From NCBI GenBank assembly GCA_964551115.1, contig CAZKBE010000004.1, positions 1 through 36,512 on the forward strand: 36,512 bases of DNA, written 5' to 3'. Positions 1-36,512 of this stretch are shown here, one piece after another. The notes beneath the pieces were generated by a model. That model did no database searches. It was not told the origin of the DNA and saw only the letters and a program-made list of their open reading frames with translations. The position numbers and the translations under genes were made by a program. The DNA comes from Candidatus Woesearchaeota archaeon (lineage in GTDB: Archaea; Nanobdellota; Nanobdellia; Pacearchaeales; GW2011-AR1). Position 1 is the stretch's first letter, and each line of letters begins with the position of its first letter.

Positions 1-2
1 AG

Positions 3-446
3 TTAATGAAAGTATTTCAAAACCGTGGCGACAAGATCGAAATAGATACTGAAGTTTCTCCTAAGGAGATTTTAGGTTTAATGGAAAAATATCCTCGTGT
101 ATTTTTTGCTTTGAGTTTTTCGGTTAATGGAAATGAATTGAAAATAAAACCTAAAGCTCCTAAATCTGCAAAGCCTTCTTCCGGAGATAAAGAAGCAAAA
201 GCAGAATTTTGTAGTTTAAAAACATCGGATAAGAATCTCATTAAAGAAATCTTCTTTGATTATTCAGACTTTAAGGAGATTTCTATACGGCATACAATAA
301 AGATTAATGAAATAATTTATCCTGCAAATGTTTCATCTCTTAAACCTGAAGAAGTAAGATTACAGAGTAAAAGAAAGGGGATAATTATTAGGAATATTTC
401 GCTTGATGGTAAGATGCAAGTTAGAGAAGCAGCATTTATTGCTTGA
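3..446 (+). CDS. Hypothetical protein, probably 5'-truncated by the window edge
   Basis: Frame is open from position 3 through ATG at 6 to TGA at 446; Lys-rich, codon style like neighbouring genes; no recognised motif. Confidence 0.7.
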   Translation, partial: LMKVFQNRGDKIEIDTEVSPKEILGLMEKYPRVFFALSFSVNGNELKIKPKAPKSAKPSSGDKEAKAEFCSLKTSDKNLIKEIFFDYSDFKEISIRHTIKINEIIYPANVSSLKPEEVRLQSKRKGIIIRNISLDGKMQVREAAFIA

Positions 447-482
447 AGATACATTTATAAATTGGATTATACTAAATAATTT

Positions 483-686
483 ATGGTTAAAAAAGTAAAT
501 TGGACATTGGCACTTATTATGTCTGTTCTTTTTGGTTCAATAGGCGTAGATAGATTTCTAATGGGTCATGTTGGTCTTGGAATTTTGAAATTAATAACCT
601 TTGGTGGATGCGGTATTTGGTGGCTTATCGATTTGATATTAATTGCTACAAAACATCCTTTTGAAGGCATACAATGGATCGAATAG
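483..686 (+). CDS. TM2 domain (NINE-like) small membrane protein
   Basis: LFGSIGVDRFLMG..GLGILKLITFGGCGIWWLIDLILI is the TM2 signature; TATA at 454-461. Confidence 0.9.
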   Translation: MVKKVNWTLALIMSVLFGSIGVDRFLMGHVGLGILKLITFGGCGIWWLIDLILIATKHPFEGIQWIE

Positions 687-1000
687 ATTCTAGAAAAATA
701 TTTAAAGAATTAGTAAAAGTAATTAGTCTTGATTCTAAGTATCGGCCTTATACTCTTTCTTTTATTCTGGTTTATTTATACTTAGTACCTCTATATGTTC
801 TAGAAAGTTATCCTAAGCTATCCATCTGTGCAAAGATCCTAAAAGACTATTGTCCTTCTATTGGTATTACTCGCGGGGTCTCTTCTTTAATTAAGGGGGA
901 TTTATCTTTGGCTTTAAATTATAACCTGTTATCTGTACCTGTTTTCATAGTTATGGTTTCTATAATTCTATTTGATGTTTTTAAAAAGTTTCGAGAATAA
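674..1000 (+). CDS. DUF2752-like membrane protein
   Basis: C..K.....CPSIGITRG..SLIKGDL..AL.YN.L resembles the DUF2752 CPGCGMTRA..GD...A...NPL motif; overlaps TM2 gene by 13 nt. Confidence 0.75.
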   Translation: MDRIDSRKIFKELVKVISLDSKYRPYTLSFILVYLYLVPLYVLESYPKLSICAKILKDYCPSIGITRGVSSLIKGDLSLALNYNLLSVPVFIVMVSIILFDVFKKFRE

Positions 1001-1004
1001 GGAA

Positions 1005-1541
1005 TTATTTTTTATATTCAGTTTCAACCATTATTTTACAAGGTAATCTGGATTTAACTGATGTTAGAAGTTTTCTTACTGCTTGTTCGTTTTTTGTTCC
1101 GTTAACGCCTATAATAAAAAGAGTGCTACCTTCTCTGATTAATGCCGCTCTACCAGTTGTTCTACCGAATGAAAGAGCCATACCTGTACTCATTCTATCT
1201 GCTCCTGCTCCAGTCAACATCTTATTTTCTCTAATAACGTGGTGCGGATAAGGTCTTAATTCTAAATAAAACTCCTTACCTGCTTGTTCTGTGATAAATC
1301 TATTTAAGTACTGCCTAGATGCTTCCAATGCTAAGTCTCGCATTTGAACAAATTCTTTTGTTTTTACAGTTAGTATTGTTTTATATTTGTCAGCTTTATA
1401 TCCTGCCATATCGCCCATTCTATATTTTGTTACCTTACTATTTGGAACTGCCTTGATATAAGAAAGTTTTTGTTTTTTACTTTTCCTAGTAAATGGTAAT
1501 GATCTCATCTTAGAGTAACAGCTTGCTTTTCTCGTTGCCAT
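1005..1541 (-). CDS. rpl10e: 50S ribosomal protein uL16 (L10e)
   Basis: LEASRQ, PYPHHVIRENKMLTGAGADRMSTGM..SFG motifs; start overlaps the rpl35ae stop (TAATG). Confidence 0.97.
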   Translation of the reverse strand: MATRKASCYSKMRSLPFTRKSKKQKLSYIKAVPNSKVTKYRMGDMAGYKADKYKTILTVKTKEFVQMRDLALEASRQYLNRFITEQAGKEFYLELRPYPHHVIRENKMLTGAGADRMSTGMALSFGRTTGRAALIREGSTLFIIGVNGTKNEQAVRKLLTSVKSRLPCKIMVETEYKK

Positions 1542-1813
1542 TAATTTTTATCTCCTAAAATTTTAACAGGGGTGCTTATAGATTGTCCTGGGAGACCCAT
1601 CTCAAATATTGCTCTTACTACGCCTTTTCTTCCATGTGGTGCAGCTATCATTCCTGAAATTATCTTTTTACCTGGAGAAGTCCATTCAACTTTTTTACCT
1701 ACATAATTCGCTGCTTTTTCTTTTGAGTCAATTCCTTCTATTTCTATAAGCATATGTCTTTCGTGAACAGTTCTTCTTCCTCGTCTAAACTGTATGATTC
1801 TTGCGTTTGCCAT
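1541..1813 (-). CDS. rpl35ae: 50S ribosomal protein L35Ae (eL33)
   Basis: FRRGR, GKKVEW, G.I..PHGRKGVVRA.F..GLPGQ motifs. Confidence 0.95.
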   Translation of the reverse strand: MANARIIQFRRGRRTVHERHMLIEIEGIDSKEKAANYVGKKVEWTSPGKKIISGMIAAPHGRKGVVRAIFEMGLPGQSISTPVKILGDKN

Positions 1814-1872
1814 AATAATGTCTTGAAAAATTGGTTTATAAATCTAATTGTTGGACAGGTTTTATGTCAAAA

Positions 1873-1943
1873 TGCGCGGACCGGGAATCGAACCCGGGTC
1901 ACAACCTTGGCAAGGTCGTATTCTACCATTTAACCATCCACGC
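1873..1943 (-). tRNA. tRNA-Gly(GCC), no intron, CCA not encoded
   Basis: Reverse complement GCGTGGA...CGACC-TTGCCAA-GGTTG...CCGGG-TTCGATT-CCCGG-TCCGCGC-A folds into a cloverleaf. Confidence 0.96.
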
Positions 1944-2039
1944 TTATAGTTATAATCTAACTAGGGTTTAAAAGACTAACTTTTTATTAATTTGTTTAAT
2001 CAGCATAATTTTTATAAACTCTGGAAGTTATTAATTATC

Positions 2040-2378
2040 CTGTCTAGAAATTTTGTCCAATCGTGGTTTGATGAGAAGTATTCTAGTGGTCGAAAGCCCA
2101 CCTTGGAAGATAAATCTTCTTTGTTTAGTGGGCTACTTAGGTCTTCTGATCGATGTAAAAAAGAAGTAGAAGAAGCAATAAAAGATACTTTGTTTAGTTT
2201 AAAGCAAAAAGGCGGTTACGCTCCTTCTTTGCATGCGATTGCTTATGAACTAGTCCATACGCTTGGTCCGGCTGTCAGTTTAGATCCTAATGTTTTTAAG
2301 AACTATAGGGAGCAATATCAATCAGCTTTAAACAAACATAGGGATAAGAATGTATTTAGTGATAATTTTCAGAGCTAA
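2040..2378 (+). CDS. Orphan hypothetical protein between divergent tRNAs; start uncertain (CTG 2040 by promoter geometry, TTG 1992 in the ORF track)
   Basis: Open frame to TAA 2378; TTTATAAA at 2011-2018 begins 29 nt before an in-frame CTG at 2040; no in-frame ATG; no recognised motif. Confidence 0.45.
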   Translation: MSRNFVQSWFDEKYSSGRKPTLEDKSSLFSGLLRSSDRCKKEVEEAIKDTLFSLKQKGGYAPSLHAIAYELVHTLGPAVSLDPNVFKNYREQYQSALNKHRDKNVFSDNFQS

Positions 2379-2447
2379 TTTTACCCTATTTGCATAGTAT
2401 TATTTAAAGTCAAACTTTAAAAAGCAAGAATTGTAGGTAAATATATT

Positions 2448-2518
2448 GGGCTCATAAGCTAATGGTAGACTCTCTCGTTTACACCGAGATGGCGCAGGTT
2501 CGATTCCTGCTGGGCCCA
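2448..2518 (+). tRNA. tRNA-Val(TAC), no intron, CCA not encoded
   Basis: GGGCTCA/TGGGCCC acceptor stem, TCTCG-TTTACAC-CGAGA anticodon arm, GCAGG-TTCGATT-CCTGC T arm; TATA at 2416. Confidence 0.96.
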
Positions 2519-2556
2519 TTCCTAAACTTTATAAAGGCATATACTTTAACAAGTAT

Positions 2557-4434
2557 ATGGTTTCAGAAGAACAGAAGAGGAAAAAAGAGGGTAGTTCTGT
2601 TGAACAAAATATTTCTAATACTTACGTTCCTAAATCTAAACTAGGTACTCTTCCAATTTCAAATCCATTAGAAAGCGAAATGCAAAAAAAGATGGATAAG
2701 ATTAAAGAAAACTTAGAGAAGTTTAAAAAAGAATCTATTAAAAAGTTTAAATTTATCGAAGCTATTGGTTTGATTCCTCAACAGGCAAATAAAAAAATAG
2801 AGGAAGAATATGAGATTTCTGAAGAAGACTCTAAAAGAGAGTTAATTCACGTTTTGACACTAATTCCCGAAGATAAATTTAAGGAATTACAAAAGATAAA
2901 ATTAGAATTAATAAAAATCGGAAAACAATTAGATGAAAAAATTTGGGTCCATTTGATGACTCCGGTAGATATGTGGAATCTTTGTCTAGACTCTAAGTTT
3001 GATATTGCTGAGGCTCTGGCTATGTCCTATCCCATATTGGATAAAGGAATATTGGGGGGAATTAGAGTTGCACAGATTCATAAGTCGCTAGTTTTAAAGA
3101 AATTTGAAAAGTATGTAACTAGTTATGTTTTTGGAGGGTCTTTGGCTAGGGGAGAGGCTAAACCTACCTCTGATGTAGATATCTTTGTAGTTATAGATGA
3201 TACAGATGTTAAACGAATGCCACGTTTAGAACTTAAAGAGAAGTTAAGATCTATTATTTTTCAATATATTCAAGAAGCAACAGCTCTAGCAGGTGTGAAA
3301 AATATTTTAAATGTTCAGACATATCTTTTAACTGAGTTTTGGGAAGCAGTCAAAGACGCCCACCCAGTTATGTTTACATTCATTAGAGATGGTATTCCCT
3401 TATATGATCGTGGAGCTTTTTTACCTTGGAAACAACTCTTAAGGATGGGTAAAATAAAACCTAGCCCGGAAGCATTGGATATGTTTATGTCTGCCGGAGA
3501 TAAAATGGCTGAGAATATTGAAAGGCGTTTGATAGATATTGTTATGATGGATATTTATTGGGGAGTTTTAACACCCACACAGGGTGTTTTAATGCTTTAT
3601 GGGCTTGCACCCCCTACACATAAGGAAACTGTTGCACTTTTTGAGGAAACCTTTGTTAAGAAAGAGAAGTTAATTGAGCAGAAGTACGCAGATGTATTAT
3701 ATGAAGTGGTTATAAAATATTTTAAGGGTTATGAACACGGAAAAATTAAAAAGATTAGCGGCATAGAATTAGATAAGTTGTACAAAAGTTCGGTTGATTA
3801 TATAAAACGATTAAAAGAGCTTAGAAAACAAATAGAAAATCGGGTTAGGGAAAATTCTATTGCTAAGGTATATGATGAATCTTTTGGTATGGTCGGAGCA
3901 TTACTTGGAAAGAAAGAAGAAAAGGCAATTTTATTTGAATTTGAGAGACAGTTAGTTAAAACTGGAAAATTTCCTAGAAAGTTCTTAGAACATTTGGAGT
4001 TTATTTCTAGAGTCAAAAAAGAAGTATTGGAACAAAAAAATAAGAAATCTTCTAAAAAAGATCAAGATAAAAAGAAAAAGTTAGATCTGATGAGTGGCAA
4101 GGAGATAAATGAAGTTGATCAAGCAAGAAAATTGGGAGCAGAAATTGTAAATACTTTAATAGAGCATAATCAAAGATGTGAAATGCTTTCTTTAGATCGG
4201 ACCAGATTTTTAATAAAAACGAGCGATAGGCAAGCAGAAGTCTTTTTCTTGAAAAAAACTTTTGTAGTTGAAAAAGAGAAAATCTTTGTTGTTTCAAACA
4301 ATTCTTTAGTTTTGTCTAATCTCGAAGAGTTAAATAAAAATTTAGTTGATCAAAAAAACAAAAAAACATCAATCAATCTTGTTTCTCTAGATGTTTTAAA
4401 GAAAGAGTTTGGTGAGTTTGATTTGGAATACTAA
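2557..4434 (+). CDS. Pol-beta-superfamily nucleotidyltransferase (MNT-like) fused to HEPN-like domain(s)
   Basis: GGSLARGEAKPTSDVDIFVV is the GS-x10-DxD NTase motif; PPTHKETVALFEETFVK and KGYEH resemble HEPN elements. Confidence 0.8.
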   Translation: MVSEEQKRKKEGSSVEQNISNTYVPKSKLGTLPISNPLESEMQKKMDKIKENLEKFKKESIKKFKFIEAIGLIPQQANKKIEEEYEISEEDSKRELIHVLTLIPEDKFKELQKIKLELIKIGKQLDEKIWVHLMTPVDMWNLCLDSKFDIAEALAMSYPILDKGILGGIRVAQIHKSLVLKKFEKYVTSYVFGGSLARGEAKPTSDVDIFVVIDDTDVKRMPRLELKEKLRSIIFQYIQEATALAGVKNILNVQTYLLTEFWEAVKDAHPVMFTFIRDGIPLYDRGAFLPWKQLLRMGKIKPSPEALDMFMSAGDKMAENIERRLIDIVMMDIYWGVLTPTQGVLMLYGLAPPTHKETVALFEETFVKKEKLIEQKYADVLYEVVIKYFKGYEHGKIKKISGIELDKLYKSSVDYIKRLKELRKQIENRVRENSIAKVYDESFGMVGALLGKKEEKAILFEFERQLVKTGKFPRKFLEHLEFISRVKKEVLEQKNKKSSKKDQDKKKKLDLMSGKEINEVDQARKLGAEIVNTLIEHNQRCEMLSLDRTRFLIKTSDRQAEVFFLKKTFVVEKEKIFVVSNNSLVLSNLEELNKNLVDQKNKKTSINLVSLDVLKKEFGEFDLEY

Positions 4435-4452
4435 ATTAATTTATTAAAATTT

Positions 4453-6444
4453 TTATTCTTCTTGCATATGTGTTCTTTTTAATAAGTCTTTTAACTTGTT
4501 TTGGTTATCTTCTCTTTCTGATACTCTTAGAACTTTATAATACGTATTTCCCATTATTTCTATTTTTTCAGTTCTAACTTCTCTTAATAGTTTACTTTTT
4601 ACTTTTTCTGATATTATTACTTCTTGTTTAGACATCTCTGCGAGTTTCCTAGAAAATGGAATCGTAGTTCCAAGACCCGTATATTTCAAACTGCCTTTTT
4701 CTATTGAGGTGATTAAGTCTCCTGAGTTTATACCTATTCCAAATTCAATCTTGTCGCTATATTTTCGATTAGATTCTTGAAGCAAGGTATTAATCTCTAA
4801 GCCCATTTTTATCGCACTATACTCATTTTTATAGGTTTTTGTTTTTCTTGATGAGAATATCATAAATATATCTCTTTCCTTGAAATCCATTGCAGCGTTA
4901 TGTTTTTCTCCTATTTCTTTGATTATTTTTTCTACATTATTTTTAATAAATGGTTTAAGTTCGTTTTTTATTCTAACTGTTACTATCGTGGATGGTTCTC
5001 GTAGGCCGTTGATTACTGTAGAAGCCTGTGCATTGTTTAGTTTAGCTCTTTTTTCTTGGTCTAATATATTCCTACCTCTGGAATCACTTTTCATATTCCT
5101 CAAGTTTTCTATTTTTGATTTTACTCTACTATTCAATCCGAATGTTTTTCTATTATATCTAAAGAATCCTACTATCCCTAACAGGATTATTAATGTAATG
5201 ATAATTGACCAAACAAAGGGATAGCCGGAAAATAGAAGGAATTTTCCATAGTCCTCTATAGAAATCGCATTTCCCGTCAAAAGAAGTCTCTTTTCTAATC
5301 CGTTATTTCCTCCTTCTATTCTAATGTCATGTTCTCCTGTTGGGGCAGAAAGAGTAAATTTTCTCTCTTCACCCTGTTTTATATTAAGTGAAAGATTTCT
5401 TGGTTCTTGTCCAATAGTTATATTTATATCTCCTACAAAATCACCGTTACCAATATTTTTTATAACCAATACGGAAGAATCTTCTAAGAAACTATAATTT
5501 AGTAGGGGTATTTCATTAACTTTTATATTTCTTTCTTCTATTAGTCTACCATACAATGAGTATAGTTTCCAGTTACCTGCTGTAGCATTAGTTGGAATGT
5601 TAATTATTCCTGTACTCCCAGAGTCTACAGCCAAGTTGATTTTTTCTCTTAGGGGCGACATAAATTCTATTGAGATTCTTCCTTGCATATTTTTACCGGA
5701 TTGATCAAATAAAGTTGCTTGAAACTCAAAAGGTTTTCCAGGGTTTATCTCTAATGAAGGTATTGTTAGCGGTACAGAATAAGCAATTTGATTTATTTTA
5801 AAATTTAAGGTGGTTGTTTTGGAGTTAAGTATTTCCCCATTTTTATCTTTATCAAATGCTTGGATTGTTAGAGAATACTCACCTGCTTCTAAATTATTTT
5901 CCGTTACGAATATTTCTTTGATTGTTCCATCGAGTATCTGTTTTTCAAATTCAATTATTCCTGTAGCTTTTACAAATCCTTCTAATTTTTGTCCGTTTGA
6001 TTTTATTGCATCTATTTCCAATACGATTGCTTCTCCAGGATCGTAGAACTCTTTATCTAAACTTGCTTGAACGTTTATATCAGAGCTTATTCTAAATTTT
6101 TCACTATGTGCAATTATATTGCCTAGGTTGGCAGCTAATTGACATTCTCCTGTAAGATTCCCTATATATTCTTTGCTTAATATTATCTTATGGTTTATTT
6201 TTGTTTCTTGATTTGCTGTAAATGCACTCTCTGCGGGTGAAATTTTATAGAATGTTTCGGAATATTCTCCACAGATAAGATTCAATTCAAAGTTGCCTTC
6301 TACAACCGACGGGTTGATTGTCAGTGTAGTGTAAATTGTATCTCCTAGGTTGTATATACTCGCTGGTGAGGAGATCGTTATAGTTGCCGAAGCAGTGCTA
6401 ATTAAAATAATTAACAAGATAAATGCTAGTTGACTCTTTTTCAT
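4453..6444 (-). CDS. Single-pass membrane protein: signal peptide, beta-rich extracellular region, TM, cytoplasmic degenerate class III nucleotidyl-cyclase-like domain
   Basis: N-terminal hydrophobic signal; TM VWSIIITLIILLGIVGFF; C-terminal FGIGINSGD..YTGLGTTI..SRKL..EVIISE matches the cyclase fold pattern. Confidence 0.75.
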   Translation of the reverse strand: MKKSQLAFILLIILISTASATITISSPASIYNLGDTIYTTLTINPSVVEGNFELNLICGEYSETFYKISPAESAFTANQETKINHKIILSKEYIGNLTGECQLAANLGNIIAHSEKFRISSDINVQASLDKEFYDPGEAIVLEIDAIKSNGQKLEGFVKATGIIEFEKQILDGTIKEIFVTENNLEAGEYSLTIQAFDKDKNGEILNSKTTTLNFKINQIAYSVPLTIPSLEINPGKPFEFQATLFDQSGKNMQGRISIEFMSPLREKINLAVDSGSTGIINIPTNATAGNWKLYSLYGRLIEERNIKVNEIPLLNYSFLEDSSVLVIKNIGNGDFVGDINITIGQEPRNLSLNIKQGEERKFTLSAPTGEHDIRIEGGNNGLEKRLLLTGNAISIEDYGKFLLFSGYPFVWSIIITLIILLGIVGFFRYNRKTFGLNSRVKSKIENLRNMKSDSRGRNILDQEKRAKLNNAQASTVINGLREPSTIVTVRIKNELKPFIKNNVEKIIKEIGEKHNAAMDFKERDIFMIFSSRKTKTYKNEYSAIKMGLEINTLLQESNRKYSDKIEFGIGINSGDLITSIEKGSLKYTGLGTTIPFSRKLAEMSKQEVIISEKVKSKLLREVRTEKIEIMGNTYYKVLRVSEREDNQNKLKDLLKRTHMQEE

Positions 6445-6493
6445 AGAATTAAGAGAAAAACTAAGTTTTTAAACATTATTGAGATAAATCTTT

Positions 6494-6898
6494 TTAACAA
6501 CAATACAATTTGTCTCCTTCTGGTTTTTTGCCTCCAAAAGGGTTTCCTGTTTTTCTTACATTTTCTATCATTTCCTGGTTAGTTTTTATGTTTTTTTCTT
6601 GTAGGGTTACAGCTTCTCGGGCTTTTAGGATAGCCTCACAAATTTTTAGATTAAGTGGGCATTTTTTCTCACAAGCCTTACAAAGATTACATTCAAATAT
6701 CCTCTCTTGAACAATCTTGTTTAGTAGAAGAATTGAGTGACCTCTGGGGGATATTTCTTCCTCTTTTAAGATTTTAAAGACTGGACAAAGACTTTTACAT
6801 AGTCCGCATTTTATACACTTTTCTAATATTGCTGAAGCTTCTTCTAATGCATTAGAACTTTCTATTCTTTGTTGTTTTGTTGTTTTTTCTTTTTTCAT
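6494..6898 (-). CDS. 2x[4Fe-4S] dicluster protein (like the N-terminal part of GlcF/HdrC)
   Basis: CIKCGLCKSLCP, SPRG, CNLCKACEKKCP, TGNPFG. Confidence 0.9.
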   Translation of the reverse strand: MKKEKTTKQQRIESSNALEEASAILEKCIKCGLCKSLCPVFKILKEEEISPRGHSILLLNKIVQERIFECNLCKACEKKCPLNLKICEAILKAREAVTLQEKNIKTNQEMIENVRKTGNPFGGKKPEGDKLYCC

Positions 6899-7929
6899 AT
6901 TTTTGCATTTTCTAAGCTGTAATTTTTTAAATTATTTTTGAACTTTTCCAGGTCTGATTTGTTGATTTGTCCGCCAGCAGCAGATATGTGCCCGCCGGCC
7001 ATTCCATCTTTTAATCCATTTAGACAATCTTGCATTATTTTTAAGACGTTATATTTTTTAGCTTGATTTCTTCCAGAGATACTAATTAAGTTTTCTTTTT
7101 TTGGAGTTGAGATTATATATATCTTGTTTGGTTCTTTTTCTGATAATCCGGTTATAAAAGGAGACTTTAGAAGCTTAAATTTAGATTCCAAATAAAAATA
7201 ATTAATTTCACTTATCTTTTCTTTCTTTTTTTCAAATTCTTCTTCCAATCTGGAGAATTCTTCTTCTACTGGCTTATAATATTCTTCAAGTTGATAAATG
7301 TCTGTGATTTTTTTTAGTTTGGCAATCTTGTAGAACGAATCTATGCTTGCGGAGAAGAAAACGATTACATCATTTAATAACTTGGTAAACTCAAAAGTCT
7401 CTTGATAGTTTGTGTTGTTTTCTTTGTAGAATTTGGTTAAAAACTCCATATTCTCTTTGTAGAGTTGTCCCATATCTGAAAGAGTTCCTAGAACCCCTAA
7501 CCATTTTAATTTTTGGTTTTCTTTTTCTGTAAGTTCATAACACGTTCTGCTAGAGGGAATATATTCTTCTTTTTTAGTTCTCAATTCTAATATAAATTCG
7601 GCTATCGGGCTACTCTCATCTTCTTGGTGGTGATCTGTGTAGAGTATTTTTTTATCTTTTAATTTTGACAAATCTTTTGAAACTGCCATAGGGGGCAAAT
7701 CTGATAGGATAATCTTATTAAAACTTTTTAAATCATATTCACTGATACTATTAACTCCATAATCTATAATAAAAACTTCGATTTTTGCTTTTTTTATTAT
7801 ACCGAAATTATATAGTAAGCTTCCTGCTGCGAATCCGTCTAGATCTTTGTGTGTAAAAATGGCAATTTTATCCTTTTCATTTATTTTTTCTAAAAATTCT
7901 CCTGCTTGTTTAGATGTTATTTTAACCAT
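6895..7929 (-). CDS. DHH/DHHA1 family phosphoesterase (RecJ/NrnA-like)
   Basis: HKDLDG, SD, DHH, SD, SGR and GGH..AAG motifs all present. Confidence 0.92.
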   Translation of the reverse strand: MVKITSKQAGEFLEKINEKDKIAIFTHKDLDGFAAGSLLYNFGIIKKAKIEVFIIDYGVNSISEYDLKSFNKIILSDLPPMAVSKDLSKLKDKKILYTDHHQEDESSPIAEFILELRTKKEEYIPSSRTCYELTEKENQKLKWLGVLGTLSDMGQLYKENMEFLTKFYKENNTNYQETFEFTKLLNDVIVFFSASIDSFYKIAKLKKITDIYQLEEYYKPVEEEFSRLEEEFEKKKEKISEINYFYLESKFKLLKSPFITGLSEKEPNKIYIISTPKKENLISISGRNQAKKYNVLKIMQDCLNGLKDGMAGGHISAAGGQINKSDLEKFKNNLKNYSLENAKI

Positions 7930-9035
7930 TATAGGACTTTTCCCGGATTAAATTTATTTTGTGGATCTAATCTTTTCTTTATGTTTATCAGGAGTTTTTT
8001 ATCATTTGGATCTATAAATTCTTTTTTTAATAATCCTATCCCATGTTCTCCTGTTATTTGTCCACTCAATCTCTTTACTAATTTCATCATCTCCGGGATA
8101 TACTTTTCTTGTTGTTTTGAAAAACATGGGTGTAATATTCCTACGGAGATATGACCATATGTGGGAATTTTTCTATCTTCTAGCCATTGGATTAGGGTAT
8201 CAATTTTATCTAGCATAATTTTTGGATCTTCTATCCTATTAAATCCTGCTCCTGCTAGTTGCGGGTATATCTTGTCTCTTATCTGATAAATTTCTTTTGA
8301 GTTCGTTAGAATTTTATTTATTGTTTCTTTTTCTACGAATAGGTGGTAGGTTTCTTTTAATCCGACCATTTTAGAAACTGGTTTATCCATGAATTCAATA
8401 ATAGTCACATCTGGCTCTTGTTTAAGTTTTTTAACTGTACTTATAACTTCTTCTAGTTCTTGAAATTCTAGTATCTCTGGAATTCTTGTTTTTTTCTCGG
8501 TAAGTTTTAAACAAGCTTTAGTAATTACCCCCGTTATTCCTTCCATTCCTGAAAAATCCATTATTTCTGATTTATTTTTTTGTTCTACTGCTCCTTTTGA
8601 GTTTACTACTTCTAACCAAAGTACCCATTCGGATGTTCTTCCATATTTTAATGCTCGGCTTCCAACAGCATTAGTTGAAATCATCCCCCCAATAGTACAG
8701 ATAGCATGTGAGGAAGGATTTATTGGAAATTCTAGGTTATATTTAAATAAAAAGTCTTGTAGATCATCTAAGATTAATCCTGCTTCAACAATAATTATCT
8801 TTTTATTTAGATTAAATTCGGTTATCTTATCTAGTTTGGAGAGATCTAATAAATCATTTTCTTGGGGAATCGCACCTCCTGCAAGCCCTGTTCCTCCGCC
8901 TCTTATTGTTAGGCTCTTGCTTTTTTTTATAATCCCTTGTAATTCTGCTAAGGTCTTAGGTTGTAGAACTTTTTGAGTTGTTCCATTAAGCTGGGAGGAA
9001 TCTGTTTCATATGGTTTAAGAGAATGTTCTTTCAT
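7929..9035 (-). CDS. FAD-binding oxidoreductase, GlcD/D-lactate dehydrogenase (VAO) family
   Basis: RGGGTGLAGGAIP, PSS..CTIGGMISTNA.G, GMEGITGVIT, GH..GILHP, GEHGIG..K, DP.N.FNPGK. Confidence 0.93.
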   Translation of the reverse strand: MKEHSLKPYETDSSQLNGTTQKVLQPKTLAELQGIIKKSKSLTIRGGGTGLAGGAIPQENDLLDLSKLDKITEFNLNKKIIIVEAGLILDDLQDFLFKYNLEFPINPSSHAICTIGGMISTNAVGSRALKYGRTSEWVLWLEVVNSKGAVEQKNKSEIMDFSGMEGITGVITKACLKLTEKKTRIPEILEFQELEEVISTVKKLKQEPDVTIIEFMDKPVSKMVGLKETYHLFVEKETINKILTNSKEIYQIRDKIYPQLAGAGFNRIEDPKIMLDKIDTLIQWLEDRKIPTYGHISVGILHPCFSKQQEKYIPEMMKLVKRLSGQITGEHGIGLLKKEFIDPNDKKLLINIKKRLDPQNKFNPGKVL

Positions 9036-9079
9036 ATTTATTTTAATGAGCGAATGTTTAAAACTCTTTTGATTAGAAG

Positions 9080-9676
9080 TTATTTTGTAAGGTATTTTTT
9101 AAATAGATAGTAGGGTGTTCCAAATAGGATAATTCCTGGCAGAACTGCAATTCCTAGTGTTGGTGCTAGGGCGGATACGCCTATTGTTGAAAGTGTTCCA
9201 ATTCCAATACTTTCTAGTAATTGGTTTGCTTTAGAGACTTGTTCTTCTACTCCTTTTTGTAATGCATCGATCTGTACAGTTATCTTACCGTCCTTAAATA
9301 TTTTTATTTTCTTCTCTTCTTGAGATACTAATATTACTAGACTATCTTTGATTTTTGAAGCAGAATATGCTGCAGAATGTCTTGTCCCATACCCTTTCAG
9401 TGTATGTTTGGATTCTATTTTTGCACCATATTGGATTACAATTCCCGCTGGATCTATTATAACGGCTCCATCAATCATTGCAATCGAAAGAAGTAATTTT
9501 TGTGCACCTTTTTCAAATATGGAGAATTTTTCAATTTTTTGTTTTAGTAACTTACTATATTTACACTTATCTGAGACTATAAAAAGTGCTCCTTCATCTT
9601 TTTTTGCTATTTCTATTCCGGTCTTTATTAAAATTTCTTCTATTCTTTTAGTAAGTTGGTTAGTTTTATCTTTCAT
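9080..9676 (-). CDS. Diadenylate cyclase (DisA_N/DAC domain) with C-terminal hydrophobic anchor
   Basis: GALF, DGAVII, GTRHSAA, VSQE motifs of DAC domains; hydrophobic tail. Confidence 0.85.
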   Translation of the reverse strand: MKDKTNQLTKRIEEILIKTGIEIAKKDEGALFIVSDKCKYSKLLKQKIEKFSIFEKGAQKLLLSIAMIDGAVIIDPAGIVIQYGAKIESKHTLKGYGTRHSAAYSASKIKDSLVILVSQEEKKIKIFKDGKITVQIDALQKGVEEQVSKANQLLESIGIGTLSTIGVSALAPTLGIAVLPGIILFGTPYYLFKKYLTK

Positions 9677-9717
9677 AATTATTCCTAGGATCTTTTATTT
9701 AAAAATCTTGCTAAGAT

Positions 9718-10440
9718 CTAATCGTTTTCTACTCTTGGTGCTAGAATAAATGCTACGCCTAACTGATCCCCTGCAAATTCTAATTTTAGAGGGTAATTAT
9801 CCGAGAACTTTATTTTGACTTTATCTGAGATTTTTGAAGCCTTTACAAATTTCATTAAGTACTCTAGCGAGTATCTAGCTTTACCACTACCTTTTATGGA
9901 AATAACGTCTGAAGAAAACTCATTTTTTGCAGAATTAATGTTCCCTCTTGCTTCTATTATAAATTGATTTTCTTGTGATGTTAATGCGCAAGAATCAGCT
10001 ACAACAAAACAATCTTCTATTGTTTGAGTAAAATCTGTAGAATCCATTTCAATGTTACATGCAAAGTCCAAGTTGGGTTCATTTTTTTCTTCAGAATTTA
10101 TATCTATTAGGGATAATATGAATGTTCTTTTGGATTTATCTAGTATAGAGATTTTTAACTGATTGTCTTCTGATTCAAATACTACTGAAGAAGCGGTAGA
10201 TGTTCTTTTAAGAATTTTTTTAAAGTCTTCTAGATTTATTCCTAAGACTTCATTTGTAGATTCGTATTGTGAAAATGTTTGTTTAGGCATTTTAAATATA
10301 ACCATAGCTACATTTGCAGGGTCTACAGCTACTAACGAAAGGCCATCTTCTAAGAATTTTAATCTTACTTCGGTTACTAGTTCTGAAATGATGGACACTG
10401 CATCAATCAATCTTTTTGGGTTATCTAATTTTGTTAGCAT
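9718..10440 (-). CDS. pcn: DNA polymerase sliding clamp PCNA
   Basis: AVDPANVAMV, YSLEYL, DNYPLKLEF, FILAPRVE. Confidence 0.97.
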   Translation of the reverse strand: MLTKLDNPKRLIDAVSIISELVTEVRLKFLEDGLSLVAVDPANVAMVIFKMPKQTFSQYESTNEVLGINLEDFKKILKRTSTASSVVFESEDNQLKISILDKSKRTFILSLIDINSEEKNEPNLDFACNIEMDSTDFTQTIEDCFVVADSCALTSQENQFIIEARGNINSAKNEFSSDVISIKGSGKARYSLEYLMKFVKASKISDKVKIKFSDNYPLKLEFAGDQLGVAFILAPRVEND

Positions 10441-10461
10441 TTTGTTGTTTTTTATATATCC

Positions 10462-10526
10462 GTTTTAAACTCTTAGGTATTTATAAGTATTGTTGTGCTA
10501 ATCTCAGCTAAACAAATTTATTTAAA
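10462..10526. promoter_or_regulatory. Divergent TATA boxes for pcn (minus) and primase (plus)
   Basis: TTTAAAAC (minus, from 10469) and TATTTAAA (plus, from 10519), each 29 nt from its ATG. Confidence 0.55.
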
Positions 10527-10547
10527 GACCTTCTCTTTGTTTGACTC

Positions 10548-12044
10548 ATGGAAGAAAAGAAAGAAAGAAAAATAAATCTAATCGCCTTATCTTACTACTC
10601 TAGAAAAGATATTCAGGAAGAAATATTTAAGTTTTGTAATCATCGGGAGACTGTTCCAAATTTCAATATGGAGTTCTTTGGTAAACGGCCGGATGTTTTA
10701 GACTATCCTTCCGATCTTGTAAGCTTGGCAAAGAAGGGAGCTACCAGTTTTCATTGTTCTGAAGAAATTTGGACCGATCCTCTAAAGATAGATACAAATA
10801 TGACTCCTGGTCAATATAATGAGATTAGATCTGGATGGGACTTCCTTATTGATATTGATTCTAAATATTTAGATTATTCTAAGATTGCAGCAGATTTAAT
10901 TATAAAAGCTTTAAAATATAATGGAGTTAAAAATTTTGGAATAAAATTTTCGGGTTCTAAGGGATTCCATTTAATTGTTCCTTGGAGTTCTTTTCCAGAA
11001 GAGGTAAATGGTATCAAAACGCGGGAGATGTTTCCAGATTGGCCCAGGGCTATTGCAGGTTATATTGATTCATTAATTCAGGATAAATTAAATGAAGAAA
11101 TATTAAGAATGACCAAGCCCAATGAGAAAGTTGAATTTGAAATGATTTATACTCCTACAGGAGAAATTGCTATACAAGATAATATTACCGAATATGAATG
11201 TAGCCACTGTCATAGTCATATGGTTTCCATGGTTCCTGTAAAGTCTAAAAGAAAGATTATGAGATGTAATGTATGTAACTCTGCTATGTTGAAGGTTAAG
11301 GAAGAGCCGGCTTTCTTTGCAAATAACAAGGACAATTCGAAAAAGAGTCCTAAAAACTTTGAAAAAAAATTGAAAACTTCTTCTTTGATCGATTCCGTAG
11401 ATATCATTCTTGTGGCACCGAGACATTTATTCCGAGCCCCCTATTCCTTACATGAAAAAACCGCTCTTTGTTCGGCTGTTTTGATTCCTGAAGAGATTAA
11501 GGATTTTGTTCCTTCGGATGCAGACCCTTTGAAAATAAAAATAAGATCTTTTTATCCTCTTTCGGAAAAGGAAGAAGCTAGAAAACTCCTTTTGAATTCT
11601 TTAGACTGGGTTGAAAAAAAACAAGAAAAAACTAAAAAATATGATGGGGGCGAGATAGACTTATCCGGTGTTAAAATTACAGATAATATGTTTCCTCCAA
11701 CTATTTTAAAAATTCTTGATGGAATAAAATCGGATGGTCGTAAAAGGGCTTTAGGCATTCTTGTTTCTTTCTTTTCTTTTTTGAATTTACCTAAAGATTA
11801 TATTGAGGAAAAAATTGACACTTGGAATAAGAAAAATTATGTACCTTTAAAGGAGGGTTACATTAGAGCTCAAATTGAGTGGGCATTAAAAAATAAACGG
11901 TTGCCACCAAATTATGATAAACCTGTCTATAAGGAATTAGGTATTCTACTTAAAACTGAAGGTTTTAAAAACCCTATTAATTTTACAGTTAGAGAGGTAT
12001 TTAAGCAAAAATCAAAATTAATCAAAGGAAAGATTAATAAATGA
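10548..12044 (+). CDS. priSL: Fused PriS-PriL (DPANN-type) DNA primase with Zn-ribbon-like insert
   Basis: WDFLIDID, FSGSKGFH, RHLFRAPYSLH catalytic motifs plus C-terminal PP.I..IL..DGRKRAL large-subunit-like domain in one ORF. Confidence 0.9.
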   Translation: MEEKKERKINLIALSYYSRKDIQEEIFKFCNHRETVPNFNMEFFGKRPDVLDYPSDLVSLAKKGATSFHCSEEIWTDPLKIDTNMTPGQYNEIRSGWDFLIDIDSKYLDYSKIAADLIIKALKYNGVKNFGIKFSGSKGFHLIVPWSSFPEEVNGIKTREMFPDWPRAIAGYIDSLIQDKLNEEILRMTKPNEKVEFEMIYTPTGEIAIQDNITEYECSHCHSHMVSMVPVKSKRKIMRCNVCNSAMLKVKEEPAFFANNKDNSKKSPKNFEKKLKTSSLIDSVDIILVAPRHLFRAPYSLHEKTALCSAVLIPEEIKDFVPSDADPLKIKIRSFYPLSEKEEARKLLLNSLDWVEKKQEKTKKYDGGEIDLSGVKITDNMFPPTILKILDGIKSDGRKRALGILVSFFSFLNLPKDYIEEKIDTWNKKNYVPLKEGYIRAQIEWALKNKRLPPNYDKPVYKELGILLKTEGFKNPINFTVREVFKQKSKLIKGKINK

Positions 12045-12062
12045 TCAAATCATATAAAATCG

Positions 12063-14063
12063 ATGGAGAAAAAAAAGAGCATTAATAACTTAGGTTTATT
12101 GATTGTATTTCTATTTAGTTTAGTTGTAATTTCTTCTTCTGCACTTGCTGAAAATTGTACTAGTTTTACTTATTCTGAATGGGGGGCTTGTAGTTCGGGT
12201 GTTCAAACAAGGTCTGTAATTAATTCAACTCCTTCTGGTTGTACCGGTGGCAATTTTATTTTAAATCAGTCTTGTAGTTCTTTAGCTGTTGCAAATTTGA
12301 CTAACGTGGATAGGGCATTTTCCTGTTTGGTTGGTGAATTGAAATCTGATTGTTCTGGGGCTAAAACGGTTCAAGAATTGGCTTTTTCTATTCTTGCTTC
12401 TCCAAACAATACTGGTGCATGTGTAAATGAACTTTTAAAGAAGAATAAATCTGAAGGTTGTTTTGGAGATAATAATAATTGTGGTATAAAAGAAACTGCT
12501 TGGGCTATTTTGGCTTTGGATCATGTAGGTAAAAATACCACCAAGTCGGCAGATTGGTTAAAAAGCCAAAATAAAAGTTCTAGTGATGTTGAATGGTTTT
12601 TACAACAGGATTCGGTTGGAGATACTACTTGCAAATTGACTTACAATGGTGGAGATTATAGTTTAATTGCTAAAGAAAATAAAAAACTTAGTGGGAATAT
12701 TGGGAATTGTTTTAGTTTTGCTCAGTCTGACTATTGGCTTAGATTAAGTGAAAATTGTTTCGATACTGAGTTTGTTTTGAGTTGCGATAAGGAATTTTTT
12801 TCCGGATGGCACTATAAAAGTTTTAATTCTCCTATTTTAAATGTTTTATCTGAAACTGCCAAGACTGCCGCGAATCAACCTGTGAAGTTAAGAGTCAATT
12901 CGAAATGTTTTGGATCGAGTACTGGTTGTAATTTTGAGGATACTGCCTGGGCAGCATTAGCCCTAAAGAATCTTGGATTAGACATTAAACCTTATGTTCC
13001 TTATTTAATTTCTGCAGAAGATTCTAATTTGATGTATCTCCCAGCAGCATTAAACTACTTGGTATTGGATTGGTCTACATTATATGGTACTAAACTAATT
13101 CAACAACAAAAAAGTGAGACCTTTTGGGAAGCTCCAAATACAGTTTATGGGGAAGTTTATGACACGGCATTAGCTTTACTTGCTTTTGGAAAGCAGAATA
13201 ATCAAAAACAAATAACTAATGCAAGAGATTGGCTATGGAATACAAAACAAGATGCCCTTGGTTGTTGGAATTCTAGAAATATTAGAGATACTGCTTTTGT
13301 TTTATGGGCACTTGAGCAGAGAACTGCTCAGACTGATTCAAATATTGTAATTACTCCTGCTACTACCTGTGCTCAAGGAAATTATTTTTGCGACTCTCAA
13401 TCTGCATGTAGTGCAGTTGGAGGAGAAACATTAAGAAATTATGCATGTAGTGGATTTTCTCAGGTTTGTTGTAGTAAGAATACCTTACAGAGTTGTTCTA
13501 ATCTATTAGGTGAAATATGTTCTAGTGGCAAAGATTGTTCAAGCACATCCAGAATTTCCTTGGAAGGTGATTGTTGTTTGGGTGAGTGTATTGATCCGGT
13601 TATTACCACCAATGCTTGTGAGGAAGAGGATTCAACTTATACTTGTAGGAGTAGTTGTTTAGCTAGTCAAGAAGAAGTCTCTTATTCTTGTGGTTCTGGT
13701 TCAGAGGTTTGTTGTGCGAGAAAACCTGAGGAACCTAGTAGCGGGATTCCTCTTTGGATCTGGTTTTTGATTGGAATTTTAATCCTTCTAATTGTTTTAG
13801 CAATAGTATTCAGAGATAGGATAAAAGTTTATATTTATAAGAAAAAAGGTGGCGAGTCATCTAATGCTTCTATTCAGAGGCCTCCATTTAGTCCTAGTTC
13901 CTCAAGACCTGGATTTCCTCCCTTAACCCGTCCTGTTTCTATGGCTGGAAGACCTATGCCCTCATCTAGGAGACCTATGCCTCCCCAGGGTAGTGGAGTA
14001 AGGCCAGCAGGTAATCCTTCTGCACAGAATACATTGGATAGATTAAAACAGATGAGCAAGTAA
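12063..14063 (+). CDS. Cys-rich surface membrane protein with TSP1-like motif, alpha/alpha-toroid-like repeats, TM and Pro-rich tail
   Basis: Signal peptide; YSEWGACSSGVQTR; four (E/D)TA..(I/L/A)LA(L/F)-type helices; CC-containing repeats; TM WIWFLIGILILLIVLAIVF. Confidence 0.8.
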   Translation: MEKKKSINNLGLLIVFLFSLVVISSSALAENCTSFTYSEWGACSSGVQTRSVINSTPSGCTGGNFILNQSCSSLAVANLTNVDRAFSCLVGELKSDCSGAKTVQELAFSILASPNNTGACVNELLKKNKSEGCFGDNNNCGIKETAWAILALDHVGKNTTKSADWLKSQNKSSSDVEWFLQQDSVGDTTCKLTYNGGDYSLIAKENKKLSGNIGNCFSFAQSDYWLRLSENCFDTEFVLSCDKEFFSGWHYKSFNSPILNVLSETAKTAANQPVKLRVNSKCFGSSTGCNFEDTAWAALALKNLGLDIKPYVPYLISAEDSNLMYLPAALNYLVLDWSTLYGTKLIQQQKSETFWEAPNTVYGEVYDTALALLAFGKQNNQKQITNARDWLWNTKQDALGCWNSRNIRDTAFVLWALEQRTAQTDSNIVITPATTCAQGNYFCDSQSACSAVGGETLRNYACSGFSQVCCSKNTLQSCSNLLGEICSSGKDCSSTSRISLEGDCCLGECIDPVITTNACEEEDSTYTCRSSCLASQEEVSYSCGSGSEVCCARKPEEPSSGIPLWIWFLIGILILLIVLAIVFRDRIKVYIYKKKGGESSNASIQRPPFSPSSSRPGFPPLTRPVSMAGRPMPSSRRPMPPQGSGVRPAGNPSAQNTLDRLKQMSK

Positions 14064-14105
14064 GTTTATCCATAGATTTATTAAACTTGTATTTCTATTA
14101 TTTTG

Positions 14106-15344
14106 ATGGGATTAAAGTGGTTGATACTTATCTTTTTAATGGTTTCATTTAGCTTTGCTAGTTCTACTACTTTACTTTTGGAAGAATTAAACGAGGAGTT
14201 ACAAGCCGGAGAGACTTTTGTTGCACAATTAGAATTGGATTTAAAGACTAATTTGAATAAAGATAATTTTAAAATTTTTGAAGATCGAAGAGAGGTATTT
14301 TTTGAAAAAGATGTTTTTAGTTCTAATAATTTAACTTTTTTTTATGTAATATTTCCTAAATTTGGCAATTTTAGTTTGGTTGTTGATAGTTTTTTGTTTT
14401 ACTCTAATAATACCTTAGTTGAAGGTTCTATAAATCATACTGTTGAGATCCGGTCTGCAACAGGGCCAGTTTTAACTTTACGGCCAGGTATAGTTTTTGG
14501 GTCAAATTTATCTATTTTTTTAACTAATATGGGTCTAGAAAATTTAAGTGTTAGATTTCAGGGAAATAGTAGCGAGGTTAAATCGCAAGAATCTATACGA
14601 AGATCTATCAAACCAGAAGAGGAGTTCTTTTACTTAGAGGTTTCTAGCTATCGGGAGTTCTCTATCCCGGTTATTTATCTAAATTATACTAATCAAACTT
14701 CTTCTGATTTAAATTATTCTAATGTAAACCTAACAAATCATACTAATCTTTCTTTATCCGAAATGTATAAAGATTCTTTTAATGTATCTAGATTATCTAT
14801 TGAGGCCAATCTCACAAAAAATCAAACCTTTTCGTTTAACATCCCTCTTGTTAACTTATTAAATGGCTCTATCAATATTAATATTTCTTCAAATTTAAAG
14901 AAAATAAATTTTAATAAGACATTTGAACTTGAACCCTCTGAGGTGAAGGAGTTTAATTTTCATTTTTTATCGGATAATGAAGGAGTGTTTAGCGGAAATT
15001 TAACTTTTTCATTTAATAAAACTTCTTTAAATGTTCCTTTAGTTTTTTATGTCTTAGAAGATGAAGAGTCTTTTGGGGATTTTTATCAGTCTTCTAATTC
15101 AAACAATAGTTGTGTAGATTTGGGGGGAGAGATTTGTGAAGATAATTGGGAATGTGTTGGGGGCAATATTCGCTTTTTGGGCGGATGGTGCTGTGTGGGT
15201 GGAAATTGTGTAAGCCCTGAAGAGTTATACCCTTCACCAAAGAAGAATTACGTTATAAGTATTTTAGCTATCCTTGCGGTAGGGGTGGCTGGTTATTTTA
15301 TATATAAGAAATTTAAGGAAGTTAAGGTAAGCCCTAAGTTTTAG
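14106..15344 (+). CDS. Surface glycoprotein-like membrane protein
   Basis: Signal peptide, many N-x-S/T sequons, juxtamembrane Cys module, C-terminal TM plus basic tail; ATG 14106 lies 29 nt after the TATA at 14077. Confidence 0.8.
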   Translation: MGLKWLILIFLMVSFSFASSTTLLLEELNEELQAGETFVAQLELDLKTNLNKDNFKIFEDRREVFFEKDVFSSNNLTFFYVIFPKFGNFSLVVDSFLFYSNNTLVEGSINHTVEIRSATGPVLTLRPGIVFGSNLSIFLTNMGLENLSVRFQGNSSEVKSQESIRRSIKPEEEFFYLEVSSYREFSIPVIYLNYTNQTSSDLNYSNVNLTNHTNLSLSEMYKDSFNVSRLSIEANLTKNQTFSFNIPLVNLLNGSININISSNLKKINFNKTFELEPSEVKEFNFHFLSDNEGVFSGNLTFSFNKTSLNVPLVFYVLEDEESFGDFYQSSNSNNSCVDLGGEICEDNWECVGGNIRFLGGWCCVGGNCVSPEELYPSPKKNYVISILAILAVGVAGYFIYKKFKEVKVSPKF

Positions 15345-15828
15345 TTTTCTTTTTTGTTTTCTTAGCTAATTTTTTTGGTTTCTCTTTTTCTTCAACTACT
15401 TGCTTTGATTGAGTTTGGATTGCATTTAATTTTTCAGAGAGTTGTTTTATCTTAAATTGTGCGATTTTTGCAATTTCGTCATATCGGTGTAATCTGCCAG
15501 CTAAATTATTTATTAGCATTGTTGCTTCTTGTGAGTCTAATTCTACTCTTCCAGGTTCAATTATTTCTATAGATGAGGGCATAAAATCAAATACTAGGTC
15601 CATTAATCTTTGTAGTGTAGAGATTCTAAATTCAATCTCTGCAAAACAAACATAAGCTTCTTCTTGATGTTCTATTCTCTTTGGTTCGGATAGACTTTTA
15701 GATATCACTTCAACATCGGGCATTTGGTCTAGTCTCAGTAAGTGTGTTTCTAATCCTTCTTTGACATATCCTGCGGGTCTTCCGGCTACTTCTACAATCA
15801 TTATTGCTTGTATTTTTTTATCTGCCAT
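15334..15828 (-). CDS. Conserved-looking archaeal hypothetical protein
   Basis: IVEVAGRP and FDFMPSSIEIIEP motifs, coiled-coil and Lys-rich tail; function unknown. Confidence 0.75.
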   Translation of the reverse strand: MADKKIQAIMIVEVAGRPAGYVKEGLETHLLRLDQMPDVEVISKSLSEPKRIEHQEEAYVCFAEIEFRISTLQRLMDLVFDFMPSSIEIIEPGRVELDSQEATMLINNLAGRLHRYDEIAKIAQFKIKQLSEKLNAIQTQSKQVVEEKEKPKKLAKKTKKKTKT

Positions 15829-16073
15829 ATTATATTGTAAGAAAAGTAGTACGAATTAATATATCTAAAATGCATCTATTGCATTTTCTTTATTTCGTAG
15901 ATAACTTTTCTATCCATCTTTCTATTTTCCTTTGTTTATTTAGCTTTATAATGTTTTCTGTTATTTTTAGTTACATATAAATTTAGTTTTTTTTAATAGG
16001 GTGCAGTTTAGTTTCTACCACTCTGTGTATTTTCTATTATATTATTTACTTGAAACTTTATCTTAAGTATTTT

Positions 16074-16460
16074 TTAATCAAAGAATTGCGAAAACCTTTT
16101 ACCTATTTCTTTAGCTGTTTTTAAACTAATTACTAGACTTTTACCAGCATCTTCTAATTGGCTTGGGGAGATAAAGAACCATCCTTCACGATTATATCTT
16201 ATGGCTATTACGGGTGTTAATTCAAATATTTCTGAGAATATCAAAAAGTTCTCTACCTGCTCTTTAGAAATATATTTATTTGGGCTCTTTGTTGATTTTG
16301 CTTCGATAGCATATTTTTTACCAATTTTACCTGCTAATAGGTCACAATCAGCATTCTCCATTGTACCAGAACCTGCCACTCTAACGGCTCTATAGTTATT
16401 ATCTATAAACATCTTGAATAATTCTCTTTCAGCTTTAGAACCTTTTGATTTGTTTGACAT
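16074..16460 (-). CDS. hjc: Holliday junction resolvase Hjc
   Basis: KG..AEREL, RVAGSG, DLLA, IEAKST PD-(D/E)xK motifs. Confidence 0.93.
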   Translation of the reverse strand: MSNKSKGSKAERELFKMFIDNNYRAVRVAGSGTMENADCDLLAGKIGKKYAIEAKSTKSPNKYISKEQVENFLIFSEIFELTPVIAIRYNREGWFFISPSQLEDAGKSLVISLKTAKEIGKRFSQFFD

Positions 16461-16515
16461 TTTCTCTTTTATTATTTATTTATTTATGGAACCTATTTAA
16501 GTTTTTCTAGCCTTT

Positions 16516-18855
16516 TTAGAATAATTTTTCTTGTCTTGTCTTTGAAAAAACCCTTTCAGGTTCTATTTCTAATGTTTCTAGTATTGTTTTTGCAATCGGT
16601 TGAATTTGCTTTTCTATATAGTGATCATAGTCCAACTTATTTTTTAGTTTTTGCAGTGGTTCAGGTCCTTCCAAGGTTATATAATATTCTATTATGTTTC
16701 CATCTAAACTGTCTAATTTTCTTGCAGCCTTAACATGAGGAGGTGTTGTTTTAGTGTATTCTTTTAATTCTTTTCTTATTGATTTTCTATAGATCAATTT
16801 TTTATCTAATTCTCCTTTTTTGACAGATTCTATAAAATCTCTTATAAATTTGATTATATCTTCTTTTTTGAAAACTTTCATTAAGAGTTCTTTTTGAAAA
16901 TCTTGTGCGGCTTCTGTCCAATCTCCTCTAATCGCTTCTAATCCTACAATGTTTAGTATTTCTTCTCCATTTTTTTCAATTAGGCCTGCATATCGTTTCT
17001 TTGCACCGGCATCATTCTCTATATCTCTTGTTCGGGGTATGATTAGGGATAGATATAACTTATCAAATTCTAATTCTAAAAATGACTTCCTATTGAAATC
17101 TTTTTTAACATATTTCTCGTAAAATTTGTTTATTTCTATTGGTAGTCCTCTGCCCAGCAATTCCGCCTTTTCTTTAGATAATCCCGTCGATATAAAAATG
17201 GAATCCGTATCGCCATAGATTACTTCCAATTTTTCTTCTTTTATTTTTTTAGAAGTTAATTTAATTATTTCTTGTCCGAAATTAGTTATGGCATTTCCAA
17301 TTTTTAGATCAAAATATCTAGAATTTGGACTTGCTAAAACTCCAAAGAAACTATTCATAATAATTTTGATTGCATAGCTTGATAGTTCTCTTTTCTCTAG
17401 TTTTGCTTTCTCTCTAGCCTGATGCAACTCTTCGATTATCTCTGGGAGAATTCCCTCTTGATTTTTGAAGTATGCTTTGTTTGGCGAAGTTATACATCCT
17501 TTTTCTGATTTTTCAATAAAACTTGCCGGGTCAATATTAAATGTTTTTATTATTGAAGGGTATAGTGATTTAAAATCTAAAACTAAAACATTGTGGTATA
17601 TTCCTGGTTTAGGAGTCATGACAAATCCTCCTTTGATTTTTTCTGATTTATTCTTAAAGAAGTTGGATCCAGAAACAAGATTTCTTTTTCTTGCTTTTCT
17701 TATATAAAGTGAGTCAAAACTAGCTATTGAAGCAGTTAGTCTATCCAATTGCATTCCAGTTAAACTAGCTCTTTCCATGGAGAGTTCTATTATTTTTGTC
17801 TTTTTTAGGATGTCATAAACTAATTTACAGTCTTGAAGATTATATTCTGCAAGCTTTTGTTGCTCTTTCGAATTTCCTCTGTATAGTTTTTCTATCTCCT
17901 CATGTCTTTGTTTTCCGGTAATTAATTTACTTTCTTTTAAGATTTGCTGTGCTACTCTTTCGAGTGTGTAGGATTCAAATCTAATATTTTTAATCGAAGG
18001 AGCTTCTTTTATAAATGGGTCTCTTATTAGGTTTAAACCATCTAAAACTAATCTTCCAGGAATATCCATTGTGGATTTTTTAAGGAAATCTTTTTCCAAT
18101 TTTATTCTTGGTTCCTTATTGTTTCTCCCTATATCAAAAAGAATGTTGTTTTCTTTGAAGAGTCTTTTTAGATATTCAAAGTCAAAGTTTATTACATTCC
18201 ATCCGGTAATAATATCTGGGTCTAATTCATTTATATACTCTTTAAACATTTCTAGACAATCTCTTTCGTTTTTACAGTCCGTTACGCCAGGTATTTTATT
18301 TTTTGTGATCATAAAGACTTTTTTATCATTTTCACTATATACTCCAATACAAAATAATTTCTTACTGTCTTTACTAGATTCTATGTCTATGGAAGCAATC
18401 TTTAATTTTGCTGTACCTGTACAGGCCGTTATCTTTGGATTTAGATAAAAAATACCAATCTTTTCTTTATTTTCAGAATCTCCTTCTATTTCTATATAGT
18501 CTTTTATCTCGTTGTCTATTATAAACCTAGTCGTTGGTTTTAAATCTTGTTCATAGGTGGGGATTTTGAATTCATTTATTTCTTTTGCGAATTCTAGCAG
18601 GTGTTTTTGATTTTTGAATATCAGTTTTATAACCCTTTTATCTTGGAATGTACTAAGTTTTGTTTTTTCAATTAAAACTTCTTTATTTGGGTCTATTTTA
18701 TCTATTATTTTTTTGTCTTCTTCTTGTATAAAAAAGTAGGGATAGAACTCATTCATGGTAGCGAAGCTTTTCCCATTTTCTTGCCTACCATATAACACAA
18801 TATATCCTTTTTCTTGAATTTCCTCGTAGCTTCTATAAACAATAAACCCTTTCAT
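16516..18855 (-). CDS. polB: Family B DNA polymerase, DNA polymerase II-like
   Basis: Exo motifs DIE, GWN..FD, YN..D; Pol motifs DFKSLYPSII, KIIMNSFFG, YGDTDS, KKRY. Confidence 0.96.
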   Translation of the reverse strand: MKGFIVYRSYEEIQEKGYIVLYGRQENGKSFATMNEFYPYFFIQEEDKKIIDKIDPNKEVLIEKTKLSTFQDKRVIKLIFKNQKHLLEFAKEINEFKIPTYEQDLKPTTRFIIDNEIKDYIEIEGDSENKEKIGIFYLNPKITACTGTAKLKIASIDIESSKDSKKLFCIGVYSENDKKVFMITKNKIPGVTDCKNERDCLEMFKEYINELDPDIITGWNVINFDFEYLKRLFKENNILFDIGRNNKEPRIKLEKDFLKKSTMDIPGRLVLDGLNLIRDPFIKEAPSIKNIRFESYTLERVAQQILKESKLITGKQRHEEIEKLYRGNSKEQQKLAEYNLQDCKLVYDILKKTKIIELSMERASLTGMQLDRLTASIASFDSLYIRKARKRNLVSGSNFFKNKSEKIKGGFVMTPKPGIYHNVLVLDFKSLYPSIIKTFNIDPASFIEKSEKGCITSPNKAYFKNQEGILPEIIEELHQAREKAKLEKRELSSYAIKIIMNSFFGVLASPNSRYFDLKIGNAITNFGQEIIKLTSKKIKEEKLEVIYGDTDSIFISTGLSKEKAELLGRGLPIEINKFYEKYVKKDFNRKSFLELEFDKLYLSLIIPRTRDIENDAGAKKRYAGLIEKNGEEILNIVGLEAIRGDWTEAAQDFQKELLMKVFKKEDIIKFIRDFIESVKKGELDKKLIYRKSIRKELKEYTKTTPPHVKAARKLDSLDGNIIEYYITLEGPEPLQKLKNKLDYDHYIEKQIQPIAKTILETLEIEPERVFSKTRQEKLF

Positions 18856-18876
18856 GGGTTTGTTAGTCTGTCTTTA

Positions 18877-18908
18877 TATTTAAATCTAGGGTTCACAAGA
18901 TTTATTAA
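18877..18908. promoter_or_regulatory. Back-to-back TATA boxes for polB (minus) and fen (plus)
   Basis: TTTAAATA (minus, 18884-18877) and TTTATTAA (plus, 18901-18908), each starting 29 nt from its ATG. Confidence 0.7.
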
Positions 18909-18929
18909 GTTGTTTGACTTTTATCTTTT

Positions 18930-19961
18930 ATGGGAGTTCAAATTTCAGAGATTATTCCTAGAAAGGAAATTGATTTTACGCAAATGAATGGAAAAGTTAT
19001 TGCAGTGGATGCAATGAACACACTTTATCAGTTTTTAACTACCATCCGACAATCAGACGGTACTCCTTTAATGGATGGTTCTGGAAATATCACTTCCCAT
19101 TTTTCAGGCCTATTTTATCGTAATCTTGCTCTTTTAGAGGAAGGTATAAGACCTATTTATGTTTTTGATGGTGTTCCATCCGATTTAAAGAGAAAAGAGT
19201 TAGATATGAGGAAGGAAAGAAAGATGGTTGCACAGGAGCGATATGATGAAGCTAAAGAATCTGGAGATATTGGTGCCATGAGACGTTATTCTCAACAGAC
19301 CGTGAAAGTAGATTCGGGGATTATCTCAGAAAGTAAGATGTTTTTAGAGGCTATGGGCATTTCGGTTGTAGTATCTATTAATGAGGGCGAGGCAGAAGCA
19401 TCGTATCTAGCTAGAAAGGGATTAGTTTGGGCCTCTGCTTCACAGGATTATGACTCTTTACTATATGGTACGCCTAGATTGATTAGAAATCTTACCCTTT
19501 CTAGAAAAAAGAGAAATTCTTCAGGGATATTAATAGACACTAAAATAGAACTCGTTGAGTTACAGAGTGTTTTAGATCATTTACAAATTGATCTGGATCA
19601 GCTAATTTGTTTGGGGATAATTGTTGGTACTGATTTTAATCCGGGGGGAGTTAGAGGTATTGGACAAAAAAGGGCTTTAGAAATTGTTCAAAAACATAAA
19701 TATCCTGTTACCATTTTTGAATTTTTGGAAAAGTCCGATAAATATGAGGTGGGTTTCAATTGGCAAGAGATTTTTAAGGAGTTTAGAGAATATAAGAGTA
19801 ATCAGTCTGATTTTCAAGTATCTAAAAATATAGATTTTGTTAAGCTTAAAACTATCTTACTTGAAAAAGGTTTTTCAGAGGAAAGAGTGAATAACGGTTT
19901 GGAGAGATTAAAGGTCTTGGAAGAAGAAAAAAAGCAGAAAGGACTAAAAGATTTTTTTTAA
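18930..19961 (+). CDS. fen: Flap endonuclease 1
   Basis: MGV start, YQFLTTIRQ.DG.PL, EGEAEA, SQDYDSLLYG, GTDFNPGG.GIG, C-terminal PIP box QKGLKDFF. Confidence 0.97.
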   Translation: MGVQISEIIPRKEIDFTQMNGKVIAVDAMNTLYQFLTTIRQSDGTPLMDGSGNITSHFSGLFYRNLALLEEGIRPIYVFDGVPSDLKRKELDMRKERKMVAQERYDEAKESGDIGAMRRYSQQTVKVDSGIISESKMFLEAMGISVVVSINEGEAEASYLARKGLVWASASQDYDSLLYGTPRLIRNLTLSRKKRNSSGILIDTKIELVELQSVLDHLQIDLDQLICLGIIVGTDFNPGGVRGIGQKRALEIVQKHKYPVTIFEFLEKSDKYEVGFNWQEIFKEFREYKSNQSDFQVSKNIDFVKLKTILLEKGFSEERVNNGLERLKVLEEEKKQKGLKDFF

Positions 19962-19963
19962 GC

Positions 19964-20677
19964 TTACTTTATAGTGAGAAATTCAAATTGTATTTTTTCG
20001 AATTCAGATCCTATCAAAAATTCTTTTTTTGAGGTAAGGCGGTATTTTATATATTCTTTTTCATCTATTTCCTCTGTTTCAAAGTCAATTTCAAATAGGT
20101 CTTTAGTTATTTTTTTTATACATTCTTCTGTTTTACACCCAACGATTTCTCCAAATCGTTCTGGATGTATAAGTCCAATTTTATTAAATGAAATGTTTGC
20201 TACGATTTCTGGATTATATTTTTGAGAATCTATTGGGAAATTAGTTAGATTAATTAAAAAATATTCTTTTGTAGATCTTGTTTCTAGATCTATTTCTCCA
20301 AAGATTCTACTATACATACCATAAATTCTTGGATATTTTTCACTATCTACACCCTCTCTATTATTTTTTGATCTTTCTTTTAAACATTCATTTACCATTT
20401 TTGTAAAATTTTCTCCAGATCGCTCTAATCTCCACAAAGTATATTCCAAATAATTAATTTGTGGTCCAAAACTTGCGGCTATACATTCCTCGCCTAATTT
20501 GGTTAGTCTATATTCTAGATCTTTTTCTTCTAAAAGCCATTCTTCAGTCTTTTCAAATCCTCCGATTATTGCCTTGGCTTTATTTTTATTGGAATTTATG
20601 GAGAATATTGTAAATCCACACAGTAGTAAGACTAATAAAACAAAGACAACTACCGTTAAATCTGCCTTTTTATTCAT
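19964..20677 (-). CDS. Class III signal peptide (pilin-like) protein
   Basis: MNKKA/DLTVVVFVLLVLLL. Confidence 0.75.
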   Translation of the reverse strand: MNKKADLTVVVFVLLVLLLCGFTIFSINSNKNKAKAIIGGFEKTEEWLLEEKDLEYRLTKLGEECIAASFGPQINYLEYTLWRLERSGENFTKMVNECLKERSKNNREGVDSEKYPRIYGMYSRIFGEIDLETRSTKEYFLINLTNFPIDSQKYNPEIVANISFNKIGLIHPERFGEIVGCKTEECIKKITKDLFEIDFETEEIDEKEYIKYRLTSKKEFLIGSEFEKIQFEFLTIK

Positions 20678-20678
20678 T

Positions 20679-21266
20679 TTAATTTGTAGGGCAGTTTACT
20701 CCTAAGTATTTAATTAGTGTAAAGGATTTTGTTGGAAAGAAGAAAGAGTACTTATCGTTATGTGTTTTACCTTCTTCATATTCAAATCTTCTAATTTTAT
20801 CCAGTTCGCTTTCTTTTGGAAATGTAAAATAATAAAATGGTTCAAAATACCATCCGCCTGTACCGCCGCCTCTTTTTATTAATTCTTCATCTATTATAAA
20901 CAGCTGAAAGCATTGTTTGTTTTTAGATAGGTAGTCTGTTAAAGATTCTTGTATCCTTTTGTATTCTTCAGTATCCGGATCTAAGTTTTTTTTAGGCTCT
21001 ATTGAATCTATAGCTTCTTTAGTTATTTCATAATTTGTTTTGTCTTCATATTCATCTTCAAATAAGACAAATATTTGCCTTTGTTGCTCTGATTGGTTAT
21101 ATGCTGTTGTTTGTATAAGTGTTATTTCTTGTTTACCTTGTGTGACTCTATCTATTGCTGTTTTACTTGTACCCATAAAGAGAAATAAGAACAATATAAT
21201 GATTATCACTAAAAATCCAATAAACCAAGAAACTGTTTGTCCTATTTGGGCTTTTTTATTTGTCAT
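20679..21266 (-). CDS. Class III signal peptide (pilin-like) protein
   Basis: MTNKKA/QIGQTVSWFIGFLVIIIILFLF. Confidence 0.8.
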   Translation of the reverse strand: MTNKKAQIGQTVSWFIGFLVIIIILFLFLFMGTSKTAIDRVTQGKQEITLIQTTAYNQSEQQRQIFVLFEDEYEDKTNYEITKEAIDSIEPKKNLDPDTEEYKRIQESLTDYLSKNKQCFQLFIIDEELIKRGGGTGGWYFEPFYYFTFPKESELDKIRRFEYEEGKTHNDKYSFFFPTKSFTLIKYLGVNCPTN

Positions 21267-21798
21267 TTATATTTGTCTCCTTTTGTTGTATAGATAGTTT
21301 ATAGCCGAAATTATTAGATGCAGTAATCAAATAAACCTTTAAGATTTCTTTTTTCGCAGAAGTTGTATTAAAATAAATTGCTGTTTCATTGGCTATGACA
21401 CAACGGGGATAATTCTTAGCCATATAGCCTGCTGCGGCTAGGCAGTCTTGTTCATAATTATTTCCAAATTTAAATGATTTTATCTCCAATTCTTCCCTAT
21501 AGATCCTTAAGTTAAAAAAGAATGGGCTAGATTCTTCAAAATTATTTTTATTAAGATTACAAAAATCAAATATCATTTCCTTATCGATGTTTATAATTTC
21601 TTGATTAATATATCCATTTTTTACTACACAATCCATTATTTTTTCATACATCATTGAAGAATCTATATCTCTTGTGTCTACAAAAGCGCCAAAATAAGTG
21701 GTTGCAACTAAAACAACTACGGCTCCAACAAGTATGAGGCAGATAAACCACCAAATTGAAAGTATTTTTTCTCCTGCTTTTTTATTTAATCTTTTCAT
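21256..21798 (-). CDS. Class III signal peptide (pilin-like) protein
   Basis: MKRLNKKA/GEKILSIWWFICLILVGAVVV; four Cys in the globular part. Confidence 0.78.
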   Translation of the reverse strand: MKRLNKKAGEKILSIWWFICLILVGAVVVLVATTYFGAFVDTRDIDSSMMYEKIMDCVVKNGYINQEIINIDKEMIFDFCNLNKNNFEESSPFFFNLRIYREELEIKSFKFGNNYEQDCLAAAGYMAKNYPRCVIANETAIYFNTTSAKKEILKVYLITASNNFGYKLSIQQKETNINDK

Positions 21799-22268
21799 TC
21801 TATCTTTATAAAATATCTCCCCCCAGTTATTTTTTTATCTTTATCAATTGTTTGGATAATCTTTGTTGTTACCAGATCGTTTGGATTCCCTTCTTTGTTT
21901 TTTAAATTAATTTTTGAGAAATAGGGGAATGTAAAACCTCCTTCTGGTTTTGCTCTAACTGTGACTAATCCCTTATCGGTATCTATATTTATTATCTCAT
22001 TTATATTTTCCGCTGTTACGCCATTTTTTAATGCTATTTTTATTAAATCCGTAATATCTAGTTCAAACTGCATTCCTTTTTCCGCACGGTTTAGCATTAG
22101 GCCGATTTTTTTTGAATAGGCTTCTTCATAAACAAGTGCATGTGAAGAAGTTCTTTGTACAAATAAAAGCATAGTTACAAAAAAAGCTAGATTTAAGACA
22201 AGAAAGATTACAACTGGTAGGCCCATTTCTGCCCATTTATTCAATCCTCCTTTTTTTATTTTTCTCAT
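21795..22268 (-). CDS. Pilin-like protein with atypical class III signal
   Basis: MRKIKKGGLNKWA/EMGLPVVIFLVLNLAFF; ATGA overlap with the next gene. Confidence 0.65.
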   Translation of the reverse strand: MRKIKKGGLNKWAEMGLPVVIFLVLNLAFFVTMLLFVQRTSSHALVYEEAYSKKIGLMLNRAEKGMQFELDITDLIKIALKNGVTAENINEIINIDTDKGLVTVRAKPEGGFTFPYFSKINLKNKEGNPNDLVTTKIIQTIDKDKKITGGRYFIKIE

Positions 22269-22411
22269 AGTTTAATTTATCTAAGCGATGTTATAAATTT
22301 ATCTAAGTGTTGTTAGTGCTATCTTTTTATTATTTATTTTGTTAGTTCTTTAAATATCATTTAATTGTGCTAGGAGCAGTAAGTTTTTTACTAGGAATAT
22401 CTTTTTGACTT

Positions 22412-23485
22412 TTAAGCGTAGCTGGCTATTTTAAAACTTGGTGTCCCACTAAAATCCCAAGGCTTATACCATGGGGTTTTTTTATTCATTTTGGGGAGAA
22501 TTTCTTGAAATCCCTTCAGATCATAGGTTGTTAGAAATATTCCTGCTGCCGAAGTTCCATCTAAAAATAGTCCTTTATTATTTAACTCTTCTTCTTGTAC
22601 CCAATCCCCTATCTCTAATCCTAGGTAAGCTCCTCCGGCTGCACCAGTAAATAATCCTGCTCCGGTTTTTGCTCCGACTATTGCGCCTAATGTTCCTCCG
22701 ATCGTACTTCCGACTAGGGCTCCTGCAAGTGTTGGTCTTATTTCCATAAATACTATTGTTTTAGTGTCATCTATCCTTAATTTTTCATTTAAGAATGTAG
22801 AAGCATTACTTTCTGCATTTTCTCCTTTTACCATTTGTCCGCTTAGGATTTGCATTGTTTCTCCATCATAAGAATTTCTTAAGAAGTCCCAATAGGATAT
22901 TTCATAGTTTGGGACCTTATGACTTAAAAGGTATCTATTGAATCCAGATATTTCTTGGATATTCAATTGTCCTTCTTCATTCCCTATTATGGTTTTATCA
23001 AATTGAATTCTTGAGCATATTACGGCTATTGCTCCTATATTTGTCTGTGTTGTCATTTCTCTCCCAAATATTGCAAAATTTCCTCTTCCAAGCATATTCC
23101 AGCAGTCCGCCATTTCTCTAGCTAAAAGAGTTTTAATCTGTTGGTCTGCTTTAGATTTTTCTTTACTTATTCTATATGTGGAGTATTTGCCTTCTAAACT
23201 TCCAAAATCTTGTTCACATTCTCCTTTAGCCAATTTATTAGTCGTTACACAGATTTTTTTAGTTTTACACTTTAGTGAGATTAAGTCTTGCGCTCCCGCT
23301 AGGCTTCCAAATTTTTCGCTAGGCAGTGTTCCTCTAAACATCGCAGAAGTTGTACAGGCTTCTCTATCCAGATTTATAGAGGTGGTTAGTTGATAATAAA
23401 CAATTGACATTATTGCGAAAGTTATTACTACTATTATTATTCCAATAATCATGCTTGTGGAAATCTCTGCTTTTTTGTTTATCAT
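22412..23485 (-). CDS. Class III signal peptide protein with a glycine zipper
   Basis: MINKKA/EISTSMIIGIIIVVITF; GALVGSTIGGTLGAIVGAKTGAGLFTGAAGGAYLG. Confidence 0.8.
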   Translation of the reverse strand: MINKKAEISTSMIIGIIIVVITFAIMSIVYYQLTTSINLDREACTTSAMFRGTLPSEKFGSLAGAQDLISLKCKTKKICVTTNKLAKGECEQDFGSLEGKYSTYRISKEKSKADQQIKTLLAREMADCWNMLGRGNFAIFGREMTTQTNIGAIAVICSRIQFDKTIIGNEEGQLNIQEISGFNRYLLSHKVPNYEISYWDFLRNSYDGETMQILSGQMVKGENAESNASTFLNEKLRIDDTKTIVFMEIRPTLAGALVGSTIGGTLGAIVGAKTGAGLFTGAAGGAYLGLEIGDWVQEEELNNKGLFLDGTSAAGIFLTTYDLKGFQEILPKMNKKTPWYKPWDFSGTPSFKIASYA

Positions 23486-23616
23486 ATTCCTGTTGAAAGT
23501 TTATCTATTATTAAATACATTCCTATTCCGCATATTGCGGCTATAAATATCCATAGAATCTTTTCAATTAATGGCATTCCCTCTGCCTCTGCCGATGCTT
23601 TTTTATTTAATTTCAT
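23482..23616 (-). CDS. 44-aa micro-pilin-like protein (not in ORF track)
   Basis: Hand translation MKLNKKA/SAEAEGMPLIEKILWIFIAAICGIGMYLIIDKLSTGI; ATGA overlaps at both ends. Confidence 0.8.
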   Translation of the reverse strand: MKLNKKASAEAEGMPLIEKILWIFIAAICGIGMYLIIDKLSTGI

Positions 23617-24212
23617 TTTATTAAAAAACTATTATTTTTAAATTCTATTTCTAATTTTATTGGTACGGGGTTAAATTGCATAAATTTTGTTTCCACGCTT
23701 TGATAGGTCTTAGCTAAAGCTTTCCCCCCTACGTGTGTAAGTACATTAGAAGACATACCCTCAATATTTATTTTATTTTGCCTGCTTATACAAATCCCCT
23801 TTTTCTCACACAGTGTTTTTCCTTCTTTTATCCAATAATAGTTGCTACTTTCTGGACTTATAGTTCCAGTTGTTAATTCATTTTTTTGAGGTTCTGGACA
23901 CAGGCATAGGCAATTCTCACTACCACAACTAATGGGCATATTCAAAAATCCTTGTTCTTTTACAAATGGTATCAAATACCAGTTTTTAGGGCTCTCTATA
24001 AACACTGATCCGTTTTCTCCTTCTTTTAAAGAATCTAAAGTAGATTGAATTTCTCCCAAGGCATATTTCGCTTGTTCGTATTGACTATTTTGTCGCATAA
24101 TTCCCGCTAATTTTGATACTAACAAGAATAATAATACTATTGCCATAACCCCTAGTATAAATTTTGCAGACTCTTCAGTCATCCAAGAACCTCTTTTATT
24201 TATCTTTCTCAT
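23613..24212 (-). CDS. Class III signal peptide (pilin-like) protein with Cys cluster
   Basis: MRKINKRG/SWMTEESAKFILGVMAIVLLFLLV; CGSENCLCLC. Confidence 0.8.
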   Translation of the reverse strand: MRKINKRGSWMTEESAKFILGVMAIVLLFLLVSKLAGIMRQNSQYEQAKYALGEIQSTLDSLKEGENGSVFIESPKNWYLIPFVKEQGFLNMPISCGSENCLCLCPEPQKNELTTGTISPESSNYYWIKEGKTLCEKKGICISRQNKINIEGMSSNVLTHVGGKALAKTYQSVETKFMQFNPVPIKLEIEFKNNSFLIK

Positions 24213-24275
24213 TGATTATTTAGAGGAGAAGGGCATTAATAAAGTTTAGTATGTTCTTTATAATTAATCCTACTT

Positions 24276-25592
24276 TTATTTAGGATTGTATGTAATTAGT
24301 ATCAGATCCTTATCTCGTCTGAATTTCTCGCCAAGATTAATCTTTTCTAAATCAACTTTTCCTTCATAGCCTTTGATCAAACTTTCATTCCCGTTGTTCA
24401 ATGTATAGCATCCCTTTTTTGTTAAGTTTATAGAGATTCTTATTGGTTTTTCCACATGTATAATTGGTTTTTCCAAATTTATATTAACCTTTCCTATTCC
24501 TAGATTATATTCTTTTTCTAGGGTGGTGTTATTAATCTTTTTTATTTCTATTTCAATATTTACATTGTCTACAAGATTTATAAAACATCTTTTTTTATTT
24601 TCACAAAGGTCTGTTCCGAGACTATAGTAGTTATCTACCTTTGAAATAAAATAAATTTTATTATTAAACTCTAATGTGGCAAGAGATTTGGAATCTATTT
24701 CATTAGGGTTATTTATTAATTCTGTATTATTTGTTTTGTATATCGATTCATCTGCATAGAAATATTCATTTTTATCTACTTTTTCAACATGCTTATTTAC
24801 CAATTCACCCGTAATTTTATTTAGGTATCCGCCCTTAAGAGTAGAATAATACCAATCTGAGTTTATTTCTGGAAGATCTATACAGTCTCCACCATAAATT
24901 TCACAACTTCCCATGCATTTTTCTGCCTCTATTAGAGTTTCAATTACCTCTGGATTTGCACAAAGCCAACCAGGATTCGGATAGTATTTTGCATCATACA
25001 ACATTCTTAGATTGTTTTTTAATTCAGATACTTGAGTTTCACCTATTTCATTTTTTGTCCCAGGTAGATTGTTATCCCAATCATTCAATATGAAGCTATA
25101 GAGGTTTTCATTGAAGTTTATTTCTTTAAAAAATTCTTTTTTACCTGTAGAGCTATATTTATATTTGGCATTTCCAATACTTGTTTCCGATCCACCAAAA
25201 ATCCCAAGTGTTTTTTCTTTTTCAATATATTTTATATTCCCTTCAAAGCCTATCTCTAAGTAGTTGGCTAGTTGAGCATTGTTTATTTTTCCCCCTATTT
25301 CCTCCAAGGGTGTTTCATCTACTTCTTTTAAATTTAAAAAATAGAACTCTTTTTCACCAGGGGTTATGTAGCCTATAGGGTACTTACATTCAAACAGGAT
25401 GGTTTCGTCAATACCTATTTCCCTATCTTCTTCTCCCTCTCCTTTAAACCCGGGTAGATTTTTCATTATCGAGCTCCAATTCATCTTTGCAATAAAGATT
25501 ATGGCCATGAGTACTACAGCAATTACTATTATCCAAACGATTACTCCCTCACTTTCTAATCCAGCTTTTTTAGTTAGTTTTCTTAATTTCAT
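24276..25592 (-). CDS. Large class III signal peptide protein (minor pilin/adhesin-like)
   Basis: MKLRKLTKKA/GLESEGVIVWIIVIAVVLMAIIF. Confidence 0.75.
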   Translation of the reverse strand: MKLRKLTKKAGLESEGVIVWIIVIAVVLMAIIFIAKMNWSSIMKNLPGFKGEGEEDREIGIDETILFECKYPIGYITPGEKEFYFLNLKEVDETPLEEIGGKINNAQLANYLEIGFEGNIKYIEKEKTLGIFGGSETSIGNAKYKYSSTGKKEFFKEINFNENLYSFILNDWDNNLPGTKNEIGETQVSELKNNLRMLYDAKYYPNPGWLCANPEVIETLIEAEKCMGSCEIYGGDCIDLPEINSDWYYSTLKGGYLNKITGELVNKHVEKVDKNEYFYADESIYKTNNTELINNPNEIDSKSLATLEFNNKIYFISKVDNYYSLGTDLCENKKRCFINLVDNVNIEIEIKKINNTTLEKEYNLGIGKVNINLEKPIIHVEKPIRISINLTKKGCYTLNNGNESLIKGYEGKVDLEKINLGEKFRRDKDLILITYNPK

Positions 25593-25753
25593 CCTCTTCC
25601 AAATCTTAATAAACTTTTGAAATAGTCAATTCCGCCAGTTAGTTTTCCTTTTAAAATTATCGAGATTATTACCACAATTATTAGAATAAATATTCCCAAG
25701 ATTAACCAACCCATAAAGTCTGCAGGTAATCCTAATCCCTTTTTTGTTTTCAT
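25589..25753 (-). CDS. 54-aa micro-pilin-like protein (not in ORF track)
   Basis: Hand translation MKTKKG/LGLPADFMGWLILGIFILIIVVIISIILKGKLTGGIDYFKSLLRFGRG; TATA begins 29 nt upstream; ATGA overlap with the next gene. Confidence 0.82.
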   Translation of the reverse strand: MKTKKGLGLPADFMGWLILGIFILIIVVIISIILKGKLTGGIDYFKSLLRFGRG

Positions 25754-25888
25754 TATTTTAAGAGGAAAGGGGGATTAATAAAGCTTTAGAAGACTTCTGA
25801 AAATTTAAGCCTATCCAGTAAATTTAAAATTATTTTCTGTTTCTAAATTTTTGAAAAAGCTTATATATTGTAGAAACACTAGATCTAT

Positions 25889-26410
25889 ATGGTTATAGTA
25901 AAAGCAACCCTTATTTCTGGTAAGATCTCTTCAAATGCTGTGGAAGCTTTTAGTTTATTTGAAAAAGAGCGATTTGGTGAGCGAAGTGGAGAAAAAATAG
26001 TTTATTCCTTAGTAGAGGGTGCTTATTTAGTTGAGAATAAAAAGATGCAGATAGTTAATATTAAAGAGAAAGAGATTAAATTAAAGGAGTTAATTAAGAA
26101 TTTTGTAAAGTTGGACAAAAATTTTCTTATTAGTTATTCAGTTTTTAGGGATTTGAGAAAAAAAGGGAATGTTGTGAAAAGTGCTTTAAAATTTGGTGCA
26201 GAGTTTAGAGTTTATGAACCTGGTTCTAAACTTGGTGAGGACCATGCCAAGTGGATTTTATTTTGTCTATCTGAACATAATAAATTGTCTATGCAAGAAT
26301 TTTCAGCTAAGAATCGTATTGCACATTCAACTAATAAAAAACTTTTAATTGCCGTGGTAGATGATGAGGAATGTGTCTCTTATTATGAGGCTAGGTGGTT
26401 GAAAATATGA
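25889..26410 (+). CDS. endA: tRNA-intron endonuclease, short alpha4-type
   Basis: LVEGAYL, KSALKFGAEFRVY, DHAKW, R.AHS.NKKLL; Tyr-His-Lys triad present; 173 aa. Confidence 0.93.
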   Translation: MVIVKATLISGKISSNAVEAFSLFEKERFGERSGEKIVYSLVEGAYLVENKKMQIVNIKEKEIKLKELIKNFVKLDKNFLISYSVFRDLRKKGNVVKSALKFGAEFRVYEPGSKLGEDHAKWILFCLSEHNKLSMQEFSAKNRIAHSTNKKLLIAVVDDEECVSYYEARWLKI

Positions 26411-27579
26411 TTACTAATGTTGTGGAGATTAAACAAAAAATTTTGAGATTTATTTCTGAGCGTGGGCCCAGTTTACCTGTCCATTTAACCAAGATTAGTG
26501 AATTGAGTCTTACTTTTACTTCGGCAATTCTTTCAGAATTATTGGCAGATAGAAAACTTAAACTTTCTAATATTCGTGTAGGTACTTCTCCCCTTTATTT
26601 TATTCCTGGACAAGAAGAGAAGTTAGAGTTATTTATTTCTAACTTGAAGGATCCAGAGGTAGAAGCTTTTAAGAAATTAAAACAAAATAAGATCTTAGAT
26701 GATGAAAAACAAGATCCCGTTTTAAGGGTTGCCTTAAGGTCTATAAGGGATTTTGCGGTTCCTTTAAAAAACAAAGATAAGTTATATTGGAAGTATCATT
26801 TATTGCCTGATGAAAAAGCAATAATAGCAATTTCAGGTCATTCTGGGCCTGTTTCAGCGATTGGACAAGAAAGGGTCATTGGGCAACAGATTTGGGAGGA
26901 TATACAAAAACAACAACTTTCTTCAGAGAATATTGAGGAACTTGTAAGAAAAAAAGTTGAAGAGATTTCTAATCGGATCAATGAAGAGAAAAAAGTTGAA
27001 GAAAAAAGAGTGGAGGATAATCTAGAGATTCAAAAAATTGAGGAAAATACTAGATCTATTAGTTCCAAGAGGGTTGGAGAAGAAAATCTCGTGCCTTTGA
27101 AGAATATTGCGGAAGAGATTGTTTTAGAAAGTTTACCCAATAATCCTCCCAAGGATTCTAATTTTGGAAAGCATATTTTAGAATCTGAAACTGTTGTCGA
27201 AGCGAAGAATTCTCAAGATAGTGGTCTAGCAAAGAAGACTAAGTCAACTATTAAAAAACTAAAGAAGCCTTCATTAAAAGATTTATTTTTAAGAGAATTT
27301 GAAAAATATTTATCTGAGATGGGTTTTGAACTTTTAGATGTCTTGAAGAGTGATGTTGGAAAAATTGTAGCTAAAGCGCACAGAGACCGAGAAATTTTAG
27401 TTATATTTTCTGATAAGCGAAAGTTGGATGAAAAAGAGTTATTGAGGGATTTAAAAAAATATAATCTTCCTGGACTGGAAGTAGAGGTTTTCTTGAGAGG
27501 CGAGCCATCTAAGAAGTTTCTAGAACAAATTGATTTGCTTGGAAAAATAAGGAAAATTCAAAAAATTGAGGAACAATAA
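26407..27579 (+). CDS. Hypothetical protein with N-terminal winged-helix-like domain
   Basis: KILRFISERGPSLPVHL..FTSAILSEL..VGTSPLYF; ATG 26407 overlaps the endA stop (ATGA). Confidence 0.7.
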   Translation: MITNVVEIKQKILRFISERGPSLPVHLTKISELSLTFTSAILSELLADRKLKLSNIRVGTSPLYFIPGQEEKLELFISNLKDPEVEAFKKLKQNKILDDEKQDPVLRVALRSIRDFAVPLKNKDKLYWKYHLLPDEKAIIAISGHSGPVSAIGQERVIGQQIWEDIQKQQLSSENIEELVRKKVEEISNRINEEKKVEEKRVEDNLEIQKIEENTRSISSKRVGEENLVPLKNIAEEIVLESLPNNPPKDSNFGKHILESETVVEAKNSQDSGLAKKTKSTIKKLKKPSLKDLFLREFEKYLSEMGFELLDVLKSDVGKIVAKAHRDREILVIFSDKRKLDEKELLRDLKKYNLPGLEVEVFLRGEPSKKFLEQIDLLGKIRKIQKIEEQ

Positions 27580-27610
27580 GCCTTAAAAAGCTAGAAATAA
27601 ATGTTTTTTT

Positions 27611-27814
27611 ATGGGAAGGATTAAAACTAAACCAATTAAGAGAATGTCTTTAGGACTTTTTAATAAAGCTCCTGAAATGTTTCATAAAGATTTTGAGTCT
27701 AATAAAAAGGTATTAGGAAAAGAATTACCTGGTAAAAAGACTAGAAACATGGTTGCAGGTTACCTTACTAGACTGAAAAAGAATAATAAGAAGATTTTGT
27801 CTGAAGATCAATAG
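27611..27814 (+). CDS. rps17e: 30S ribosomal protein S17e
   Basis: MGRIKT..IKR, DFESNKK, KKTRN.VAGYLTR. Confidence 0.95.
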   Translation: MGRIKTKPIKRMSLGLFNKAPEMFHKDFESNKKVLGKELPGKKTRNMVAGYLTRLKKNNKKILSEDQ

Positions 27815-27898
27815 TTTCTTTGAGGATTGTTTTAATCTAATTATCTTTGTTTTTTATATCCAGAAACTTTAAAAACACTTACTTATACAGCTAAATAT

Positions 27899-27970
27899 GG
27901 CTCTGTAGCTCAGCGGTAGAGCGCGGCTCTCATAAGGCCGAGGTCGGGAGGTCAGCACTCCCTAGAGCCA
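27899..27970 (+). tRNA. tRNA with CAT anticodon (elongator Met or Ile2), non-canonical T-loop
   Basis: GGCTCTG/TAGAGCC acceptor, GCTC/GAGC D stem, CGGCT-CTCATAA-GGCCG, GGGAG-GTCAGCA-CTCCC; TATA at 27868; T-run after the 3' end. Confidence 0.85.
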
Positions 27971-28043
27971 TTTTTATTTTCTAATTACTTTCTTTAAAAT
28001 TTAAAATGGGAATATTTATAAAGCATAATCTACTTTATACACT

Positions 28044-28196
28044 ATGCCTACAAAAGATACTAAATCTATTGAGTCTACAACAATCAGAATAAAGAAAGAT
28101 ACTAAATTAGTCCTTGAAAATTTAGATTTTGTTAGAAAGCATACCTTCGAGGAGATTCTGGAAGAGTTAATTAAATTCTATGAGTTGAAAAAATGA
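28044..28196 (+). CDS. 50-aa ribbon-helix-helix-like DNA-binding protein (not in ORF track)
   Basis: MPTKDTKSIESTTIRIKKDTKLVLENLDFVRKHTFEEILEELIKFYELKK; TTIRI strand plus two helices; TATA at 28015. Confidence 0.75.
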   Translation: MPTKDTKSIESTTIRIKKDTKLVLENLDFVRKHTFEEILEELIKFYELKK

Positions 28197-31100
28197 GAAA
28201 TTTTAAAATAGATAGTTCTATAAAAAAGAGTATTGAAAAAGGTGACGAAGATTTAATGGGCCGAAGTGTTTTTATTTTCTGCATTATTTTATTGGTGAGT
28301 GTTACGCTAATTAGTCTTGGAAGTGCCCAAGTAACCTATATCTCTTCGGTGGGTGCTGCTACAAATACCGTTGTTCTTCCAGCGCATCAGGCAGGAGATC
28401 TTTTAATCGCCTTTGCCTTTAGAGATGGTTCTACTACAGCTCCAAACTTATCTTCTGGTTGGACTAGTCGTAATACTCGAACAACTACTAGCACCTCTGC
28501 AATCCTGGCCACCCTTTACGCGATGAATAGCTCCACCCCTAATCCCGTGTTTGGTGGAGCTACAGAGGTTATTGTTATGGTTTATAGAAATACTTTTTAC
28601 GTTAGTTCAAGTAATAATGCGGCTGTTTCTTCTATGCTTAATTTTTCTTCTGGTTCTTTTCAAAATTTGTTAAACCCTTGGATAGTTTATTTTGCAGGCC
28701 ATCGTTCTGCTTCTAACGTGGAACAAGCACCGCAAGGTTCTGTAAACAGAATATCCATAGGTACTGAAATTGCAGGTCATGACACTAATGGATCTGTCCT
28801 AGAATGGGTCTCTAAAAATGTTTCTGTTAGTACTTCTTCAGGGTGGGTAACCTTCAGCGTACATGTTACTTCTTCTAATTATTCTGGAAATGGCTCCGGA
28901 ACATTAAATAATCCTTATGAAATTACAAACTGTTTTCAATTACAAGAAATGAGTCAGTTTCTTTCTTCTCATTTTATTTTAAAAAATGACATTAATTGTA
29001 CTAACACTTCTACTTGGAGCAATGGCTCGGGGTTTTCTTCTATTGGCGTGTTTTCAGGTTCTTTAAATGGATCTGATAAAACAATATTGAATTTGAGGAC
29101 AGGTTCTGGTTTATTTAGTCAGACAAGCTATGCCAATATAACTAGATTGGAATTGCTAAACTCTACGGCACTGGATGGATCTATATTAGTTCACTATGCC
29201 TCTGGCGGATATATTACGCGAGTTCATACTTCTGGAGTCGCTTTAGGTTCTGGAGGAAATGCTAAGGGCGGTATTGTTGGGTGGGGGGACGATTATGTAG
29301 TTATTTCCGATTGCAGTTCGAGTGTTTCTATTCCACAGGGATACGCTGTGGGTGGAATAATTGGTAATTCTCAACGTGCAAAAGTTTACAACTGTTTTGC
29401 TACGGGAAACATTACGGGGGATTTTGCTGGAGGCGTTGTTGGTTTTACAGCTTTTCTTTCTGAGTTGTACAGGTCTTTTTCTATTGGAAATGCGGTAGGC
29501 AGGGATTATCAAGGTAGTGTAATTGGACGAGCATATTTTAACACGGGTCACTTACCTACTTGGGGTAGTATTTATTATAGTGGTTCTCCTGGTGATCCCT
29601 ATGCGACGTTTACAAATGAATCTTCATTTAATTTTCGTTCACACCCTGTTTTTTCGCTCTGGAATAGTTCTTATTGGTCTTGGCCGGAAGGTCAACTTCC
29701 AACTTTAAGAAGATATGTTATTTTATTGAAATCTCCTTCTGAAGGGAGTAAATTCTTTATTCCCCACGATGTCGACCAAATCAATATTTCATTAAATTTT
29801 TCTTTAGATGGGTGGGGTAAAAATTTGCTAAGTAATATTTGGTTTTCAGATGGCGTTTCTAATTATACCTATAGTTCTCCTATGAATTATTCTGCAGGCC
29901 CAGGTATCCATAATATTAGGGTTTATGCAAATATGAGTAACAATGATTTAACCTATCAAGATTTTTCTTTTTCCGTAGAAAGGGTGCCTTTTTTCAACAT
30001 GGTTCGTGTTTCTCCTACTAGGGAAAATATATTTGCTTATCCTAATCGATCGTCAGTCTTTTCTGCAAATGTATCTTGTCTAGATTCATCCTGTTATAAC
30101 CTAAATGTTAGTTTAGATTCTAGAATGTCTATAGATTGTTTTGACTTTAAACTTGTAGATTATTCTTCCGAAACGTCTGCTTCTAGTTCTTATTGGATGG
30201 GGTATCGATTTCAAGTTAACTTGCCGATTAATTTAACTCATCTGATTGGGGGCGGTTCTGCTACAAATTATTTGGGAGGAATTTATCGGGCTAATGGAAA
30301 TATGCCTTTGGAATTGCTTGGTAATGTTACCTTTCCTTCGGCCATTAGAAGACAAGAACGAGCTCTTACCACTCCCATCTTATTAGTTCCGGGGCAAGAT
30401 TATATCTTGGCTCAGGGAAGGGAGAGTTCTTCTGGAGGAAGTTGGAGACTTAATACTATTTCTGTTCCAACTCTTCAATCAGATACTCCTGCCATTATCA
30501 ATTGGCAGCCTTCAAATGGTAACTCCTTGGGGTGGTATGTGTATGGTGGCAATACCCAAATTCTCAATCTAACTCCTTCTTCCACTAGTTATTCTAATCG
30601 CCCAGATATGGGGTTTAAATCTGTACCCGCTTCAGAGATAAATTTTATTGGTGGTACAAATAAGACCTATAATCTGAATCTTACTTCTGGGGAGAATTTA
30701 ATCCTTAATTGGTCTTTAAATTTATCCGAAGGGATTTATAATTTGGACTTGAATGCAGTATACTCAGATTCCATCGTTGTTGGAAAAGTCTCTTATCCGT
30801 TTTTATTAGAGGTTAGTTCAGATCCACTCAGAATCCATTCTTCAAATCTGAGCCAGAATAGTTTTAGTGACATGAACTTAAATCTTAATTTTTCTTGTAT
30901 TTCTCAAGGAGCTTTAGACTCTAATCTAAATCTGTCTATTTTTATTTGGAAAGATGGGCAAGTCTATTACTCAAATAATTCATTCTATGGGGATTCCGAA
31001 GCTAATTTTTCAACTTATTTAACTTTCAGCGAAGATGGATTTTATGATTATAATTGTTTTGTAAATGATACGATATACAATATTCAAAAATGGTCTGATG

Positions 31101-34100
31101 TAACAAATAAATCTTTCATGATTGATACAGCAAATCCAAGAATAAATTATTCATTTGGAACTCCAGAAGATAATGTAGATCTTTTCTCTCAGAATTGGAT
31201 TTTTGTAAATACTAGTTTAATTGAATCTAATCTTGCAAATATAACTTTTAGTTTATATCGCGGTGCAACACTTGTTAATTCAACTAAGTATTATTCGAAT
31301 CTGTCTACTTCTATAAACTGGACAAATTTAGCAGACCATATAAATTATAGTTATTTTGTAAATGTAACCGATTTAGCTGGTAATAAAAATTCAACAGCTC
31401 TAAGACGCCTTACATTAGACTTTATTGGTCCTAATGCAACAATCGTTATTCCACAAAATAGAATTATTATTGTAAATACTACACAAAATTTCACTGCAAG
31501 AATAAATGATACTGCAACCGGAATTAGTAATGTTACTTTAAATATTTATAATCAAACAGATTTATACAATCAAACATTCTTAGCAAATTATTCTTCCCCT
31601 GGAACTTTAAATGTTACAGTTAGCACTATTGTTAATTTGTTTGGAGGGTTATATACTTGGTTTTATAGGATGTTTGACTTTGCTGGACATGAAACTGTTT
31701 CACAGAATTATACTCTAAGTTCTGGGTCTAATTTGTATTTCTGCGGAAATATTACGCAATCTGGAATTTATGTTTTACAGAATGACATTACAAATTATGC
31801 TGGACCTTGTTTTACAATTAGTGCTAATAATGTCATCCTAGATGGAAACGGTTTTATAATCGATGGCGATGATTCTGGAACAGATTCGGGTGTTTATGCA
31901 AGCGGGAGAACAAATTTAACTATTCAGAATTTTAGAAATATTACAGATTTTACTTACGGGATTTACTTTAGTTCGGTAAGTAATTCTCTAATTAATAATC
32001 TGATTGCAACCTCTAACCCTTCACGTGGAATTTGGTTGGAATCCAGTTCAAATAATAATTTAACTAGCTTAACTACTAACTCGCAATCAATGGGAATTTA
32101 TCTATGGTCCAGTTCAAATAATATCTTAACAAACATAAATGCAGATTCTAATAATAATGTAGGAATTCAGCTACAAGGTAGTTCAAATAATCTCTTAACA
32201 AACATAACTTCGAACTTAAATCAAGCGGGTATTCAGTCTTTTGCAAGTTCAAATAATATTTTTTCCGATTTAAATTTAAAATCTAATTCGCAATATGGGT
32301 TTCAGCTACAAGAAAGTTCAAATAATACATTAACAAATTTGACTACAAATTCTTCTTTATATGGGATCTATTCCTATGATTCGCAGTATAATAATGTCTC
32401 TAACGCAATAATAACCGGCGGTCAATATTCGGTTTATTCTGATTGCTCTGGGCCAGTTTGTTCTTCTAATAATTCCTTTTCTAATTCCAACTTTAGTGGT
32501 GCATCCGTTCAAGATGTTTATATTCGGAAGGGAAGTAGTATTACGGGATGTAATAATAATCCTGGATTAAGTTCCTTTTTAGATTTGGGATCAAATCTTT
32601 GTGGCAGCTGGCCGTTTTATGGAACTTGGAATTATTGGAATAATTATTGTGAATCTCCTACGGGTGCACAATATTGTTCAGATTTTAATTCTTCAACAGC
32701 CTGTAGTTATGCCGATAATAACAATGGTGGATATTATTGTTCTTGGAGTAATTGCTATGGGGAAGCTATTTCTAATTCATATAGTTGTAATTATATAACA
32801 AATGAGACAGATTGTGGAAGTGTTTCAAACTCTTGTACTTGGAATCCAGACTATTGTTATAATTCTTTTAGTTATTGTTCGGATTTAACAAGTGAAACTA
32901 CTTGCGGTCTTGCTTCTGGATGTAGTTGGACAGGCTCTGTTTGCTCAGCATCTCTTTCTAGTATGAACACTTGTTCTAGTTTTTCAGATAGTAATTCTTG
33001 TGGGCAAACAAATGGTGTTTGTAGTTGGGTTTATGATGAAACATGTACTAACTCTTTTAGTTCTTGTTCTGACTTGGGCTTAAATGCGTGTGGGTTAACT
33101 TCTGGTTGTACTTGGAACGGAGATAACTCTGTTTGTGAAGGTACTGCGGATAGCACGGATTGCGCTCAATTTAGCAATCAAGTAGATGGAGGTAATATAT
33201 GTACTACCGAAACAAATAGCTTATGTTATTACACTGCACCCTATTGTAATTTAACCAGCGGGTCTTTAAATTACTGTTCTGATTTAGTTGGCTACGATGC
33301 ATGTGGGCTTGATTCTGCATGTACTTGGAATTGGGGTACATCTGTTTGTACTTCTTACCCCTCTAATAGCGATTGCAGTCAGTTTAGCGGGCAAAATGAT
33401 AACGGTTTTTCATGTGGCGAAACAAGCGGTATGTGTTCTTGGAGCAGTCCTTATTGCGCAGATAATTATGGAATTCCTTTTTGTTCTTCTGCAACTAGCG
33501 AGGGATCATGTTCATCAATCGGATGTACTTGGAATGCAGATGCTTTCTGCGGTTATCAATACGGCGGATATAGCTCCTATGGCGCGCCTTATGCCTATTT
33601 AGGTTATTCATATAATAATAATGAAGCTTGTGCAAATATCTATGAAGAAAGCGTTTGTAATCAAGATACTTTTGGAAAATGTTTCTGGGGATATAGTTCT
33701 TCCCTAAATACCTATCTGTGTATGCCTAATGGTACTACTTTTTCCGGATCTTGTTCAGATGTTTCTCAGCAATATTGTAATTCTGAAACTTCCTCTGCTT
33801 GTAGATGGATTACTACTGCAATTGTTTCTAGTGGAAATAATTTCTTTGATGTATTTTATGATAAGAATAAGGAAGTTGTTGAAGCAGGAAGCTCCTTAAC
33901 TAGACAGTGGAGTTGTAGTTTTAATACAACAGATCAAGGAGGAATTGCAGTTTCTAATGCTACGGTTGCTGTTTATAATTCCACTAATGGAAATTCTTTG
34001 GGGAATTTAACTTCTAATTATTTAGGTTTAGCTTCCTCGATTATCTTAACCGAATATACAAATATTGGCGGAGTAAGAATTAGCGGTGCTGGCGGAGCTT

Positions 34101-36512
34101 ATAATATCTTTGGTTCTAGATTAGGACTTGCATCAAATAATACAGTCCTCAGCTTGGATATTCTTTTTGCACCATTAATATTTCATTTAACCCTTAGAGA
34201 TCTTACTCCTCCTTACTTCTTTAATACTTTCACTACTCCGGATAATTTAGATGATCTAGATCCAGATTTAAACGTTTCAATATACTCTTCTCCAATAGAT
34301 GATTGGGTTAATATTAGCACAGTTATATTGCAATATTATAACGGATCTGATTGGCAAAATAGTACCATGATTCAATCTGGACAAAGCTATAACGCAAATA
34401 TAACTTTAATTCCTACAGAGTATAATTATACTTATAGAGTCTGGGCAAATGATACTTATGGAAATGCAAACGTTTCTCAGAGTTATTCCCTTCCATCTTT
34501 TTGGGATTGTACTTGGACTACAACTCCTTTATTCTTAGGAGCATTTATTGGTTTTGATAAAAGTGCCTCAATTGATCCAATAACTTTAGTTAATACAGGA
34601 GATCCACAATTCGCAGATAATAATTGTACTTTAAACTTTAAGTTAAATTACAACTTTGCATATCCTAGAGTTAGTTTTGATAATCTTCCTAAGAAACCTT
34701 CAAATACTTATAGAATTCCTGCAAAAACAAATAGAACTATTTCAATTAATGTAACTTATTTATCCGACTTAATTGAGGAAAATCTGGTAATTACTGCTGA
34801 AGAAACAAGTCAGATTTCCGAATCTATTTATAAAAATTCTACAGCAACTATAATAACTTCAGCTGGCGGACCTTATTTATATCAGCAATTAGTTACTATG
34901 CCTTCTACCCTTTATTTAACTCCTGGAGAATTCTCTTTAAATGCATATCTTAAGAATCTTGCTGGAGACGATAGTATAAATAACACTGCGCACAATGTTT
35001 ATTTTAATTGGTCCTTACCTGATGATTTCCTAGTTTCTGCTGGCAATTTGTTTAATTATTATGATAATATTTCGGATAGCGAGTTACTAGATCAATCGTT
35101 AAATATTTCTTTTGTAGAGAGTAATTTAAATAATCTTGAGCAGAAAACTTATACGGTTTCTATCTCCTCTTTTGGGTATTCCAATATTAGTGGCGAACTT
35201 GCCCCTATACAACATTATGGGAATAGGACTTTACTTACTAATTCCGTAAATCTAACTTTCCTATGTTATCCTCTTTCTGATGGAGTATTAGTTCCATCTT
35301 GTGGTTCTCTTGATGGTGACTATGTTGAATCAAATACGACAATTACAATTGTTGTGGGGGGTGAGGGAGGGTCTAGTGGTGGCGGAGGCGGCGGAGGCCG
35401 TGGATCGGGCAAACAAGAAGTATCTGAGGCACAATTTGAACTTGTAAGCGGAGATATCTCAGAATTTAAATTACCTATTAAGAATAAATATCCGGAAGCA
35501 TTAGTGGACGTAAGAGTAACTGTATCTGGAATAAATTCAGAATTCATTACGATAACTCCTACACTAATTCCAAGAATAGCAGGAAACTCAGAAGACTTTG
35601 TTACAGTTAAAATAACTGCTCCTGCTTATTTTAGAGAAGGAAATTATTCTTTGAAATTTAAGATAGAAGGATTTGTTGAGTCTAACTTAACTAGATCTCC
35701 TTACATAGAGTCCAAACTAGTTACACTATATATTTTAGATATTTCAAGAGAGAACGCTACGGCTCTTGTTAGCCAAGCTGAATTAATGCTACAAGAGATG
35801 AAAGAAAAAGGATTATTCACAAAAGATTTAGAAGTTATGCTTTCAAACATAAATAACTTATTTAATTCAACTAGCTTTTCAAAATTAGTTGTTCAATTCA
35901 ATGAACTAAAGTTAAATTATGATTCAGCAATTGAGTCACTAGATCTACTTGAACAACTAAGACAAGATATTGCAGAAGCAGAAGCTAACGGAATCAATGT
36001 TTTTGAGTCTAAGAAATTAATGCTTTTAGCAGAACAAGCAATGAAGCGAGGAGCTTTTGTTCAGGCTCTTGAGAGGCTAAAAGAATCTAGGTTAACATAC
36101 GCCATTGAAACTAAAGGCGAATTTAGTTTGTATCATTATGTAAAGAATAATCCCTTGCAAACTCTCGCAATACTAGTTGGAGCTTCTCTTTTAGGTTATG
36201 GTGGGGCTATTGCTACTAGATATCAAATACTAAAAAGAAGATTAAAATTACTTAAGCAAGAACAAGTATTATTACTTGGATTAATGAAAATTGTTCAAAG
36301 AGAATGCTTTGAACTTGCACACATGTCTATGGAAGAATATTCCTCTGCGATGTTCCAGTATGAAGAGAGGTTACAGCAATCTGTTGAAATTGAAGTTAAA
36401 ACACAAACTCAATTGGCACATCTAGGAAAGTTTAACAGTAAAAAGAATGCCTTACTTCAAGAGAAAGATAGGCTATTTGATTTAATTAAGAGTATGCAAA
36501 CCAAATATTTAA
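28193..36512 (+). CDS. Giant multidomain cell-surface protein (>2770 aa, 3'-truncated): GLUG-like, DUF4082-like, Ig-like, NosD/pectin-lyase beta-helix, Cys-rich repeats, TM, coiled-coil tail
   Basis: ATG 28193 (alternative ATG 28256 behind GGTGA); segments translated by hand are open in this frame, including the window end (..LIKSMQTKYL), and the ORF track lists no stop-terminated ORF in it; signal peptide; TM near 36150-36220. Confidence 0.88.
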   Translation, partial: MRNFKIDSSIKKSIEKGDEDLMGRSVFIFCIILLVSVTLISLGSAQVTYISSVGAATNTVVLPAHQAGDLLIAFAFRDGSTTAPNLSSGWTSRNTRTTTSTSAILATLYAMNSSTPNPVFGGATEVIVMVYRNTFYVSSSNNAAVSSMLNFSSGSFQNLLNPWIVYFAGHRSASNVEQAPQGSVNRISIGTEIAGHDTNGSVLEWVSKNVSVSTSSGWVTFSVHVTSSNYSGNGSGTLNNPYEITNCFQLQEMSQFLSSHFILKNDINCTNTSTWSNGSGFSSIGVFSGSLNGSDKTILNLRTGSGLFSQTSYANITRLELLNSTALDGSILVHYASGGYITRVHTSGVALGSGGNAKGGIVGWGDDYVVISDCSSSVSIPQGYAVGGIIGNSQRAKVYNCFATGNITGDFAGGVVGFTAFLSELYRSFSIGNAVGRDYQGSVIGRAYFNTGHLPTWGSIYYSGSPGDPYATFTNESSFNFRSHPVFSLWNSSYWSWPEGQLPTLRRYVILLKSPSEGSKFFIPHDVDQINISLNFSLDGWGKNLLSNIWFSDGVSNYTYSSPMNYSAGPGIHNIRVYANMSNNDLTYQDFSFSVERVPFFNMVRVSPTRENIFAYPNRSSVFSANVSCLDSSCYNLNVSLDSRMSIDCFDFKLVDYSSETSASSSYWMGYRFQVNLPINLTHLIGGGSATNYLGGIYRANGNMPLELLGNVTFPSAIRRQERALTTPILLVPGQDYILAQGRESSSGGSWRLNTISVPTLQSDTPAIINWQPSNGNSLGWYVYGGNTQILNLTPSSTSYSNRPDMGFKSVPASEINFIGGTNKTYNLNLTSGENLILNWSLNLSEGIYNLDLNAVYSDSIVVGKVSYPFLLEVSSDPLRIHSSNLSQNSFSDMNLNLNFSCISQGALDSNLNLSIFIWKDGQVYYSNNSFYGDSEANFSTYLTFSEDGFYDYNCFVNDTIYNIQKWSDVTNKSFMIDTANPRINYSFGTPEDNVDLFSQNWIFVNTSLIESNLANITFSLYRGATLVNSTKYYSNLSTSINWTNLADHINYSYFVNVTDLAGNKNSTALRRLTLDFIGPNATIVIPQNRIIIVNTTQNFTARINDTATGISNVTLNIYNQTDLYNQTFLANYSSPGTLNVTVSTIVNLFGGLYTWFYRMFDFAGHETVSQNYTLSSGSNLYFCGNITQSGIYVLQNDITNYAGPCFTISANNVILDGNGFIIDGDDSGTDSGVYASGRTNLTIQNFRNITDFTYGIYFSSVSNSLINNLIATSNPSRGIWLESSSNNNLTSLTTNSQSMGIYLWSSSNNILTNINADSNNNVGIQLQGSSNNLLTNITSNLNQAGIQSFASSNNIFSDLNLKSNSQYGFQLQESSNNTLTNLTTNSSLYGIYSYDSQYNNVSNAIITGGQYSVYSDCSGPVCSSNNSFSNSNFSGASVQDVYIRKGSSITGCNNNPGLSSFLDLGSNLCGSWPFYGTWNYWNNYCESPTGAQYCSDFNSSTACSYADNNNGGYYCSWSNCYGEAISNSYSCNYITNETDCGSVSNSCTWNPDYCYNSFSYCSDLTSETTCGLASGCSWTGSVCSASLSSMNTCSSFSDSNSCGQTNGVCSWVYDETCTNSFSSCSDLGLNACGLTSGCTWNGDNSVCEGTADSTDCAQFSNQVDGGNICTTETNSLCYYTAPYCNLTSGSLNYCSDLVGYDACGLDSACTWNWGTSVCTSYPSNSDCSQFSGQNDNGFSCGETSGMCSWSSPYCADNYGIPFCSSATSEGSCSSIGCTWNADAFCGYQYGGYSSYGAPYAYLGYSYNNNEACANIYEESVCNQDTFGKCFWGYSSSLNTYLCMPNGTTFSGSCSDVSQQYCNSETSSACRWITTAIVSSGNNFFDVFYDKNKEVVEAGSSLTRQWSCSFNTTDQGGIAVSNATVAVYNSTNGNSLGNLTSNYLGLASSIILTEYTNIGGVRISGAGGAYNIFGSRLGLASNNTVLSLDILFAPLIFHLTLRDLTPPYFFNTFTTPDNLDDLDPDLNVSIYSSPIDDWVNISTVILQYYNGSDWQNSTMIQSGQSYNANITLIPTEYNYTYRVWANDTYGNANVSQSYSLPSFWDCTWTTTPLFLGAFIGFDKSASIDPITLVNTGDPQFADNNCTLNFKLNYNFAYPRVSFDNLPKKPSNTYRIPAKTNRTISINVTYLSDLIEENLVITAEETSQISESIYKNSTATIITSAGGPYLYQQLVTMPSTLYLTPGEFSLNAYLKNLAGDDSINNTAHNVYFNWSLPDDFLVSAGNLFNYYDNISDSELLDQSLNISFVESNLNNLEQKTYTVSISSFGYSNISGELAPIQHYGNRTLLTNSVNLTFLCYPLSDGVLVPSCGSLDGDYVESNTTITIVVGGEGGSSGGGGGGGRGSGKQEVSEAQFELVSGDISEFKLPIKNKYPEALVDVRVTVSGINSEFITITPTLIPRIAGNSEDFVTVKITAPAYFREGNYSLKFKIEGFVESNLTRSPYIESKLVTLYILDISRENATALVSQAELMLQEMKEKGLFTKDLEVMLSNINNLFNSTSFSKLVVQFNELKLNYDSAIESLDLLEQLRQDIAEAEANGINVFESKKLMLLAEQAMKRGAFVQALERLKESRLTYAIETKGEFSLYHYVKNNPLQTLAILVGASLLGYGGAIATRYQILKRRLKLLKQEQVLLLGLMKIVQRECFELAHMSMEEYSSAMFQYEERLQQSVEIEVKTQTQLAHLGKFNSKKNALLQEKDRLFDLIKSMQTKYL
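32045..32326 (+). repeat. Five copies of AGTTCAAATAAT at alternating 66/69-nt spacing (beta-helix SSNN rungs)
   Basis: Copies start at 32045, 32111, 32180, 32246, 32315, all in frame with the giant ORF. Confidence 0.85.

Follow-up and report, generated by a model that had tools for sequence, protein, structure and literature searches.

Which cellular structure might be built from nine adjacent genes whose products share a charged leader and a hydrophobic helix? The question is raised by a 36,512-nucleotide stretch of DNA from a Candidatus Woesearchaeota archaeon (the window), in which a minus-strand run of nine consecutive open reading frames (ORFs), g1 through g9, occupies positions 19964-25753. 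Reading the DNA alone, a first-pass annotation had proposed an uncharacterised apparatus whose dedicated subunits carry class III signal peptides. We consider it likely that the products of the nine genes are exported and serve as subunits of a machine resembling type IV filaments (T4F), which is conserved in Pacearchaeota/Nanoarchaeia. A machine of this kind is already recognised in Pacearchaeota, and its subunit families are unannotated. Thus, the word "uncharacterised" holds for the nine protein families but not for the machine, which is already in print as far as the available portion of that report goes (PMC11291902).

Layout of the nine-gene block

The ORF listing gives products of 44 to 438 aa, the size range originally read, and gene spacing bears out the proposed grouping into tightly overlapping units of two, three and four genes (Table 1). 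Specifically, neighboring genes overlap by 4 nt at g1/g2, g3/g4, g4/g5 and g6/g7 and by 11 nt at g7/g8, and a single nucleotide separates g8 from g9, while gaps of 63 nt (g2-g3) and 143 nt (g5-g6) set the units apart. An exact 14-mer, CTTTATTAAT(C/G)CCC, is located 17-19 nt upstream of the ATG at both g1 and g3. The candidate upstream of g6, AAATTTATAA, is one of the AT-rich words that are frequent at 30% GC. The elements upstream of g1, g3 and g6 would be compatible with TATA-led, nearly leaderless units.

Table 1. Genes of the block and promoter-like elements, in window coordinates
Feature	Positions	Strand	Length or distance	Description
Promoter-like element CTTTATTAATCCCC	25770-25783	-	17 nt upstream of g1 ATG	
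g1	25589-25753	-	54 aa	Leader MKTKKG, then hydrophobic helix and short amphipathic tail
g2	24276-25592	-	438 aa	Leader MKLRKLTKKA, then helix and large head with 8 Cys
Promoter-like element CTTTATTAATGCCC	24231-24244	-	19 nt upstream of g3 ATG	
g3	23613-24212	-	199 aa	Leader MRKINKRG, then helix and Cys-rich core
g4	23482-23616	-	44 aa	Leader MKLNKKA, then helix alone
g5	22412-23485	-	357 aa	Leader MINKKA, then helix and alpha/beta head
TATA-like AAATTTATAA	22291-22300	-	~27 nt upstream of g6 ATG	Read from sequence only
g6	21795-22268	-	157 aa	Leader MRKIKKG; opens four-gene set g6-g9
g7	21256-21798	-	180 aa	Leader MKRLNKKA, then helix and small alpha/beta head
g8	20679-21266	-	195 aa	Leader MTNKKA
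g9	19964-20677	-	237 aa	Leader MNKKA; hydrophobic helix begins almost directly behind leader

Shared leaders and dissimilar heads

The pattern first reported for every gene (one of them atypical), K(K/R)(A/G) followed by a hydrophobic helix, is present throughout. In all nine window proteins the leader is 5-10 residues long, rich in Lys and Arg, and ends in KKG, KKA or KRG, and behind it lies a hydrophobic stretch of ~20 residues. Textbook class III signals have the helix directly behind the cleavage site. Here the best window that is hydrophobic and uncharged begins 3-12 residues past the Gly or Ala, often behind acidic residues. In g8, a Gln follows the predicted cleavage site, as it does in most g8 orthologues.

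A loose form of the motif is matched by 60 of 1069 greedy ORFs genome-wide, some of these matches plainly being ordinary signal peptides or membrane proteins. When the labels were shuffled 20000 times, the longest motif run was five, and a run of nine has an analytic probability of ~6e-9. Chance is therefore excluded for the nine-gene run, and both the motif and its clustering are established. Of 199 proteins that were assigned to the nine families, a total that counts the nine of the window, 173 have a K/R-G/A leader; the latter count is inflated because start codons in relatives were picked, among the possible starts, to yield the motif.

The globular parts beyond the helix give a best mutual blastp E value of 0.022, and profile-profile matches among the g6-g9 families are restricted to the N-terminal 9-39 columns, with g5 matching none. 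Both comparisons uphold the lack of similarity among globular parts noted at the outset, and they suggest that the nine families have only an N-terminal module in common, as pilin-like proteins do. No Pfam or NCBIfam pilin or class-III-signal family (for example the Pfam models Class_IIIsignal and Pilin_N) matched any of the nine proteins, even at E ≤ 1, and the same curated families were absent among 84 + 85 proteins of relatives. This test is insensitive, because none of five canonical-looking pilins encoded beside an ATPase gene on contig C11 of this genome gave a Pfam match at E ≤ 0.01.

Among the small products, g1 has orthologues of 50-60 aa that lie directly behind the platform gene in relatives. 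For g4 there is a same-genus homologue at 64% identity, and genes of 37-47 aa occupy its position in L023, L029, L038, L045 and L046. The largest subunit, g2, has a variable head with no family match in Pfam and NCBIfam searches and only 4 homologues in 32 relatives' loci; its similarity to an SLT-bearing protein at the same position in genome G010 is confined to the N-terminal 66 aa. The first 107 residues of g3 can be aligned to residues 1-106 of an amidase-bearing relative of 335 aa (E 2e-10); g3 is the core-only form of a family that bears murein-hydrolase domains in other lineages.

The g5 profile search reached 3497 cluster representatives at E ≤ 1e-3. Alignment of g5 homologues reveals six invariant Cys in the head, and a glycine-zipper hydrophobic segment spans approximately residues 252-299. 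The AF2 model of g5 (pLDDT 77, pTM 0.79) has an N-terminal helix at residues 10-34, and structural comparison of its head gave a best Z of 2.8. The g7 head has two invariant Cys, and its AF2 model (pLDDT 88) comprises helices at residues 8-36 and 43-58 and four long strands across residues 93-161, with PAS/Cache-like sensor domains as the best structural matches (Z 6.2-6.8). In both models a compact head is preceded by a long N-terminal helix, and the invariant Cys sets are compatible with extracellular heads.

Machinery genes in this genome and in relatives

Where, then, are the genes that would process and assemble such subunits? As the first-pass annotation stated, the window holds no peptidase, ATPase or TadC gene: whole-genome family searches placed peptidase, ATPase and platform matches on other contigs, and the only match in the window is a sub-threshold T2SSF hit (12.1 bits) over hydrophobic helices at 23396-23518. 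The peptidase and assembly ATPase that it expected elsewhere in the genome are indeed there, on C10 for the former and on C60 (N-terminus) and C11 for the latter. Specifically, the sole Peptidase_A24 match of the genome (C10:11488-12309; 37.2 and 32.6 bits) shows Asp19 together with an AGGD motif (residues 78-81). Approximately 1 kb upstream of this gene is that of a platform-like protein of 735 aa (C10:8235-10436), which has ~9-10 hydrophobic segments flanking two soluble regions and shares 54-57% identity with the platform-like gene that adjoins the cluster in relatives. It gave no Pfam T2SSF match; this family is matched at E ≤ 1 by 6 of 28 platform homologues (best 8.3e-5), and the nearest cluster in the Atlas bears the name "GspF domain-containing" (score 0.98). 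A large secretion ATPase (~760 aa) is represented by its first 225 residues, ended by the edge of contig C60 in an assembly that is 81% complete and has a GC content of ~30%. In this assembly an ATPase and platform set is complete only at a pilus locus on C11, which has a 508-aa T2SSE ATPase, two T2SSF platform genes and five pilin-like genes beside them. The presence of machinery genes is established, as is their synteny with the subunit families in relatives.

Among 20 platform-anchored loci, the subunit families lie directly downstream in 13, and the peptidase gene is also in the same locus in 10. In 12 loci anchored on g5, the platform is found 7 times, the ATPase 5 times and the peptidase 4 times. 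G010 (L023) and G009 (L032) carry, one after the other, the ATPase, the platform, the subunit block in the window's order and the peptidase, and G010 has all nine subunit positions. The T2SSE ATPase gene is upstream of the platform gene wherever it is in view, and the peptidase gene ends the block in L023, L032, L038-L040 and L042-L046; in L045 and L046 two other genes stand between block and peptidase. The order g6-g7-g8-g9 is retained in 17 of 32 relatives' loci. Matches to g5 occur in 39 of 41 genomes of the order, and platform matches in 299 of 301 sampled genomes of the class, a tally that takes in the unpublished genomes G283 and G284, with 40-63% identity among the matches listed. The platform tied to the block in relatives is a single gene (651-742 aa). 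With 55.6 and 46 bits, the relatives' ATPases pass Pfam T2SSE, and their best solved relatives are A. fulgidus GspE (2oap, E 2.8e-30), CpaF (E 2.9e-20) and FlaI. Two small conserved genes flank the large ATPase on C60 and in L023, L025, L032 and L033.

Conserved clustering, which had been named as a check, is therefore found as the same families in the same order between platform and peptidase genes, and the source labels of the homologues (Pacearchaeota, Nanoarchaeota or Nanoarchaeia) fit the suggested DPANN placement. In this genus the block lies between FEN1 and EndA, away from machinery genes, and it has been relocated from the platform-peptidase neighborhood seen in relatives.

Some relatives' subunits carry enzymes. 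Of 180 relatives' proteins, 11 carry an SLT, Amidase_2, Glucosaminidase or M23 domain; they come from 11 of 32 loci, one subunit in each, and occupy the g3, g2 or g7 position. These heads suggest that those lineages make contact with bacteria. The group has been reported as normally lacking murein transglycosylases (PMC8204110). The nine window proteins have no murein-hydrolase or other recognisable grafted domain, and no SLT, Amidase_2 or Glucosaminidase domain was found in the whole 81%-complete genome.

Interpretation and comparison with known systems

The machinery genes, the synteny in relatives and the conservation of the leader support the original proposal of a dedicated subunit locus for a hetero-oligomeric type IV filament. 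Cleavage, polymerisation and the role of each subunit we infer as follows. The single A24 peptidase would remove the K/R-G/A leader on the inner side of the membrane, after which the hydrophobic N-terminal helix would act as a common assembly module. The C10 platform and the ~760-aa GspE/CpaF-type ATPase would extract subunits from the membrane and stack them up as a fibre or a short pseudopilus. The helix-only g1 and g4 would be the best candidates for the bulk subunit, with g1 as a Flp/Epd-like candidate, while g6-g9, kept in fixed order, would make up an accessory set akin to minor pilins. The products g3 and g5 would be disulfide-rich headed subunits, and the variable large head of g2 could make external contact. 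Such a surface machine probably serves cell contact, which may include the host attachment first suggested for this locus.

Several observations speak against a filament. The block is unlinked to any machinery gene in this genome, and the cognate ATPase is incomplete. The nine proteins are without a curated pilin family, the platform is without T2SSF, and a spacer precedes the helix core. Furthermore, the glycine-zipper segment, a second hydrophobic segment of g5, could keep this protein in the membrane.

The spacer and the second segment of g5 would also suit proteins that remain tethered by the N-terminal helix as a bindosome-like surface layer, or as an alignment complex around the platform, with no fibre. 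We regard this arrangement as unlikely, even though one report, in its available part, describes class III signals as widespread in archaea on binding proteins that are not filament-forming (PMC13705601), and the hydrolase-bearing subunits of relatives would function equally well as tethered enzymes. The mini-proteins g1 and g4 make little sense as tethered effectors because they have no head to display. Moreover, the fixed order beside ATPase and platform genes in relatives suggests energy-driven assembly, and a module shared at the N-terminus alone likewise argues against tethering.

That the block feeds the C11 pilus locus (a "system 1"/Epd-like layout), and not the large-platform machine, seems to us decidedly improbable. 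The C11 set is the sole complete one in the assembly, the two systems must share a peptidase because only one was found, and pilins encoded apart from their machinery are known in DPANN and Epd pili, according to the portion available of PMC13705601. However, five pilin-like genes already lie beside the C11 ATPase and platform genes, and the g1-g9 families adjoin the large single platform gene in relatives. Finally, we give scarcely any credence to an envelope operon of ordinary Sec-dependent signal-anchor or secreted proteins with K/R-G/A as a by-product of Lys-rich, AT-rich coding: Lys codons are favoured because the genome is ~30% GC, and the loose motif admits ordinary signal peptides and membrane proteins among its 60 matches, but orthologues at 14-58% identity retain the G/A directly behind K/R, the hydrophobic stretches have the length of transmembrane segments, in 10 relatives' loci the block ends with the peptidase gene, and the run of nine is beyond chance expectation.

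The preferred reading, exported subunits of a T4F-like machine, can be extended tentatively. Perhaps the block provides the subunits of a contact machine that is near-universal in Nanoarchaeia and in which g3, and sometimes g2 or g7, are sockets for exchangeable effector heads. If true, then bacterium-dwelling lineages load the socket with any of four unrelated murein hydrolases, and the fibre would be a wall-breaching device, not only a passive adhesin. The head of the 438-aa, Cys-rich g2 would then be this genus's lineage-specific effector or host-recognition module, and the partner of this genus may not be a bacterium.

Among known systems, loci of a type IV pilus-like kind in "cluster 2" DPANN, including Pacearchaeota and Woesearchaeota, combine a CpaF-type ATPase, a TadC-type platform and neighboring coiled-coil proteins, and are conserved across lineages (Hamm et al. 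2024, PMC11291902, as far as its available text goes). ATPase and platform recur here, with two small conserved genes flanking the large ATPase. In contrast, a figure legend there gives filament proteins (FlaF, PilA) solely for locus 1, the available text does not name any of the present nine subunit families (PMC11291902), and the subunit block of the present genus is detached from the machinery.

The Epd pilus of Methanococcus maripaludis has a short headless major pilin and several minor pilins, all required for piliation, and a dedicated peptidase (available portions of PMC13705601 and PMC3875500). A short candidate pilin with no globular domain plus putative minor pilins would be a shared feature, as is the Gln at +1 of g8. 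"System 1" is defined, in the same portion of PMC13705601, by two separate platform genes beside the ATPase. We rejected the block as a "system 1" (Epd-like) machine: unlike that definition, the linked platform in relatives is a single gene of 700-760 aa, and the two-platform layout is separate, on C11. Pfam and NCBIfam searches gave no sequence similarity of the nine proteins to Epd pilins.

The bacterial Tad/Flp pilus is approached through the relatives' ATPase, which matches CpaF structures. The likeness of g1 and g4 to Flp is presumably one of size and architecture only, as helix-only peptides. Unlike the Tad system, there is no TadB/TadC pair here and there are no outer-membrane parts. 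Bacterial type IV pili and type II secretion systems have minor-pilin or pseudopilin sets, FimU-PilVWX and GspH-K. Like these, g6-g9 are four different accessory subunits in fixed order that share the N-terminal module alone; the likeness rests on gene order and that module, and a tip complex is hypothetical.

Lastly, PilB of Streptococcus sanguinis is described as a modular type IV pilin, a pilin module with a grafted functional domain (PMC8179133, in the part available). The window's own subunits differ in carrying no recognisable grafted domain. The g3, g2 or g7 position of relatives resembles PilB in this respect, whereas the modules grafted there are enzymes that act on the bacterial cell wall.

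A run of nine genes with a common N-terminal module

The ORF listing yields nine consecutive minus-strand genes, g1 through g9 in transcription order, whose products of 54, 438, 199, 44, 357, 157, 180, 195 and 237 aa each begin with a Lys/Arg-rich stretch of 5-10 residues that ends in KKG, KKA or KRG and is followed by a hydrophobic stretch of transmembrane length. A loose form of this leader motif (K/R-G/A within the first 22 residues, then an uncharged 16-residue hydrophobic window no more than 13 residues later) was applied to the 1069 ORFs that a simple greedy caller finds in the 817-kb genome. The motif is present in 60 of these ORFs, nine of them contributed by the block. The longest run in 20000 label shuffles was five, and nine in a row has an analytic probability of about 6e-9. 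The nine adjacent leader-bearing genes reported in the first-pass annotation are confirmed by these results.

By their coordinates, the genes form the three tight units proposed previously, namely g1-g2, g3-g4-g5 and g6-g7-g8-g9. Neighboring genes of a unit share 4 or 11 nt or are separated by 1 nt, and successive units are spaced 63 nt and 143 nt apart. The units had also been described as TATA-led. Specifically, an identical 14-mer, CTTTATTAAT(C/G)CCC, resides 5′ of both g1 and g3 and ends 17-19 nt from the ATG, and AAATTTATAA is centered about 27 nt 5′ of the g6 ATG. These elements precede all three units, and their placement, as read from the sequence, is consistent with archaeal TATA boxes and nearly leaderless mRNAs. 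Only two runs contain most of the stretch, both of DNA and both from a single freshwater-metagenome study that may be its source; no RNA run is listed among those matching it. A scan with bacterial sigma-70 and terminator models gave 32 sites versus 27.6 ± 5.6 in shuffles, which is uninformative for an archaeon. Rfam and ARAGORN place no RNA gene within the block, and their only matches in the window are three tRNA genes.

Beyond the N-terminal helix, the nine proteins exhibit no mutual similarity by blastp (best E 0.022), in agreement with the earlier impression that their globular parts are unalike. Profile-profile comparisons of the g6 through g9 families align the first 9-39 columns alone (44-92% probability), and the g5 family yields no match to these four. 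Hence, the nine proteins have a single N-terminal module in common and nothing else. Searches of g1 through g9 against Pfam and NCBIfam return nothing above cut-off, and the sole sub-threshold signal is a set of glycine-zipper matches in g5. A mobile-element or viral origin of the block was considered and rejected, as its GC content (0.29-0.335) is inside the range of the window (0.28-0.38) and its genes are kept in 39 of the 41 genomes of the order.

Locations of the subunit block, its neighbors and related features in this genome (window and contigs C3 to C60) and in relatives' loci (other L numbers)
Feature	Location	Strand	Remark
g1-g9 block	window 19964-25753	minus	nine pilin-like genes
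Family B DNA polymerase (PolB)	window 16516-18855	minus	flanking housekeeping gene
FEN1/XPG nuclease	window 18930-19961	plus	flanking housekeeping gene
tRNA-splicing endonuclease (EndA)	window 25889-26410	plus	flanking housekeeping gene
394-aa ORF	window 26395-27579		downstream of EndA, no Pfam match; also adjoins EndA in L022 and L030
tRNA-Gly(GCC)	window 1873-1943		Rfam/ARAGORN
tRNA-Val(TAC)	window 2447-2519		Rfam/ARAGORN
tRNA-Met(CAT)	window 27898-27971		Rfam/ARAGORN
Platform-like gene	C10:8235-10436
Peptidase_A24 gene	C10:11488-12309
Small genes beside large ATPase	C60:834-1906 (L035); L023:606-1644		two genes, placed divergently beside the ATPase
Second pilus locus	C11:1943-7778 (L036)		complete
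Further ORF groups with K/R-G/A leaders	C3:7638-23593 (L037); C9:22736-23807; C17:1319-9712		include 722-aa and 2797-aa proteins
53-58-aa gene after g1	L032:9033-9197; L039:2481-2648; L040:2501-2662; L042:2419-2595; L043:11729-11890; L044:2340-2504
Inserted signal-peptide-like genes	L030:5887-6822; L030:8778-10988		lipobox-like Cys

Machinery elsewhere in the genome and gene order in relatives

The assembly (70 contigs, 81% complete, the window being contig C4) encodes elsewhere the pilus machinery that the first-pass annotation had proposed to look for. A single Peptidase_A24 gene (37.2 bits and 32.6 bits in two family searches) is located on contig C10, and its product carries Asp19 and an AGGD motif at residues 78-81. 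About 1 kb upstream, with two small ORFs in between, ends the gene for a 735-aa polytopic platform-like protein in which approximately 9-10 hydrophobic segments surround two soluble regions. The large ATPase (~760 aa) is represented by its first 225 residues on the 2-kb contig C60, where the contig edge cuts it off. This divergent platform and ATPase set was recognized solely through comparison with relatives, in which the platform-like gene adjoining the cluster is 54-57% identical to that on C10. The C10 protein itself has no Pfam T2SSF match; at E<=1, such a match is seen for 6 of 28 homologues (best 8.3e-5). Its nearest Atlas cluster is named 'GspF domain-containing' (Candidatus Woesearchaeota), and its profile matches no PDB sequence. 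Two small genes (114-137 aa and 217-301 aa) that lie divergently beside the large ATPase are kept in relatives and have sub-threshold Pfam matches only. These may correspond to the coiled-coil proteins of Hamm et al. 2024 (PMC11291902).

Contig C11 carries another pilus locus, a complete one, in which a T2SSE ATPase gene (508 aa, 122.8 bits) and two T2SSF platform genes (50.0 and 48.8 bits) are flanked by three pilin-like genes on the ATPase side and two on the other. Its pilins likewise have no Pfam match.

Gene order was compared in 12 relatives' loci around g5 homologues and 20 downstream of platform homologues, with families assigned by jackhmmer. Because each locus is an 11-17 kb view, a gene missing from it is not thereby shown to be absent from the genome. 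Other genera of the family have a different arrangement from that in the window. In G010 (locus L023), the order is ATPase, platform, g1, g2, g3, a small gene, g5, g6, g7, g8, g9, one or two small genes and peptidase, and G009 (L032) has the same layout minus the g2 homologue. The ATPases of these two genomes exceed the Pfam T2SSE cut-off (55.6 and 46 bits), as do their peptidases that of Peptidase_A24 (52.4 and 51.7 bits), and the closest solved proteins to the relatives' ATPase are A. fulgidus GspE (2oap), CpaF and FlaI. Loci L039, L040, L042-L044 and L046 proceed from platform through subunit block to peptidase, opening with the platform gene because they were extracted from that point.

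The subunit families directly follow the platform gene in 13 of the 20 platform-anchored loci (the seven others are L041, L051 and L053-L057), and a platform gene is seen in 7 of the 12 g5-anchored loci (the five without one in view are L022, L026, L028, L029 and L030). Seventeen of all 32 loci keep g6-g7-g8-g9 in this order. Gene-order conservation, an explicit check on the original proposal, is borne out. The leader motif is found in 173 of 199 family-assigned proteins, an upper estimate because start codons were picked to favor it, and many of the failures are variants such as KNG and KQA or have doubtful start codons.

The best-conserved subunit is g5, with matches in 39 of the order's 41 genomes, this one among them; the two unmatched are G004 and G007 (82% and 83% complete). 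A word-indexed search with g5 matched 74 clusters, those with names being called 'hypothetical', 'uncharacterised' or similar, and their organism labels, where given, are Pacearchaeota, Nanoarchaeota, Nanoarchaeia or uncultured archaeon. A profile search reached 3497 cluster representatives at E<=1e-3. Of 301 genomes in the phylum sample, 299 contain a match to the platform protein, all of them listed as the same class or closer; the tally includes two genomes flagged as unpublished (G283 and G284). Most genomes have one match, and identity in the matches listed is 40-63% across almost the entire protein. G102 and G317 (97% and 93% complete) have none.

As in the window, the block adjoins EndA in G024 (L022) and in the same-genus loci L029 and L030, the latter two having PolB and FEN1 on its other side. 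In several families of the order, an OB-fold RPA-like gene plus RadA (L024, L027, L031 and L033), or an OB-fold-like gene only (L032), follows the subunit block; these calls derive from Pfam for L031 and from N-terminal similarity for the rest. Placement beside OB-fold/RadA genes or, in its own genus, PolB/FEN1 may be due to conserved order among informational genes or may matter functionally.

Other genes accompany the cluster in relatives. A 53-58-aa gene without a counterpart in the window follows g1 in other genera, and its product, which lacks a basic leader, starts M(S/D)ELT..QLIKII with the hydrophobic helix, resembling an already 'mature' protein. Genes with ordinary signal-peptide-like N-termini are also found inside the cluster in many relatives, mostly on the opposite strand (L024, L025, L029-L031 and L033), and one of those in L030 encodes an FGE-sulfatase-domain protein (43.5 bits). 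For six such inserted genes, taken from L024, L025 and L030, this genome contains no homologue.

Judged from sequence and synteny, g1-g9 constitute a subunit operon detached from its machine, which is conserved and resembles those of type IV filaments (T4F). The proposal of a dedicated subunit locus for such an apparatus is supported both by the machinery in this genome and by the relatives' gene order.

Predicted heads and murein-hydrolase domains

An AlphaFold2 model of g5 from a 65-sequence alignment (pLDDT 77, pTM 0.79) has an N-terminal helix at residues 10-34, extending to 53, together with an alpha/beta head. Six Cys positions do not vary across the family. Inside the head, at about residues 252-299 (about 259-306 in the model), lies a glycine-zipper-like hydrophobic segment of low pLDDT, where the sub-threshold matches fall, that could form either a hairpin in the membrane or a flexible loop. 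For g7, a word-based homologue search returned 5 proteins, and the alignment was built instead from the fetched loci. The resulting model (27 sequences, pLDDT 88) has helices at residues 8-36 and 43-58, short helices and a four-stranded sheet, with two Cys invariant in the family. Both models are consistent with heads that are exported, carry disulfide bonds and sit on an N-terminal helix spanning the membrane. Foldseek found nothing at E<=1e-3 for g7, or for g5 against the PDB. Wider structural comparison gave a best Z of 2.8 for g5 and 6.2 for g7 (6.8 against the PDB). The fold matches listed for the two include no pilin chains, although either protein may nonetheless have a pilin fold.

A Pfam scan of 180 cluster proteins from the 32 loci revealed murein-hydrolase domains behind a pilin-like N-terminus in 11 proteins from 11 loci, all above curated cut-offs. 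At the g3 position, these domains are SLT (L026, L027, L028 and L033), Amidase_2 (L024 and L025), Glucosaminidase (L031), SLT plus Amidase_2 (L049) and Peptidase_M23 (L050). Similarly, SLT occurs at the g2 position of L023 and Amidase_2 in the g7 orthologue of L043, both loci belonging to the same family as the window organism. The occurrence of four unrelated wall-cutting folds at equivalent positions suggests an apparatus that, in the lineages concerned, displays enzymes toward bacterial murein. In the window, residues 1-107 of g3 align with the shared core only (E 2e-10), and the enzyme domain is absent. Family scans and the ESM Atlas reveal no recognizable domain in g2 (residues 45-438 gave no usable Atlas match), and SLT, Amidase_2 and Glucosaminidase have no match in this 81%-complete genome.

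Murein hydrolases in these archaea are already known (PMC8204110, PMC9723730, PMC12352652), and murein transglycosylases are described in the text available from the first of these as normally absent in Archaea. The available text of PMC12352652 uses none of the words 'pilin', 'class III' and 'type IV'. The hydrolase-bearing subunits of relatives offer a testable link between a pilus and action on bacterial walls.

Relation to described DPANN pili

To our knowledge, no member of the Pacearchaeota or Woesearchaeota has been cultured, and we know of no account of how they touch, recognize or exploit other cells. The window supplies the unannotated subunit genes of one pilus machine as a fixed, ordered set. 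We infer leader cleavage and polymerization, as well as the identity of the main fiber subunit and of the contact partner. Specifically, g1 and g4 are fiber candidates, and g2, g3 and g5 are candidate exposed heads, all of which could be targeted by proteomics, antibody labeling and cryo-ET.

Published statements on the pili of these lineages disagree. A preprint by He et al. 2020 (10.1101/2020.05.14.094862) reports, in the portion available, that DPANN genomes lack type IV pilus components, and the text at hand of Makarova et al. 2016 (PMC4858521) does not cover Pacearchaeota/Woesearchaeota-type lineages. Hamm et al. 2024 describe two conserved type IV pilus-like loci in cluster-2 DPANN, Pacearchaeota included, that comprise CpaF, TadC and coiled-coil proteins; filament proteins are named for locus 1 only in the available text. 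According to the accessible part of Sivabalasarma and Albers 2026 (PMC13705601), ordered T4F loci are rare in Nanobdellati, pilins are scattered and most systems are unassignable. This kind of machine is already recognized, and its subunit families are named by no curated library. The C11 locus, with its two platform genes, has the layout that the same part of PMC13705601 calls system 1.
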